Source: a virus (Duplodnaviria; Caudoviricetes). Taken from it: a stretch of 64,000 nt of DNA. Positions 1 through 64,000 of this stretch are shown piece by piece. The position numbers and the translations under genes are program-made. The stretch spans positions 30,944 to 94,943 of the IMG/VR virus record IMGVR_UViG_2519899680_000008; one strand, 5' to 3'. Numbering within the stretch: the first letter of the stretch is position 1; each line of letters starts with the position of its first letter. The notes below the pieces were generated by a model that saw only the letters and a list, made by a program, of their open reading frames with translations, did not search any database and had not been told where the DNA came from.

Positions 1-405
1 GACCGCCTCGAAAGAATAACGTACCTGCGGGGCGGAAACCGTCATGTGGTTGGCCTTCACCGTCAAAGCGTATTTGGCGGAAGCCGCACCGATCGTGCAA
101 CTGTCTTGCCCGCTTGTAATGACCGTCCCGTTCTTGTACCACTTGGCAGTACCGGCTTTCACACCGGGTGTCAGGTTGGAAGCGTTACCTACGGAAGTAA
201 TCTGGTCGGTAGCCCCCTTGCCGCTGACAAACAGCGAAGGAGTAAGAACCAGGTAGGGAGAAGCCGTCCACGAGGGGGCATAGGCGTTGTTGTCCTTGTT
301 GTACACCTGCGTCAGCGGCTGGTTGGAGCCGATAAACGCCTGAATGGATACTGCGTCGTTCTGGTCGATGATAGTGACCTGTCCGCGTGCTACTTTAATT
401 GCCAT
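1..405 (-). CDS. Tail fibre/tail-associated protein, N-terminal part (runs off window)
   Basis: Not in ORF track; ATG at 405 reads MAIKVARGQVTIIDQNDAVSIQAFIGSNQPLTQVY... open to base 1; lies distal to baseplate genes. Confidence 0.65.
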   Translation of the reverse strand, partial: MAIKVARGQVTIIDQNDAVSIQAFIGSNQPLTQVYNKDNNAYAPSWTASPYLVLTPSLFVSGKGATDQITSVGNASNLTPGVKAGTAKWYKNGTVITSGQDSCTIGAASAKYALTVKANHMTVSAPQVRYSFEAV

Positions 406-438
406 AAATCTATCTTGTTTAAAATGTTAGTGAATTTG

Positions 439-2703
439 TCAATGTATCTCAACCTCGCAACTGAATACGGCCTTATGCCAGACATCATCTTCCGTAACCG
501 TAAGTTCCTTCCCTTCATGCTTTTCCGCATTCCAAAGGGAATCACCCTCCGCATCCTTGCTGGTACGTTTCCAGTGGAAACAGTCTTCGGGTATGCGTCC
601 GGTTATCTCCGTACCGCCTTTATACACCCTGGCACGAAGGACGGTACAGATTATGCCGTTACGGAAGACAGTACCGTTATCCGATTCAACATAGACAGCA
701 TAGGAAGCCTCGCCGTCATATAGTTTGAACAAAGTATGGGTTGCCGCGTAAGATTTGTCCCCGATAAAGGACGTGAAACGCAAGGTCAGCACATCCCGCT
801 CTTCCCAGCCGTGAAAGTCTGCCCGCAGGGTAAACAGCGTGCCGTGTCCTCCGGCATCTTTCCAGCTTCCGTCCGATGCAAGGTATTCCCATGCCCGTCT
901 TTCACCGGTAAAGTTGTACTCGGTAGCCACTATATCTATCTGTCCGGGATCTCCTGCCGTGTCCCATTTGTCGGTAAAACGAAACGTAGTGCCTCCGGTC
1001 AGGGAAACGGAACGGGGCTTGAGCTGTTCTTTCGCTTCTTCATCGAAATCTTCCCAGCGGATAGTCACATCCCGGAGTTCAATCGTATCTTTCGTCCATT
1101 TGAACCGCCCGGATGCGAAATGTCCCGTACCATCGGGATTGATGACGAAAGAGCCGTTCCGTGAAGCGATGGAACCGTCCTCGTTCAAGCGTAGCAAAGG
1201 GTTCTGGATGGTCCCACCGATACCGCCCTTGTTAAACCATGCCCCGTAATCCTCCGTGTAGGAAAGTGTACTGTCCGTCGCCTGGTAGGGTGTTGCGTTC
1301 TTTCCTGCTTCCAACTGGGGAGCGGTCACTTCCATGCTGTTTGTCGTGGACAGTCCGACCGTCATATCGGCTGCATCGGACGGCTTGACAAGGAAAGCGG
1401 TCTTGTACCTTTGCCAAACACCGGCTTCCGTGATTTCCCATGTGCCTACGAGGTACTCGTCCTGATAGACGGCGACGTTCCCCGCCGTTTCCGATTTTAT
1501 CCAAAGGGAAAAGCAATGCGGCTTCCCGAAATGCTCCTTTCGCCATGCGGCACTCTGTACGGCCAGACGGCAATCTCCTTTAATCTCTTTCACCTCTCCG
1601 ATACCCACAGGCGTGTTTCCTTCCACCGGCATACCGCCGGAGAAAAGGCAGGACAGGGAATCGGGTATCACGTTCTTGTGTATCTTGCCCACATAGAATG
1701 TGGAGGAAAAGCCGTTCTCGTCCCTGGCGGTCAGTGTTCCGGCAATGTTCACGTTCCGGGTGGCGTACAAATTCTGAAAATAGGCCCCGTAACCGTCCAG
1801 CAGACCGAACACCGGGTCTGTCACACCGCTTATCTTGCCCACACGTCCTTTGGTGGCGTTGGAAAAGGCTGCCACATCGGAAAGGCGGACGATATTCAGG
1901 TCGGCTATCTCTAACCAGTCGTTTTCCGCTCTCAGGCAATCCGTCAGGTCAAGCGTCAGGCTGCGGCTATACTTCTTCGGGTATTCCACGGTCAACACCC
2001 AGAGCCGGTACGACCATTCGGGCGTAGCAGACAAGGTGTCTTCCGCGTCTGTCTTTTCTCCATTGGTATAGCCGAAGGATATAGGAATCTTGGATAAAGT
2101 TTTGGAAGAACGTATCTTCAACGATACAAGTAATCTTTCAGGATGTTCAACCGGAGCTTCCAAAGTCTGTTTGATGCCCCATTTGCTCTTGACTTCAGCA
2201 GGAACACCGTTTCTGGCAACACGGAAGATACGTTCCGCTCCGTTATCCTTGTCCTTGTAGAAAGCGGTGACATGCCCGCCACCGAAACAGGCGTATTTCG
2301 TCTTGTCGGGAATGTCCGCCGACCCTTCTCCCATGACCGGGTAGCAGAGGGAACGCTCGAATCCCGCACCGTCGATTACGTCCATATAGGGGGCTTCGTC
2401 ATCGGACGCGGTCAGATACAACGCCCCGCCGCGCCGGGTATCGAACAGGTGGGTGATACGGGCAAAGTCGAGCAGTTCGCCGTTCTGCGGTTCGTCACCG
2501 TCGAGCAGGGCGGCGGTGAAATAAGCGGAATCCTTGCCTTCTATCGAGTCCACGCCCGTTTCCAGCACGCACATCAGGGAATAAATCACCTTGTTACGGT
2601 CGAAATACTGCCGGCGGACAATATCTCCCGCCCGCAAACCCTGTGTCTTGTGCGAGTCGGGAGCAATGCGTATCTTATAAGTGGAATATCTATATACAGC
2701 CAT
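439..2703 (-). CDS. Putative tail/baseplate structural protein (754 aa)
   Basis: Long ORF in tail module; beta-rich segments; C-terminal 'LRARVYKGGTEIT...FHWKRTS' Ig-like segment typical of phage tail proteins. Confidence 0.6.
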   Translation of the reverse strand: MAVYRYSTYKIRIAPDSHKTQGLRAGDIVRRQYFDRNKVIYSLMCVLETGVDSIEGKDSAYFTAALLDGDEPQNGELLDFARITHLFDTRRGGALYLTASDDEAPYMDVIDGAGFERSLCYPVMGEGSADIPDKTKYACFGGGHVTAFYKDKDNGAERIFRVARNGVPAEVKSKWGIKQTLEAPVEHPERLLVSLKIRSSKTLSKIPISFGYTNGEKTDAEDTLSATPEWSYRLWVLTVEYPKKYSRSLTLDLTDCLRAENDWLEIADLNIVRLSDVAAFSNATKGRVGKISGVTDPVFGLLDGYGAYFQNLYATRNVNIAGTLTARDENGFSSTFYVGKIHKNVIPDSLSCLFSGGMPVEGNTPVGIGEVKEIKGDCRLAVQSAAWRKEHFGKPHCFSLWIKSETAGNVAVYQDEYLVGTWEITEAGVWQRYKTAFLVKPSDAADMTVGLSTTNSMEVTAPQLEAGKNATPYQATDSTLSYTEDYGAWFNKGGIGGTIQNPLLRLNEDGSIASRNGSFVINPDGTGHFASGRFKWTKDTIELRDVTIRWEDFDEEAKEQLKPRSVSLTGGTTFRFTDKWDTAGDPGQIDIVATEYNFTGERRAWEYLASDGSWKDAGGHGTLFTLRADFHGWEERDVLTLRFTSFIGDKSYAATHTLFKLYDGEASYAVYVESDNGTVFRNGIICTVLRARVYKGGTEITGRIPEDCFHWKRTSKDAEGDSLWNAEKHEGKELTVTEDDVWHKAVFSCEVEIH

Positions 2704-2707
2704 GCAA

Positions 2708-4393
2708 TCAAAGTTTTTCTACGGTATCGCCGGAGCAGGAATCGCTTACCCAAAGGGAACCGTTCGTTACCGACTGTTTCTGCACCTCCAGTTCATAGAC
2801 GCGCATACGGCGGCGGACGGTCAGTTCATCGAAGGTGGCGGAAATGCTCCCCGTAGTCCTGTTCTGAAGAATGCCCCAGCCGGTTCCGGCCAGTCCCGAA
2901 GAGAAGTTCTCCGACGAGAGGCTGCCGCAGAAAACGCTGTTGCCGTAATGCTTGATGCCGTCCGTGACGGCTTGCAGGCGCAAATCTTCATTCAAGTATA
3001 GAACACCGTCCGCCAACCGGGTGGCGGAACCGTCGATTCCCACATGCCCCGAAGCCTCCAACGGCACGCCGAAAGCGATAAAATCCGCATCCGTATCCAT
3101 ACGGAACGTGTCCGAATAGCGGTTCTGCGGGGCATAATGGCTGGTGGAAGTCCGAAAACCCAACCGCAGGGAATAGTTCAGGATGGTCTGCGTCCCGTCC
3201 TTGTCATACTGCACCTTGCCGGAAAAGGACACCGATTGCCTGTCGCCTGTAAGGAGAAAACCGTCTGCGCTTCCCATGCGGAGCCGCTTGTGGATAATGA
3301 CACCCTCGTCCGAAGCGTCCACCCGATAGGAGGAAAGAAGCGTTTCCCCGTAATCGTGCCTTACCGACAAGGAGCCCGGAAACACGGCGTGCCCGTAAGG
3401 GGACAAAAGCAAATATTCCCCGTCCACATCGGCTATCCCGGAGAGCAGACGTATCTTGGGGGTGGCATCGCTTCCCAAAAGCAAATCGTCCCCGATACTT
3501 CCCAACTGTACCTGCTTGTCGTCGGCACGCAAAAGCACCGGTTTGCCGCCTATCTTGATGCCGTATCCTTCACCGAACGACAGGAAACCGCTTAAAATCA
3601 CTTCATCGCCGGAAAGCGAAAGCAGACATTCCCCCTTGTCCCCCAACAGCACGCCATAAAGCGCGGAGAGTCTGCCGTGCAGAGAGGTTTCCCCCTGTAC
3701 CGCAAGTGTCCCGGAGACATCGGCATCCTTCATCCTCCAGCCGACAGTGGAAAGGTTCGCGTTACCGGCGTGATAAGCCTCATGCCCGTGTACCAGCAGA
3801 TGTGAAGGGGAGATAAGGATGCCTTTCTCCCTCTCGCTGCCGAACAGCAGTTCCCCTGAAGAACGCAGGGAAGTATCCTCGAAATTCAGCACCGAGGCAT
3901 TCCATGAAACGGTATCGGACAGGCTGTCATAAGCCAATACCCGTTTCCCGCCCAAATAGAAATTCCGTCCGCCGACTTCCAGATCACCGGTTACACGGAT
4001 GCCGTACCGGACGGCGGTCACCACGCCTTCCTCATCCGTCATGTTTTCAGAGAAAGTTTCCAGCACACGGGTATTCCCCGTACCTGCTTCAAAGCCGTAG
4101 TTCGCCCGGAGCATACCGGCCATATTGCCGCCGGAAAGTTTCAGGTAATCCAGCAGGATGCCGCCTTCGGTGCCTTCATCCCCGCCGACCGCCCCGGCAA
4201 TGGCAGAGGCGAAACCGTAGGCCGTGTTCTTCAGGCGGATACTGGTATCGTCGCCTTCCTCAATACCATAGGGATTGTCCCCGCTCTTTTTCTCCTGGGC
4301 ATTGAAGAAAGTGAGGTAAAGGTTGGAATAAATGGAATAGCAGAGGCTGTCCTTGTCCAGTTTCTCGATGTCGGGATGCAGTTGTATGCTCAT
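2708..4393 (-). CDS. Putative tail fibre/baseplate protein (561 aa)
   Basis: Gly-rich ORF with 'YLKLSGGNMAG' and 'FDELTVRRRMRVYELEVQK' tail-fibre-like motifs; position in tail module. Confidence 0.55.
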   Translation of the reverse strand: MSIQLHPDIEKLDKDSLCYSIYSNLYLTFFNAQEKKSGDNPYGIEEGDDTSIRLKNTAYGFASAIAGAVGGDEGTEGGILLDYLKLSGGNMAGMLRANYGFEAGTGNTRVLETFSENMTDEEGVVTAVRYGIRVTGDLEVGGRNFYLGGKRVLAYDSLSDTVSWNASVLNFEDTSLRSSGELLFGSEREKGILISPSHLLVHGHEAYHAGNANLSTVGWRMKDADVSGTLAVQGETSLHGRLSALYGVLLGDKGECLLSLSGDEVILSGFLSFGEGYGIKIGGKPVLLRADDKQVQLGSIGDDLLLGSDATPKIRLLSGIADVDGEYLLLSPYGHAVFPGSLSVRHDYGETLLSSYRVDASDEGVIIHKRLRMGSADGFLLTGDRQSVSFSGKVQYDKDGTQTILNYSLRLGFRTSTSHYAPQNRYSDTFRMDTDADFIAFGVPLEASGHVGIDGSATRLADGVLYLNEDLRLQAVTDGIKHYGNSVFCGSLSSENFSSGLAGTGWGILQNRTTGSISATFDELTVRRRMRVYELEVQKQSVTNGSLWVSDSCSGDTVEKL

Positions 4394-5292
4394 TTCGTAT
4401 AGGAGGTTTTAGACAGGAATTTCTGGATGCGTGAGCTGAGGGAAATGAAGTTCGGGAAGTTCAGGGGCTGCATGGTTCCCATCAGCGTGGGTGTCATAAT
4501 CTTGGAGCATTCGGTCATAAAGTCCAGCATGAGCTGTGCCAGCTCGTTGCCGAGCACCAGAGGCTCGGTGGCGTTCTCATCGCCCAGCGTCACTTTCTTG
4601 TCGGCAACGGTAACGCTCGTAGAGTTTACCTTTTGCCGGATTTTGTCTGCCGTCTGTGTGCTTTCCGACTTGTCCACTGTTTGCGTGATGCTTTCCGCAT
4701 CTATCACGGCGGAGGCTTCCTTGCCGTCCTTGTTCCTGACCGTGGTGTTCACACCTTCTGCCGTATAGCGGGTAAAGGCTTCGTTCCCGGTCGCCTCCAG
4801 TTCATCGTAGTCCGGCGAGGAGTCACTTTCCGTATCAAGTTCTTCCGTTTCCCTCACGCCGATGCTTGTTTCCTTGTGGGCGGAGAGTTGCAGGATACCC
4901 ACATGGGAAAAGTTCACGACGTATGCGTGGCGGATTGCTGCGTCCATGAAAATGGTCACATCGGAAAACAGGGTCGGGACAAGCAGGAAGCCGCCTTCGT
5001 TGCTGGCTGCCGCCGCAAGCAGCACGCCTTTGTGGACGACCGGCTCGGGCGATGCCGTTTCATCCGGGTATTCGCCCACGTCGATGGTGCCGCCGTATTC
5101 CCCGAACTCCTCGTCCGAGGGGTCATCGTGTATCTTCGCCACATAGCCATGTATCATACGTGCCGTTCCTATGCCGGACATACCGCCGGGAGCCATGTTG
5201 ATGCGTTCCATGCTGCGTCCGAGGGCTATCTTGCGGATGGCTTCCCGGATCAGGTAACGGCTGTTGTCTGCTGCCAGTTTCTTTGTTTCCAT
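4390..5292 (-). CDS. Baseplate spike / gpV-like protein
   Basis: OB-like N-terminus, beta-strand repeats, C-terminal 'KVTLGDENATEPLVLGNELAQ'; follows hub gene. Confidence 0.55.
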   Translation of the reverse strand: METKKLAADNSRYLIREAIRKIALGRSMERINMAPGGMSGIGTARMIHGYVAKIHDDPSDEEFGEYGGTIDVGEYPDETASPEPVVHKGVLLAAAASNEGGFLLVPTLFSDVTIFMDAAIRHAYVVNFSHVGILQLSAHKETSIGVRETEELDTESDSSPDYDELEATGNEAFTRYTAEGVNTTVRNKDGKEASAVIDAESITQTVDKSESTQTADKIRQKVNSTSVTVADKKVTLGDENATEPLVLGNELAQLMLDFMTECSKIMTPTLMGTMQPLNFPNFISLSSRIQKFLSKTSYTK

Positions 5293-5296
5293 ATCC

Positions 5297-5328
5297 CAAG
5301 AATAGGCAATGCGGAAACGGATTGATTA
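5297..5328 (-). promoter_or_regulatory. Phage late-promoter-like motif copy A (TAATC-N18-CTATTCTTG)
   Basis: One of five copies with identical 18-nt spacing upstream of structural gene blocks. Confidence 0.65.
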
Positions 5329-5425
5329 AAGAAGATATCGGTTTAAAAGTGCAGGCAATATATGAATATGCAAATTTAAAAGTGCATTTTATGGGAAAAG
5401 TGCTGATTTTATTCGGCATTTTGCG

Positions 5426-5433
5426 TATCTTTG
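5426..5433 (+). promoter_or_regulatory. Bacteroidetes sigma70 -7 element TATCTTTG for the AAA ATPase gene
   Basis: Matches TAnnTTTG 30 nt upstream of ATG; preceded by AAAAGTGC direct repeats. Confidence 0.55.
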
Positions 5434-5463
5434 TCTTCAAAGAAACTTAATGTCAGATAGAAT

Positions 5464-6633
5464 ATGGAACAACTTATAGAACTTTTCAGAAGACTGCTCA
5501 GGATCACCGACACGTCTTATGTCAGATACCTGCACGACCAGATAGACTGGTCTGCCCGGATGGTGGGGATAGTGGGGGCAAGAGGTGTGGGAAAGACCAC
5601 GATGTTGCTGCAACACATCAAGCTGCATCACTCCACGGACGATACGCTTTTTGTCAATGCCGACGACATTTATTTTGCGGAACACCGCCTGTTCGACCTT
5701 GCATCGGATTTCTACAAGAACGGGGGAAAGCACCTGTTTATCGACGAGGTTCATAAATACCAGGACTGGTCGAAGGAGCTTAAAATGGTTTACGACTACT
5801 ATCCCGACTTCCAGGTCGTCTTTACAGGCTCCTCCATTCTGGAAATCTATAAGGGCAATGCGGACTTGAGCCGCCGGGTACTCAGCTATTTTCTTCCCGG
5901 ATTGTCTTTCAGGGAATACCTTATTCTGGCAAAAGACATCCGATTGCCGGTTTACTCCTTGCAGGAGGTACTGGCCCATAAGGTGGAGATGCCGGGAACG
6001 GAACGTCCGCTGGTGCTGTTCAAGGAATATCTGACAAAAGGATATTACCCGTTCTTCAATGATCCCGGTTACGATATGAGGCTGCGCAACGTGGTCAACC
6101 TGACCGTGGAAAACGACATACCGATTTATGCCAACCTGAATGCGGCTTCCACCAAGAAGATGCGCCAGCTGCTGTACGTCATCGCACAAAGCGTACCGTT
6201 CAAGCCCAATTTCTCCAAAATCGGGCAGATGATCGACCTGCACCGCAACCAGGTGACGGATTTTCTTTTCTATTTGGAGAAAGCCGGTATCGTGGCGCAA
6301 CTCAGGGGAACGACCGAAGGCATCCGGCAGTTGGGGAAAGTGGAGAAAACATACCTGGACAACACCAACCTGGCATACGCGCTTTCGGACAACAGACCGG
6401 ATATCGGGAATATCAGGGAAACATTCTTCCTCTCGCAGATGAAAGTGAACAACGAGGTCCTCTCTTCCGACAAATCGGATTTTCAGATAGACAAGTACAC
6501 TTTCGAAATAGGAGGAAAGAACAAACAGCAGAAGCAGATACAGGGAATGAACGATGCCTATATCGTGAAAGACGACATAGAATACGGGTACCGGAACATC
6601 ATCCCGCTCTGGCATTTCGGTTTCAACTATTAA
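5464..6633 (+). CDS. AAA+ ATPase (AAA_14/DUF4143-type), moron in opposite orientation
   Basis: Walker A GARGVGKT, Walker B LFIDEVH, 'FTGSS', C-terminal 'FEIGGKNK' nuclease-like motif. Confidence 0.85.
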   Translation: MEQLIELFRRLLRITDTSYVRYLHDQIDWSARMVGIVGARGVGKTTMLLQHIKLHHSTDDTLFVNADDIYFAEHRLFDLASDFYKNGGKHLFIDEVHKYQDWSKELKMVYDYYPDFQVVFTGSSILEIYKGNADLSRRVLSYFLPGLSFREYLILAKDIRLPVYSLQEVLAHKVEMPGTERPLVLFKEYLTKGYYPFFNDPGYDMRLRNVVNLTVENDIPIYANLNAASTKKMRQLLYVIAQSVPFKPNFSKIGQMIDLHRNQVTDFLFYLEKAGIVAQLRGTTEGIRQLGKVEKTYLDNTNLAYALSDNRPDIGNIRETFFLSQMKVNNEVLSSDKSDFQIDKYTFEIGGKNKQQKQIQGMNDAYIVKDDIEYGYRNIIPLWHFGFNY

Positions 6634-6646
6634 TCGTAAACCTTCC

Positions 6647-7969
6647 TTACCGTATCCTGTACGGAATAGACAGTTTCTGCCGGTAACCGTTCACCCCGAA
6701 CGTCGTCGTCACCTCTTCCACGAGATAGACCCCGTTCTTGGACGGGTTCCGGTTGTCCGCCAGTTCCACCTGCACGGCCGGGAAAAGGCCGTAGTCCCCG
6801 AAAATGGTTACGGTCCCCGTGATGCCGTTCAGGTTATAGTTCCGGAAATACTCGGTCGTTTCCGCCACCAGGTCATCGGAGGAGATGCCGATGTGCGGCG
6901 ACATGTAAGGCACGATGGTATAGGTACTCAAATCGACCTTTGTACGGGTATCGGCACCTTTGGCGGTAGTATTGCCCGTCACCTTGTGGGTTTTCTTGGA
7001 AATCTGCGTGGCATTGACGGTCTGGAACTCCTTGCTTCCCGGTGTGGACGGGTCATATTCCGGGTTCATGCGTACTGTCACCTCGAAAAATTTCTGGTCG
7101 ATCCCCAATGCCTTGCCCGTTACCGCGAGGAACTTGGGGTCTGTCCGGACTACTTTCAGGTCGTTTCCGGCCACATGGTAATCGAACAGCAGCTTGTACG
7201 GTCCCGTCGAATCGTCTTCGGGGAAAACCGGCTGTCCCTTACTGGAAGAATACGGACGTCCCACGGCAATGGACGGCATGGCCCCCTCGTCCTCCGCGTC
7301 ATATTTCAGGAAGCAATAGACCTTGTAGCGGGACCACTCGGAAAGGATGTCGGCAACGGTGAAATTGTCCGTTACCTTGACCTTTCCGATCTGTATGTCA
7401 TACTTGCGCGTGTCGCTGTGGAGCTTGAACCCCGTGTCCTTCAATATATTGTACTTGCCTTCGAGTACATCCTTGACTGTCGTTCCCGTGACGGGAGTCT
7501 CGAACATGGGCGCCTGCACCAGTTTCAGCTTGTACGCCATGTTCTCGCACTGCAACTCCAGCAGGCCGTCCGAGTTGTACCCCGTGATATACCCGTCGAA
7601 CATGTTCTTCAATACCCCGTTGTAGCCCAGTTTGGCATTGATGCGCTGACCGACCTTGAACGTGGTGGCGTCGAGGACATTCTGGCTCTGCCGCTTCTCG
7701 ATGATGACGCCGTCCTGCATGACCTCCGCCGTGATGCGCGAGACATCCTTGCCTTCCGGAGTCCCGTTGCCGATAACGGTGCCGCGACAGACTGTCCCTT
7801 TCGGGAACCTGAAGCGTGCCGTTCCGACCAGTTTCTTGTAGCTCTCGTTGATTTCCAACTCCTGCACCTCGTCGATTTCAATCCCGTTCATGATCCGCAT
7901 CGGGTTTCCGGGGTCGGGGTCTCCGATAGTGATGCGGCAACAGAGCACGTCCATCGTTGTCATAACCAC
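6647..7969 (-). CDS. Baseplate hub / late control D-like protein
   Basis: 'KLGYNGVLKNMFDGYIT' N-terminus and 'NGVYLVEEVTTTFGVNGYRQKLSI' C-terminus; two genes after tape measure. Confidence 0.7.
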   Translation of the reverse strand: MVMTTMDVLCCRITIGDPDPGNPMRIMNGIEIDEVQELEINESYKKLVGTARFRFPKGTVCRGTVIGNGTPEGKDVSRITAEVMQDGVIIEKRQSQNVLDATTFKVGQRINAKLGYNGVLKNMFDGYITGYNSDGLLELQCENMAYKLKLVQAPMFETPVTGTTVKDVLEGKYNILKDTGFKLHSDTRKYDIQIGKVKVTDNFTVADILSEWSRYKVYCFLKYDAEDEGAMPSIAVGRPYSSSKGQPVFPEDDSTGPYKLLFDYHVAGNDLKVVRTDPKFLAVTGKALGIDQKFFEVTVRMNPEYDPSTPGSKEFQTVNATQISKKTHKVTGNTTAKGADTRTKVDLSTYTIVPYMSPHIGISSDDLVAETTEYFRNYNLNGITGTVTIFGDYGLFPAVQVELADNRNPSKNGVYLVEEVTTTFGVNGYRQKLSIPYRIR

Positions 7970-8937
7970 AGGCGGGTAATCTTGAGCAGGGAGGACGGGT
8001 CAACGACCTCCGTGCCGAATTTGACATACTTGATCCATTTGTTGGTGTGCTTGATTGCCTCGTCCACCTTCTCCTGCCCGGCAAGTTTCAGCTCCACGCT
8101 CTCCGAAGGCTCCACCGCCACGCAGGAAAGGCTGTAGGGCTGTATGTTCCGGCAGTCGGACGGCAGGAACGTATAGCCCAGCACGATCAGGCGGGTGATG
8201 TTGAACTGGCGGAGTATGGTGTTGTCACAGTCCAGGACACCCTTGAACTGCATCAGCTTCAGAAATTTCGACACCTCGGCTTCCGGATAGACATCCGGGT
8301 ATTTGGAGGTGATCTTGCCTGACACGGAGATTTCCAGGTCGCCGCCGGAAACGTATTCCTTGCGGGTATAGTCCCGTCCCTGTACCGTGGTCAGCACGAT
8401 ATTGTTCCGGCTGGACACCTGCACATGGGGCTGCAAATCGACGAATGTCACCAGCCCGTAGGAACTGTTGGGGCACACCTTGCCTTCCTTGCTGTCGTAG
8501 TAGTTGCCTTCCGTGGAAATGGAGAGTTCCAGATAGTCGGGTACGGTACGCCCCACGATGGTGTCCGTGTAGTTCTTCTGCCTGGCGACTGCCTGCTGCT
8601 CCCTGATGAGCTGGTAATACTGCCCGGTCTTGTTGGCAAGGCTCGACTGCGATTGTGTCTGCAGGTACTTGTCGCGCGTCCGCTGTTCCCAATACTGCAA
8701 ATAGCGGGGATAGGAACGGAGCAACCCGTAAGCCGCCTGCGATACCGTCTGGATGGCGGCCCTTTTCAGAAGGTCGTGATGTTTGGAGAAATAATGTACC
8801 TGCCCGTCCTGAAACTCGGCAAGCCCCATGCCCAAGGCACGGCGGGTGGCGTCGCTGATATACCCGCCCAGGGAGCCGCCGGAGAGAATGCCCCCGCTCA
8901 GCAGAGTGGAAGCGGCTATCTGTATCAATCTTCCCAT
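7960..8937 (-). CDS. Tail tube initiator-like protein (DUF6046-like)
   Basis: 'NNIVLTTVQGRDYTRKEYVSGGDLEISVSGKI' motif; directly after tape measure. Confidence 0.6.
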   Translation of the reverse strand: MGRLIQIAASTLLSGGILSGGSLGGYISDATRRALGMGLAEFQDGQVHYFSKHHDLLKRAAIQTVSQAAYGLLRSYPRYLQYWEQRTRDKYLQTQSQSSLANKTGQYYQLIREQQAVARQKNYTDTIVGRTVPDYLELSISTEGNYYDSKEGKVCPNSSYGLVTFVDLQPHVQVSSRNNIVLTTVQGRDYTRKEYVSGGDLEISVSGKITSKYPDVYPEAEVSKFLKLMQFKGVLDCDNTILRQFNITRLIVLGYTFLPSDCRNIQPYSLSCVAVEPSESVELKLAGQEKVDEAIKHTNKWIKYVKFGTEVVDPSSLLKITRLWL

Positions 8938-8979
8938 ATTCCTGTCGTTTTTTTGAATGTCATGCCATTGTTACGCCCC

Positions 8980-11900
8980 TTACCCGTTCCAGCTCGCGTC
9001 GAAGTCATGCACCACGTCTATCAATGCCCGCGCCAGCTCTTCCTTCAGGTTCCGGATTTCCGCCTGCCGTCCTTCCTCGGTCTTCATAAGGTCAATGGTA
9101 CCGATACTGAGCAGGCTGCTGATATTGACGATGACCTGCTTGGGTGCGGCCGACGAAAGTTTCCCTGTCCCCGAGTAATTACCTCCCGCACCCCCGTCGT
9201 CCAGGCCGTTGTTCGTTATCGGGTTGGAATCGAACGGGCGCGTGTCATTCGAGTCCGGTTCGTTGCTGAACAGCATGGGGGCGAAACCGGCCGAACGGAG
9301 GATGTTCTCCGCCGCCTCGGATGAACCGCCGAAGGTCTGGCGGAGCGATGCGGCGAATTTCACGAGGGTGTCATGCGCCAGCTTGCGGTGCGCGATATAG
9401 TCTTCGCGTTCCTCGTCCGTAACATTTCCGGCCAGTGCTTTCTGTCCCCATTGCCCGTCTTTCCCCTGCACGTATCCCCACTTTTTCAGCTGCTCGAAAT
9501 CGAAACCGCCCTTTCTCATCAGCTCCTGCGCCTTGTCCGCACCCGATATGGCATCCCTGTAAGCCGTCGCCGCACGGATGATTTCCGGAACGGTCTTCCC
9601 GTTCATGTATCTGGCATAGTCGTAGGTCTGCGCCGCTATGGCCTCGGGCTTGTCCCCCAGGTCGGAATTGTATACTATCTTTCCGTCCACCTCGCGCCAC
9701 AGGGACTTTTCCAGGTCCTTCTCCTGCTGCCCGAAACGTTCCCTGACGGTCTTGATGAAGGCATTGACCTCCAAGGCGGTCGTCAGCTTGCCGAACTCGG
9801 CGTACGCGGAGTTGATGCGTTCCTGGCTGTCACGCTTGGCGAGGGTGATCAGGGCGTCCCTTATATCGTCCTGCCGGGCGTCATCCGTGTTGTACACGTC
9901 ATCGACGGTGACCATTCCTTCCGAAGACGCGGCGGCAAACATCCCCAGGAAGCCGGCCCACCAGTTCCTGGTGAAAAAGCCTATCTTGTGCCCGGAGGCT
10001 TCCTCTATGCTCTTGCCCGCCACCACGTCATCCACCGCCCGTTTGGTTTTCAGCGCGATCTGGTAGGTCTCGCTCAGGGAGGAATACAACGTCTCGATGG
10101 AAGGATAGCGGTACTTGCGGTTTTTCTCGATTTCCTCCAGCACGGCGTCCTTGGCCTTCTTCACCTGCCATGTCTTGTACGCCACCCAGCCTAACGCCCC
10201 GACCAGAGCCGACAAGCCTGCCGTAGCCGCCACGGCTCCCGTGCTGATGGCACTCAAAGAAGCCGCCGCACCCGTCAGGCTTCCTCCCGTGGCGACTTGC
10301 GTGGCGAACAGGGACTGGAGAGCCTGCCGTGTCCCCCAGACACCGCCCCTGGCTGCCAAAGCCTGCATCATGGCACCCTTCCCCGAAATGCCGGCCGACT
10401 GCATGGCTGACACGATGGCCCGTTTCCGGGCAAAACCGGCCTTGCCCAATCCTTTCATGCCGGCCAGCCCCTGTATGAGTTCCACAGAGCCGGCAGCGGC
10501 CGACTGTTTCCCGATAAAACCCAGGGCGATACCTATATTGGTCAACGCTCCCGCTATCTTGAACAGCTGGATGGAGGCATAGCCGGTAAACACGAGCGGT
10601 TCTATCCAGTGGAAATTACGGGTAACCCACGCCCCGATATTGCCGAGCAGGGTCATAATGTCCAGCAATGCCCGTCCGATGGTGACCAGCCCCCGGGTAA
10701 ATTCCGGGGCCTTGAACTTTTCCAGGAACGAGTGGAACACCGTACGGATTTCCGGCTCCAGGATCTCGTACGCCTGCATGAACCCTTCGGAAACCTGCGA
10801 GGTGACCTGGTCCCACAAGCCTTTGGTCGTGTTCTGTTTCACAAGTGCCAGCTCGGAGGCGATGCCGTGCGAGGTACGGTTATGGACAGCCAGTTCCCGC
10901 AACTGTCCGTAGTTGCGCACGAACATCATGGCGGCATTGCCCCCGATCTTGCCGAATATCGCCTGCATGTCCGCCATGGAAGCACCCTTCTTGTTCAGCT
11001 CCTCGAAAATGTCGGCGATGGGGCGCAGCTTCTCGACCTGCACGCCCGCGATATCACGCATCTCCGTGAACCTGACGCCCAGGCGGTCCAGCACCTTCTG
11101 CGCTTCTTTGGTCGGCTTGGCGAAACGGGTGGACATGGCACGCAGGGAAGTACCCGCCAGCGTGCCTTTCAATCCCATGTTACCCAGCAGTCCGACTGCC
11201 GCCGCGCTCTCGGTGAAGTCCACGCCCGCCATTCTCAGGTAGCCGGCAGCCATCTTGTAGCTCTCGGCCATCTCCACGATATTCACGTTGGAGCGGGAAA
11301 TCGTGGAGGCGATGACATCCGCCACACTGTCCATGCTCCCGTTGCGTATATCGTACCCCGCCATGATATTGGTAGCGAGGTCGGCGATGTATGCCACGTC
11401 GTTGTCCCCGATAAGGGCGAGGTTCGTGATCGGGCGGATGGACTGGTTTATCGTATCGATTCCCATACCGGCCATTGCCAGATACTTGACGGCCCCTGCC
11501 ACTTCCACGGCGGTGTACTTCGTGTCGATACCGATTTTACGCACGTGACGGGCCATCTGGTCGAAACGGGACTCGAATGTCCCGAGGCTGTCGTCCGCCA
11601 CCTTTAGAATGGAACGGGCGGATTCCATCAGGTTGGCGTATTCGACGGCTTCCGCCAGTTCCGACCTGAGCAGGCTGTAGCCCATGTAGGCATTCAGCAT
11701 GGTAGCGAACGGGAGGTCCCTTAACGAGGGGGCACGGGAGTACTGGATACGGTTGATGGCCGCACGCCGCTTGCTGCGGTGCAGCGTCCCCGCGGCACTT
11801 TGCTCCGCCTGCATCTGCCGTATTGCCTGGACGGCGTTTCGCTGCTTCTCCTCCCTTGCCTCCTTTTCCGCCTTTACGCGGGCTGCCTCCGCCTGTTTCC

Positions 11901-12801
11901 GTAACCGCTCGGCTGCTTTTGCCGCGTTGCGCCGTTCCTGTTCCTCCCGTCTTGCCTGTTCCTTCTGTCGCCGTTCTTCCGCTTCGGTCCCGGTCTGCCT
12001 GCCGCGCTGACGCTGCTGCATCTCGAAAAGCTCGTCGGCCTGGGCGAGTTTCTGGCGGTGCTTCTGCTGGGAGACGTACAACTGTTCCGCCAGCCTTTGC
12101 TGTGCCTTCTCAGGAAGGGCATACGCCGGCAAGGCATACGGGACAGCCACCGGGGCTCCCGCCTGTGCCGGTAGACCGCTCCCTTGCAGGGAAAACGGGA
12201 TACGCGCGGCTCCCTTTATCCGTTCCAGCAGGGAGAGGATTTCCTGCAGCCTGCCTTTGGCGGCATCCGTCCGGATATCCACCTCCTTTCCTTTGCCGAG
12301 GGATACAAGCGCGGAATTGATTTTTCCGATAACCTTGGTAATCTGCTTCTGGGCATCCAGCACGCTACGCACGGACGAGGCGGCGGTGTTCTCGATTTCG
12401 GTTTTCCTGAGTTCCGCCGCCTTTTTCTCGTAAAGGCTTTTGGCTTTCGCCTTGATACCTTTGCTGTCGAGGGGCTGTCCGGCGTTGATGACCAGGTTGA
12501 TGCCTTTGGACAGGGTGCCGATTTCCGTCAACAGGTTCTTCACCCGGATCAGCTTCTCTTCCGTCATCCCGGTCTCGATGGTCAGGCGGTAGTCGAAGTT
12601 TCGCCTCTTGCCGTTCTTGGTGCGGAACACCCGGTCGATCTCGTCCATCATGGACTTGATGTTGTTGACTGCCGGGGTGAGGCTGGCCTTTGCCTGTACC
12701 AGCTTGCCGACCGCTTCACCGAAAGCGATGACCTGCTTGGTGCCGGCGGAGGCATCCACGTTTATGCTGTAATTGACCTGGTAGTTCTGTTCCTGTGCCA
12801 T
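8980..12801 (-). CDS. Phage tail tape measure protein (1273 aa)
   Basis: Long Ala/Gly-rich helical ORF with TP901-type core (KYTAVEVAGAVKYLAMAG...GLKGTLAGTSLR). Confidence 0.92.
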   Translation of the reverse strand: MAQEQNYQVNYSINVDASAGTKQVIAFGEAVGKLVQAKASLTPAVNNIKSMMDEIDRVFRTKNGKRRNFDYRLTIETGMTEEKLIRVKNLLTEIGTLSKGINLVINAGQPLDSKGIKAKAKSLYEKKAAELRKTEIENTAASSVRSVLDAQKQITKVIGKINSALVSLGKGKEVDIRTDAAKGRLQEILSLLERIKGAARIPFSLQGSGLPAQAGAPVAVPYALPAYALPEKAQQRLAEQLYVSQQKHRQKLAQADELFEMQQRQRGRQTGTEAEERRQKEQARREEQERRNAAKAAERLRKQAEAARVKAEKEAREEKQRNAVQAIRQMQAEQSAAGTLHRSKRRAAINRIQYSRAPSLRDLPFATMLNAYMGYSLLRSELAEAVEYANLMESARSILKVADDSLGTFESRFDQMARHVRKIGIDTKYTAVEVAGAVKYLAMAGMGIDTINQSIRPITNLALIGDNDVAYIADLATNIMAGYDIRNGSMDSVADVIASTISRSNVNIVEMAESYKMAAGYLRMAGVDFTESAAAVGLLGNMGLKGTLAGTSLRAMSTRFAKPTKEAQKVLDRLGVRFTEMRDIAGVQVEKLRPIADIFEELNKKGASMADMQAIFGKIGGNAAMMFVRNYGQLRELAVHNRTSHGIASELALVKQNTTKGLWDQVTSQVSEGFMQAYEILEPEIRTVFHSFLEKFKAPEFTRGLVTIGRALLDIMTLLGNIGAWVTRNFHWIEPLVFTGYASIQLFKIAGALTNIGIALGFIGKQSAAAGSVELIQGLAGMKGLGKAGFARKRAIVSAMQSAGISGKGAMMQALAARGGVWGTRQALQSLFATQVATGGSLTGAAASLSAISTGAVAATAGLSALVGALGWVAYKTWQVKKAKDAVLEEIEKNRKYRYPSIETLYSSLSETYQIALKTKRAVDDVVAGKSIEEASGHKIGFFTRNWWAGFLGMFAAASSEGMVTVDDVYNTDDARQDDIRDALITLAKRDSQERINSAYAEFGKLTTALEVNAFIKTVRERFGQQEKDLEKSLWREVDGKIVYNSDLGDKPEAIAAQTYDYARYMNGKTVPEIIRAATAYRDAISGADKAQELMRKGGFDFEQLKKWGYVQGKDGQWGQKALAGNVTDEEREDYIAHRKLAHDTLVKFAASLRQTFGGSSEAAENILRSAGFAPMLFSNEPDSNDTRPFDSNPITNNGLDDGGAGGNYSGTGKLSSAAPKQVIVNISSLLSIGTIDLMKTEEGRQAEIRNLKEELARALIDVVHDFDASWNG

Positions 12802-12820
12802 AAAGGTTTCCTGTATGCTA

Positions 12821-12852
12821 CAAGAATAGAAGGAATGGAAAGGAGGAGATTA
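12821..12852 (-). promoter_or_regulatory. Phage late-promoter-like motif copy B (TAATC-N18-CTATTCTTG)
   Basis: Upstream of tape measure ATG. Confidence 0.65.
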
Positions 12853-12923
12853 AAAAGGCATCCCTACGTCAGAAGAAATGCCCCTTGAATATGTTCGGGG
12901 TTGTTTCAGTCCATTCAAAAATC

Positions 12924-12962
12924 AAGGGTGCCGCTTCATATTAAAATGAAACGACACCCTTT
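12924..12962 (-). terminator. Hairpin / probable intrinsic terminator after tail chaperone
   Basis: Minus strand GGGTGTCGTTTCAT-loop-ATGAAGCGGCACCC (WC plus GU pairs) followed by TTGATTTTT. Confidence 0.55.
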
Positions 12963-12965
12963 TCT

Positions 12966-13166
12966 TCAGTCAGCGGCGGAAGGGGAAACGCCCGGAAGAA
13001 CCATGCGGCTGGCCAGCATCTGCTCGTGCAGCCACAGGGCCTCCTCCGAAAGCATGGCGAACTCCTCGTCCGTCATCTCGTCGATATTCACGCCGGGAAA
13101 GTAGTGACGCAGGTAAATCATCCGTTGCCGGATGCGCTGATCATCACGTACCGCCCAGCGGTCTAT
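12966..13166 (-). CDS. Tail assembly chaperone -1 frameshift extension (gpGT-like, 66 aa)
   Basis: Open -1 frame IDRWAVRDDQRIRQRMIYLRHYFPGVNIDEMTDEEFAML...AAD* entered at slippery A AAT TTA (13166-13172). Confidence 0.8.
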   Translation of the reverse strand: MDRWAVRDDQRIRQRMIYLRHYFPGVNIDEMTDEEFAMLSEEALWLHEQMLASRMVLPGVSPSAAD

Positions 13167-13519
13167 AAATTTACCAGCATGCTCTGGCGGGTGGTGATGA
13201 GTTCGGACAACTGCCCCATAAGCCCGAAAAGGAACAACGAATCATCATCTACGAGTTCCTTGTCGCCCTCGATGAAACAGTCCCTGGCAAGAGTCCTCAT
13301 GGCAAGCACCTCGTCTTTTTTGGAGGCGGCCATAAATTTGGAAAACTGCGGGAAAGTCGGCTCTGCCATGAAGGCCACGTAGGACGTTTTTTCTCCGGCC
13401 GCCGTATCCCCGAATACGACCATGGGATACACCTTGCGCAGTTTTTTTTCTTCTTTCAGCTTCAAGGCTCTTTCCTTGATTTTCGCTTCCTGTTCGAGTG
13501 TCAGCATTTTTTCTTCCAT
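13163..13519 (-). CDS. Tail assembly chaperone (gpG-like)
   Basis: 118 aa, between tube and tape measure, ends in a slippery heptamer. Confidence 0.8.
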   Translation of the reverse strand: MEEKMLTLEQEAKIKERALKLKEEKKLRKVYPMVVFGDTAAGEKTSYVAFMAEPTFPQFSKFMAASKKDEVLAMRTLARDCFIEGDKELVDDDSLFLFGLMGQLSELITTRQSMLVNL

Positions 13520-13542
13520 GTCGAAATGTTTTTAGTTCTCCT

Positions 13543-13574
13543 AAAGCATAGAGGAAAAACGGGAGAAAGGATTA
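13543..13574 (-). promoter_or_regulatory. Phage late-promoter-like motif copy C (TAATC-N18-CTATGCTTT)
   Basis: Upstream of chaperone ATG. Confidence 0.6.
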
Positions 13575-13813
13575 TAAAACGAGCCAGATCCTGTTCCTGC
13601 AACAACGTTTTTGTGATTTCTGCCAAGGCGGCGGACACTGGTATGCCGGGCATTTCCGCAATCTTCAACAGATTGTTGGAGGACTGTGCAGTCTCCCTTG
13701 GGACACCGTATACACGTAATAGACGTGAAAAGTAATGACTTATAGCGACATGAAATTTTTGCCGCCTATCTTAGTGTTACGCAAACAGGCAAATAGTACC
13801 GGATAGTCTGTTT

Positions 13814-14299
13814 TTATCGAAGCTGGACCAGTTTCCCTTCAATGCCGCAACTCTTCAGCACCGCGGTATTTGCCTTGCCAAAGGCTATCAGGCAGGAAGG
13901 TGCGCCGGCGGTGCTTCCGCGCTCGCCGCTCACATGATGGAAGCTCAGCCGCCCCTTGATGAAAAGGACGGAATCCGCCCTGGGAAATATCCACTCGTGG
14001 AAAAGACGGGTGTCCGTCCTGGCGAAGGTCAGTGCGACGGCATTCCCGTGTTCGGAACACCTGCGTATGAACTGCACGATAAGTGAGGTGTCATACGGTG
14101 GATTGCAGAATACCCGTCCGAACCACGGCTGTTTCAGCCCGTCATCCTCTATCGTGTAATGATGCGCGGCCGTAGCCCACGGACGGTTTACCGGTGCACA
14201 GGGGTCGAGGTCGAACGGCCCCAGGCGTTCCAGCAGGTCCGGAGGGGTGAGCCATTCGTTCTTTCCCGTGGACGAGCGTCCTTCAAACCTTACATCCAT
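13814..14299 (-). CDS. Phage N6-adenine DNA methyltransferase (Dam-like)
   Basis: 'EWLTPP', 'FDLDPCA', catalytic 'VFCNPPY', 'FIKGRLSF'. Confidence 0.9.
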   Translation of the reverse strand: MDVRFEGRSSTGKNEWLTPPDLLERLGPFDLDPCAPVNRPWATAAHHYTIEDDGLKQPWFGRVFCNPPYDTSLIVQFIRRCSEHGNAVALTFARTDTRLFHEWIFPRADSVLFIKGRLSFHHVSGERGSTAGAPSCLIAFGKANTAVLKSCGIEGKLVQLR

Positions 14300-14302
14300 G
14301 CC

Positions 14303-14758
14303 TTATATGGTATCTCCGCTACCCACGACGATATCGAACGGGTTCAGGTCGAATTCGTGCGTGATATTCGTGTCATCCTGCTGCGACTCCATCCCGTCTT
14401 CCGAGAAGATGCATCCTTTCAGCGTGACGGTTGTTGTCGTCCAGTCGTCACTGGCCATGGGATTGGCAAAGGAAATGATCAGGTCGAACTCCCCGATGTC
14501 CATCAGCGAGCCGTAAGTGGAACGCAGAAGCTGCTGGGTGGCGTAGTCCATGGTGATGGAGGCGGTATAGGTAATGTTCCCGAACCCCCTCGATACCGGT
14601 TTCCCGCCCATGCCGTAGTTGGATTCCACCTTGCGTTTCTTGGACCACTTGATGCCGGACACCCCTTCCAACGTGGTGGAGCCTTCATCGATTCCGAGCG
14701 CGGTCGATGAAAGAGTTATCATCGACCACGAGTACGCGACATTGTTGATTACTGCCAT
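14303..14758 (-). CDS. Tail tube protein
   Basis: 151 aa directly after sheath; 'YSWSMI...NYGMGGKPVSRGFGN'. Confidence 0.8.
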   Translation of the reverse strand: MAVINNVAYSWSMITLSSTALGIDEGSTTLEGVSGIKWSKKRKVESNYGMGGKPVSRGFGNITYTASITMDYATQQLLRSTYGSLMDIGEFDLIISFANPMASDDWTTTTVTLKGCIFSEDGMESQQDDTNITHEFDLNPFDIVVGSGDTI

Positions 14759-14761
14759 AGC

Positions 14762-16111
14762 TTAACTGTTTGCGGTGAGAGACAGTCCTTCTTCCACTTC
14801 GATGCGCGTAGCCACACCTACCGGGACAAGGACGTATGAAATCTTGAGCGTGTCGTTGACCAGCACGTTCTGGTTGGGGTCTATGGTGACGGCATACCCT
14901 GAAATCTCCTGTGCCGCCTGCATCTTCGCCAGGATATCGCCGACAAGGGTCTTGAACGCCGTGATCTTGGACGTGGCGAGGTACCCCGTCGAGGGATTGA
15001 CCAGCAGAGGGGAATTGACATACGGCAGCAGGGCCGCACGGACCGCCCTCCGGCTCTTGTTTATCGTGCGGTTACGGGCTATCGTCCTGAAATCGCCCGT
15101 GGAGCAGGTCTGGTCCTTCGATATGTAGATGCCGTTCTCCCTGCCCGCGTACTTGATAGGGAAAATGTATCCCTTCTCGTCCAGCTCATCCAGCAGGGAG
15201 GGTGAAAGCGACTCGTACCGGTTCAGGCTCAGGAAATTTTCCTCCTCCTCGTCGAGGTTGATGTCCCCGAAACCGAGTTCGATTTCCTGAAAATCGTCCG
15301 TGAAGAGATTGAACTGCTTGACCCATGCAATGGACTCCTGTACATTCGCCTTGGCGATAGCCCCCATGACCGCCCCCAGGAATCCCACGGGCGTATGGTT
15401 TGCATTGCACATCTGCATGGTGGAGACCTTTTCGCTGTGCGCCTGCCCGAAGATGCAGCTGATACGGCTGGACTCGCATATACAGGACGGTATCTTGTTC
15501 AAGTCTACCTGCCGCCCCTCCGTCGTGTCCGCCCCCGTGTGGGACGGATTGGCGGACAGCACGAGCGAAAGCGGCTGGTTCTGCTCCGCGAGCCCCACGG
15601 CCACGTCATTGAGTCCCTTGACCAGGTTCAGGTTGTATTTGTCCGCCGGGCCGTTCGCTTTCCATATCGGCTGTTCCGTCCAGATACCTATCTGGCTGAT
15701 CATGCCTCCCGCGGCACGCTGCATGATTTCCAGCGCGTCCCAGTTGGAGGAGCAGTCGGCAAACATCACGTACAGCTTGCCGGAGCCGTTCACGTTTCCG
15801 GACATGCGGAAAAACTCGCGGATATGGTATGCCGGGATGCCGTACATGAAATTGACATTGGTTTCCTCGTCCTCCGTCGCCTCCACCCGTTCAATGATGC
15901 CGAAGTCGTTCACGGCGGACTTGAAGGACGTGATGTAGCACACGTCCCCGAGCCTGACCTTCGTCTCGTTGGTCTTGCCGTAACCCTCGGTGAAGAGTTT
16001 CGGCTGCAGCGAGACATCGAACAGGAGTCCCGTGACCTTCTCGTTGGAGGAGCCGGTATCATAGGGGATATTCCCGTCCACATCCTTTATAAAGACATTT
16101 CCAAGTGCCAT
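14762..16111 (-). CDS. Tail sheath protein (DUF2586-like)
   Basis: C-terminal 'DFRTIARNRTINKSRRAVRAALLPYVNSP...VPVGVATRIEVEEGL' sheath motif. Confidence 0.85.
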   Translation of the reverse strand: MALGNVFIKDVDGNIPYDTGSSNEKVTGLLFDVSLQPKLFTEGYGKTNETKVRLGDVCYITSFKSAVNDFGIIERVEATEDEETNVNFMYGIPAYHIREFFRMSGNVNGSGKLYVMFADCSSNWDALEIMQRAAGGMISQIGIWTEQPIWKANGPADKYNLNLVKGLNDVAVGLAEQNQPLSLVLSANPSHTGADTTEGRQVDLNKIPSCICESSRISCIFGQAHSEKVSTMQMCNANHTPVGFLGAVMGAIAKANVQESIAWVKQFNLFTDDFQEIELGFGDINLDEEEENFLSLNRYESLSPSLLDELDEKGYIFPIKYAGRENGIYISKDQTCSTGDFRTIARNRTINKSRRAVRAALLPYVNSPLLVNPSTGYLATSKITAFKTLVGDILAKMQAAQEISGYAVTIDPNQNVLVNDTLKISYVLVPVGVATRIEVEEGLSLTANS

Positions 16112-16440
16112 TATGATTTTGTTTTAGACTTGTTGTAGTAAGGGTTTCTGTACAGTACGGCATCGCCACGCAGGGCCTTTGCCGTGTCGGGGGTGAATGT
16201 TCCTCCCCGGCTGTCGATAAACAGGGAGGGATATGAGGGGTACAGCCTGAGCAGTCCCTGTATCCAGGGCGAGCCGGCTTCTGCGGTTTCCCCGTCCCGT
16301 AACGTGTCTTCCGTGTCCTTTTCCTCGTTTCCATTTTCGGGGGACTGCTGCTCGGACTGTTCCTGTACCGTTTCCTTCTGCACTGCCGCAGGGACTTCCT
16401 GTTCCTGCCGGTTTTCTTCCGGATTGGTTTTCTTGGCCAT
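16111..16440 (-). CDS. Hypothetical protein (acidic N-terminus)
   Basis: ORF between capsid and sheath; stop overlaps next start. Confidence 0.65.
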   Translation of the reverse strand: MAKKTNPEENRQEQEVPAAVQKETVQEQSEQQSPENGNEEKDTEDTLRDGETAEAGSPWIQGLLRLYPSYPSLFIDSRGGTFTPDTAKALRGDAVLYRNPYYNKSKTKS

Positions 16441-16514
16441 AGTTCAATGAAAATGGGGAACGGGGCAATACCTCCGTTCCCCGGGTGAGACAATCAAATC
16501 AGATGAAAGGTGTA

Positions 16515-17564
16515 TTATTCGCTTTTCTTGTATGCGGTATGGACCACTATCTCCGCCGGACGGACGATGTTCACGTCCATTTTCATTCTCATCTGGAAGA
16601 AGAAAAGTTCGGAGTTGGCCTGCAGGCGGTCGATTTTCAGGATATCCGTGTCATTGGCGTAATCGACCCCCATCCAGAGGTTGGAGTCCATCCCGGTCGA
16701 GAATTCTCCGAGCACCATCGTGTGTTCGGGGATACCGACGATAGGAATGACGCGCTTCCCCTTGAAACGGTAGCGGTTGACCTCGGTATTCTCGGAGTAC
16801 TTGACCTGCTTGTCCGAGATGTACTGGTCGTACGCGTCCCAGGCATCCCAGCCGACGATGAACGCCAGCGATGTCTTCTTGCGGATCTGCTTGGGACATT
16901 TTTTCCACATCGAGTAAAGGGCCGCTTCCACGGCAGCGCCGTCCGTGAGTTCGGTCGTGCCGGAAACGATGCACTGTCCGCCGGCCTTCACCTCGGCATC
17001 CTGCGAGTTCACGTTGTCGAGGATGCGCTTGATGACCCCGTCGAAATACTTTTCCTTGTTGGCGCCGATTTTCGTGCACCCTTCCGGTGCGGTAACTTTG
17101 GCTACCGTCTCTCCGCCGCGGGCGGAAGTCCAGATGGCGTTGCCGATGTACTCGTTCTTCTTGTCCATCAGCAGACGGAGCATCGTGGCCTGGATTTTGG
17201 GGTCCAGCTCACGGAACACGAGGTTGCCTTCCGGCTGGGCGAACTTCCAGTACTTCTCGTAGTCCCTCGGGTTGAACTCCAGGTAAATCATGAAGTCCGA
17301 CGGTTCGAGATAGCGTTCGGTGAACTGGTACTCGTTGCTGCCGTCATCGCCTTTCGCCCCGTGTATGGGCTGCGGTGTCGGGACATTGTCCTGGATGATG
17401 TTTCCTAATTTGATGGCAGGGAGCGTGTAGCGGTGCTGGATGCCCGTCTTGATGTGGATCAGCCCCTCGCGGACCGTGTCGTTGCCCTGCACGGTATAGG
17501 TCAGCAGGTCTTCAAGCACCTCGCCGCTATACCCGTTCTGAAGAAAGTTTACTGTATCAGCCAT
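16515..17564 (-). CDS. Major capsid protein (probable start MADTV at 17564)
   Basis: ~349 aa immediately downstream of protease/scaffold. Confidence 0.75.
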   Translation of the reverse strand: MADTVNFLQNGYSGEVLEDLLTYTVQGNDTVREGLIHIKTGIQHRYTLPAIKLGNIIQDNVPTPQPIHGAKGDDGSNEYQFTERYLEPSDFMIYLEFNPRDYEKYWKFAQPEGNLVFRELDPKIQATMLRLLMDKKNEYIGNAIWTSARGGETVAKVTAPEGCTKIGANKEKYFDGVIKRILDNVNSQDAEVKAGGQCIVSGTTELTDGAAVEAALYSMWKKCPKQIRKKTSLAFIVGWDAWDAYDQYISDKQVKYSENTEVNRYRFKGKRVIPIVGIPEHTMVLGEFSTGMDSNLWMGVDYANDTDILKIDRLQANSELFFFQMRMKMDVNIVRPAEIVVHTAYKKSE

Positions 17565-17684
17565 TGTCGATCTAAGTTGTCTGGTGAAAAATGAAACTTG
17601 GCCGACTGGCGGATACATTCCGCACGAGACCGTGGGGTCTCCGGCATGTCAATTGAACAAGTGTATGCAGTCCCGGAAGTCCGG

Positions 17685-18929
17685 TCAGCGGAGCTTCTTG
17701 AACTTGAAGTCGCTGCCGACCACTTCCGCCACCTTTTCCGCCATCAGCTGCTCGGCAGTCTTGGCGGTATCTGTCGCGGACTGTATGTTGGCAGGGTCTT
17801 CCGCGATTTCCTTGGAAATCTTCTCCCTGGCAGGAATGGACGCCAGCGTGCTCTCTGCCAGCTCAAAATTGGAGCCGGCCATCTCCACCCACTGCGCCTT
17901 TGCCTCGCGGTCGATTTTTCCCTCGTTGATGGCGTTCTCCACCAGCGTCTCGATGCGTGCAGCCTGCTCGTCCTTCTCCTTCTGTTCATAGGCGGAAAGG
18001 CGGGACGTGGCGGTCGCCAGGTCCTTCTGCAGGTTTTGGATGGCGGCATCCTTTCCCGCGATCACGGTCTGCGCGTCGCTCAGGGACTTCTGCGCTTCCT
18101 TGTACTTGGTCTCTATGGCCGCAAGCTCCGATATGCGTGCCATCACGTCCTTGACCTCCTTGTCCTGCATGCCTAAAGAAGCGGCTATCGCTCCGTATTC
18201 GATACCTTGTGTCTTGTTCTCGTTTGCCATATTGTCTTCTGTTTCTCTAAGAGTAGGTGCAGGCGGGATAAAAAGTTTGTTCTCGTCGCAGACGCGGCTC
18301 ATCAGCTCCTGGATAGCGGTGGTATCGGTCAAGGCGGAAACCTGGTCGTGTACTCTCTCGCACAACTGTTTCGAGGTACGGATGACATTCCCGGCAGGGA
18401 TGATACCCGCCTTGACGGCTGCTGCCGCATCGAAATACGTTCCGTCCTTTCCGGCTTCCCCGTCCATGATGGACCTGACATGTTCCGCCTTCAGCCCGAA
18501 GCGTTTCCGGTATATGGTTTCAATCTGGCGGGTGAAAGCCCTGACCATGTCCGAGGCTTCCCCGTCGCCCTCACCGTCCGGCAACATGGGATTATGTATC
18601 ATCAGGATGGCATAATCCCTCATGAGAGACCGTCTGCCTGCCGCCCAGATGATCGATGCCATGGAAGCCGCCACTCCTTCGATGATACATTCCGTGTCGG
18701 TCTTGGAGTTGGCGATGGTGGAATAGGTGGACATTCCGTACAGCACGCTGCCCCCTTCCGAATTGATCAGTATCCTGATGCAGGACGGGCGTATCACGTT
18801 CTCCAGGAAATCGAACTCCTCGTTGAAACGCGAGGTGCTCTCTTCCGTTACCCTTCCGAAAAAGCGGATGACGGCCGGTTCTCCGGCCTTCACCTCGCCA
18901 ACGACGTATTGAAGCGTGTTCACATCCAT
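17685..18929 (-). CDS. ClpP-like prohead protease with C-terminal coiled-coil scaffold
   Basis: 'INSEGGSV', 'GVAASMASII', 'LMIHNP'; coiled-coil C-terminal half. Confidence 0.88.
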   Translation of the reverse strand: MDVNTLQYVVGEVKAGEPAVIRFFGRVTEESTSRFNEEFDFLENVIRPSCIRILINSEGGSVLYGMSTYSTIANSKTDTECIIEGVAASMASIIWAAGRRSLMRDYAILMIHNPMLPDGEGDGEASDMVRAFTRQIETIYRKRFGLKAEHVRSIMDGEAGKDGTYFDAAAAVKAGIIPAGNVIRTSKQLCERVHDQVSALTDTTAIQELMSRVCDENKLFIPPAPTLRETEDNMANENKTQGIEYGAIAASLGMQDKEVKDVMARISELAAIETKYKEAQKSLSDAQTVIAGKDAAIQNLQKDLATATSRLSAYEQKEKDEQAARIETLVENAINEGKIDREAKAQWVEMAGSNFELAESTLASIPAREKISKEIAEDPANIQSATDTAKTAEQLMAEKVAEVVGSDFKFKKLR

Positions 18930-18947
18930 ATAGAATTATCTTTTGTG

Positions 18948-18979
18948 CAAGAATAGGAACGTCGCGTGAAGAAAGTTGA
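18948..18979 (-). promoter_or_regulatory. Phage late-promoter-like motif copy D (TCAAC-N18-CTATTCTTG)
   Basis: Upstream of protease ATG. Confidence 0.6.
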
Positions 18980-19109
18980 ACAGGGCTTGGAAGCGGTGCA
19001 GGACGTACAGTCTGTTTGTTGCGTTTATTGGATAGAACTAAAATATTATTTTAGAAACTAGCAACAAACGCAACCGTCCGTTAAGGTATTCCTAAAGACA
19101 AATCCCGTT

Positions 19110-19856
19110 TTATGATTCTTTCTCTCCGCCCTCTTCCGGTCCTTCGGACGGTCCGTCCGTTTCCCCGGAGGTACAGAAACCGGAGACCTCCCCGTATCCC
19201 GGCTCCGGATGATGCCCGTGATTCTGCAAGTCATGCCCCGGCGCGTCGCCGTGTTGCGTAAACGGCGGCATGACCAGGTAGCGTTTCACCCAGTTCCTGT
19301 ACCGCCATGCGGATGACTCCCTGAACCAGACCTCGTAGTCTATCCAGTACGCCTGCAGCATATTGGTCGTCAGCGGCATGTCGAAATAGGTCAGGTTGCA
19401 CCGTTCGTTCAGCGCGGGTTCCCTTTCCTTGGCATCCTGGATTGCCATATTGAGCCGCTGGAAGACAAGGAACGCCTCGCACTCCCTGTCCTCGTCCATG
19501 TTGTTGAGCGTGTTGAGCACAAAACGTACACGCATGGTCGCACGCCCTTCACCGATACGCTGCTGCTGTACAAGGTACCTCACATTGATAAAGTGGATGA
19601 AGACAGCGGGAAAAGCCGTCTCGTATTCCGTGTTCTCGCCACGCACGATCCGGGCGAACTGCCCGTTGTCGATGGCCACCGTCTTGAAGAATGCGGGCGA
19701 CGAGGGGTCATCCGGGTTTTCCCGGACCGTGAGGATGGCCCTTTTCACCGCCATGTACATGTTCACGAACGGGTTATCAGGGACTTCTTCCGGGACATTT
19801 TCCACGGGAGAGGGCTGTACTGCGGCGGGCTGCCGGGTATGCTTATCTTTTATCAT
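19110..19856 (-). CDS. Putative head-tail/tail completion protein
   Basis: 'FPAVFIHF' motif, position in morphogenesis block. Confidence 0.5.
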   Translation of the reverse strand: MIKDKHTRQPAAVQPSPVENVPEEVPDNPFVNMYMAVKRAILTVRENPDDPSSPAFFKTVAIDNGQFARIVRGENTEYETAFPAVFIHFINVRYLVQQQRIGEGRATMRVRFVLNTLNNMDEDRECEAFLVFQRLNMAIQDAKEREPALNERCNLTYFDMPLTTNMLQAYWIDYEVWFRESSAWRYRNWVKRYLVMPPFTQHGDAPGHDLQNHGHHPEPGYGEVSGFCTSGETDGPSEGPEEGGEKES

Positions 19857-20433
19857 CGTGCGGGAATCCTTTAAAAATCATATCCATAAAATGCGAGGCT
19901 ATATATTCTTCCACTCCCGGGGAAAAACCGATGAACTGCCGGTGGACGGGACGACGGGATGAATACTGGTTGACAGTGTACAGCCCGAATTTCGGGTCGG
20001 TGTTGTGGACGGCTGCATAGTGCCCGTACCGTTCGCGGCTCTTGCCCCGCTTTCCTTTGGCCGGAACGCTTTTCTCCGTTGTCCAGATGGTGTAATAGGC
20101 CCCCTTGCGGAAAATGCGCGTGCGGTTGGTACGGCGTCCCTCGATATCCACCCGTGAAGCTTTCCCCTCTATGCTCCTGGCCAGCGTCCCGGTATCGTTC
20201 ATCATCGGATGGGTGAACCTCTTTCCCCACCTGGATGTCCGGGGAGCCCATTTGCTTTCCCCGCAGAAGCCCCCGGAGGAGAACGAGGACTGGAACCGCC
20301 CCTTCGTGTATTCCCCCGCGGCGGTGACGAAATCGAATACATTGTGTTCCAGCCGGCTTGCCATCACCCGGGTCCATTTCCCCTGTACCCAATGGGAGCA
20401 GAATTCATCAAGCGTTATCTTGGGCATAGGCAA
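19843..20433 (-). CDS. Virion morphogenesis protein (Mu gpG/P2 gpS-like)
   Basis: 'DTGTLARSI', 'YAAVHN', 'RQFIG' motifs. Confidence 0.7.
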   Translation of the reverse strand: MPMPKITLDEFCSHWVQGKWTRVMASRLEHNVFDFVTAAGEYTKGRFQSSFSSGGFCGESKWAPRTSRWGKRFTHPMMNDTGTLARSIEGKASRVDIEGRRTNRTRIFRKGAYYTIWTTEKSVPAKGKRGKSRERYGHYAAVHNTDPKFGLYTVNQYSSRRPVHRQFIGFSPGVEEYIASHFMDMIFKGFPHDDKR

Positions 20434-21280
20434 ACCGGGATTTCAGGCGGGCGACCGTTTCCTTGACGTGTTCCGGCAGAGGTAGGGAGAAGTACCTGTG
20501 CGCGTCGGAGAATATCCGCCCCCCAGTTGCGAGACTCTCCCTGAATACGGGGTCTGTCATCCGGCGGACGCCCCTGTTCACAGCCGAAGCATGGACGGAA
20601 GCAAAACCGTTGGAGACCAGGAAGCAGCGGCATCCCCAGTCGATAGGCGGAATCAGCTCGGGAGGGAACTCGGACTTGCGGAAAGAGACCCCCTCGAGGG
20701 AAAGGTGCAGCGCGCGGACGCGCTCGTCGCCCTGTGTCATGTACGTGATGACGGAATCACCATCCACCGTAATCCACCAGGCAGCCATCGCTGCGGCGAA
20801 AAACACCTGGCCGTTCTCCTGTTCCGCATAGGTGAGATTGTACCGCTCGCAGATATCTTCATACTCGGGCAGCCTGTCCCCGTCAGGTTCGTCCGGCAGT
20901 TCCCTGTACATGGAGTATTCTTCCGCGGCGGCAAAGTCTATCAGGTTCTCTACCGCAGCAACGAGGATCTCCCGCTGCTGCCGTTCCCGTTCTGTCATCG
21001 CCCCGTTATGGTTTCTGAGAATATCCAATGCCCGGTCGAAGTCCATCCTGAACCCGCTCAATGCCCTATCTATCAGAAAGGAGGCCCGCAGGGTGATGAT
21101 GTCCTCCAGCAAGTCCCGCCTTTCCGCACTGTCTTCCCAGTGCCGGACGAGCCTGCGGAATGCCTTGAGGATGATACGGTATTCCTTTCCGGTGTCCGTT
21201 TCGTCTTTTTCCCTGTCCTTGCCTGTTTCCGTTCGGCCTTCCGGGAGCGGAAGCCGGGCCGTTATTCCGCTCCCGTGAGA
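20408..21280 (-). CDS. Mu gpF-like minor head protein, probably made as a -1 frameshift fusion to portal
   Basis: 'YMTQGDERVRALH...PPIDWGCRC'; frame open upstream of TTG 21112 back through slippery site 21280-21286 with no ATG/GTG. Confidence 0.75.
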   Translation of the reverse strand, partial: SHGSGITARLPLPEGRTETGKDREKDETDTGKEYRIILKAFRRLVRHWEDSAERRDLLEDIITLRASFLIDRALSGFRMDFDRALDILRNHNGAMTERERQQREILVAAVENLIDFAAAEEYSMYRELPDEPDGDRLPEYEDICERYNLTYAEQENGQVFFAAAMAAWWITVDGDSVITYMTQGDERVRALHLSLEGVSFRKSEFPPELIPPIDWGCRCFLVSNGFASVHASAVNRGVRRMTDPVFRESLATGGRIFSDAHRYFSLPLPEHVKETVARLKSRFAYAQDNA

Positions 21281-22575
21281 AAATTTAGCACCCTGGTGCC
21301 GCGTGAACGCCCGTACCTGCGGAAATACTCCTCGTCCGACATGATATGCCTGTCACCGGAACTTCCGCCATGGGAAGCGCCACCATACCCTCCGGGAAGC
21401 ACGTTCAGCTGTTTTCCCACGTTGATGCCGAATTCCTTTTCAATCTCGTCCGCCGCAACCTCGTACTTGTCCGTGATAAGCGAATAGAGCTTGATACGGT
21501 CCTCGTTGCACATCTCGATGCGGTTGGAGTATTTGAATTCCAGCCCGTCCTCGATATACCCCATGGCCACCAGCCGGGGAACCACCTTCTCGTTCATCAC
21601 GTTCTCGATATAGCGCCTGTACACCTCTATGCGGTCCCGGAAAATATCCTGGTGCGCCTTGGTGGAGCCCACGTACGACTGCATGCCGCCCGCCATGGAT
21701 TCCGAGCCGAGAACCAGGTTTGACACCTCCTTGTTGACGAAGTCTATCAGGCCCGTGTAGATCTTTTCCGAATTGGACATCGTGAAAGTCTTGATATCCA
21801 CTTCATCCTCGATACCCGTCACCACAACCTTGTTCTGCGCGGCATTGGCTATCTCGTTGGCCAGGCGCTTGCGGTCCGCGTTGCTCTCGCTGACCGTCTT
21901 CCCGTGGATGACAGGTTGCCCGTACGTGTGTGAAAAATTCACATAGTTGGCCACCGTGAACTTCTTGGCGAGGATAAGCGGTGTCGTCGCGGAAAAAAGC
22001 CCAAGGTCACCGGAATCGACCAGCACATAGTTCCTCCGGTAGGACGGGTTGCGCAAATCCCAGTGCGGCATCCACATGCCCTGACGTTTCAGCACGACGA
22101 GCTGGTCGGGCAGCACGTTGCGCCGCTCTATGGTGTTCACTTCGGCCAGTTTTCCGGTTTTGGGGTCTGTCGCGGGCATGATTTCCAGCAGCGTGTACCC
22201 GTACAGCTTGGACTCCACGATGCCCTTGATGATTTTGTCGAACTGAGACCCCTGTATTTTCTGGGTCTGGCGGATATCCTTGACATATTTCCCCTTCTCG
22301 TTGACGCGGGCCAGCATGTAGCGGTCCCCGAGTATCTGGCTTTCCAGCGTCTCGATGACCGACCGTATGTGCGCGTCCTGCTGAAGACAGGCTTCATACA
22401 GGTCTATCAGCCTCGACCGGTCATCGAGTATGCAGCCGGCCTCCACATCGCTGCGGCAGGAACGGTAACGGTTGTTCCGCTCGATTTCACGGACGTACTC
22501 CTGGATGGTTTTCTTGGAAGTCCTGAAGATACTTTCCAGCAGTTCCCCGTTGAATGAATGATCCGATGTCGCCAT
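21262..22575 (-). CDS. Portal protein (DUF935/Mu gp29-like)
   Basis: 437 aa; 'LYGYTLLEI', 'YGQPVIHGK', 'VNKEVSNLVLG'; first gene of head block. Confidence 0.8.
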   Translation of the reverse strand: MATSDHSFNGELLESIFRTSKKTIQEYVREIERNNRYRSCRSDVEAGCILDDRSRLIDLYEACLQQDAHIRSVIETLESQILGDRYMLARVNEKGKYVKDIRQTQKIQGSQFDKIIKGIVESKLYGYTLLEIMPATDPKTGKLAEVNTIERRNVLPDQLVVLKRQGMWMPHWDLRNPSYRRNYVLVDSGDLGLFSATTPLILAKKFTVANYVNFSHTYGQPVIHGKTVSESNADRKRLANEIANAAQNKVVVTGIEDEVDIKTFTMSNSEKIYTGLIDFVNKEVSNLVLGSESMAGGMQSYVGSTKAHQDIFRDRIEVYRRYIENVMNEKVVPRLVAMGYIEDGLEFKYSNRIEMCNEDRIKLYSLITDKYEVAADEIEKEFGINVGKQLNVLPGGYGGASHGGSSGDRHIMSDEEYFRRYGRSRGTRVLNFLTGAE

Positions 22576-22594
22576 TGCCTCCGATATTTTTTAT

Positions 22595-22626
22595 AAAGAG
22601 TAGCCGTCCTACCGGAACATGGTTTA
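22595..22626 (-). promoter_or_regulatory. Phage late-promoter-like motif copy E (TAAAC-N18-CTACTCTTT)
   Basis: Upstream of portal ATG. Confidence 0.6.
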
Positions 22627-22811
22627 TACCCCGGCAAAGTATATGAAAAGAGGAATCCTCCGAGCTTATAAATCAAATCGTAATATCTTACTTTAATATA
22701 CAGTTATTACTGTTTGAAAAACGATATAAATACCTTATTATCAATATAAAAACACGATAATAAAATCGTAAAAAGTATGTTTTTAGTTATTATAATTACG
22801 GTAAAATCATA

Positions 22812-22819
22812 TATCTTTG
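22812..22819 (+). promoter_or_regulatory. Bacteroidetes -7 element TATCTTTG
   Basis: In AT-rich divergent intergenic region, upstream of plus-strand operon. Confidence 0.55.
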
Positions 22820-22860
22820 CGCGGCAAATTCTCCATATACAAAATTATAATTATGACAAA

Positions 22861-23304
22861 GTGAAAACGAAGACTCAAACATTCCCTTGCCGGGATATCC
22901 GGTACAGGGAGTTCCCCGACCTGTTGTTCGGGTCTCTGGCGGAAGAAGGACCGTTCTATTTCGACGCCACGCGTTTCATCATTTCGCGGGGAGATGCCCG
23001 CAGGCACAGCGTGGACGGGTTCCGTGCCGCTTTCCGGCACTGGATTACGGTGCTGTGCGAAACCTACGGGACAGATGCGGGGGAACTTTTTATCCGGGAC
23101 GGGACATCGGGGCACATGCTGGTTGACGAATGCCTGGCGCTGCTGTTTGTCGTCTATGTCGAACCTGCATTCGGGGCGTACCTTTTGGAACGCATGGAAG
23201 AAATGATGTCCAGCGGCTTTACAGTTTCAGACACTTGGCTGGCAACGGTCTCCAGCCGTAGATTTACCAAAGAGGAATTAACGCAATTTTTTAGAGAATC
23301 ATGA
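22861..23304 (+). CDS. Hypothetical, KilA-N-like DNA-binding protein
   Basis: 'FYFDATRF' and 'FGAYLLERMEEM'; GTG start chosen downstream of promoter. Confidence 0.5.
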   Translation: MKTKTQTFPCRDIRYREFPDLLFGSLAEEGPFYFDATRFIISRGDARRHSVDGFRAAFRHWITVLCETYGTDAGELFIRDGTSGHMLVDECLALLFVVYVEPAFGAYLLERMEEMMSSGFTVSDTWLATVSSRRFTKEELTQFFRES

Positions 23305-23663
23305 GACGAAGTTCATTTAAACGACCAAAGATGGTGCTCATATTCAACGGGGCACAAGTTCTTGTTGCCGTTACACGTTCGCTTCATAGTGCGGCGGAAC
23401 TGACCAAAGGCAACCTGCAAGCAATCTCTTTTTGCTGTACAGGCAAGTATGTCTGCAGCGGCGGGCTGTATTTCCGGCATCTTCATCCCGACGTGGAGAT
23501 AGAGATGCCGGACCTTGGCACGCTTCAGCTGAAAGATTACGATGCCTTGTGCGGTGAAAGGCGTACCTACTATCCGGTCAAGAAGATGGCACGCAAGCGT
23601 GCGCTGATTGAAAATAGAAGGAAATCAAAAGAACAGGGAGGGGACGGCCATGAGGGAGAATAG
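23301..23663 (+). CDS. NUMOD1-like HTH DNA-binding protein
   Basis: 'RSLHSAAELTKGNLQAISFCCTGKYVCSGGLYFR' resembles NUMOD1 motif. Confidence 0.55.
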   Translation: MRRSSFKRPKMVLIFNGAQVLVAVTRSLHSAAELTKGNLQAISFCCTGKYVCSGGLYFRHLHPDVEIEMPDLGTLQLKDYDALCGERRTYYPVKKMARKRALIENRRKSKEQGGDGHEGE

Positions 23664-24777
23664 GAACATTCCGTTCAGGAACTGGAACATCCGTGTGTCC
23701 AAGGACCACAACGGGCAGGTAAATATATGTGCGGCCGACATCTGCCAGATACTCAAACGCGGGGAGCTGCTGGAAGACGGCTCCATCGCCGACATCTGCC
23801 CCTCGTCCCTGCGCGTCCGGTTCCGCAGGAACGGGCACGAGCAGTGGAGCTTCCGCCCGGCGGACATGAGACGGCTTCTGCAGCATGTCCGCAAGGCGAC
23901 TACTTTACCCCGTGACCTGCTCGATGATCTGGAAGCATGGGGAAACAAGCTCCTGGAACTGGAGGCGGGCGAGATGCATTCCGTTCCGCAGAACGATACC
24001 GTCCTTTTCTTCACGGAGGACTTCCCGGTCACGTTCCGCAGGACAGGGGGCAGGCTGATGGTCAACGCCACGCAGATTACCATGCGTTACGGCAAGATCC
24101 CGTCCGAATGGCTGCGCACCGCGTCAACGGACCGGCTGCGTCGGGAGATGGCCAGCAGCGGGCGTACCGGCAGGTATGAATCCCAGATTTTCACCACGAG
24201 GGGAAGAGGGCATGGAGCCACGTGGGTGGAGTCCCCGCTGGTTGTCCCGCTCGCGTGCTGGCTGACCCAGGACCGCAGCCTGGCGGAATGGTGCGAGCAC
24301 GCCATCGTGGGACTCACGGAAAGGCCGGCGGCAAGACCCCGTAAAACCATCCGGAAAGCCGTTACCGGCATCCATTGCCTGGAATGTCCCATTCCGGAGG
24401 ACATGCCCGGGGCCGTGAGGCTGATCCATGAGCTCAGGAGGGTGATAGAGGACTCCATGCCCAAGATTGTCTTCTACGAGGAGTTCATCGAGAACAGGGA
24501 CTGGTTCAAGAGCACACGCATCGCCGACGAGCTCGGAATCACGCCGTACCAGCTCCACCGGTTCCTGAGCGAGGAAGGCATCTGCAAGTACGAGAAGAGG
24601 CAGTGGGTCGTGTTCCCCTCGTACAGGGCGTGGCAGTGCGATGTCCCGTACCTGTGGGAAAACTCCCGCGGCAAGGTCTACACGTTCGGCTCCACCAAGC
24701 GCTGGACACAGGCGGGAAGGGAGTGCATCATCGAGCTGTGGCAGAGGAAGAACCCGGAACTGCAGAAAGGGAGGTGA
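23650..24777 (+). CDS. Phage antirepressor-like protein (BRO-like + KilA-N + ANT/KilAC)
   Basis: 'LMVNATQI...KIPSEWLR' KilA-N; 'PKIVFYEEFI...IADELGITPYQLHRFL' ANT. Confidence 0.8.
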   Translation: MRENRNIPFRNWNIRVSKDHNGQVNICAADICQILKRGELLEDGSIADICPSSLRVRFRRNGHEQWSFRPADMRRLLQHVRKATTLPRDLLDDLEAWGNKLLELEAGEMHSVPQNDTVLFFTEDFPVTFRRTGGRLMVNATQITMRYGKIPSEWLRTASTDRLRREMASSGRTGRYESQIFTTRGRGHGATWVESPLVVPLACWLTQDRSLAEWCEHAIVGLTERPAARPRKTIRKAVTGIHCLECPIPEDMPGAVRLIHELRRVIEDSMPKIVFYEEFIENRDWFKSTRIADELGITPYQLHRFLSEEGICKYEKRQWVVFPSYRAWQCDVPYLWENSRGKVYTFGSTKRWTQAGRECIIELWQRKNPELQKGR

Positions 24778-24779
24778 AC

Positions 24780-25217
24780 ATGGAGACGGCGTTACAGAGA
24801 ATCATACGTCAGACAGGGCGTGAGCCCGTGGAATGCGGGTGCGCCTTGTGCCGGCAGCAGTGCCGCACGCCGTGTCTCGGCACACCGGAGAATATCCTCC
24901 GGCTCATACATGCCGGGTATAAAGAGCGGCTGGCGCCCACCTTGTGGTGCGTCGGCATGATACTCGGACGTATCGCCTATCCCGTATACATGGTCCAGGC
25001 CAGAGGGGAGAAGGACGGGTGTGTGTTTTTTCACGATGGCCTCTGCGAACTGCACGGGACCGGCATGAAACCCACAGAGGGGCGGCTGTCCTACCACACC
25101 ATTACCGGGGAGAACCTGGAATTCGGGCGGTCACTTTCCTGGAACGTGGCCAGAGAATGGCTGGATGAAAGGAACCGGCCGGTCATACGGGAGATAGTCA
25201 GGCTGATGACGGGGTGA
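24780..25217 (+). CDS. Cys-rich (YkgJ-like Zn/Fe-S) protein
   Basis: CxCxxC...C and 'GCVFFHDGLCELH...KP'. Confidence 0.6.
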   Translation: METALQRIIRQTGREPVECGCALCRQQCRTPCLGTPENILRLIHAGYKERLAPTLWCVGMILGRIAYPVYMVQARGEKDGCVFFHDGLCELHGTGMKPTEGRLSYHTITGENLEFGRSLSWNVAREWLDERNRPVIREIVRLMTG

Positions 25218-25389
25218 TGGAGAGCGCGACCCGGTGAAACCGGAACACCGTTATAGCGTAATATTAACTGTTAATTCCTCTTCGGTACGGTTTCACGGGT
25301 CTGCCTCCATTAATTCATACCATTTCCAACCTGTTCATATCAATCGGCACTATACTTCAAGTGTATTGTTTAATTTAAAATGCCGATTT

Positions 25390-25623
25390 ATGGAACTTAA
25401 GAACAGAATGACCGTGGAGGAAATGTCGGAGCACCTGGTGGAGCATACCGGCAAGATCGCCAACCGTGTAACCGTGGGACGCTATGCCCGGAAACTGGGA
25501 TACAAGGTGTACAAACCGATGATAGAAGGCCGTATCCGGCACTTCTACCTGAAAGACCCGATGGTACCCGCCCCGGCAGGGGAAAAGGAAGGCACGGGAA
25601 ATCCTGGAAACGTGCAGTCTTAA
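25390..25623 (+). CDS. Small hypothetical DNA-binding protein
   Basis: MELKNRMTVEEM...VGRYARKLGY. Confidence 0.6.
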   Translation: MELKNRMTVEEMSEHLVEHTGKIANRVTVGRYARKLGYKVYKPMIEGRIRHFYLKDPMVPAPAGEKEGTGNPGNVQS

Positions 25624-25635
25624 ATCCCGCGGGAC

Positions 25636-26076
25636 ATGACAGCGGGAAAAGGAAACACCGGTTATGCCAAATGCTACCGGGGGCTGTACCGTGCCTTCGA
25701 GCCGCACGAGGTCATCTTCATGCTCTACATGAACGACCTGGCCTACCTGCGCCAGCAGGGATACGACACCCTCCGGAGCAAAAGGCTCCACCGGCTTCAC
25801 ACGAACATCGGTCCGCGGGCGTTCGACCATTGCGTGGAAAAGACGACCGCGATGGGACTGCTCGTCCGGGTACCGGCAAACGGCATGTTCGACTATCTCT
25901 GGGACAGGAGGCAGTACGAACGCCTGGTGGAAATCGTCACATCGACAGCGAGCATCGTTGCCCTGCAGGAATTCTGCAACAGGGTATTCTCGGTGGAACG
26001 GCGTACCGTATCCTCCGTAACGGACAGGGAGATACAGCTCCTTGCCGGGAACCGTAACGGCCGTGCTGAAAAGTGA
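25636..26076 (+). CDS. Hypothetical protein (possible winged HTH)
   Basis: 146-aa ORF ending the operon. Confidence 0.55.
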   Translation: MTAGKGNTGYAKCYRGLYRAFEPHEVIFMLYMNDLAYLRQQGYDTLRSKRLHRLHTNIGPRAFDHCVEKTTAMGLLVRVPANGMFDYLWDRRQYERLVEIVTSTASIVALQEFCNRVFSVERRTVSSVTDREIQLLAGNRNGRAEK

Positions 26077-26230
26077 CGGATGCTGTAACATTTGCGGCAG
26101 CTCCTGTGACAGGGGTTGTCGCAAATGTATCAACAGTATAAGATATAGGGAATAAGAATAAAGAATAAAAAGACATGTACTTTTTTCTTTGAAGCAAAGA
26201 AAAAAGATACCAAAAAAGAAACAAGGTTAG

Positions 26231-26258
26231 GCAGACGGCATCCGCCGTCTGTTTTTTT
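26231..26258 (+). terminator. Intrinsic terminator
   Basis: GCAGACGGC-ATCC-GCCGTCTGT followed by T run. Confidence 0.8.
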
Positions 26259-26481
26259 ATTGGGGGAATCGTTCTGTATTTCAAGAAAATGGAAAAAACA
26301 TCCATTTCCTCTTTCCCTTCCAGCTTTCAATTTTACAAAAACATAAAAACAATATAAAGCAGCGATTACTCATGTGCGCACTCTCTTTCGGGGGAGTGTT
26401 TCATGTCCGGATGGGATATTATAACAACCGTCCTGTCCCAGATGAGAGCAAGGCGGTTGCTAATCTGTAATTATCGGTCAT

Positions 26482-27276
26482 TTATTTCAGCAATTTGTCA
26501 ATCAGCTTTTCCCTTACTACCCCGTAAGCCTCATGCGGGTCAAACGTGATATCCGGACGCAGGAGCAGCTGGGAATCCGAAAGGAAATCCGGGTCCTGCA
26601 TCTTTTCCTCCATGTTGAGGATGAACTGCTTATGGGTAGGAGGTTGCTGCACCACGAACCCGATGTAACGTTTGTAGCAACGAATGACATCATCCGTATT
26701 CACCCCCGTTTTTGTCAGAGCCAGGTACAGGTCGAGAAGGTCACGACCTTTCTTTCGCTGGTACAATGCCCGCAGTTTCGTACCGAGCAGTTCGGCAAGA
26801 TTGTAGGTGGTGATTTCACACGAGCCGGAAAACCACTGGTTTTCCAACGAAAACGGCATTTTGACAAATCCCATCTCGGTAAAGTGTTCAAAACAGTTGA
26901 TTTCAATCTTCAAACGCAGTTGTATCGGAGGAGTTCCTTCAGATTGGATACGGCAAAGCATCGTGTTGTTGTAACGTTTCTGTTTCGTCACCCTGTCCGG
27001 AATGAAATCCAGTACTTTACCAAGACGGAACATGATAGGCTTGATGGGACCTGCCGTAATCTGCACGAGGTCAATGTCCTCGCTGTATCTGACCTGCGGA
27101 AGCATGTGTAGCTTATGAAGGGCTGTTCCTCCCCGGAAAGCCAGTTGGGATGCAAGAAAATCGTCTCCGAAAATGGAGACCAGGGCACGGGATATTATCA
27201 GGTCCTGCTCAATGTATGACACATCAGTCCATGGGGCGTGTTCACGCCATTGTTGTATTGCGGATTTTACTACCAT
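26482..27276 (-). CDS. abiEii: AbiEii-family nucleotidyltransferase toxin (type IV TA)
   Basis: 'IEQDLII', 'AFRGGTALHK', 'RYSEDIDL', 'KLRALYQRKKGRDLLDL'. Confidence 0.92.
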   Translation of the reverse strand: MVVKSAIQQWREHAPWTDVSYIEQDLIISRALVSIFGDDFLASQLAFRGGTALHKLHMLPQVRYSEDIDLVQITAGPIKPIMFRLGKVLDFIPDRVTKQKRYNNTMLCRIQSEGTPPIQLRLKIEINCFEHFTEMGFVKMPFSLENQWFSGSCEITTYNLAELLGTKLRALYQRKKGRDLLDLYLALTKTGVNTDDVIRCYKRYIGFVVQQPPTHKQFILNMEEKMQDPDFLSDSQLLLRPDITFDPHEAYGVVREKLIDKLLK

Positions 27277-28076
27277 AATTCGTCCGGTTCAATGTCTTGG
27301 TTTATTATAAGTTTCCATTTTGAATTCTTCCTTGCCCCGTCTTGAGGGCGGTCTGTTGACAAGGGGCGGTATTTCAGGTTTTTGTAATATGGTTCCAGCA
27401 TCATGCTGATTTCATCGGCGGCAGACTGTTCTCCCAGTACGTTTTCCAATATGTAACCCAACCGTTGAAGTGTGGAAAAGGTGGTAATATCTGTAAGTTC
27501 TTTCCCGGATTTCATAAAATCAGTGTTCTCAACCAGTTCGGCGATTACAGTCGCCGCGGCGGAAAGACCTCCGACCTGTTGGCTGTATTGCACAAGATCA
27601 ACGGCAGTAAGTTCCGGACAAGAATACAGAAGCGTACCCGTATCAGTGTGGGTCTGGAGCAATAGGTTTTGAGGGATTTCTTTCCGGTAGCTCCAGAACA
27701 GATGCCTGTTGCTGTTTTTTGAAACAGGAATTCTTGGCAGAACTGTGGTGACTGAAAGCCTTTGCGGGCGCTGGTGCGCCGCTCCGTTGAGTACGCCGGC
27801 ACTCAGAAGGCTGATGTAATAGGGTCTGCCCAAATGTGTCATCAGCTGGTCTACATAATTATACGGAGGGACGATACCCCTGTCCCTGAACTGAATGGAT
27901 ACCGTTGTATAAAATCCCTTGTGTACAGCCTGGATACGCTTCTGCTTGCCTAACCGGTACAGTTCATTAGACACTACCTGTGCGGATAGTGCAGGCAGGG
28001 CTTTCCTGATATCATTGTATGAGAATGTCGGAAAACCTGTCATCTCTCGTTTGTCAATCCAATCTGATATGGTCAT
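27270..28076 (-). CDS. abiEi: AbiEi-family antitoxin (type IV TA)
   Basis: 'YYISLLSAGVLNGAAHQRPQ', 'PELTAVDL', 'LQRLGYILE'; overlaps toxin; TATATTTG -7 box at 28095-28102 places start at 28076. Confidence 0.9.
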   Translation of the reverse strand: MTISDWIDKREMTGFPTFSYNDIRKALPALSAQVVSNELYRLGKQKRIQAVHKGFYTTVSIQFRDRGIVPPYNYVDQLMTHLGRPYYISLLSAGVLNGAAHQRPQRLSVTTVLPRIPVSKNSNRHLFWSYRKEIPQNLLLQTHTDTGTLLYSCPELTAVDLVQYSQQVGGLSAAATVIAELVENTDFMKSGKELTDITTFSTLQRLGYILENVLGEQSAADEISMMLEPYYKNLKYRPLSTDRPQDGARKNSKWKLIINQDIEPDELW

Positions 28077-28143
28077 TTCTCGGATATTTTGTTGCAAATA
28101 TAATCTTTTTTTTATTATGTCGATTATATTTTGTCCGAGGATA

Positions 28144-28935
28144 TTACTCCTTACCCCCGATTACCCCATGCTTCATTTTCAGGATGGCCATGAAGCATTC
28201 ACGCACCTGCTGGATGTCGCGCAACGAGGTAAAATAATTACCGGCCTCCCTGCGTTTCCGGTCCCGCTTCTTGTAGGTGTCCTGTACCTGGCAGATATTG
28301 AAATGCTCGTCCAGGTAATAATAGTCCCGGCCTTTGGGCGCCCGCATTTCAAGTGTCTCCAGCTGCCGGAGCCGTCCGTTCCACACCAGCCCCTCCTTCT
28401 TGAGGGCGGCAGAGAAACAGTTCCTGTCACAGGAACCTATCGGGGCCACCTGGAAATCATCGATATCCCCGGCCGTTTCATTCAGGGAATAGCGTGGCGG
28501 TTCATTTTCCCTCATCATGCAGTACATGATAATCTTTCCTTTCCTGATTTCGCGGAACGCCCCCAGTATGACATTCTCCCCGAGGATACTGAGCTTCACC
28601 AGCTGTCCGTCGTGCGGGATATAGGATGCCTCCGTCAGCTCGCATTTGCGCCTGTTCCAGAAAAGGTCTTTACTGTTAAGAAGACGCTGGAAGGCTGTTT
28701 TTTCTTTCAGGGTGGCTGGTCTGCAGTCGGCGGCAGGCATGACAACCTCCTCCCGGTACAGGTTGCCGTCGACAGTGCATCGGACCGTTATCGCCAGGCA
28801 GTCTTTTTCCGTATGATCTACAAGTCCCGTCTCCAATGTCACCATATTGAACACGGCCGTTCCTCTCTGTATTTCTGACCCCGTCAGACCCCTTCCGGAA
28901 TCTGTATCGGCATCCGTTCCTTTACGCGTCTCCAT
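28144..28935 (-). CDS. Hypothetical protein
   Basis: 263-aa ORF with upstream TATATTTG (28999-29006); two similar 'L..W..R..' segments. Confidence 0.65.
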   Translation of the reverse strand: METRKGTDADTDSGRGLTGSEIQRGTAVFNMVTLETGLVDHTEKDCLAITVRCTVDGNLYREEVVMPAADCRPATLKEKTAFQRLLNSKDLFWNRRKCELTEASYIPHDGQLVKLSILGENVILGAFREIRKGKIIMYCMMRENEPPRYSLNETAGDIDDFQVAPIGSCDRNCFSAALKKEGLVWNGRLRQLETLEMRAPKGRDYYYLDEHFNICQVQDTYKKRDRKRREAGNYFTSLRDIQQVRECFMAILKMKHGVIGGKE

Positions 28936-29569
28936 TTTTTTCGTTCCTCTCTGTTACCCATGGTGTTTCAATATTGCATATACGGGGATAACAATTGGCA
29001 AATATACAATTTATTCGGCACAGTCCGAGGCGGAAATCCGATAAAAACCCCCGCTTTGATATAAAAAGACAAAAACTGAACAAATAAGTCGTTTCCCGCG
29101 GGAATACCCTTGCCCTGTATATTCCTCGCGGGTTACGGAAGTCCTTGTACCGGCAATCATATCTCTCCGCTCGCCCATATATATTATTGCCATGCAATGT
29201 ATTGCAAAGGTAACGTGTGCCGATGCTCCTTCGTGCAGGGACAGAATATGCAAGTATATTTTTCATGCAAAACATCTGCCATGTACAACCCTGTTTTTAC
29301 AAGGGCCTCCGGAAAGCCTTCTTCCCTGTATATACCGGGAGAATGTAAGCGTATCTTTTCATGGAACTGTCATACCGTAACGGCGCGGGTGAAACGACGA
29401 CCGGTCTCCTGAACTTCAAGAGCTGGACCCGTCCCTTTCATGTATATTTCACGGCATCCGCTTACAATCCGTAACCTAACCGGCATTTTCGCCGGTTTTC
29501 AAAAACCGGACTTGGGAAAAATGCCCGGGGAGAGATACCGAATCCGCACCTGGACAGATACCCTCCCCA

Positions 29570-29960
29570 ATCTTTTTATTTTTATTACTATATTGATATT
29601 CAATAATTTAATAGGTTTACTTTTGTATAAAGTAAGCCTAAAACGGTTTTTTCTCTCTTTGTTACTTACAATTTGAAAGCAAATAAATTATTTCCTTTGT
29701 TTTCACATGTTTTGTATTTAACTATATTGTTTATAATCAATCGTTTATGTGTAAAAATCCCTTCCTTACACATTTGAAATCGGGTATTTTTCGATTTTTG
29801 CAAAGAAAAAATTTTTTCATGTTTTTATAAATAGTTGATATTCAATTATTTATAACTGTTTCTCGCGCATGTGCGTTCCATGTTTGGGAAAAGTGAATTT
29901 TTAAGGCAGTCTAAAATTTTTTTTTGCAAAAAGTTTTGGAAATTGGAAAAACGGTTTTAT
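29570..29960. promoter_or_regulatory. AT-rich divergent control region with repeated TTGATATTCAAT-like boxes
   Basis: Boxes at 29593-29604, 29835-29846 and variant TTTATAATCAAT at 29730-29741; gene orientation switches here. Confidence 0.45.
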
Positions 29961-29964
29961 CATA

Positions 29965-30680
29965 GTCATGTACTCGAAAGCCAAAACAAACGGCAAACAA
30001 GTACGGAAAAAACGAATAAAAAAAACAATAACTAAAAAACAGATTTAAGAAACAGACAAACCAGTCCGCCGAGAGCGAGAAACAAAAAGCCTTTTTTGTG
30101 GGAAACCTATTTTTGAGGCTTGGAAAATCAAAAATTGCCTGTTCGCTTTGGAGCGATTAAATAGGGTGTTAAATAACCACACCGAGCAGGACTACAAACC
30201 AATGTAGCAAGTTGGAACGGTCTAAAAACGTGTTTTTAGTCCGCATACGCAAAGCACGCTAAATTTTGGGAGTGCGAGAGTCGTATGGAAAAAGGACGTG
30301 TAAAAATAATGCCATAATTGCGCCCATGTGCGCTCGGAATAAAATGCACGATAGCGGTAAAAACTATCCGCATAGAGGACGCTGGTAAATGTATATGCCA
30401 ATGCTATACCCAATACCCAGCTCGGTGGTAACACCTAAATGCCTCACCTTACAGTTAGCTGCCGGATCGGAAAAGATCCGGGACGTGCCAGAGAAGCGTC
30501 TTGCCGAAATTGGAGTAAAGCAGCGCAGTGCCACGACACGAATGTTGCGTGAGTAAGCAAATACACGATATGCCGAAAGTGCGCTCATTTGGATAGCTCT
30601 GCTATGGGGTACGTTTAAGTAAGGTGCGACAAAGTTACGAAAAATTTTGCCGTGCAGGGTGAAATGCACGGCAATTTTTT
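29965..30680 (+). ncRNA. Candidate large structured non-coding RNA
   Basis: No credible ORF; many helices including 30087-92/30116-21, 30138-45/30183-90, 30244-49/30282-87, 30462-68/30475-81, long-range 30445-52/30619-26, 30647-56/30665-74. Confidence 0.55.
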
Positions 30681-30753
30681 GGGCACTGCTGAAAAAACGG
30701 TTTCAGCCGTTCCGCCTTTGGCTGAACGTGGGGTTCGAGTCCCCGAGTGCCCG
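30681..30753 (+). tRNA. tRNA-like cloverleaf (non-canonical, TTT at anticodon position)
   Basis: Acceptor GGGCACT/AGTGCCC, T arm TGGGG-TTCGAGT-CCCCG, 73 nt; atypical D arm, C33, no CCA. Confidence 0.5.
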
Positions 30754-30795
30754 CAATGCGTGATTTTGCGCAGAGTTTCTAAAATTTATATCATT

Positions 30796-31389
30796 ATGGC
30801 AACATCTAAATTGAACAAGGAACAGTATGCAAACCTCTCTTCGTTTGCTGGTATCATGTTGGTTTACAACTCGACAAACCGCGACGGTGAAACGGTGCAG
30901 ACTGCCCAACACTTTTTCGGCAAGGACTTCGAGCCTGCCGACAAAACGGACGACGAAATCTTCCGTGTGGTGAAAAACATGGTCGCAACGATGTGGCATA
31001 CCATTGCAGAGGAAAAGAAACTGCGGCAAGATGCCGACGGTATCCGCTCGAAATTCCGTGCCACCACTCCGGCAGAAATCATCATCTGCGACAAGAACCG
31101 TAACCGCATCAAGCACTACGACCTGACGGACAGCGTGTGGGCACGTATCGGACTTGTGCCGACCAAAGTGGATCTCGAGAAGTCAAACCGGGACTTTGCC
31201 AAGACTATCCATGCGGCGGCAAAGGCTATCCGTAACGCCATGAATTTTGCCCCGAACCTCTCCAGCCTTGAAAAAGCCGGAAAAGCTGACAAGAAAAACG
31301 GCGGCAAAGGAACAAAAAATGCAGAAGATGCGGCAACCGCGACCGCTGAAACGATAACCGCAACCGAAACGGAAAAAGAAGCCGCATAA
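30796..31389 (+). CDS. Hypothetical protein (first gene of accessory arm)
   Basis: MATSKLNKEQY..., Lys/Ala/Thr-rich tail, followed by terminator. Confidence 0.75.
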   Translation: MATSKLNKEQYANLSSFAGIMLVYNSTNRDGETVQTAQHFFGKDFEPADKTDDEIFRVVKNMVATMWHTIAEEKKLRQDADGIRSKFRATTPAEIIICDKNRNRIKHYDLTDSVWARIGLVPTKVDLEKSNRDFAKTIHAAAKAIRNAMNFAPNLSSLEKAGKADKKNGGKGTKNAEDAATATAETITATETEKEAA

Positions 31390-31431
31390 CGTAGCGGACA
31401 GGACGAACAATTTGCCGAAATAAGCGGATAC

Positions 31432-31474
31432 AGGCAGGCATAGTGCCGTGAAAACGGGGTGTGCCTGCCTTTTT
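31432..31474 (+). terminator. Intrinsic terminator
   Basis: AGGCAGGCAT...GTGCCTGCCT followed by TTTT. Confidence 0.65.
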
Positions 31475-31819
31475 CGTATCTGCCACCGCGAGGGCGTGTC
31501 TTCGGGTATCTGCCGCGAATACGCCCTTTTTGTTTCGGATAAAAGCAGTTGTAACGTGAAAGGCGAAAAGAATTTCCCGGCGGGAAACGCTGCCGGGGGT
31601 GTGCCCACACAGGATGCGGAGTACACCGCTGATGACCTTAAAACCGCTCTGGAGGAGTCTGAGCAATCTCTGCACGAGGCTGTCTTCATTGCCCGCAGGG
31701 TGTGGGAACGGGATAGCGATGCCATCAAATTCGACATCGACGATTTGGTGGAAATCGAATCGGCATTGCAGGAAATATGCAATATCACCGCGGGGGTTGA
31801 GAGCAACGAGAACGAGTAA
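31448..31819 (+). CDS. Hypothetical acidic protein (true start probably further downstream)
   Basis: C-terminal part looks coding (YTADDLKTALEESEQSL...); N-terminus overlaps hairpins. Confidence 0.4.
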   Translation: MKTGCACLFRICHREGVSSGICREYALFVSDKSSCNVKGEKNFPAGNAAGGVPTQDAEYTADDLKTALEESEQSLHEAVFIARRVWERDSDAIKFDIDDLVEIESALQEICNITAGVESNENE

Positions 31820-32102
31820 AGAGTATCGTAATGCGCACACGATTTCCGGAAATTGCGGGATTCGTGTGCACTGTCTCAAAACGGGCATTGATATACACTA
31901 TGCCGGGATTGTACCCCGGAATGCCCGCACTTTCCAAAATTCATTTCCCAACTTACTTCTTCACGCCGGGAGGCGTTGTGCCTACCTTGTACATAACACG
32001 GTTAAGTGCGGTCAGGTGTCCAGCGGGACAGCCTGCCGTACTTCCGCTGTTATCCCGTGAGGGGAAGCCGGGAAACGGACATGCCAATAAAATTAGAACG
32101 AT

Positions 32103-32495
32103 ATGATAGAAGTATTTGACACTAAACGTACCCGCAGTTACGGGTGCTTTACCAGCTTCAAGGCTGCCACGGATACGCTTGACAGTCTTGCCATGACGGG
32201 ACAACTCGGAAGAGTGCCTGCTATCAGCGTATCGGCGTACCGAAACGGAGTGCTGCAAAGGGAATACGGCGCCATGCGTACCGGTGGAAAATGGCACGTG
32301 CCGAAAGTGTCGAAAAAACGGATGCCGGAGCCGAAGCCTGCCAAAGGAAAACGCCGTAGGAAATGGTGCATGGAGTACGCCTCGGCGGAGTTGATGTTCC
32401 GCGAGGGGTTTCCTGACCACCTGAACCGTAGCTACCCGCTGTCGGCGGATAGCCTACGGCGATGCAATCGTAAGTGCAGGATATATATGCAATAA
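32103..32495 (+). CDS. Hypothetical protein
   Basis: ORF in co-oriented run. Confidence 0.6.
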   Translation: MIEVFDTKRTRSYGCFTSFKAATDTLDSLAMTGQLGRVPAISVSAYRNGVLQREYGAMRTGGKWHVPKVSKKRMPEPKPAKGKRRRKWCMEYASAELMFREGFPDHLNRSYPLSADSLRRCNRKCRIYMQ

Positions 32496-32511
32496 CAAAA
32501 CTATAAAGAAA

Positions 32512-32769
32512 ATGAAAACATTAGCAGACGTGAAAAGAAAGATGACGCTCGGCTCGAAGTGGCAGTGCGTCCAACTGTTCGAGGGCGGACAAGACCTCGG
32601 AGTGCGTGAAATCGGCAAGGTGCAGAAAAATGCCGTGGCATTCCTTAGAGCCGACGGGAAACTCTCGTGGCTGTGGTGGCCCAAGGCAAAGGACGTGAAA
32701 GTGGAGGAAAACACCTTTACCCTGCTACAGAACGGGAAGCCGAAACTCAAATACACCCTCGTGGAGTAA
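32512..32769 (+). CDS. Hypothetical protein
   Basis: A-rich leader, 85 aa. Confidence 0.7.
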   Translation: MKTLADVKRKMTLGSKWQCVQLFEGGQDLGVREIGKVQKNAVAFLRADGKLSWLWWPKAKDVKVEENTFTLLQNGKPKLKYTLVE

Positions 32770-32861
32770 GGAGAAAGGAAAATTCGAGCAAAATAATACG
32801 AACTAATATCAACTATGGGGGCTCAATGCCCCTATGCTTTTATAAACAAGGAGAAAGAAAC

Positions 32862-33317
32862 ATGGCGAAAATAACGAAGAAACAGGTGGATGCCATCGAT
32901 GCCGCGTGCCGGAACGGGTTCAGTTTCGACCGGTACGGTTTCGCGGTGCTGGGCGAAAAGCGCCTTTCGAGAAGAGTCACGCTCGTGGAGGACGGCAAGG
33001 AGGTGAAACTCATCCTCGGGTGGCAGAATGAAATAGTGAAATACACGAACAAGCATGGCTGTATCGTGTCGGCCCGTACCGGAAACGTGGTGCCGCAGCT
33101 GCACTGCTCGGTATGGAAGAAGGCTCCCGGGGAAAGTTGCTGGCACAGCCACGGGCTGGGGAAGTTCCACGTGTTCAGGGATAAGGCTTTCCCGAAACGG
33201 ATGATGAACCGGCTGTGCGAGGTGACGGAGCTGATCACGGACGAGCTGGTGTGCGTGATGCTGCCGGAGAATATACGCGAAGAATTCCGGCAAAAAACGG
33301 GACAGGCAATGGAATAA
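32862..33317 (+). CDS. Hypothetical protein
   Basis: Start MAKITKKQ after A-rich leader. Confidence 0.7.
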   Translation: MAKITKKQVDAIDAACRNGFSFDRYGFAVLGEKRLSRRVTLVEDGKEVKLILGWQNEIVKYTNKHGCIVSARTGNVVPQLHCSVWKKAPGESCWHSHGLGKFHVFRDKAFPKRMMNRLCEVTELITDELVCVMLPENIREEFRQKTGQAME

Positions 33318-33360
33318 CGTATGAAAACAGGACAAAACTAAAGATTAGAACCGCAAAATT

Positions 33361-33675
33361 ATGGAACATATAAATGTGGGCGTGCTTACCGAACGTCAGC
33401 TACAAGTTCTCAAGTCTACGGCGCCGGGTAGCGTCGTGCGGGACATCCGTACACTCCGGAAGCTATCTAAAATGGGCATGCTCACGCTTCATGAGCAAAC
33501 AGGATTGCTTGTCCGGGGATTCTGGGGCGGATACGTCAGGGCGTGGTACATCGAGACCGCCATGACGTTCTCGGTCGAGGGTGCGGGTATTTTTCGTGAA
33601 AAATATTTCGACGGATGTTTCTGTCCTTTCCTAATACGTGCAGAAATGGACGGGAAAGGACGAATAAAATACTGA
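33361..33675 (+). CDS. Hypothetical protein
   Basis: ORF in run. Confidence 0.65.
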   Translation: MEHINVGVLTERQLQVLKSTAPGSVVRDIRTLRKLSKMGMLTLHEQTGLLVRGFWGGYVRAWYIETAMTFSVEGAGIFREKYFDGCFCPFLIRAEMDGKGRIKY

Positions 33676-33687
33676 AAGCTATTTATT

Positions 33688-33936
33688 ATGGAAATGAAAG
33701 AACTTACCACCCACCAGCGGGGTGTGATCCTGCGCGGTATCTGTAACGGCGCCGCGCTGAGAGACAAATCACCGAGGATTTCGGAGAATAATACCGTCAT
33801 CACCACCCCGGATACGCTCAGCGGCTGGGACATCTGCTGCATATCGAGCGATGCCGAAGCTTTCGGGTTAAAAGCGAATTTCGGGTATGACGAGCAGACG
33901 AGAATAACATTCACCCGACAAGAGGAAACGGTATGA
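33688..33936 (+). CDS. Hypothetical protein
   Basis: ORF; stop overlaps next start. Confidence 0.7.
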   Translation: MEMKELTTHQRGVILRGICNGAALRDKSPRISENNTVITTPDTLSGWDICCISSDAEAFGLKANFGYDEQTRITFTRQEETV

Positions 33937-34460
33937 GGACTTATTACTACTTGGACCACCTGCACCGCGAAATCTTCCTCGAGGAGGAGGATATACAAGC
34001 AGTGCCCGAGAGTGGACGGGCTGATGAGGTCTGTGCCGCCATAGCGGAGAAGGCATACGTCGTGGAGCAGTTCATGGCGGACTCTTTCCGGACACTCAAA
34101 GCTGTGGTCAGCCGCCTGTGCGATTCCCCCGATGTCAAAAGCCGCCACGATGCGCTGATGTATATAGTGTGGACGGTGGCACTGGACATCAGGGAGTGGC
34201 GGACTCTGCGCCATAGCGAAGCCGCCGTCAAGGTAACCCGTGAAGACGGTTTCGTGTGGCTGCTTGTACCGGCGGAAAATGCTCGGAAGCTATGGAAGGC
34301 GGACGTCTTCGCCCTGTATAGGCTTTATGCCGATGATTCGGAATCCCTGATCGAAAGCGAGGCGGAGCTGGAATCGACCATCAAGAGCGGATACCAGATA
34401 GGTATCGAGGTGGGATTCGCCTCCGTAATGGGCCATGCCGCCCGGATGAAGCAACAATAA
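33933..34460 (+). CDS. Hypothetical protein
   Basis: ATGA-coupled ORF. Confidence 0.7.
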   Translation: MRTYYYLDHLHREIFLEEEDIQAVPESGRADEVCAAIAEKAYVVEQFMADSFRTLKAVVSRLCDSPDVKSRHDALMYIVWTVALDIREWRTLRHSEAAVKVTREDGFVWLLVPAENARKLWKADVFALYRLYADDSESLIESEAELESTIKSGYQIGIEVGFASVMGHAARMKQQ

Positions 34461-34500
34461 AAATCGGAAACAATCAAATAACGAAATCAAGAAGAAAGGT

Positions 34501-35598
34501 ATGGAAACAACATTATTGACAAAGGAAAATGCCCATCGTGTGACCATGGTGCGGCGTGTGGATGCCCCGGAAAGCGAACCGGTAGCGTTTCTTTTCAGGG
34601 GAAAGAGACACGGGTATTGCAGCTATTCCCATCTTGTAGGGAACCCGGGCAGGGAAGAAATCCTCGCCCCGGCGAACTTCAAGGACTGGGAAGTTGTGGA
34701 AGTGGCACACCCGGGCTACCTGGAAGAATATTTCAAGCAGGCGTGCAGCTCCTACAACCTCACCTCTTTCTCACCCGACGAGCGGGGTGAGTCAGACATT
34801 GCTTCGCACGAAAAGGAACTGCACGAGGATTTGCAGTCGATGCCCGAGCAGCAGCGGGAACGTTACATGGAAAACTACAAACGCTATTTCTCTGCCATGA
34901 TCGCCACCAACAGCCGTTGTGCCAGCGCGATGATTACGGGGCCTGCACGCTTCAACACGGGCCGCAACGAAAAGGCCTGCAACAGCCACGCCAAGAGCGT
35001 CACGGCGTTCCGGGAATGGCGCGAACGTGCACTCGAAGCGATTCGCAAGGCTACCGAAGCGGCCAAGCCCGGGGAGCAGTGTCTTGAGGAGGAGTGGCAG
35101 AAGGTCAAAGCCCTTATCGACGATGCCGCCTCGACCATTCACGGTATCGATACGGGTACAGAACGAGGCTATAGCCGGGCTCTCTTCGTCAGTAACCTCG
35201 CCGGGCGACTCTCCACCTATGTCAATCATGGCAATGTGGAAATCATCGACCGCGCCATCGCTCATCTGCGAGAGTGGAACGCCAAGGTCAAGAAACCTAT
35301 CGTCACGGCACGCCATTCGATCTTCAAGTATCCCGAACTCGTCCGTAAGGTACGGGAAAAGCAGCAGGAACAGGCAAGCCGTGAAAATCGTGAGATCCCG
35401 TTCGATGGCGGCAAGGTGGTCTATAACTTCGAGGAAGACCGCCTGCAAATCCTCTTCGACAAAATACCCGATGCCGATACACGCACGACCCTGAAACGTA
35501 ACGCCTTCAAGTGGTCGCCGCGCAACCAGGCATGGCAGCGCCAGCTCACCCGCAATGCCGAATATGCTGCCGGCCAGGTGTTGAAGATAACCATTTAA
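34501..35598 (+). CDS. Conserved mobile-element protein (DUF3560/polyvalent-protein-like C-terminus)
   Basis: 'SAMITGPARFN' and 'DRLQILFDKIPD...LKRNAFKWSPRNQAWQRQLT'. Confidence 0.65.
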   Translation: METTLLTKENAHRVTMVRRVDAPESEPVAFLFRGKRHGYCSYSHLVGNPGREEILAPANFKDWEVVEVAHPGYLEEYFKQACSSYNLTSFSPDERGESDIASHEKELHEDLQSMPEQQRERYMENYKRYFSAMIATNSRCASAMITGPARFNTGRNEKACNSHAKSVTAFREWRERALEAIRKATEAAKPGEQCLEEEWQKVKALIDDAASTIHGIDTGTERGYSRALFVSNLAGRLSTYVNHGNVEIIDRAIAHLREWNAKVKKPIVTARHSIFKYPELVRKVREKQQEQASRENREIPFDGGKVVYNFEEDRLQILFDKIPDADTRTTLKRNAFKWSPRNQAWQRQLTRNAEYAAGQVLKITI

Positions 35599-35609
35599 CC
35601 CGGCTGCCC

Positions 35610-36482
35610 ATGAAATACATCATCGATTCACGCTATTTCGACGGGGCATGCCTCACGTCCATGTCGGACGACACACGCAGCGATTACGGCGGCGAGACGC
35701 TGGAAGAGTTGCGCCAAAGGGAGAAGAACCCGTACCTGATTGCCGTATCGCCCGACCGCATGGCACTACTGGTGAAACGTTACAACCGGGCACTCAGCCG
35801 GCCCTTCCGGGAAATCTCGGAAGAACGCTACTATTACCTTTTCGAATGCCTGCCACCGGCACGCATGGGAAAGGACTGGTTCTTCGTCGGAGAACCTTAC
35901 CACGGCAACCTGTATCCCTTCTGTTTTCGCTCGGGCGGCAGGTTCTTCATGGCGGAACGCTCCTTGAGCCTCTCTGACATGGAAATAAGCAGCCAGATAA
36001 GTAGACACATGGAGAAACTGTACCGCCATCCGCAAATTGTCAAAGGAGAACCGTTCTGGCAGTACATGGCATGGTACAATACGAATGTGGCCTATATCCC
36101 GTATTCGTTCGTCATGGACGGAAAAAAATTATTTTTCCGAAATATTGCCACATGTACAAAGTCGCTTATCAACGAGCGGAAAAACCGGAACGAATTGGCC
36201 GGACTACTGCGTAACCTGCGTGCAAACCACTACGAGTACTGCACGTTCCACTCGGTAAAGAAGGACATATTCGAGTTTTTCGACTGGCTACAGAAAAACA
36301 AGTACACGCTGGAAATCCAGGGCGAGTTGTTCGACTTCGCGGATGACCGCTCCCACGTGGACTTTCACGGCAACGTGCGCGAGTATTCAGCTGCATTCTA
36401 TTACCGCATCTATTCACGGGAACTTTTCAGCCATATCATCAACCAGCTGCGTACCGTGAAGCGGTGTCACGCCCAGCATTAA
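35610..36482 (+). CDS. Hypothetical protein (DUF1419-like segment)
   Basis: 'EISEERYYYLFECLPP...FFVGEP'. Confidence 0.6.
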   Translation: MKYIIDSRYFDGACLTSMSDDTRSDYGGETLEELRQREKNPYLIAVSPDRMALLVKRYNRALSRPFREISEERYYYLFECLPPARMGKDWFFVGEPYHGNLYPFCFRSGGRFFMAERSLSLSDMEISSQISRHMEKLYRHPQIVKGEPFWQYMAWYNTNVAYIPYSFVMDGKKLFFRNIATCTKSLINERKNRNELAGLLRNLRANHYEYCTFHSVKKDIFEFFDWLQKNKYTLEIQGELFDFADDRSHVDFHGNVREYSAAFYYRIYSRELFSHIINQLRTVKRCHAQH

Positions 36483-36491
36483 AAAAGAACC

Positions 36492-37010
36492 ATGAACATA
36501 CTTGATAAACTGCGTATCATCAAGAGTGATGCCGTGCCCAAGGAAAACGCGAGAATAGAGATGTTTGGCACTTCCGTCAAAATCACGCACACCTGTGGCT
36601 GCGTGCTGGTGGAACACTTCGCCTGCGGTACCCCGACCGGCGTGCGCAAGGACGAGGAGCCCGAGAAATACGGACGGCTGCTGGCACAGCGGAAGTATTA
36701 CGTGAAACTGTGCGGTACCCATAAACCTGAAAGCATGACAGAAATCATCAAAACGAACGGGACACGCTATCCAGTGCAGCCTGCCAATGGTACGCACTTC
36801 ACCCTCGGGGAACTGCAAACGATTGTCGGCGGCTGTATCGAACTGGTGGAACTGGACGGGGACACGACGATGGTCGTCAACGAGGAGGGCAAGCTCATCC
36901 CCCTCTCCTTCAACCTTGAAGCGAGCAGGATATTCTGTGCCCATCACCCGGCGTCGAAAGACTTCATCGTCGGGGATGTACTTGTGTGTAACAACAATCA
37001 AATCAGATAA
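36492..37010 (+). CDS. Protein with C-terminal DUF3846-like domain
   Basis: 'LGELQTIVGGCIELV...MVVNEEGKL...IVGDVLVC'; internal MTEIIK suggests a two-gene fusion. Confidence 0.65.
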   Translation: MNILDKLRIIKSDAVPKENARIEMFGTSVKITHTCGCVLVEHFACGTPTGVRKDEEPEKYGRLLAQRKYYVKLCGTHKPESMTEIIKTNGTRYPVQPANGTHFTLGELQTIVGGCIELVELDGDTTMVVNEEGKLIPLSFNLEASRIFCAHHPASKDFIVGDVLVCNNNQIR

Positions 37011-37015
37011 AAATT

Positions 37016-37495
37016 ATGGATAAAGAAAAAGCAAAAACGCTCGGCGAAACCCTCGCGCGCTACAAAGATTTACAAGAGAATAACAGTGTAAGCCTGATCG
37101 AGTTTCACACCACCGACGGGCAGAAACACGGTATCGGCAACCCGGAAGCCATCAAGCTATTGCTTTCGGTGGCCGTCATCGAACTGGAACGCCAGATCCG
37201 GGCCGCACAGTTCGGTGACATTCCGGAAAGCCTGAAGGAGAGCCGCGAGTACAAGGCTGCCAAGCAGCTGGAATGGGCGTTAAATGATATGGGGTTCAAG
37301 CCGGAACGTTTCGCCCAGACGCTTCCTTACTTCCACAAGACGCTGGAACAGACATTCTTCAGGACAGTAATGGCCAGTATTCTCGCTATGGCGGAGCGTG
37401 ACCCGCGCCGTATCGACGAGTGCAACGAGGCTTCTTACGAGATGTGCCGGATGTTGGCCCCCATGTTACAGGATACCTATCTTCCTTTCATCTGA
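37016..37495 (+). CDS. Hypothetical protein
   Basis: ORF in run. Confidence 0.7.
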   Translation: MDKEKAKTLGETLARYKDLQENNSVSLIEFHTTDGQKHGIGNPEAIKLLLSVAVIELERQIRAAQFGDIPESLKESREYKAAKQLEWALNDMGFKPERFAQTLPYFHKTLEQTFFRTVMASILAMAERDPRRIDECNEASYEMCRMLAPMLQDTYLPFI

Positions 37496-37502
37496 CAGAA
37501 AC

Positions 37503-37829
37503 ATGTTCATAGACGAGAAGACACGGAACCGCATCCATGCCAATCCTGGCGAGAGCATTTCCCATAACACGATGCGTACACGAGACCTGATTCCGGCGTT
37601 CATGGATGTTATCCGTGACACGCCGGAGTACGTGCAGGTGATGAATGCCATTCCCACCCATGCCATGGATGACGAGGATGCCGAATGGTGGGACAGCGAC
37701 GAGGCGGCCGGGCTGCTGGAATCGCTGTTCGACACGCTCGACGGCTACTCCCCGGAAGGACATTATTTCGGTGCCCACCCCGGCAACGGCTCCGATTACG
37801 GGTTTTGGAAAATGGACAGGGACGAATAA
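37503..37829 (+). CDS. Hypothetical protein
   Basis: 'PEGHYFGAHPGNGSDYGFW' phage-like C-terminal motif. Confidence 0.7.
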   Translation: MFIDEKTRNRIHANPGESISHNTMRTRDLIPAFMDVIRDTPEYVQVMNAIPTHAMDDEDAEWWDSDEAAGLLESLFDTLDGYSPEGHYFGAHPGNGSDYGFWKMDRDE

Positions 37830-37839
37830 ATGTCGGAAC

Positions 37840-38013
37840 ATGATACGGATTACGAAAGACAAGTACATCCTCAAAGGCGGGATTTGTATCGGGCAAATCT
37901 ATCTTGCCCGTGCCGAAAGCAGGAAATTGAGATACCGGGCAATCTCTTACGTGAGTGGAATCGGCTTCAACACTTTCGATGAGGCCCACAGTTATACCAA
38001 AGATTTACTTTAA
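37840..38013 (+). CDS. Small hypothetical protein
   Basis: MIRITKDKY... Confidence 0.45.
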   Translation: MIRITKDKYILKGGICIGQIYLARAESRKLRYRAISYVSGIGFNTFDEAHSYTKDLL

Positions 38014-38025
38014 TAAAAGAACCGC

Positions 38026-38271
38026 ATGATAAATTGGATACAACAGACGCTTTTGCGCCGTAAAAAGACGGACAAAGGCAGGATGACGCTCGAAAAACTG
38101 AAAGAGGAATACTGGGACAGCGACGTGTGCATGGGGGAAATGCTGCTTTCCATGCCCGCCGACGGGCTTTCGATAGAAGAAGCGTTCGAACTGAGCATCG
38201 CCGCCAAAAAATGGGCGGACGGTGACCGTTTTTACCGGGTTGTCGACGAAGAAGAGCCGGAAGAATTGTAA
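38026..38271 (+). CDS. Hypothetical protein
   Basis: ORF in run. Confidence 0.65.
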   Translation: MINWIQQTLLRRKKTDKGRMTLEKLKEEYWDSDVCMGEMLLSMPADGLSIEEAFELSIAAKKWADGDRFYRVVDEEEPEEL

Positions 38272-38305
38272 ACGACCTACAACGGACAATAAAAAACAAA
38301 GAAAA

Positions 38306-38962
38306 ATGGACAGATATGATTTCATAAGATTCGGGGAACAGGTACGCTGGTACGACGAAAGCGAGAACCTGATGGAGACCATGCAGGTGTGCTGCCCCGT
38401 GTATCCCCCCGTGCAAGGCGACACGAGGATACAGCTGGTATCCGCCGGAATTGAGGCGCTGCAACCGGGACACGTGTCGGAAAAGACGGTCAGGGCCTCG
38501 CAGCTCGTGCCCTTCATAAGCCACTTCGGCAGGGGATACTGGGAGGCCCTCACACGGGCAGCGTACAACGGGGCAGGCACGGACCTACTCGAGGCGATAA
38601 TCAGGAACGGATGTCTGGGCCTGGGAGAACAGATATGCCTGTTCTGCGGCAGGGCGTCGGCAAGCGTGCACGCCGCATTCTGCAAGGTATATCCCGAAGA
38701 GGGAAGCCTGCTCGACGTCATCGAATGGCAGGGAAAGGAGTACCCCGTAAGGAAGCTTACACTGTTCCGGGGGACGGAACAGGAAATGGAGGCAGCCGTA
38801 TCGGTCACCGCATTGCAGAGGAAGCTCATCGGATGCAAGAGCGGCGCACCCGTTTCAAAGGCCGCGGAAAAGGTCGACGAGGGTATTTATTATTATTGTG
38901 AACAGGAAAAGGAGTTCCTCCTCCCGCAAGAAGGCCTCACCGCATTTGTAGAAAGGGGGTGA
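38306..38962 (+). CDS. Hypothetical protein immediately upstream of RT
   Basis: Start MDRYDF after A-rich leader. Confidence 0.7.
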   Translation: MDRYDFIRFGEQVRWYDESENLMETMQVCCPVYPPVQGDTRIQLVSAGIEALQPGHVSEKTVRASQLVPFISHFGRGYWEALTRAAYNGAGTDLLEAIIRNGCLGLGEQICLFCGRASASVHAAFCKVYPEEGSLLDVIEWQGKEYPVRKLTLFRGTEQEMEAAVSVTALQRKLIGCKSGAPVSKAAEKVDEGIYYYCEQEKEFLLPQEGLTAFVERG

Positions 38963-39080
38963 GACAGGGAAATGATACGATTAACAGAATAGAATATGGA
39001 CTTTGCTGAATGCTTACAAAGTTATAACCTTCAACGCTTTGAACGGCATTGTCAGGAAAAACAATAAAAACAGACGAACC

Positions 39081-40340
39081 ATGTCAGACAAGATATTACA
39101 GATGTTCTTCGACATAGACCGGTGGTCGAAAGCGATTGAAAAAGGTGTTCTGAAAGACATCCGTAAAGACCAGCTAATCCGGCTGACCGACGAACGTACG
39201 CGCCTCGCCATGGCCGAAGCCATGATGCAAGGCAAGTACGAAATCTCACCGCCCCATACGGCGCGGATACCCAAAGAGGGCGGGGAGTTCCGCACGGTGT
39301 ATGTAAACGAACCGATGGATCGTGTGGTGCTGGGCATCGCCAACGACCTCCTGTTCGACCTGATGCCCGAGATGCTCCATACCTCTTGCAAGTCTTACCA
39401 GAAGGGTATCGGGTGTGGCAGGGTCGTTGCCGAGGTCAGCCGCAGGATGGCGGATGCCGAGAGCGACGGCTGTCCCGGGTGGAAAGCCGACCTGAGCAAG
39501 TATTTCGACAGCGTCCCGCTGTGTTACATCGACGGGGCATTCGACAAGGTAGAGGCGAAACACGGGCATTCCGTGCTCATCGATGTCCTACGGAAATACT
39601 ACCACAACGACCTCTATTTTGATGAAGACAACATCCTTCAACGCAAATTCCAGTCATTGAAACAAGGGTGTGCCGTGGCCAGCTGGCTGGCAAACGTGCT
39701 GCTCCACGACCTTGACGGAGAACTCTCCCGAATGGACGGTTACTATGTCCGCTACTCGGATGACATGCTCTTTATCGGCAAGGACCACGAAAAGGCGATG
39801 GACGTGCTTCAAAAGCGGCTGGAAGAGAAAACCATGAAGCTCAACCCGAAGAAGGTGGAATACCTGACGGCTGACCGATGGTTCAAGTTCCTCGGGTTCA
39901 GTATAAAGGGCAGCATGGTCTCGCTCTCCCCGTCCCGTATCAAGACCTTCCAGAGAGAAATCGAACGGAGAACGATCCGCCGTCGGGATACGACACCGGC
40001 CAAAGCCGTGAATGCCGTGAACCGCTACCTCTACAAGGGCGAGTTCAGCTGGGCAGCTCAGGTATTGCCGGTGTGCAACGTGCGAAGGGACATCGACGAG
40101 TTGAACAAATTCGTGATGGACTGTCTCAGGGCCGTGAAGACCGGCAAGTGCAAGGTCGGCGGTCTGGGATATGTCCGTGATTACCCCATCGGCTGTATCG
40201 CCCGGGGACGGGGGCGTAATGTCACGGCCAACCGTGCCAAAGCCGGCGGTGACATCGCCGGTTACCTCACGCTGGGCTGCATGCAGAACGCCTTGCAAAC
40301 GAGCCGGGCCGTGTACAACACGCTGGTGGCTTCACTGTAA
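39081..40340 (+). CDS. Reverse transcriptase (stand-alone, group II-like fold, ~419 aa)
   Basis: RT motifs: GEFRTVYVNEPMDRVV, WKADLSKYFDSV, LKQGCAVASWLAN, YVRYSDD, KLNPKK, FKFLGF; no endonuclease domain. Confidence 0.95.
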   Translation: MSDKILQMFFDIDRWSKAIEKGVLKDIRKDQLIRLTDERTRLAMAEAMMQGKYEISPPHTARIPKEGGEFRTVYVNEPMDRVVLGIANDLLFDLMPEMLHTSCKSYQKGIGCGRVVAEVSRRMADAESDGCPGWKADLSKYFDSVPLCYIDGAFDKVEAKHGHSVLIDVLRKYYHNDLYFDEDNILQRKFQSLKQGCAVASWLANVLLHDLDGELSRMDGYYVRYSDDMLFIGKDHEKAMDVLQKRLEEKTMKLNPKKVEYLTADRWFKFLGFSIKGSMVSLSPSRIKTFQREIERRTIRRRDTTPAKAVNAVNRYLYKGEFSWAAQVLPVCNVRRDIDELNKFVMDCLRAVKTGKCKVGGLGYVRDYPIGCIARGRGRNVTANRAKAGGDIAGYLTLGCMQNALQTSRAVYNTLVASL

Positions 40341-40378
40341 ATCATGAGCCGGACACGCGGCAAACGGGTGAAAAGGCC

Positions 40379-40504
40379 GAATTCAATGTTACAGGTAAAG
40401 CAGACCAGCACCATCACGTATTCACCGGTCCACCAACCGGTGAATACCATCTTGTTCTGGTTCATACCTGTAAATATCAGGAAGGTAAAGTCACGTGTCA
40501 CCGG
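40379..40504 (+). ncRNA. Array unit 1 (structured RNA)
   Basis: Stems TTACAGGTA 40389-97/40465-73 and perfect 12-bp GTATTCACCGGT 40418-29/40436-47. Confidence 0.7.
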
Positions 40505-40552
40505 CCTGACACCCGTCATGGAACGAAGCACATCGGGAAAGTTCGAGGAATA

Positions 40553-40674
40553 GATTTGAGCATCCCGCGTGCCTAACGTCTTCTTTCCGAGTCTGAAGGT
40601 GACTGACCATCGCCTTCGGACTCAGCAGAAGACGCGCTCGCGGGTAACATCGGGATTATAAAGCCATGTGCCGG
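40553..40674 (+). ncRNA. Array unit 2 (structured RNA)
   Basis: CCCGCG/CGCGGG, CGTCTTCT/AGAAGACG, 14-bp stem 40589-602/40610-23 with two GU pairs. Confidence 0.7.
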
Positions 40675-40728
40675 TATTATGAGAACTTTCACTTTTTTTC
40701 CTGCACAGAAACGTGGTTCGGGGAATTG

Positions 40729-40846
40729 CATTCAACATCCCGTACCTGATAAGCCTCTGTCGCGGCGACGTATCCCTAACGTTATACGTCACCCCCACGA
40801 AGGCTTCCGTCACGGGAGATATCGACAAGGTAAAGCCATGTGCCGG
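40729..40846 (+). ncRNA. Array unit 3 (structured RNA)
   Basis: TCCCGT/ACGGGA, AAGCCT/AGGCTT, GACGTAT/ATACGTC nested stems. Confidence 0.7.
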
Positions 40847-40895
40847 CATGTTCGGAGAATCACGCCCCGGCACGGGGGAAAACGGTCAAGGTCAG

Positions 40896-41016
40896 GATTT
40901 CAATCGCGCAGCTCTATAATCTGCGGCCAGTTCCTCCCACCTGCTTACCAGCAGGCGGAGCGTCACGGGCCAGCAGCAAGAACTGCCCATATCGAACGAG
41001 TAAAGTCACGTGCCGG
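40896..41016 (+). ncRNA. Array unit 4 (structured RNA)
   Basis: GCAG/CTGC, CTGC-GGCC/GGCC-A-GCAG, CTCC/GGAG, CCTGCT/AGCAGG nested stems. Confidence 0.65.
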
Positions 41017-41067
41017 CCTGAACGGGACCGAAAACGGTAGCGCAACCGGGTGTCGCACGAGGAACCG

Positions 41068-41171
41068 GAATTCAGCATACAGTCGTCAATCGTGGTCCTG
41101 AGCCAGGCGATCACCCGGTTCAGGACCGACTGCAACACTGTATTCATCGGAAATATAAAGCCATGCGCTGG
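41068..41171 (+). ncRNA. Array unit 5 (structured RNA)
   Basis: ATACAGT 41077-83/41137-43, 11-bp GGTCCTGAGCC 41094-104/41117-27 with one GU. Confidence 0.7.
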
Positions 41172-41215
41172 CGGTTCGAGTGCATTTTTTTAAATACATA
41201 TTCAAACGGATAAAA

Positions 41216-41443
41216 ATGACAGCAAAAGAAATTGAAACCGGTAAATGGTACCACCTTTCGGGTGATATCGAAAACGGCTACATGGATGGGAAACCTCATA
41301 CCAGCCATGAAGAGGTTACTCGAGTAGTGAAGCGGGTTACAGATACCCATATCGTCTGCGAATGCGGCAGGCGTTTCATAATCAATGAAAATCTGAAAGT
41401 GAGCCTTATGGCTTTTAGACAACAACCAGCGACAAAACCATGA
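41216..41443 (+). CDS. Small hypothetical protein directly after the array
   Basis: MTAKEIETGKWY..., 75 aa, A-rich leader. Confidence 0.65.
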   Translation: MTAKEIETGKWYHLSGDIENGYMDGKPHTSHEEVTRVVKRVTDTHIVCECGRRFIINENLKVSLMAFRQQPATKP

Positions 41444-42153
41444 ACGACATCTATCAAGAAACTGTCCGTGCCGTCGAGGGCGGCGCAAAATTCAAGATAG
41501 ACTTTCCCCGCCGGAGCCTGAGAATCGACGGGAGGTACATTATCCGTGAAGGCCGGTACGACGGGGAACTGGGTGTCGCGCCCTGCACGGCAGACGAGGT
41601 GCTCTCGAGGCTGGAGGAACTGTACCGCCGTTACAAGCACTCCGTACCCTCCGGGCGCAGCGAGAGCAAGTCGAGGCAGTATTTCAGGGGCTTGCCGGAG
41701 GCGGACCTCGATGACGGGGACATGCTTTACGGCGAGCGCCGCGACAAGGCGCAGGCGGAACTGGAACTATACCTGCTTTGCCAGCTTATCAACGGGCTGG
41801 AGTGGAACCCCGAAACGATGGGCAGCTGGTTCTGGCAGGGAAAAACGGACAGGGATCTGGTGATACTCAGACATTGGGTGGAACCGGACTGTAATTTAAC
41901 AACAAACAACACTAAAAATGAGCTACAAGAAGAAAGAAACGAAAGTTTTGTGCCCGCGCTGCGGGACGGAGTTCGCCATCGCGGACAAGGAAAAGACGGT
42001 CGTGGCAACCGTTATCGGAAAAAATTCCGGGCTGGGTATCGTGTACCCGGAAGTTACCGGATAGGACACGCCGCCCCGACAGGTGAAGAAACTACCCGAG
42101 ACCGCGAAGGAGCGCATCGAGGCGCTCCGTGCCGTCGGCGTAGACGTGAGTAA
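41440..42153 (+). CDS. Hypothetical protein (C-terminal ~80 aa probably read-through into next gene)
   Basis: ATGA-coupled; coding-like to ~41900, then overlaps the 41918 frame. Confidence 0.6.
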   Translation: MNDIYQETVRAVEGGAKFKIDFPRRSLRIDGRYIIREGRYDGELGVAPCTADEVLSRLEELYRRYKHSVPSGRSESKSRQYFRGLPEADLDDGDMLYGERRDKAQAELELYLLCQLINGLEWNPETMGSWFWQGKTDRDLVILRHWVEPDCNLTTNNTKNELQEERNESFVPALRDGVRHRGQGKDGRGNRYRKKFRAGYRVPGSYRIGHAAPTGEETTRDREGAHRGAPCRRRRRE

Positions 42154-43018
42154 CCTCTTTGCCATGCAGGGCGCCAACGGGGGCGAGCGTGTCGCCTCCA
42201 ACAAGGACGGGCGGCTGACCGTGCTGGATGACGACGACCCTCTTTTCAGGTTGATTGCCATCCAGGGCGATGTTCCGAACCGCCGCCTGTTCCGCCGCTG
42301 GGTCATGGCGCAGATGTTCCGCATGATGGCCGGCACGGACTACCGTTCCGGTGAGCCGGTAGGCGTGACGGAGATGATCCACCGCCTGGGCCACGAGTAC
42401 CAGTGGAAGATGCTGCTGGACGAGCTGTACGCGCAGATGAAGATGGCGGGGTACGACCCGGAGAACTTCACCGACCGCAACCGCTGGTTCAATACCGGCG
42501 TCGTGGCGGCGATGGCCGAGAATCATGTGAAACAGCTCAAAAAACGTGTCGATGCCCAGAAAACGAGGAAATGCAAGGGTATTCCCTACAAACGTGTCGG
42601 CAACCGCAACATCTTCGTGGCTGACCTTGAAGCCAAGGTCTACCGTCCGCTGCAAGCACTCGTACACGGTATCCGGGAGGCGAAGGACGCCGCCCAGTTG
42701 TACGCCGCCGCGAAGAGGTTCGACAAGCACCGCTTCAAGATGCCATACGACACGCCCCAGTGCAAGGAGTGGGTCAACGCCTACAAGGGAGCCGGCGCGT
42801 TCTTCACCATGCAGAACCTGATCCGCTTTCACGGTTGCACGGCCGTCAACGACCTGGGAAAACGTCTGGACAAGTACCAGTCGCTGGCATTCCTCACGGC
42901 AAAGGCCGAGGCCTACAAGGACGGCGAGGGATGGCGTCTGCTGGCCACGCTGAAAAAGATGCTCGATGACAACGGCATCGATGTCCGGAAGAAAACGGCG
43001 GAATGGCGAAAGAAATAA
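41918..43018 (+). pseudogene. Hypothetical gene interrupted by an in-frame TAG at 42062-42064
   Basis: ATG 41918 MSYKKKETKVLCPRCGTEF...EVTG*DTPPRQVKKLPETAKER is in frame with ORF 42083-43018. Confidence 0.65.
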
Positions 43019-43135
43019 TCCCGCCCTTTTCCACCCGCTTGGTAAGCGGTATGGTGTGAGGGCCTGAACAAATCAGCAATCCCCCCGTAAAGGCAATCAT
43101 ACCTCTATTCTAATTCATAACTAAAACTTTTTATC

Positions 43136-43321
43136 ATGAGTAAAAAACAACTACGGCGCAGGACTTACCTGCTGCAGCGGCTGCGTAAACAGGGCGTACG
43201 CTGCCTGACACGCTGCCGCACCATTTTCTACCCCTACGGGGAAGACCCGAAATCAGTTCCGCATATCTGTCAGCTGATGAGCGAGTTCCATTTCCATGTC
43301 CAGTTCGAAATCGTGGCCTGA
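43136..43321 (+). CDS. Small hypothetical protein
   Basis: 61 aa, basic. Confidence 0.6.
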   Translation: MSKKQLRRRTYLLQRLRKQGVRCLTRCRTIFYPYGEDPKSVPHICQLMSEFHFHVQFEIVA

Positions 43322-43322
43322 T

Positions 43323-43478
43323 ATGAAACCGGGAGACATCGCCACGCTGAAAGTCTCTTACAAGGGATACCGCCGCGTAGAGTTGGTGGAACAGTTCCAG
43401 TACACGTGGCTGGTACGAATCCGCGAGAGCGGGAAAGAAATAGAAGTCTATGAAGACGAGCTTGAACCGGACGATTGA
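43323..43478 (+). CDS. Small hypothetical (SH3-like) protein
   Basis: MKPGDIATLK...EIEVYEDEL. Confidence 0.6.
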   Translation: MKPGDIATLKVSYKGYRRVELVEQFQYTWLVRIRESGKEIEVYEDELEPDD

Positions 43479-43543
43479 GAAAATCCATCAATAATCGTCC
43501 GCGCCGCTAAAACCGATGGGCACAATATCTAAATTGAAGAACA

Positions 43544-44029
43544 ATGAGAACATTCAAAAAAGGACAGCGGGTCTACTGGAACGACCCTGCCGGGGAAACA
43601 TCCGGTGAATACACGGTCATAGACCCCAAAGACGAGTACAACAAGGACTTCACCGAAGAAGATACCGCGGACTTCGACGAACGCATGATAGTTATCGGGA
43701 ACGGTACGAGCGAAGCGGAGGTCTATGCTTCGGAGCTGGATATCCTGTCCCCCGTACCCGATCAAGGCATTCCCAATTACATCGCCTACGCCCTTATCCT
43801 TATCACGGCCGCCCATTTAGGCTGCAAGGTAGAAATGCTCGCCACGGCACAGGAGGTATGGCGGACGAAATGTCTGCCCGAACCGGTGCTGCTGGGCATG
43901 TACGAGAAAGCGGCATACAAGGCCGTGTCTGCAATCCGGCAGAAAGGTCTGGCGGAACGGGCCGACCGTCTCGGGGAGATATTTTACCGTACCGGGGAAT
44001 TCCCCCCGGACGATGAACGGCAACAATAA
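43544..44029 (+). CDS. Hypothetical protein
   Basis: ORF in run. Confidence 0.65.
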   Translation: MRTFKKGQRVYWNDPAGETSGEYTVIDPKDEYNKDFTEEDTADFDERMIVIGNGTSEAEVYASELDILSPVPDQGIPNYIAYALILITAAHLGCKVEMLATAQEVWRTKCLPEPVLLGMYEKAAYKAVSAIRQKGLAERADRLGEIFYRTGEFPPDDERQQ

Positions 44030-44055
44030 AGAACATAAACTTAATACATAAAGAG

Positions 44056-44640
44056 ATGAACCTGTATGAACGGATAGAGTATAAAGGATACCATATCAAT
44101 ATCTATTACGATGATGATGTCCGAAGCCCGCGTGAGAAATATGACAACCTCGGCACGCTCTACACGGCGCATCGCCGTTACCGGCCGGAAAAGGAGTTCG
44201 ACGACCACTTCGATATAAATGAGGTTTTCCAGGGGCGTATCGGAAATTTCCGGGAGTCGTTCCTGAAGGAATACGTCGCCCTTCCGGTCTACCTCTACGA
44301 CCATGGCGGCATTACGATATCCACCTCGCCGCTGAGTTGCCCGTGGGACTCCGGATTTTTCGGCATTATCGCTGTCCCGTTGGACAAGGTACGCCAGGAG
44401 TACGTGTGGAAGAACATCACTGCGGAACGCAGGAAACGGATCGAGGGACACCTGCAAGACGAAATCAGAACCCTTGACAACTACTATACCGGGGAAGTCT
44501 TCGGGTATCGCATTACACCGGAAAGTGACGATGACAATGAACTGGACAGTTGTTGGGGATTCTACGGCACGGAATGTCTAAAAGAACTGGAAGCCCAGTG
44601 CAGGCATATTATCGACGGGCTGAACAAAGCGGCAGCATAG
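44056..44640 (+). CDS. Conserved phage hypothetical protein
   Basis: 'LPVYLYDHGGITIS...WDSG...DSCWGFYG' motif set. Confidence 0.75.
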   Translation: MNLYERIEYKGYHINIYYDDDVRSPREKYDNLGTLYTAHRRYRPEKEFDDHFDINEVFQGRIGNFRESFLKEYVALPVYLYDHGGITISTSPLSCPWDSGFFGIIAVPLDKVRQEYVWKNITAERRKRIEGHLQDEIRTLDNYYTGEVFGYRITPESDDDNELDSCWGFYGTECLKELEAQCRHIIDGLNKAAA

Positions 44641-44658
44641 AATAGAAAAATACGCATA

Positions 44659-44889
44659 ATGACTGAAAATACAATGAAGACATCATACGGACTTGAATTC
44701 AACACGGTAACAGAAATCAATCCCGAATGGAGCGATTATGACAAAACGATAGCAGGATGCCACCTTGCCAATGTCGGGGTGGTCATCGTGGATACGGAAT
44801 ACGGGCAACCGATAGACAACGAGCATGACCTCGAAGAAATCTGCCTGATTCTCGAAAAGGAAAAGACAGACCATCCTAAAAATGAATGA
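44659..44889 (+). CDS. Hypothetical protein
   Basis: ORF in run. Confidence 0.6.
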   Translation: MTENTMKTSYGLEFNTVTEINPEWSDYDKTIAGCHLANVGVVIVDTEYGQPIDNEHDLEEICLILEKEKTDHPKNE

Positions 44890-45823
44890 CATGGAAGAAA
44901 AACGAGATTGTAAGGAAATTAAGGTACGCCTGCACCATATCGACCGTGGAAACTGCACGGAAGTGTGGGAAGTACAGACGGGGGAAGGCAAGCCCGGACG
45001 CTATCTGGGGCGTGATGACGGTTATGGCCCGAAGGAATGGTACACGTTACGCGATGCTCCCCACGGATATTGCGAGAGGGACTCTCACGTAAGGACGGGT
45101 CTCACCCTTGTCATATGCGACAAGGACTGGAACGAGGTACTGCGTGACGGCACGGACAGGGAACGCTTTCCCGAAAGTTTCCCTTCACTGGACGAGGCAT
45201 GTAACGAGGCATGGGGCAAGGTCAGGAAAGAACTCCCACATGTCACACGCGAAGGTTTCGGGCAGTGGATTACCAAACAGTCATTCCGCCCGCTCGGCCA
45301 GACCGAGGCGCTGAACTGGCGTGATTGCTATCACGGGGAAGAGGCAAGCGAGGTACTCTCGCGTTTTACATGGATCGGTGAAGAGTACGCCATATTCAAG
45401 GTCACCCGGCGGCACACCAAGTGCGATGCCCGGTGGTACGAGTATTACGCGGGAAAGACAGACCGGCAGGAACACGAAAGTTACGTCCGTTTCTTCGGGT
45501 ACGAGTACCACGACCGGCATATCAGCGACGTGCTAAGGACGCTCGGCAAGCGGTGCGATGACATCATCCATGCCGTGGTGGAAACCCGCGCAGACGACTA
45601 CCACGGGCGTACGGTTTCCCTCTTTATGGACGAATTCATCGGTTACGACTTGTCCTACGAGCAGGTCTGCAATGCCAAAGAGAGCAGACTGCGCAAGGCA
45701 CGGGAAGACTACAACGAGGCAAACGCCTACTATTACAAACTGAAGGAGAACGAGGTGAACATCCGCGGTATCGAAGCGATGCTACACCGCGTAAGACAAC
45801 AAATCCGAAAAACGAAAAGATAA
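44882..45823 (+). CDS. Hypothetical protein
   Basis: 313-aa ORF. Confidence 0.7.
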   Translation: MNDMEEKRDCKEIKVRLHHIDRGNCTEVWEVQTGEGKPGRYLGRDDGYGPKEWYTLRDAPHGYCERDSHVRTGLTLVICDKDWNEVLRDGTDRERFPESFPSLDEACNEAWGKVRKELPHVTREGFGQWITKQSFRPLGQTEALNWRDCYHGEEASEVLSRFTWIGEEYAIFKVTRRHTKCDARWYEYYAGKTDRQEHESYVRFFGYEYHDRHISDVLRTLGKRCDDIIHAVVETRADDYHGRTVSLFMDEFIGYDLSYEQVCNAKESRLRKAREDYNEANAYYYKLKENEVNIRGIEAMLHRVRQQIRKTKR

Positions 45824-46167
45824 TGGCCTGTTTACATGTAGCCAAAGTTTGGCAAATCGAATACAAGCGCCCGGGAATGAGTGGAGGTGCCGGGCAGGAT
45901 GCTCTTTATCGTATTCTGCGAATGTTCAATGTTGACAACTCGGCAGAGGACATCTGTACGAAAGAGTTCGTGGTGAGGCGTTCCGACTTGCAGGAATTGC
46001 GTCTGCATATCGCGGAACGTGACGGGGTGTTCCGGGAACACGCGGGAAAATTCAGCGCGGAACTGGCGAAAATCGGAATAGGCAAGGAGAAGCTTATAGA
46101 AATACTTGATTCCCTAATCGATGACAGTGACCAGAGCGATGCCTATGTGCATGTATCGTGGTTTTAA
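45823..46167 (+). CDS. Hypothetical protein
   Basis: TAATG-coupled ORF. Confidence 0.65.
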   Translation: MACLHVAKVWQIEYKRPGMSGGAGQDALYRILRMFNVDNSAEDICTKEFVVRRSDLQELRLHIAERDGVFREHAGKFSAELAKIGIGKEKLIEILDSLIDDSDQSDAYVHVSWF

Positions 46168-46400
46168 AATACCGGTTCATCATGAGAACCAGAGATAACG
46201 GGCTGGCCAACCTCCATGACGCGAACCACCGGGAACGGGGTTTCTGTTGCATGAAACTGATCGCGTTCCTGATAGCCGACGGGGTGAAAGCCTGGGAGGA
46301 ATGGCATGGGGAGCATCTCAATGCCGCCCGGGGCCAATGCAGGTATCGGGCACGATGTCCGATATACAAACGAAGTAAAACCAATATCGAACAAGTATGA
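46158..46400 (+). CDS. Hypothetical protein
   Basis: ORF in run. Confidence 0.55.
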   Translation: MVLKYRFIMRTRDNGLANLHDANHRERGFCCMKLIAFLIADGVKAWEEWHGEHLNAARGQCRYRARCPIYKRSKTNIEQV

Positions 46401-46749
46401 AAACCGAACAACCGATAACGAATACAGAACGCGCATTTCCTGAAGATAACGACACACTTTACCGGGAAATGACGGCATACATGCCGAATTGTTATTTCCC
46501 GACCTCGTTGGGGACGGGACGGGAAAACTGCTCTGCACGCTCAACGGTGAAGCCGGCGAAGATTTTGACGAACCCGTCGAGAATGTACAAATCGAGGGGT
46601 TATTCGAGATCGCCCATTGGCTGGAAGAGTACGGGTTCATTGCCGCCGATGTCGATGACAACAAGATTACCGTATGTGAAGAATGGTGGAACGGGAGAAG
46701 TTATGACGAGAAAAGGATAATTTGGAAAAAGTATCATAACGAAGAATAA
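46397..46749 (+). pseudogene. Frameshifted or deletion-fused gene
   Basis: Coding-like sequence switches from frame of 46397 to frame of 46489-46749 near 46510. Confidence 0.5.
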
Positions 46750-46751
46750 TC

Positions 46752-47264
46752 ATGCTATACAAGTTACTTGAAGACATCCGCCTCCGGCTGGAAATGAAAG
46801 GTCCGCGGACGGCGGAGGAGCAGGAAATCCTTAACAGGATACTCCTTGCCCTCCCGCATACACGTCGGGACCGGGATGCGGAGTTGCTGGCGCCAAGCGA
46901 GGTGCTGGTACGTGTCTGTCCGGATACCGGACACCCGGTGTTGGTCTGCCATAACGGCCAGGGGCAGTGCTCGTGCCTGCACAACGAAACCGTCGAGGAG
47001 GATGCAGTGGACGTGAAGCTGTGGCTATTGTCCCTCGGCAGGGAGTGCAACGGCAACCGCAAACTGTTGGAAACGGTCGTGGATCTGGCCTACAATGCCG
47101 GGGCGGAGAATCTCTGGGAAGGCAGGGATTCCCGAGCCGTGGTATCGGACATCATCCGCTGGGCGGGGGAGTTCGAGACGAGGCACGCGGGCACCGACTG
47201 GGACACGGGGGATTACCTGCTTGCCGTCGACGGGTTCTACAAGGAAAAAATAACGGACATGTAA
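46752..47264 (+). CDS. Hypothetical protein
   Basis: ORF in run. Confidence 0.65.
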   Translation: MLYKLLEDIRLRLEMKGPRTAEEQEILNRILLALPHTRRDRDAELLAPSEVLVRVCPDTGHPVLVCHNGQGQCSCLHNETVEEDAVDVKLWLLSLGRECNGNRKLLETVVDLAYNAGAENLWEGRDSRAVVSDIIRWAGEFETRHAGTDWDTGDYLLAVDGFYKEKITDM

Positions 47265-47276
47265 TACGAATAGAAT

Positions 47277-47951
47277 ATGGTTCAAACAATTTTAGACGAG
47301 GTAAAAGCGTATTTCGACGCCAAGGAAAATCCCACGGAAGAGGAACGTCGATTACAACAACGGCTGTCCGGAGGGTACTTCCCGATCTCTTTCGTGCACC
47401 GGGAAGACCTGGAGGCGAAAGGGTACGACATCCAAAAGATAGACGACGGACAGATGATGGAACTGGCCGCCAGAATGTCAAAAGATTACAAGGAACAACT
47501 CTACTGGACCAGTTTGGACATCATTGCCGGCGAAATCCTGGAGTTTCCCAAAAGCAAGGATGCCAACTGCCCGAAGTGCGGTTCGAAGAATTTCCGTTTT
47601 GATAGCCATAACGGCATGTTCCACTGTGAAACATGTCTCCAGACATGGGACGACAAGTTATACGTGCTGGTCGAATTTCCCGAGGATGCCTCCTCTTTCG
47701 AGGAAAGCGAAACCGGTTACCCCTCGTGGAACAGCGGGGACAACGGCGCACGCTATGTCCCCGAGGCGGAATACATCCGGGAATTCGGGAAATCTCCCAA
47801 GCCGGAAAAGTGTTACCGTGCCGTGTGCTGGCCGGACTCCCAGGAGTACATCGGGAAAGAAGAGTACGAACTTATCCAAGACGAGAACGGGATACGTGAT
47901 TTCGGCACGTCGGCGTGCTGGGTACCGCTACCAGTGATTAAGAAAATGTAA
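47277..47951 (+). CDS. Hypothetical protein with zinc ribbon
   Basis: CPKCG...CETC. Confidence 0.7.
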   Translation: MVQTILDEVKAYFDAKENPTEEERRLQQRLSGGYFPISFVHREDLEAKGYDIQKIDDGQMMELAARMSKDYKEQLYWTSLDIIAGEILEFPKSKDANCPKCGSKNFRFDSHNGMFHCETCLQTWDDKLYVLVEFPEDASSFEESETGYPSWNSGDNGARYVPEAEYIREFGKSPKPEKCYRAVCWPDSQEYIGKEEYELIQDENGIRDFGTSACWVPLPVIKKM

Positions 47952-47971
47952 AACCTAAAAAATAGAGACAA

Positions 47972-48094
47972 ATGAAAGAAACAAAGACACCGGTATGCCC
48001 CGAATGCGGGGTTACCGACATAGACATTCTGGACGACGAGGGCGTGGCGATTTGTAATGACTGCCATCTCGAATGGCCTTACGTGGAGGATTGA
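47972..48094 (+). CDS. 40-aa zinc-ribbon protein (not in ORF track)
   Basis: MKETKTPVCPECGVTDIDILDDEGVAICNDCHLEWPYVED*. Confidence 0.65.
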   Translation: MKETKTPVCPECGVTDIDILDDEGVAICNDCHLEWPYVED

Positions 48095-48096
48095 GG

Positions 48097-48858
48097 ATGG
48101 AAACAGTAGATGTTTATACAGAGCGTGGCGACCTGGTTACCTGTTCCGATTGCGGCAAGGTGATGCTCCTGCCGTATGGAGCGGATAAATGTCCGGGCTG
48201 CAAGAAAGAGGGCTGCCTGGCATGGACGGACGGGAATTTGCAGGAGGCCGACCTCGACTCCCTGCTCGAGGGACACTATAACCTGCACCAGAAGAGGGAA
48301 CTGCAACCGGAAGATTTCCTGTCGCTTCCCGTATTAGCAACCGAGCATATTCCATACCTGACGAACAAACCCCAGACCGCCCGGGAAACCCTCTCCCGGC
48401 TCCTTGAAATCAGCAGGCTTTTTGAGGAACACTGGCGTGGCACGGGATGTTTCCAATCGGAGAACATCTACACGCCCGCCATCAAGGCATTGCTTGACAA
48501 ACTGAACGGAAAACTGAAGGAGGGTGACCCGATACCGATAGAATACCAGGACTGCCGCTCCCCCGGGGAGTTCTTCCGGGTGGTTGCCGACGAACGTCCC
48601 GCGACGAAAGAGGTGCTGTTCTCCTCGGACGGGGAGGGAAACTACTATTTCAACGGGCGCAAGGTCAAGGTGGAAAATTCTGACGGGTACGCCTACCGCC
48701 TGCTGAAAACCAAAATACAGACGGACTACCGGCGGCCGGTAGATTTTTACTTCCGCTTCCTTGCCCGCTGCGGACCACACGGAACTTATGGCAACGCGTA
48801 TTACCCGAGTATCACGGACCTGATATGCAGGTGCTACCTGCCTGAACCCACAAAATGA
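48097..48858 (+). CDS. Hypothetical protein with N-terminal zinc ribbon
   Basis: CSDCG...CPGC. Confidence 0.65.
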   Translation: METVDVYTERGDLVTCSDCGKVMLLPYGADKCPGCKKEGCLAWTDGNLQEADLDSLLEGHYNLHQKRELQPEDFLSLPVLATEHIPYLTNKPQTARETLSRLLEISRLFEEHWRGTGCFQSENIYTPAIKALLDKLNGKLKEGDPIPIEYQDCRSPGEFFRVVADERPATKEVLFSSDGEGNYYFNGRKVKVENSDGYAYRLLKTKIQTDYRRPVDFYFRFLARCGPHGTYGNAYYPSITDLICRCYLPEPTK

Positions 48859-48927
48859 ATCCTGAAAAGGCGATGAACAACAGTTCACCGCCTTTCTTAT
48901 TGTATAACTATTTTAATATCAATCATT

Positions 48928-49821
48928 ATGGCAACAACATTCGAAACCATGACTGCCCCCGTGCAGTTCGACTTCCAGAACAACAACGTCGAGGTGATGA
49001 CGCTCGACACGCTCCGCCGCACGCACAAGGAGAATGACATTTACGGTAACCCCGTCAAGGGCATCTACCACTACGAGGTGATAGAGCGTCTGGCTGACAC
49101 CTGCAAGAAGTACAACCTGAATTACGAGGTGGAGGAAATCTTCGCCGCCCAGAACAAGAACAAGGCCCAGCCCGGCGTGGTCGTCCTGCCGCAGGTGGAA
49201 GAGAAATATGGCGAGAACGCCGTCGAGGCGCACGTCCTGCGCCGGGTATACGCGACCATCCGCATCAAGAACTGGGAGACGGACGAGCTGACCACCACGC
49301 TGGTCGTGGCCTTCCACCAGGATGGCATCCAGGCAGCGATAGGCCCGTGCGTGCTCGTGTGCCACAACCAGTGCATCCTTTCCCCCGAGCGCAGCGTGTC
49401 GAACTACGGGAAAGACAAGGTTACCACCGAGGAACTTTTCGATCGCGTGGACGGGTGGCTCTCAAACTTCGAGGAACAGATGAACGAGGACAGGGAGCGT
49501 ATCCGCCGCCTGAAGGAGAAGAAAGTCTCACCCGTGGAGATGTACGCCTACATCGGCCTGCTGACGGCGTTGCGGGTCTCGCATGACAGCTCCGACAAGC
49601 GCCTCTCGTCCAAGGTGGAAACCTACCCGTTGAACCAGTCCCAGATTTCTATCTTCACCGAGGACCTGCTCAAACTCGCCGAAGAGAAACAGACGCTCAC
49701 GGCGTGGGACGTGTACAACTGCGCGACTGAACTTTATAAACCGGGCAGGACTGACCTTCCGGCGATGATTCCCCAGAACGGGGCGCTGGCAGAGGTCATG
49801 CTTTCGGGTTCACTTAACTGA
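48928..49821 (+). CDS. DUF932-like protein
   Basis: 'VLVCHNQCI' and 'LTAWDVYNCATE' motifs. Confidence 0.6.
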   Translation: MATTFETMTAPVQFDFQNNNVEVMTLDTLRRTHKENDIYGNPVKGIYHYEVIERLADTCKKYNLNYEVEEIFAAQNKNKAQPGVVVLPQVEEKYGENAVEAHVLRRVYATIRIKNWETDELTTTLVVAFHQDGIQAAIGPCVLVCHNQCILSPERSVSNYGKDKVTTEELFDRVDGWLSNFEEQMNEDRERIRRLKEKKVSPVEMYAYIGLLTALRVSHDSSDKRLSSKVETYPLNQSQISIFTEDLLKLAEEKQTLTAWDVYNCATELYKPGRTDLPAMIPQNGALAEVMLSGSLN

Positions 49822-49835
49822 CAAGACACGGTATC

Positions 49836-50057
49836 ATGGCAGGAAGAACGTATAAACGGGCGACGCTCGAAAAACGGCTCGAACGGCTTGAGAAGAGCCT
49901 GCACAAAGAGAAATCGCGCCTGCACGGTGTCATCGACAACACGGGCTGGGGCACGGGAGGGCGGCGTGCGAAATGCACGCCGTCCTTCCGCCGCGAAGCG
50001 GAGTTGAAAGAGAAAATACGGGATGTCAAACAGCTCATCGCCATGCGCGATTCATAG
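49836..50057 (+). CDS. Small basic coiled-coil protein
   Basis: ORF between DUF932-like and recombinase genes. Confidence 0.55.
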   Translation: MAGRTYKRATLEKRLERLEKSLHKEKSRLHGVIDNTGWGTGGRRAKCTPSFRREAELKEKIRDVKQLIAMRDS

Positions 50058-50060
50058 GCC

Positions 50061-50651
50061 ATGACACGCATCCGGGGACAACTCACGACAGCGGACTACC
50101 TTCCCATAGCGGAATATAACAGGCTGGTCCGCGGGCTTGAGAAGGACGGCGAGTACCTGTGGGAAACGTACTGCTGGCTGTCGTTCTGCACGGCATGCAG
50201 GGCCTCCGACGTGAGAGCCCTGCGCTGGAAAGACATCCTGGGGAAAAGCACCATGGCCCGCGTCGAGCAGAAAACAAAGAAAAACCGCCTGATCAAGTTC
50301 AACAGGGACGTGCAGGAGAAGAACCGTTTCCTGTACGGGATGCTCGGACAACCCGATCCCGAACAGTACATCTTCCTCAGCCCGCGTACCGGGAAACCCT
50401 ACTCGCTGGAATACATCAACAGGCTGCTCAAGGTCTTCCGGGTAAGGTACAGGCTGCCGATCAGGGCATTCTCCACGCATACCTTCCGCAAGACCTTCGG
50501 GCGGTACGTCTACGAGCTGATGGGACGCTCGGCCGAGAGCCTGATCCTGCTCAACCAGATATTCCGGCACTCCAACCTGGAAACCACCCGCCGGTACATC
50601 GGCCTGGCACAGGAGGACATCGACAAGGTGTTCGATTCCATACGTCTATGA
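50061..50651 (+). CDS. Tyrosine recombinase, catalytic domain only (196 aa)
   Basis: R (CRASD), K (EQKTKK), HxxR (THTFRKT), H (FRHS), Y (TRRYI). Confidence 0.9.
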   Translation: MTRIRGQLTTADYLPIAEYNRLVRGLEKDGEYLWETYCWLSFCTACRASDVRALRWKDILGKSTMARVEQKTKKNRLIKFNRDVQEKNRFLYGMLGQPDPEQYIFLSPRTGKPYSLEYINRLLKVFRVRYRLPIRAFSTHTFRKTFGRYVYELMGRSAESLILLNQIFRHSNLETTRRYIGLAQEDIDKVFDSIRL

Positions 50652-50736
50652 CAATATTACCCACGATGCCGAAAACCATCCGTTCGGTTTACGGGCTACG
50701 CTTTAATATAGAAACACATCAAAATCAGAACTGCAA

Positions 50737-51696
50737 ATGGACAAACCTATATATATCGACACGTACTTCCGTGTCGAGTCCGGCTATGACGGCGGTCGCA
50801 TGCCGGAAGAGAAAGCCGGGCGCTTCTTCGACGAGGTGAAGCGCCTTTTCACGGAAACAGGGTTCAGCGTCAAGGAAAGCAAATACAAAGACGGCTGTCC
50901 CGAGGTGTACCTCGGCAAGACATGCCTGTACTGCCACCCGCAATCGCTATCGGGTCCCGTTCTTAAAGAGCACATGGGACTTATCGAGAAGATCCTGACA
51001 CAAGGAACGACCTTCCAGTACCTGTGTACGGACACTTACGGCGAGATTCTCGACCTGACGGAGGAGGAAGAGCTCGCGTATTACCACGAGACGCATGATA
51101 TGACTATCGGGGGTGTCTTTCTCGACGCCTTCCGCACCAAACGCCGTAACCTGTACAAGAGCCGGGAACAGGTGCTGGAAATACTCGTCGAAAAACTGCG
51201 CGTCAAGACGCTCCGTGGGGGTTCCGTCTATTCGAATACCTCCCCGGTATATCGCTATATCAGGGAAACGTACGGGAAGATGGTATCCGAAGGACGGCTC
51301 GTCGAGGGATGCAAGCAAACCGCCTCCGGGAAACTGCCGCTCTGCCGTACGGCAACCGACAAAGAACTCAAAGCGGTAAAGGCACCCGAAAAAATAAATG
51401 CAAAGACAAGATCTCTGAACTACACGCTGCCTAACGGAAAGACAATAGAACTGTTTTCCGAGATGCGCACCGCCAACTACGACTTCGGGGATTTCGATGA
51501 AACTGTCGAGGTGCTGGTAAAGGCGTACCGAAAAGCGAGAGACAAGCAAACGAAAGAAACCATGGAACGTCGGATAGAGGCCCAGTGCGACGCTTTCGCC
51601 GAGTTCCTGGGCATGCAGTATGAAGAGATACAAAGCATGAATTTCTCTGACTTGTCCTCGGGAATCAAGGAATCACTGCTATCATACACCTCATAA
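50737..51696 (+). CDS. Hypothetical protein
   Basis: 319-aa ORF. Confidence 0.7.
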   Translation: MDKPIYIDTYFRVESGYDGGRMPEEKAGRFFDEVKRLFTETGFSVKESKYKDGCPEVYLGKTCLYCHPQSLSGPVLKEHMGLIEKILTQGTTFQYLCTDTYGEILDLTEEEELAYYHETHDMTIGGVFLDAFRTKRRNLYKSREQVLEILVEKLRVKTLRGGSVYSNTSPVYRYIRETYGKMVSEGRLVEGCKQTASGKLPLCRTATDKELKAVKAPEKINAKTRSLNYTLPNGKTIELFSEMRTANYDFGDFDETVEVLVKAYRKARDKQTKETMERRIEAQCDAFAEFLGMQYEEIQSMNFSDLSSGIKESLLSYTS

Positions 51697-51707
51697 ATAC
51701 TTCCAAC

Positions 51708-54704
51708 ATGTACCAGATTCATCCACTGAAAATATCGCAATCCGTCAGGCAAGCGGTTAACGAGAAAATTCTGGCGGCCATTGATTCCGGTTCGTCCGAG
51801 TTTACAGCCGAAACCGTGTATAATTCCTACACCGGGCACGGCGGACTTCACACGTTGAAACAAGGGGATTTCGCTTCCTATTCCGAGTATGCCGAAGCCA
51901 AGCGGGAACAGGAAATGGGCCAGTTCTTCACGCCGCACGAGATTTGCCGGACGATGGTCGATGCCGCTTGCCCGCAATCCACGGACATGATTCTGGATAT
52001 GTGCTGCGGTATGGGAAACTTTTTCAATTTCTTGCCTAACCCGTATAACGCCTACGGTTTCGACATAGACCCTGACGCGGTCAAAGTCGCCAGATTCCTC
52101 TATCCGAACGCGCACATCAATGTCGCGGACATCCGTACCTGTGAAATGGAGGAACGTTTCGACATCCTGATCGGTAACCCGCCATTCAACCTCGATTTCG
52201 ACGGCACCCCTTCACAATTCCACTACTGCAACAAAGCTTACTGGATGCTGAACCCCGCCGGTCTGCTGTTGATGATCGTTCCCGCCACGTTCCTGAAAGA
52301 CGAATTCTGGGACAAAACGAGAATCAACGCCATAAACCGGGATTTCTCCTTCATCGGGCAGACAAAACTCCCGTCCGATGCCTTCAAGCGGGTGGGTGTG
52401 GCGAAGTTCGACACCAAAATCATGGCATTTTTGCGGGCATCCAAACACATCGAGATGCAACCTTACCGTGCAGAGGAGTTCTGCACGATGGAGCAACTGG
52501 GAGAGCGGATCGCGAAAGGCAGAGGCATCCGGGAAGAGATTAAACTGCTGTTACATCAGGAAATCTCGGAAGAAACGATGGCGGAAAACCGCGAGTTCGA
52601 GTACCGGCTGAAAAAATACCTGTACGAAATCAAGACCCACAAGGCACTCCAAAAACATTACGACAAGTCCGTTGCACTGGTCTCCAGGTTCCGCAACCAG
52701 CGTCCGCCTGAAAACTGCACGGTGGAAGAGTACAAAGCGTGGGAACGCCGGAAACTGACCTACAAAAAAGTACTGGGCGTCCTGCGGCGCCACATCCGCG
52801 ACCAAAACATTATTCCCCGTAAAGAAGTGGCATTGGTAAAGACTTCGTACGGCTTCAAACTGAAAGGATACGCCCCGCACTTGCTGGACAGAGTGGGACA
52901 CACCTACTCGTCCCTGAACGACATCCTCATCGGAGAGAAACCGCTCCCGGCACTCCCGGAAATGACCCCGCGCCAGAAGGAACAATACGCAATGGCAGAA
53001 CGCTTCATCGCCAAGAAACGCAGGGCTTACGAACTCCAGTCGGTAAAATTCACCGCTATGCAGCGGGATACCGCGCTGGACGAGCGGATCGCTTCCCTGA
53101 GCTTCCTGAACAAGGACATGCAGACATGCCAATTCACCGCGCTGCAACAACACGACATGGGACTGGTCTTTCAAAAACGCTACGCGCTTCTCAACTGGCA
53201 GCAAGGCTCCGGTAAAACCGCCGTAGCATACCACTACGCCAAGTTTCGTGATACGCGGACAAAAAACACCGTGGTTTTGGCACCGTCCATCGCCATACAC
53301 ATGACATGGGAACCCTTCCTGCAACGCCACGGCGAACCGTTCGTTACCGTCAGCCGCCCCGAACATCTGAAAGCTGTCGGGGCCGGCATGTTCGTGCTGG
53401 TGTCGTTGACGATGCTGGGTGATTTGAAGGCGGCCCTCAAAACATTCATGAAGCGTCGCTCCAACAAAATATGCCTGATATTCGACGAGTCGGACGAAAT
53501 AACCAACCCTTACGCCCTGCGGACCCGTCTGACAATGGAACTGTTCCGCAGGGCCGAATTCAAGCTGCTGGCCACCGGCACGACAACGCGCAACTCGATC
53601 GTGGAGCTCTACTCGCAGTTTGAATTGATGTACAACAACTCCGTAAACATGATTTGTTACGCCTCACGGGTGTACTTCGAGGACAAGGAGCGGAACATTT
53701 CGGAGAAATACAACGAGCATTGTCTCCGTCCGTTCCCCGCACGTGGCGGTGCAAGGCTGTTCCGTGCCAGCTTCTGCCCGGGCAAGGCTACCGTATTCGG
53801 GGTGGAGAAACACAACCAGGACATATACAACCAGACCCACCTTTCCGAACTCATCGACAAAACCATCATTACACGGAAATTCAAGGAGTTCGCCGGAGAT
53901 AAATACGAAATCATCAACTACACCGTAACCCCCGGAGAGGGTGAACGGGCGGTATATCGTACCATCATGGAGAGATTCCATGAAATCCTGCATCTTTATT
54001 TCAGCCCGATGACGGACAAGAGAAAAGAATCCCATCTCAAAATCGCACGCCAGATACAGCTCCTTATCAAAGCCTGTTCGGTTCCGCACAAGATGAGCGG
54101 TTACCATGGCGACCCCTATCCGGAAAAGGCCAAGCTGATCGGACGCAAGTTGCGCTATGAACTGCGCGGCAAGGTCGCCATCGGCTGTACCTCGCTCGAT
54201 GCGGTGGCCATGTACCAGGAATTTCTCAAGGAGCATTTCCCGCAAAGACCACTGTTCGTCATACGTGGAAACGTGGGCTTCAAGACGCGACAGCGCCTGC
54301 TCGACAGGTTCGAGAAGACGATGGACGGTATTCTGGTCTGCACGCAGCAGAGCCTGAGAAGCTCGGTCAATGTTCCCGGTTGCGAGGACATCATTATCGA
54401 ATCCCTGCTCTGGAACATCCCGCGCATGGAGCAATTCTACTTCCGCTTCATCCGTCTGGACTCGGAAGGTATGCGCCATGTCCATTACATTACCTACGGG
54501 GATTCCATCGAACAGAACCTGATGGCACTGGTGCTCGCCAAGGAACGGTTGAACGAGTTCGTCAAAAACGGGAAGGTAACGGAGGAATCGGACATCTTCG
54601 AGGAGTTCGACATCTCTCCCGACATCATAGAAACCCTCTTCAGACGCGAGAAAGACGAGAAAGGTAATTTCCACATCTGCTGGGGCGCACAAAAAGTAAG
54701 TTAA
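51708..54704 (+). CDS. N6-adenine methyltransferase fused to SF2 (SNF2-like) helicase, DarB-like
   Basis: GQFFTP, ILDMCCGMG, IGNPPF; helicase NWQQGSGKT, IFDESD, ATGT, C-terminal QFYFRFIR. Confidence 0.85.
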   Translation: MYQIHPLKISQSVRQAVNEKILAAIDSGSSEFTAETVYNSYTGHGGLHTLKQGDFASYSEYAEAKREQEMGQFFTPHEICRTMVDAACPQSTDMILDMCCGMGNFFNFLPNPYNAYGFDIDPDAVKVARFLYPNAHINVADIRTCEMEERFDILIGNPPFNLDFDGTPSQFHYCNKAYWMLNPAGLLLMIVPATFLKDEFWDKTRINAINRDFSFIGQTKLPSDAFKRVGVAKFDTKIMAFLRASKHIEMQPYRAEEFCTMEQLGERIAKGRGIREEIKLLLHQEISEETMAENREFEYRLKKYLYEIKTHKALQKHYDKSVALVSRFRNQRPPENCTVEEYKAWERRKLTYKKVLGVLRRHIRDQNIIPRKEVALVKTSYGFKLKGYAPHLLDRVGHTYSSLNDILIGEKPLPALPEMTPRQKEQYAMAERFIAKKRRAYELQSVKFTAMQRDTALDERIASLSFLNKDMQTCQFTALQQHDMGLVFQKRYALLNWQQGSGKTAVAYHYAKFRDTRTKNTVVLAPSIAIHMTWEPFLQRHGEPFVTVSRPEHLKAVGAGMFVLVSLTMLGDLKAALKTFMKRRSNKICLIFDESDEITNPYALRTRLTMELFRRAEFKLLATGTTTRNSIVELYSQFELMYNNSVNMICYASRVYFEDKERNISEKYNEHCLRPFPARGGARLFRASFCPGKATVFGVEKHNQDIYNQTHLSELIDKTIITRKFKEFAGDKYEIINYTVTPGEGERAVYRTIMERFHEILHLYFSPMTDKRKESHLKIARQIQLLIKACSVPHKMSGYHGDPYPEKAKLIGRKLRYELRGKVAIGCTSLDAVAMYQEFLKEHFPQRPLFVIRGNVGFKTRQRLLDRFEKTMDGILVCTQQSLRSSVNVPGCEDIIIESLLWNIPRMEQFYFRFIRLDSEGMRHVHYITYGDSIEQNLMALVLAKERLNEFVKNGKVTEESDIFEEFDISPDIIETLFRREKDEKGNFHICWGAQKVS

Positions 54705-54720
54705 ACTAAAAATTATCGAT

Positions 54721-55296
54721 ATGGTTATCATCGCACAACAACAGCCGGACGGTGTCATCAGGTATATTTCCGTACCGAGATTTTACAATTATGACCTGCC
54801 GCACATTCTGAAAAATTTCTACCCGAAAGAGTCCAGGGTCTCCGCGCTGATCGACCTGGGTAATCTGGTCACGCTCAGACCGACTCCCTTCGGCAAACCC
54901 AAAGATTATTACGACAAGGTGTATTGCCGTGCAAGGATTCGTGACGACAAGGAAAAGAAGGGCAAACACCTGCCGAGATATGTCGATTCGGGGGAGGAAC
55001 TGCTGAAACTCGAAGCGGAAGGATTCCTGTTCAAAGAGGGACAATGGCACCATTTCAGGGCCGGGAAACTTTCCGTATCCCTGCCGGAATCCCTGGATAG
55101 CGGGAAAAATGGGAACTTATCCGCCCTGACAATAACCCGAATGAGCGGGGACGGGCAACTACACGCACTTCCCGACACGGAAATCTCAACATGGAATACA
55201 CTGCTTTCCAAGGCAAAAGAAAACAACGAGCCGTATTTCGTGTTCCGTGACAAGCGACTCGTCACAACTATCAATCACCCATTAAACAGATCATAG
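54721..55296 (+). CDS. Hypothetical protein
   Basis: ORF in run. Confidence 0.7.
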   Translation: MVIIAQQQPDGVIRYISVPRFYNYDLPHILKNFYPKESRVSALIDLGNLVTLRPTPFGKPKDYYDKVYCRARIRDDKEKKGKHLPRYVDSGEELLKLEAEGFLFKEGQWHHFRAGKLSVSLPESLDSGKNGNLSALTITRMSGDGQLHALPDTEISTWNTLLSKAKENNEPYFVFRDKRLVTTINHPLNRS

Positions 55297-55299
55297 GTC

Positions 55300-57036
55300 A
55301 TGAGAAAAGAAATTTATACGGCCGTAGCCAATCTTCCTGAACATCTGGTGACACAGGAAATTGCTCAGGCGGCTATTGAAGAGGGTAATCTCAAACTGCT
55401 GGACTGCCTTCCGCACCGATATCTGACAGAAGAAGCAGTCATGTCCATCATCAACCGCAATGAAAAGAGTTACAGCTGGGATACATTCCAGCTCTCCAAT
55501 ATCCCGGAAGAATTGCGCGGTGAGCAGCTTTGCGAGTTCGCCGTCAGGAAAGACTGCGACAACATCGTCCACGTCCCGAAAAAACTCCGTTCATCCACGA
55601 TGCTGGAAAACCTGTTAGAACGGAAAGATGCCGGGATCAAGTACCTGCACCTGTTCCAACCGTCGCTTTGGAACGCCGAACTGGTTCGTAAAGGCATAAC
55701 GTCCGTCTACTCCCGTGTCATTGGTTCTTACCGGCACGGCAGGTACGGCGGGTACCAGACGACTCACGATATTAAGCGGGTGCAAATTTTCTTGAGCTTT
55801 GTTCCCGCTGCCATACTGAACCGGCGGTTCTATCTGGACTTGTTTTCCTCCGGTCTGAAAGCCGAGGATCTGGACGTGCTGGTTCCCAATCGTTACAAAT
55901 ACGGAGAATACTACTTGAAGATAGCGAGCCTCGATTTCAGCCTCGTGCCTCCCGCCTACTATGATTACACTACCGTTACGAACGCCATCATACACGGAAA
56001 ACTCTCCATCTGTCACGGCCAGTACGAACGAAACGGGATTATGGAAAACCACAAGGAAACCATCTTTCACCTGATGGACGACAAGATGGCTGACCAAATT
56101 GTCCTCAAGGAGCCCCGCGCCTTTAAATACCTGCCGGAGAACTTCCAGACTTCGGCAAGGCTTATCAAAGCCCTGGAAGCCGACGAAAGGGACAACATCC
56201 ATCTCCGTAAGGATGACAAACACCTCCTTACCGAAGAGGTCTGCAAGACCTATGTGCGCAAGAACATCGAGACGCCCGAGTTTCCGGAATCCGTGTGGAC
56301 ACCGGAGTTTGTGGAATACTGTATGGTGCACGGCACCTCTTTCCGTTGGTTCTCCCGGATGCCCAAGCAGATGCAAACGAGGGAAATCGTGTACAAAGCG
56401 TTGGAATACAGTGGACATCATCTCTCCGAAGTGAGACCGGAACTGATACCTCTGGAGCAGGCACAACGGCTGTACCGGAAAAACGAATATTACCGTGAAT
56501 ATATCCCGCAGCGTTTCATTGCCGAGTTCCGGAACGAAACGGGACTGGAAGAGGCATTCTTCGGAGGCGAGGTCTCCTTCTCCCACCTGCGGGAATTCCG
56601 CGAGAACGACACCTACTGCAAGCTCGGGAACACCTATATCGGTATCCGTAGTGAACGGGGTATCCGCTACAACACCTACCAGGTGCTTGTTGTGACCCGT
56701 CGTACCCCGCAGGCATTCCGGCCGGTAACGCTGTTTGAATGTCCCATCGGCACATTCCATACCACGTGGCTGGAAAAACTGATAGCCGACAACGATGCTT
56801 CATTTGTCAAGCCGTCCGTCCCGAAAGAACTCAAACCGTACCAGTTTAACGGATATTATACTGTGGAGAAGGTAGGTGAAGAGGACGGAGTCGCCATCTA
56901 CGCCAATGAACTGCTGGAAGAAAGGGTGTTTTATACCGCACAACTGGAAACGGGTATCGAGATGAGCCACTCTCTGTCCGAGCTGAAAAACGAGATCCGG
57001 TCGTCACGGGTAGCGGGAAAGGAGAATGCGGCATGA
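55300..57036 (+). CDS. Helical repeat protein (DUF4116-like repeats)
   Basis: Recurring 'L..IPEE.RT.E.C..AV'-type repeats. Confidence 0.65.
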   Translation: MRKEIYTAVANLPEHLVTQEIAQAAIEEGNLKLLDCLPHRYLTEEAVMSIINRNEKSYSWDTFQLSNIPEELRGEQLCEFAVRKDCDNIVHVPKKLRSSTMLENLLERKDAGIKYLHLFQPSLWNAELVRKGITSVYSRVIGSYRHGRYGGYQTTHDIKRVQIFLSFVPAAILNRRFYLDLFSSGLKAEDLDVLVPNRYKYGEYYLKIASLDFSLVPPAYYDYTTVTNAIIHGKLSICHGQYERNGIMENHKETIFHLMDDKMADQIVLKEPRAFKYLPENFQTSARLIKALEADERDNIHLRKDDKHLLTEEVCKTYVRKNIETPEFPESVWTPEFVEYCMVHGTSFRWFSRMPKQMQTREIVYKALEYSGHHLSEVRPELIPLEQAQRLYRKNEYYREYIPQRFIAEFRNETGLEEAFFGGEVSFSHLREFRENDTYCKLGNTYIGIRSERGIRYNTYQVLVVTRRTPQAFRPVTLFECPIGTFHTTWLEKLIADNDASFVKPSVPKELKPYQFNGYYTVEKVGEEDGVAIYANELLEERVFYTAQLETGIEMSHSLSELKNEIRSSRVAGKENAA

Positions 57037-57893
57037 ATAAATATCAGATAGTCATCGAGGAGACCCTGCGCAGAATCGTGGAGGTCGAGGAGGAAACACC
57101 CGGGCTGGCCGTCAGCCGGGCGGAAGACGAGTACAACGAGCAGAAACACGTGCTCTCGGCCGATGATTTTACCGGTGCCGACATCGCTCTCTCCCCTGAT
57201 GACGAGACAATGAAACGCGCCCTGGGGGACAGCAGCTTTACCAAATACGTGGAAGAACGCTTTGAGGAGTATAAAGAGCTCGTATCCATCGAGGACAAAA
57301 TCCGGCTGACGTTCGGAAGTTTCGACAACGCCCTGTATGAGTTTAACGAACACCGTGAGGAATTAGCCCGGAACCGACCTCAGGTCTACCTGCTGTACAG
57401 GAGCGATGCCTGGCACAGCCGTTCTTCCATGCGGCTTCTCGCCCCGTTTTCCTCGTTCGGGAAGGTCATGGAATATTTACGGCGCAAGAAGGAGGAATTC
57501 CGCCTGACGGCAGAGGACCTGAAAACGTTCGAGAACAACCGCCAGACGCGGAGGCACGACGAGAACTACCTGTGCGAATCGGGTTATCTCGACGACCTGC
57601 CGGAACGTCCGCCAAGAGAGGACGACTTCTACGACAAAGTTTTCGTCCACGGCGCCTCCGAGCTGTCGCGCCGGAAGCTGGAATCCCTGCCGGTCCCGTT
57701 CGATACCTATGATGTCACGGACGAGCAGATGGAGCGGATCGTGTGGGAAACGGAAATGGAAACCCGTGACCGTCTGAGACTCGGCGAAAATGAACCCATC
57801 AATTTCAACAAGGAGCGTCATAGCGAGGTGTGGTGGGAAGAGATGGAGAAAACGGTGCTAAGGCACGGGGTACCGTATTACGAGGATGAATAA
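57033..57893 (+). CDS. DpnD/PcfM-like domain protein
   Basis: N-terminal 'KYQIVIEETLRRIVEVEEET...AEDEYNEQKHVLSADDF'. Confidence 0.7.
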   Translation: MNKYQIVIEETLRRIVEVEEETPGLAVSRAEDEYNEQKHVLSADDFTGADIALSPDDETMKRALGDSSFTKYVEERFEEYKELVSIEDKIRLTFGSFDNALYEFNEHREELARNRPQVYLLYRSDAWHSRSSMRLLAPFSSFGKVMEYLRRKKEEFRLTAEDLKTFENNRQTRRHDENYLCESGYLDDLPERPPREDDFYDKVFVHGASELSRRKLESLPVPFDTYDVTDEQMERIVWETEMETRDRLRLGENEPINFNKERHSEVWWEEMEKTVLRHGVPYYEDE

Positions 57894-57936
57894 CGACAAC
57901 GGCATAACATTGTTCATCGGTTGCCATTATGATGAC

Positions 57937-57971
57937 GGGCTGTCGCGGTTTCGGCCGCGGCGGCCTTTTTT
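57937..57971 (+). terminator. Intrinsic terminator
   Basis: GC-rich stem with TTCG loop and T run. Confidence 0.75.
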
Positions 57972-58041
57972 AATAAAAGGAGGTGAATACTCCACCCCTT
58001 TTACTGCCGACAACGCTAATCTTAAAATAAAAGACAAGATA

Positions 58042-58713
58042 ATGGAAAGGATAAAACCGGATTTCTTCACGGAAAACTGTGAGGGGATCAAAATTATGAC
58101 ATTTGGGGAATTCACCCAGCACATCCTCCGCATGGAATGCGGGGAGAGTCTGAAAATGTACATTGCGGCGAATCGCCAGACGAGGGAATGCTCCCTGCCG
58201 CTCTCTGTCAAAAAGGAACTATGGGACAACACGCCTTTTTACCTGCTCGGCGGGTACGGGCGGGAAGTGCGTACCATCAATCTCGTGGACCGACCCGAAG
58301 AAGAATTCAAAACCACCTGCCATGATGCCCTGGACAGCTATGATGCCGTAGAATGTGTCGGGGTTGTCGTTTCAAGGCTCCGGACGTTGAGTCCCGGGGA
58401 GCTGCACGAACGGATTACACGGGAGATGGAGTCGGGTTATAAATACCTGTTTGTTTATCGCAACGAGGAGGAGATGACGGCCGCCCTTGACGGCAAGGTA
58501 TACGCCATCAGCGACACGAACGGCAAATTCCTCTGTGACCTGTACGAGCCGGACTACATCCGCCTGGAAGAGGACGGCGCTATCGTGGACACCGTGTCCA
58601 TTCCGGACATGCGCTTTCATTCCGATTGGGCAATCGCCAATCCCACGGTTCGCGACAAGGTGTTCTCCGCCCGGATGGTGATTATATACACCCACGAAAC
58701 GATAACGGTATGA
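58042..58713 (+). CDS. Hypothetical protein
   Basis: Start MERIKPDF after terminator. Confidence 0.65.
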   Translation: MERIKPDFFTENCEGIKIMTFGEFTQHILRMECGESLKMYIAANRQTRECSLPLSVKKELWDNTPFYLLGGYGREVRTINLVDRPEEEFKTTCHDALDSYDAVECVGVVVSRLRTLSPGELHERITREMESGYKYLFVYRNEEEMTAALDGKVYAISDTNGKFLCDLYEPDYIRLEEDGAIVDTVSIPDMRFHSDWAIANPTVRDKVFSARMVIIYTHETITV

Positions 58714-59051
58714 TAGAGATCGGCAAGAAAATAGAAACCCCGGAAGGCGTGTTTTACGAGCTGGAATACGGCGGGGAGGGAAACATCTACAAGAACGAGG
58801 ACGCCTTTCTCAACTGCCCGGACGAGGTCTGCTATGTCCCCGAATACGCCGCGGAAGGCCATGAAGACTGGCGGGTCCCGCACACGGGGGATTGTTACAC
58901 GCGCAACTCCCTGCTTGCCTTGTGCAAGGGTAACGAGGAGGTCTGTCAGGACCTGTTTTACAGCCTGGAATGGACCTATCCCGAAACCTTGCTGGACGAA
59001 TGGGACACAAAGGGCTGTTTCGATGAAATCGAAGGCTGGTATGACGATTAG
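58710..59051 (+). CDS. Hypothetical protein
   Basis: ATGA-coupled; 'VCYVPE...LEWTYPETL'. Confidence 0.7.
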   Translation: MIEIGKKIETPEGVFYELEYGGEGNIYKNEDAFLNCPDEVCYVPEYAAEGHEDWRVPHTGDCYTRNSLLALCKGNEEVCQDLFYSLEWTYPETLLDEWDTKGCFDEIEGWYDD

Positions 59052-59064
59052 ACAAAACGAAAGT

Positions 59065-59361
59065 ATGCAAAAATATAAAATAGCGCTGGCCGGGCCGGGT
59101 GGAAGCAAGGCCCCGAACTACATCCTGAGATTGAGGACGCACGTGAGAGCGTATTTCTCCCAGGCCTACGGCAAGGACGAGTTCGGGCACGTGCTACACT
59201 GCATCAGCTCGTTCATCGATGACTTTTCCTTCAAGGTACGCAATACCCGCTATCAGGGCGGCATCCTGAAAAGGACTATCCGGAATGACCGCCTGGAAGT
59301 GTACAACCTGGGCGATGAGAAGGTGATACTGACCGTCTTCTTCACCCCGCTGGAAACATGA
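59065..59361 (+). CDS. Hypothetical protein
   Basis: MQKYKIAL... Confidence 0.6.
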   Translation: MQKYKIALAGPGGSKAPNYILRLRTHVRAYFSQAYGKDEFGHVLHCISSFIDDFSFKVRNTRYQGGILKRTIRNDRLEVYNLGDEKVILTVFFTPLET

Positions 59362-59474
59362 AACCAGGAATATGACAAATATGGACAAGAAAACAAGAAC
59401 GGAGCCGGGCAAAGACACGGCCATGCCCCGGACATGAACTGACGAATGAGGAATAACCATAAAACTAAATATCA

Positions 59475-59990
59475 ATGGACAGTATCAAAGATTTACAAGC
59501 CGCCATCCGCGACATCCTCGTGAACAACGGCCTCACGGAACTCTCTTTCGGGGAGCCCGACGGGCTGAACGATCCCACTTACATAATCTGGTACGACAGG
59601 CATTGCGAACCTAACGACGACCCCGTGTCGAGGGTTCTTCTTGAAGACACGGGGATTGCCGTTGAAGTCGAAGCACGTGGCTTCGGGAACACGGTAACCG
59701 TCTACGATTACGACATCGACCGCCGGGAATGGTGGGAAGGCATACGTGACAATCTGTTGGAAGTGCTCGGACGGGACGGCAGACGCCGCTGTCCGGTTTG
59801 CGGCAAGCCGCTCAAGGGGAACCGGCAGTATTGCAGCGATTGCCGAAAACTCGCGACGCCTAAACCGACGGTGGAACAGGTCGTGAAAAAAGCGAACCGG
59901 AACATCCGCCGCCTGGCAAGCCTGGCGGCCGAGAAAGACAAGGCATATGGAAAGCAACTGGTAAAAGAATATTCTATCGGTCAAATGTAG
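59475..59990 (+). CDS. Hypothetical protein with zinc finger
   Basis: CPVCGK...YCSDC. Confidence 0.7.
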   Translation: MDSIKDLQAAIRDILVNNGLTELSFGEPDGLNDPTYIIWYDRHCEPNDDPVSRVLLEDTGIAVEVEARGFGNTVTVYDYDIDRREWWEGIRDNLLEVLGRDGRRRCPVCGKPLKGNRQYCSDCRKLATPKPTVEQVVKKANRNIRRLASLAAEKDKAYGKQLVKEYSIGQM

Positions 59991-60018
59991 ACCGGTCTGT
60001 TAAATAACAAGAAGCAAC

Positions 60019-60233
60019 TATGGCAACCGTCCCGAACCCCATCCACGATATTTATCTCACGGGGGAGAACTATGTCTATGGCGACCTTGTCCTCAATGCC
60101 GGGGGCATGATCCTCTCAAGCGGGGCCTGAGCTACGCCCGCCAGCGGGAACACGCCCTGTACCCCTGCGGAAAACTCATGCAGTATCTCCGAAAGACTTT
60201 GAAAGAGCGTCAAGAAGAGAGATTGTACAAATA
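60019..60233 (+). pseudogene. Small gene frameshifted at a G-run (~60100)
   Basis: MATVPNPIHDIYL... continues in another frame as HDPLKRGLSYARQREHALY...LYK*. Confidence 0.4.
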
Positions 60234-60316
60234 AATACAAAACCGAGAAACTTATGAGTAAGGGACTTACCATCGTCAACGAAAATATTCCCGTGGAATT
60301 GTTAAAATAACATGCC

Positions 60317-60658
60317 ATGCCATACAGAAGTACAGGGATAATCATCAGCGGGACACGATATGACCGCAGGCAGAAACTGACACCTGAACAGCGGGTGGAG
60401 ATTTTCCACCGCTATCACACGGAGAAGCTCAGCCAGCGCCAACTGGCACGCGAATACGGTGTCAGCCGCCGTCTCGTGACCTTTATCGTGAATCCCGAGA
60501 ATGAAAAACGTAACAGGAAGCTGTTGAACGAACGCAAGGCGAAAGGGCTGTACAAGCCCGACCGGAAAAAACACGCGGAGATTATCCGTGAACACCGGCG
60601 CTACAAGCAGAAGTTGTATAAAGAAGGTAAAATTCAATTAAAGACTGACAGAAAATGA
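60317..60658 (+). CDS. HTH DNA-binding protein
   Basis: 'KLTPEQRVEI...LSQRQLAREYGVSRRLV'. Confidence 0.8.
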   Translation: MPYRSTGIIISGTRYDRRQKLTPEQRVEIFHRYHTEKLSQRQLAREYGVSRRLVTFIVNPENEKRNRKLLNERKAKGLYKPDRKKHAEIIREHRRYKQKLYKEGKIQLKTDRK

Positions 60659-60752
60659 GATTACAGGAAAAACTTAAAAGAACTGGAACAGGGGATTATT
60701 GCCAATCTCTATGCAATACCCAAAGTGCCGGAAGGCTTGCTGCCCCATTGGC

Positions 60753-61064
60753 ATGTTTACACGAGAGGACCTTTGCACGGAAACCTTCGAGACGATGACC
60801 GTCAAGGACATTCCCGTGCTATTTACTGATGACAGAATTGACCGCAATGCCGTACCGGACGGGTTGTTCGCCCACGACATCTGCGAATCGGATGACGGCG
60901 ACCGGCTGGCCACCGTCGGGCCCGTCGTCGTGGTAAACCACGGCGGAACCATTCTCTCCCGCGAGGAGTTCCGTATGGAAGACTGGGACGGTGTGGAAAT
61001 CGAGGACTACAATTTCAAGGGGAACTCGATGCCCCTGAAAAAATGGATTGGAAAGAACACTTAA
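60753..61064 (+). CDS. LPD28-like domain protein
   Basis: 'LFTDDRIDRNAVPDGLFAHDI...VVVNHGGTILS'. Confidence 0.7.
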   Translation: MFTREDLCTETFETMTVKDIPVLFTDDRIDRNAVPDGLFAHDICESDDGDRLATVGPVVVVNHGGTILSREEFRMEDWDGVEIEDYNFKGNSMPLKKWIGKNT

Positions 61065-61071
61065 ATCTTAT

Positions 61072-61485
61072 ATGGTTATGGACATTCAACAACTGACAGA
61101 AAATTACCGGAAGCGCTTTGACGCCTTCTACGGGCAGGATACCACGAAAAATCCCAGCCGGAAGAAAAAGAAGACGCGCCCCGAACAGCCGAATTTCCTT
61201 ATCGAGGTCGTCCGCCCGGTACTGGACGCGCTGGTGGAACTTATGCCCGGGTACGGGTTTTCCAAGACCACGGACCAGTATACCATGTACGGGGACTACT
61301 ATCGTATCAAGGCCGGTATCGTCCTCATAGGCGGTTTCTCCGTGGACGAGGATTTCGGGCTGGTTTTCACGCCGCTGTTTCATGGAGCACCCCGCGGAAA
61401 GGGACAGAAGATAACCGATTCAAGGCAACTTGTCGAGGTGTTGCGCAAGGAGTTTGAGAAAAGGGAAATGAAGAAAAGAACGTAA
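61072..61485 (+). CDS. Hypothetical protein
   Basis: ORF in run. Confidence 0.65.
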   Translation: MVMDIQQLTENYRKRFDAFYGQDTTKNPSRKKKKTRPEQPNFLIEVVRPVLDALVELMPGYGFSKTTDQYTMYGDYYRIKAGIVLIGGFSVDEDFGLVFTPLFHGAPRGKGQKITDSRQLVEVLRKEFEKREMKKRT

Positions 61486-61505
61486 AATCAAAAGGATTTG
61501 AGAGC

Positions 61506-61736
61506 ATGAACAGTGAACGCAGAAAGGGGATTCAGGAAATCAGGGACTCGCTGGAGGATATCATCTCCCAAATTGAGGAACTGAAGGATGAGGAGCAGGA
61601 GGCCCTGGACAACATGCCCGAGGGGTTGCAACAGGGTGAACGCGGCGACAGGATGCAGGAAGCCATAGAGTCGATGGACAATGCCGTCTCCTCGATAGAG
61701 GAGGCCCGGCAGTACCTTGACGATGCAGCCCGGTAA
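61506..61736 (+). CDS. Small acidic helical protein
   Basis: 'EEQEALDNMPEGLQQGERG' motif. Confidence 0.75.
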   Translation: MNSERRKGIQEIRDSLEDIISQIEELKDEEQEALDNMPEGLQQGERGDRMQEAIESMDNAVSSIEEARQYLDDAAR

Positions 61737-61953
61737 AAAGCGGGGTGCACGTTTCAACATGCCGGTATCAAAAGAAAGAAAGGAGGTGAAAATGAAAGAT
61801 TAGTCCAGTCCATCGGAGGATTTATCCTGATTTATAGTATATTTGTCAGGAAACATGGGCTGTATATCGGGGTCAGGGTAAAATCTCCCGTAAAGAACAG
61901 GTTACAGACGCTTTTACGTTTGGTCAAGAAACGGCCGGTATTATTTGTATCGC

Positions 61954-62253
61954 ATGAAGAAAGATGACATTATCCGCAGGCATTACGGGAACATGAAAAT
62001 GAAGCACGGGGCAGACTCGCTGGTCTTTTTTCATGTGGGCGATTTCTACGAGGCGTATTTCGATGATGCCCGAACGGTATCCCTGGACACGGATGTAACG
62101 CTGTTCCGTGTAACAGCTGCGGGTATTCCTGCCGTCAGGATTCCCGTGGCTTTCATGGAAGAATATAGAAACCGGCTGCTGGATGCAGGATACAAGGTAT
62201 GCGTGTCCGAGGTCCGGGGTGCATCCGGTCGCCATATTCTGAAATCCTTATGA
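61954..62253 (+). CDS. Stand-alone MutS domain I-like protein
   Basis: 'LVFFHVGDFYEAYFDDA...LLDAGYKVCVSE'; TATATTTG at 61838-61845 upstream. Confidence 0.75.
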   Translation: MKKDDIIRRHYGNMKMKHGADSLVFFHVGDFYEAYFDDARTVSLDTDVTLFRVTAAGIPAVRIPVAFMEEYRNRLLDAGYKVCVSEVRGASGRHILKSL

Positions 62254-62906
62254 GAAATTCAAGAAACAAAGTGGACGAGTTCGTGTTTGTCCTTGCGGCC
62301 ATAGGCCCGTGGACGATACTGGTTGTTACGGTAGCCCTGATCGGGCTGTTCAAGACATGCATCCCGGACAGGACAGACCCGCTGGACCGCGACATCAGCC
62401 GGTCTTCCGAAATCATCGGGCACGTAATGGTGGTCGATGGGGACAATAACGGCTTCCGGGTCGTGTATGTCACGGCAGAGCCGGTCACGGAAAAGCGGTT
62501 CGAGGAAATATGTTCCAGGGAGAACGTCAGGAAGGGGTTCGACCGCCTGAAACGGGAGGCTCCGGTTCATTTCGGGGGAAGCCTGCTCGAAACGGACATC
62601 TGCGATTTCGCCCTGTACGCGTACAGGTTTCCTGTAGATGACGACATAAAGATCCACAATATCTTTGTCGCGGGAAAGGAGAAGATGGATTTCTATGTCC
62701 GGCCCAATCCTGACCTTCCGGGTTGCGCGACGTGGATGCACCACGGTACGGAACAGGGGAACCAGTACCTGAACTCGAATGACATAAATTACTATATACC
62801 CAACGGCGGACGGGTATACCGTTACTGGAAGTGCCGGTACTTGCTGCAAACCTCTGATACAGATGAGCGTTTCAGCCATTTCACAGAGGATGAAAGGCTG
62901 TACTGA
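62250..62906 (+). CDS. Membrane-anchored hypothetical protein
   Basis: N-terminal hydrophobic helix. Confidence 0.65.
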   Translation: MRNSRNKVDEFVFVLAAIGPWTILVVTVALIGLFKTCIPDRTDPLDRDISRSSEIIGHVMVVDGDNNGFRVVYVTAEPVTEKRFEEICSRENVRKGFDRLKREAPVHFGGSLLETDICDFALYAYRFPVDDDIKIHNIFVAGKEKMDFYVRPNPDLPGCATWMHHGTEQGNQYLNSNDINYYIPNGGRVYRYWKCRYLLQTSDTDERFSHFTEDERLY

Positions 62907-62964
62907 AGACGTGTCATACCTGTATATTTCAGTTATAATGTGCTGAAAATTAACGACTAAAAGC

Positions 62965-62996
62965 TTTGATGGTATGGGAAAATATCCCTAAATTTG
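62965..62996 (+). promoter_or_regulatory. Bacteroidetes sigma70 promoter TTTG-N20-TAAATTTG
   Basis: Both -33 and -7 elements with canonical spacing. Confidence 0.75.
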
Positions 62997-63071
62997 TCAT
63001 ATTCATAGCGTGATCCAGTATGGCAAGATTGTTAATTGAAAGAAATAGATTGAATATGACAATGATTTAGC

Positions 63072-63602
63072 ATGACATCAGAAAAGTCGCAAATCAAATT
63101 TGCGAAATCGGAACTGACAGGAGAACTGATAGGATTTGTCTCCCGCCATTCCAAGACACGTAAATTGATGGGAGTCAGGGAAGACTCGAGATTCGGTAAG
63201 CAGATTTGTGTCCTTTCGGAAGACCTGAAAGGGACAATCGAGCCAAACGTTCTCTACTCGGTGGAACTGAAACCGATGCACAAGGCGAACGGGTACGTGG
63301 TTGTCGCTGCCAGCCCCGTACTGTTTTCCGCCCAGGTTGAGACCGTAATATTGCCCAAGACGCTGTACCAGGTGACGGTGACATTCGGTAACAAGAAGGT
63401 GTTTTTTGACCCCAAGGACGGGAAAAGCGCCATGAGCCGTACCATTGACGGTGTCCTTTCCGTCCTGAAAGGGAGGAGGGACATCAAGGACAGGGAAGGT
63501 GTAATCGCCGATTACCTGAAACAGGCGAACTCCCTGGTACGCCGCATGGAATCCGACGGGTATATCTATACCGGTGACAGGTACATGAAAGGAAGCGTAT
63601 GA
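63072..63602 (+). CDS. Hypothetical protein
   Basis: 176-aa ORF after promoter. Confidence 0.7.
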   Translation: MTSEKSQIKFAKSELTGELIGFVSRHSKTRKLMGVREDSRFGKQICVLSEDLKGTIEPNVLYSVELKPMHKANGYVVVAASPVLFSAQVETVILPKTLYQVTVTFGNKKVFFDPKDGKSAMSRTIDGVLSVLKGRRDIKDREGVIADYLKQANSLVRRMESDGYIYTGDRYMKGSV

Positions 63603-64000
63603 GAAAATGTCCTGTGGCGGGAATTGCAACTGACGGTGCCCATTCTTCGAAGGAGAGATTGACTCGCTTCAGGGCGGTCGATCTCTCTTCGGGAAAGGAG
63701 CTGTTTGCGGAAACCGCGGGGAACTGGACCAACAATATCGGTGAGTTCCTCGGCATCGTTGCAGCAGTAAAATACCTTATGGAACACCCGGAATTCGTGC
63801 CGCGTGTCATCTACTCGGACAGTCTCACGGCCATAACATGGTTCAGACAAAGGAAAACCGCCTCGTCGCGCCGTTGTCCGGCCCTGCTGAAAGCGGAGGT
63901 GTTCCTGAAAGTCATGGCGGTAAAGATTGAAGATATCAGGGTTGTCCATTGGGACAACCGGCTGTGGGGTGAAATACCCGCAGATTTCAGAAACAAATAA
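63599..64000 (+). CDS. rnhA: Ribonuclease HI
   Basis: Catalytic set 'IATDGA', 'TNNIGEF', 'IYSDS', 'WGEIPADF'. Confidence 0.85.
   Translation: MRKCPVAGIATDGAHSSKERLTRFRAVDLSSGKELFAETAGNWTNNIGEFLGIVAAVKYLMEHPEFVPRVIYSDSLTAITWFRQRKTASSRRCPALLKAEVFLKVMAVKIEDIRVVHWDNRLWGEIPADFRNK

Follow-up and report, generated by a model that had tools for sequence, protein, structure and literature searches.

Background

Large RNAs with many helices are rare in bacteria and their phages, and GOLLD and ROOL are the two phage classes that have been studied. In vertebrates, the long RNAs MALAT1 and MEN-beta acquire their 3' ends when RNase P cuts at a tRNA-like structure (mascRNA, RF01684). Precedents of relevance among temperate phages include the face-to-face promoters pR and pL of coliphage 186 and the RNase P-processed immunity RNAs P4 CI and P1/P7 c4; the phage antisense and immunity RNAs P4 CI, P1 c4 and P22 sar are small. 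GOLLD (RF01998) and ROOL (RF03087) occur in phages and prophages, often near tRNAs, to which they are sometimes covalently linked; they are large (about 580-800 nucleotides and more), contain many helices, and build assemblies through A-minor and kissing-loop contacts (PMC5737381; bioRxiv 10.1101/2024.12.08.627333). Both have recently been shown to build RNA-only nanocages (bioRxiv 10.1101/2024.12.08.627333).

A literature search found no paper that discusses Bacteroidales-2 (RF02943), a family that Rfam types as 'sRNA'. It was reportedly presented in the supplement to Weinberg et al. 2017 (NAR 45:10811). The motif is absent from the main text of PMC5737381. Bacteroidales-2 is an unstudied RNA of GOLLD- or ROOL-like size, found in the phages of a major group of human gut bacteria.

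The locus described here has the helices of Bacteroidales-2 at full length and at twice the gathering score. It differs from the Rfam model in that the unit is about 735 nucleotides long versus 392, has a constant tRNA-like partner and resides in phages of about 100 kb, and in that several of its structural hallmarks point to the opposite strand. Like GOLLD and ROOL, it appears to be a large many-helix RNA which, read on the plus strand, has A-rich loops and GNRA tetraloops, and it occupies a prophage site with a tRNA-like element directly after it (called as tRNA-Cys(GCA) by ARAGORN in 12 of 56 relatives); this shared setting is a likeness of context and no more. Unlike them, it is matched by neither model, has an unrelated secondary structure and a host of another phylum, and is neighbored by a tRNA mimic that does not decode instead of by a tRNA island. 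With MALAT1 and MEN-beta it shares the succession of a long structured RNA and a tRNA-like cloverleaf that has good acceptor and T arms and an arm that is no anticodon arm. These RNAs are unrelated to ours, RNase P cleavage here is putative, and the likeness to mascRNA lies in the possible mechanism, not in membership. The locus also resembles 186 pR/pL, P4 CI and P1/P7 c4 in having facing conserved boxes between divergent arms and a tRNA-like putative RNase P substrate nearby, but those systems involve RNAs of <100 nucleotides or a short promoter overlap, while here the boxes are ~690 bp apart and the sequence separating them is highly structured.

Results and discussion

The core is a full-length Bacteroidales-2 RNA

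The window, by which we mean the whole stretch of 64,000 nucleotides of phage DNA that was analyzed, contains the following features of interest:

29931-29938, plus strand: candidate promoter box AAGTTTTG, AAnnTTTG, near-consensus, just left of the conserved block
29945-30079, no strand assigned: left A-rich domain (hairpin X1, A-rich linker, hairpin X2), outside the Rfam model
29970-74 with 30000-04: outer stem of X1, GTACT/AGTAC
29980-82 with 29992-94: inner stem of X1, GCC/GGC
30067-69 with 30075-77: stem of X2, CGC/GCG
30080-30488, minus strand (that of the Rfam model): core, full-length match to RF02943 (Bacteroidales-2 RNA)
30496-30526, no strand assigned: hairpin H_A, outside the Rfam model, with a covarying stem and a one-sided bulge
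30531-30640: variable middle part, with two unrelated versions among homologues
30630-30637, minus strand: perfect -7 box (TAnnTTTG) TAACTTTG, facing the core
30647-30680, plus strand: terminal hairpin of 10 bp (30647-30674) with the invariant loop GGGTGAAA, followed by a T run
30681-30753, plus strand: tRNA-like cloverleaf with a 7-bp acceptor stem, the canonical T arm GGGGTTCGAGTCCCC and no encoded CCA
30757-30772, plus strand: small covarying hairpin adjoining the 3' side of the tRNA-like element, 24 nucleotides ahead of the start codon at 30796
30796-31389, plus strand: first gene of the rightward arm, 197 amino acids, hypothetical

A single Rfam family, RF02943, gave a match above threshold in the whole window (30080-30488, minus strand). 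The score of 427.8 bits (E = 2.7e-124) compares with a gathering score of 204.3, the match covers the model from position 1 to position 392 of 392, and no non-canonical pairs are flagged. Since the match is full length and above the cut-off, the core belongs to an already catalogued family: it is a member of Bacteroidales-2, not a new class. A second copy in the same genome scores 346.2 bits, and 12 divergent homologous loci score between 266 and 435 bits. The initial annotation had proposed a large structured phage RNA adjoining a tRNA-like element and had suggested an Infernal search for GOLLD, ROOL and Bacteroidales motifs. The structured RNA is borne out by the RF02943 match and the tRNA-like element was found to be real; in the search itself, it was the Bacteroidales motif that was recovered, at full length, and not GOLLD (RF01998) or ROOL (RF03087), neither of which gave any match at the gathering score in the window. 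With permissive filters, neither these two nor any Rfam family other than RF02943 appeared at E values up to 1 between 29300 and 31000.

In our own alignments, pairing in the helices of the RF02943 model is kept with double changes across 14-23 lineages. A count of core pair cells over 23 lineages, from which 58 helix instances were excluded as misaligned, gave 1259 Watson-Crick cells out of 1304, with many double changes. We also compared the ten helices that had been read from the bare sequence with the RF02943 match and with our alignments of 23-54 homologues. Seven of the ten covary. These are AAGCCT/AGGCTT (30088-93 / 30116-21), the helix beginning CCTG and ending CAGG (30138-41 / 30187-90), CTACA/TGTAG, CTAAAAA/TTTTTAG, CATACG/CGTATG, CCGGAT/ATCCGG and the terminal 10-bp hairpin (30647-30674), all of them Watson-Crick with compensatory changes. 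GATAG/CTATC found no support, the covarying helix at that site being GCGG/CCGC (30354-57 / 30368-71). The remaining two are limited to certain lineages: GGTG-GTAA-CACC lies in an insertion confined to some of them, with a compensating GGCG/CGCC in one lineage, and the long-range helix CACCTTAC/GTAAGGTG forms in some lineages and retains just 4-5 pairs elsewhere.

Prophage setting

The window encodes a tape-measure protein, a Mu-type portal, a Clp-type protease, a KilA-N/ANT protein, a primase, a reverse transcriptase and a methylase-helicase fusion. The conserved block sits in the control region between the divergent arms of a prophage and adjoins the replication genes (primase gene at 34501-35598); the neighboring proteins gave no lead to a function. 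In the assembly (4.9 Mb, 47.7% G+C) there are two syntenic elements with 70-90% identity to each other, C12:18-113 kb (54% G+C) and C1:161-262 kb, each with one Bacteroidales-2 copy. Because the C1 element lies midway in a 404-kb contig, both are integrated prophages of about 95-100 kb. The carrier of the RNA is such a prophage, of a putative gut Bacteroidales host, and its intergenic region contains Bacteroides-type TAnnTTTG boxes.

Identity between the two co-resident prophages varies sharply along the locus. Three parts are 93-96% identical: helix P1 together with H_A, the region of the terminal hairpin, and the T arm plus 3' acceptor strand of the tRNA-like element. Identity is only 55% in the core, whose alignment contains 67 gap columns, and the variable arms of the tRNA-like element are 49% identical.

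The conserved unit extends beyond the Rfam model on both sides

A gap of 1.5 kb without a conserved reading frame separates the last leftward gene (ending at 29275) from the first rightward gene (starting at 30796). The region had been described as free of open reading frames. A protein-coding reading was rejected, as the long stop-free frames on the A-poor minus strand differ in frame and place between lineages. Conservation among homologues is 0.74-0.94 over 29920-30530 and resumes at 30640-30680. Helices with compensatory changes were found on both sides of the Rfam model, and, as judged from the alignments, the conserved covarying unit is about 735 nucleotides long (~29945-30680), the 392-nucleotide model being only its middle. 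The limits originally proposed, 29965-30680, fit this block better than the Rfam model does. The 716 nucleotides between them have folding z-scores of -2.98 on the plus strand and -2.79 on the minus strand, and all 20 shuffles fold less well, whichever strand is taken.

The left domain (29945-30079) is 0.74-0.85 identical to its homologues. The X1 stem occurs as GCC/GGC, GGC/GCC, GGG/CCC and GGGG/CCCC, and the X2 stem as CGC/GCG, CCC/GGG and CTC/GAG, in each case compensated; these changes were counted by eye, the domain being poorly aligned by MAFFT. One lineage group carries a 45-nucleotide hairpin inserted in the linker. On the other side of the core, the H_A stem closes an invariant loop of 12 nucleotides, GAAAT(T/G)GGAGTA (30506-30517). 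Over 100 loci (37 distinct rows), 88.8% of the cells of H_A and helix P1 are paired, and their covariation score is 0.495 versus 0.205 in shuffles, with 0 of 500 shuffles reaching the observed value; slid controls scored at most 0.104.

At the right end, the terminal hairpin shows double changes at all 10 pairs, each in 4-13 of 23 sequences, and a scan of both strands found it terminator-like both ways. Taken together with the tRNA-like element and the hairpin that follows, it has a consensus energy of -48.4 kcal/mol, and double changes occur in 22 of the 34 pairs. A long-range pairing of the U run plus GGGCA with TGCCAGAGA (30486-94) was considered and rejected: it shows no double changes and is in competition with the acceptor stem.

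A tRNA-like element directly follows the block

In about 100 related phage contigs, a tRNA-like cloverleaf lies directly 3' of the block on the plus strand. In the window, a 7-bp hairpin replaces the D arm of this element and a long hairpin replaces its anticodon arm. Relatives have canonical acceptor and T arms together with variable, mostly non-decoding D and anticodon arms, and the anticodon-like loop measures 5-11 nucleotides in most lineages. Across the 23 lineages, the stems of the acceptor, the anticodon-like arm and the T arm are maintained and covary. ARAGORN predicts no tRNA in the window; at the same place in 56 relatives it calls tRNA-Cys(GCA) in 12, another or an abnormal tRNA in 17, and none in 27. 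The best Rfam match, mascRNA-menRNA, reaches 20.3 bits and falls under the cut-off of 42.5. We considered whether the element could be the attachment-site remnant of a host tRNA-Cys. This was rejected: the element lies deep inside the prophage, the sole host tRNA-Cys is unrelated in sequence, and the 5' half of the element continues to pair by compensation. The element is best read as a tRNA mimic that retains the parts recognized by RNase P and RNase Z.

The small hairpin at 30757-30772 has double changes at pairs 131/144 (9 of 23 sequences) and 132/143 (11 of 23), and on the plus strand it has 17 U.G or G.U pairs versus 2 A.C. The gene beyond it (30796-31389) has a tblastn match in 81 of 87 RNA-bearing loci, where the order of RNA, tRNA-like element and gene is kept. 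Its product belongs to no Pfam or PHROG family, and its look-alikes in the Atlas are hypothetical phage proteins.

Candidate promoter boxes near both ends of the block

The consensus of the Bacteroides -7 box is TAnnTTTG (PMC7366714). The candidate plus-strand box AAGTTTTG deviates from it by a mismatch at the first position. At the aligned position on the left edge, 18 of 23 representative lineages have AAnnTTTG, 7-10 nucleotides ahead of the start of the conserved block; L047 and L324 have ATnnTTTG, and the box is incompletely readable in the other three (L018 and L304 are cut by extraction, and the first base lies outside the segment in L005). We infer that the box at 29931-38 is a candidate promoter of a plus-strand RNA.

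On the minus strand, a perfect TAnnTTTG is present upstream of the core in 23 of 23 representative lineages, at 30630-37 in 10 and at the position aligned to 30571-30578 (TATATTTG) in 13. Its occurrence at one of two alternative sites is as would be seen with a relocated promoter. No other perfect -7 box is conserved on either strand in 29480-29960. Between the core and the terminal hairpin, no perfect plus-strand -7 box recurs among the 23 lineages, and the stretch from the terminal hairpin to the gene at 30796 shows no conserved promoter. The leftward promoter at 30630-37 is predicted to be real, a point on which we are fairly confident, and this makes antisense transcripts over the RNA gene likely.

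Two further candidates were discarded. The plus-strand promoter TACTTTTG at 29618-25 is unconserved and lies within a conserved inverted repeat, and TATTTTTG at 30108-15 is found in 9 of 23 lineages, inside the covarying helix P11.

Which strand carries the folded RNA

A covariance model matches the strand of its seed, and the transcribed strand is not thereby shown. From the base-pair changes, loops and boxes set out below, we consider it somewhat more probable than not that the functional folded RNA is on the plus strand, the one read in the initial annotation and opposite to the Rfam listing. On the plus strand, the terminal hairpin has 15 G.U or U.G pairs, a conserved internal U.G among them, versus zero A.C, and on this pattern it is beyond doubt a plus-strand RNA element. 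Its loop GGGTGAAA can be read as a GUGA (GNRA-type) tetraloop closed by tandem G.A pairs. In the core, the apical loop of P11, UUUC in the Rfam consensus, is GAAA on the plus strand and is kept while its closing stem covaries (GG/CC, TG/CA, CAC/GTG and GC/GC); X1a and the lineage-specific inserted hairpins are likewise GAAA-capped on the plus strand. GNRA tetraloops number 19 on the plus strand versus 3 on the minus strand, the plus count being inflated by A-richness. Unpaired core bases are 40% A, 26% U, 19% G and 14% C when read on the plus strand. Such an A-heavy make-up is usual for structured RNAs. Internal wobbles in the well-aligned core helices amount to 6 cells at 3 pairs on the plus strand and none on the minus strand, and the top pair of helix P1 is U.G on the plus strand in 36 of 37 distinct sequences. 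The AAnnTTTG box conserved at the left edge of the block points the same way.

In favor of the minus strand are the choice of the Rfam curators for Bacteroidales-2, the perfect TAnnTTTG on that strand in 23 of 23 lineages, a basal G.U pair in P7 (30208/30191) that 17 of 23 lineages retain on the minus strand, and the U run UUUUUGUUU that follows P11 on the minus strand. Wobbles at helix ends in the core are mixed between the strands and are neutral.

Three other potential strand markers were set aside. H_A favors the plus strand by eye, but a model-based alignment gives G.U versus A.C as 15 to 16. Raw folding energies favor plus for 30489-30690 and minus for 29950-30080, a difference that is gone in composition-corrected z-scores. 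Unconstrained folds of individual hairpins were mixed and indecisive.

Proposed RNA and alternative explanations

The best explanation overall, to which we give about an even chance, is that the locus encodes a member of RF02943 within a longer unit accompanied by a tRNA-like element, as a plus-strand RNA resembling GOLLD and ROOL. A primary transcript would run rightward from the near-consensus -7 box (29931-38), beginning at ~29946, to the hairpin and U run (30647-80), where termination would set the 3' end. Alternatively, the 3' end may arise by an RNase P cut at 30680/30681, the 5' edge of the tRNA-like element, in the manner of MALAT1/mascRNA. The perfect leftward promoter (30630-37) probably sends antisense transcripts over the RNA. 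By analogy, the RNA may act in trans as a phage RNA of the 'ornate' kind to which GOLLD and ROOL belong, possibly in higher-order assemblies and with no kinship to either; we hold this to be possible rather than probable. More tentative is the complete picture, namely an ornate plus-strand RNA of ~735 nucleotides that would be made as one precursor with the tRNA mimic, receive its 3' end from RNase P and be tied through antisense to the lysis-lysogeny decision.

Taking the Rfam listing at face value, a stand-alone minus-strand RNA might instead start leftward from the -7 box (30630-37 / 30571-78) and end at P11 and the U run near 30080. This RNA of ~480-545 nucleotides would contain H_A and the core, leaving the terminal hairpin, the tRNA-like element and the next hairpin to a separate rightward transcript. 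The strand of the RF02943 match is in accord with this, as are the perfect minus-strand TAnnTTTG in all 23 lineages when no other perfect box is conserved in 29480-29960, the G.U conserved on the minus strand at the P7 base, and UUUUUGUUU after P11. We nevertheless find it doubtful: X1 and X2 covary beyond the supposed 3' end, the conserved apical loops would be UUUC and not GAAA, the unpaired bases would be 40% U, and the internal wobbles favor the plus strand. P11 would also make a weak terminator, with 5 plus 2 pairs and two 8-nucleotide internal loops, and the plus-strand terminal hairpin would need its own promoter, of which none is visible. Transcription of both strands, which we judge unlikely, would start from two promoters that face each other over ~690 bp, the rightward one (29931-38) being the weaker and the leftward one (30630-37) strong. 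Through convergent transcription or antisense RNA, the region could then be a switch, or else an immunity determinant, between the leftward and the rightward (replication) arms where it is found. Helices would stay Watson-Crick because both transcripts must fold, and the core is indeed nearly without a wobble strand bias (1259 Watson-Crick versus 27 and 18 wobble cells); both boxes are conserved, and composition-corrected folding is equal on the two strands. The co-resident prophages are alike in the flanks and diverged in the core, as expected of heteroimmune phages, but mosaic (modular) recombination explains this pattern equally well. Such a switch would leave ~13 conserved helices unexplained, and the phage antisense and immunity RNAs (P4 CI, P1 c4, P22 sar) are, as noted, small.

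An even less probable reading is that the block acts in cis, as a giant plus-strand 5' leader of the rightward early operon in which 30647-80 is a regulated terminator and read-through yields the tRNA-like element and the downstream genes. The resemblance of the hairpin and U run to an intrinsic terminator fits, as do the order of RNA, tRNA-like element and gene, constant in 81 of 87 loci, and the lack of a visible conserved promoter between the hairpin and the gene at 30796. A leader of 735 nucleotides, however, is without precedent among riboswitches and attenuators, the invariant hairpin loop suggests a structural role, and no anti-terminator pairing was found, the U run with AGAGA (30491-96) showing no double changes. 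That the hairpins act in DNA, for instance as a replication origin or packaging site, seems to us very improbable. The core has no wobble strand bias and the block adjoins replication genes (primase, 34501-35598), but the region has neither iterons nor tandem repeats, contains ~16 separate hairpins with conserved apical loops of RNA type, includes a terminal hairpin and tRNA-like element that are clearly RNA-strand biased, and matches a curated RNA family.

Four points appear to be new, namely how far the unit extends, its constant association with a tRNA mimic, the group of phages that carry it and the doubtful strand, although the supplement of the discovery paper may already note some of them. 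Given that the unit is about twice the catalogued length, comes with a tRNA mimic and is of doubtful strand, work on the 392 nucleotides and the strand in Rfam may target the wrong molecule. If the ornate plus-strand precursor with its RNase P-made 3' end and antisense control is true, Rfam lists only the middle half of Bacteroidales-2, and on the wrong strand. The RNA would then be a third, unrelated member of the functional class of GOLLD and ROOL, possibly self-assembling, and its carriers would be abundant gut Bacteroidales phages of 100 kb. The facing promoter boxes and the core divergence of the co-resident prophages suggest a testable link to phage immunity.

Distribution

Traits of the GOLLD/ROOL type that can be named for this RNA are the tRNA linkage, the many GNRA loops and the unpaired A. 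Pattern scans yielded about 100 IMG/VR viral loci with the element; their contigs measure ~11-177 kb. With strict filters, none was found in 100 related genomes. The 15-mer AATTATGGCATTATT was tried as a probe and proved too unspecific, its viral and genome scans giving nearly all chance matches; an nhmmer screen of these matches retained one new locus, L117. Phage MT835494.1, from human faeces, carries the element at 91.5% identity.

Mosaicism of the RNA region

A single genome (G000) carries two syntenic prophages of approximately 95-100 kb, which share 70-90% identity:

C12:18226-113367, prophage on contig C12
C1:160880-262385, prophage on contig C1

Between these two prophages the RNA region is a mosaic. 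Identity reaches 93-96% in helix P1 and hairpin H_A (30496-30526), in the terminal hairpin region and in the T arm of the tRNA-like element, and is 55% in the RNA core (30080-30488) and 49% in the tRNA-like element's variable arms. Among the homologues, the stretch that separates H_A from the terminal hairpin (30531-30640) occurs in two unrelated versions, both of which contain a perfect minus-strand -7 box (the Bacteroides promoter box, consensus TAnnTTTG), placed differently at 30637 or 30578. This arrangement looks as though one promoter module had been exchanged for another.

In some lineages, extra hairpins are inserted within the RNA. The A-rich linker of the left domain bears a stem-loop insertion of about 45 nucleotides in L010, L018, L035, L291, L304 and L324 (aligned to approximately 30030), and a hairpin, CCTAC-GAAA-GTAGG, is inserted after core helix P7 in L002, L117 and L312 (aligned to approximately 30212). 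Such expansion segments are typical of large structured RNAs.

Doubtful decoding by the tRNA-like elements

A U preceding the anticodon is universal in tRNAs. Versions of the element that ARAGORN calls tRNA-Cys(GCA) (for example, L008, L012 and L028) have, as read by eye, the anticodon loop UCGCAGC, with apparently a C, not a U, before the anticodon. Whether any of the tRNA-like elements at the related loci takes part in decoding is doubtful.

Flanking sites and genes

Conserved sites of three kinds lie on the left side of the intergenic region:

29593-29604 and 29835-29846, two copies of the repeated box TTGATATTCAAT, a TTGA-N3-TCAA palindrome
29614-29638, 10-bp inverted repeat GGTTTACTTT/AAAGTAAGCC
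29862-29880, conserved G+C-rich block CTCGCGCATGTGCGTTCC

Both halves of the inverted repeat co-vary from phage to phage. The boxes, the repeat and the G+C-rich block are all candidates for operators in the phage switch.

Two genes leftward of the RNA region lies an AbiE pair (26482-28097, minus strand):

27270-28097, minus strand, AbiEi antitoxin-domain gene
26482-27276, minus strand, AbiEii nucleotidyltransferase toxin-domain gene

Because tblastn found neither gene in the 87 related RNA-bearing loci, the pair is, by this sequence comparison, cargo particular to the present prophage. Some toxins of the AbiEii family (MenT) modify the 3' ends of tRNA; a connection between the AbiEii toxin and the tRNA mimic would be pure speculation.

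The rightward arm encodes a reverse transcriptase and, farther along, a methylase-helicase fusion:

39003-40340, reverse transcriptase gene (RVT_1)
51708-54704, 998-aa fusion protein, N6-adenine methylase plus helicase C-terminal domain
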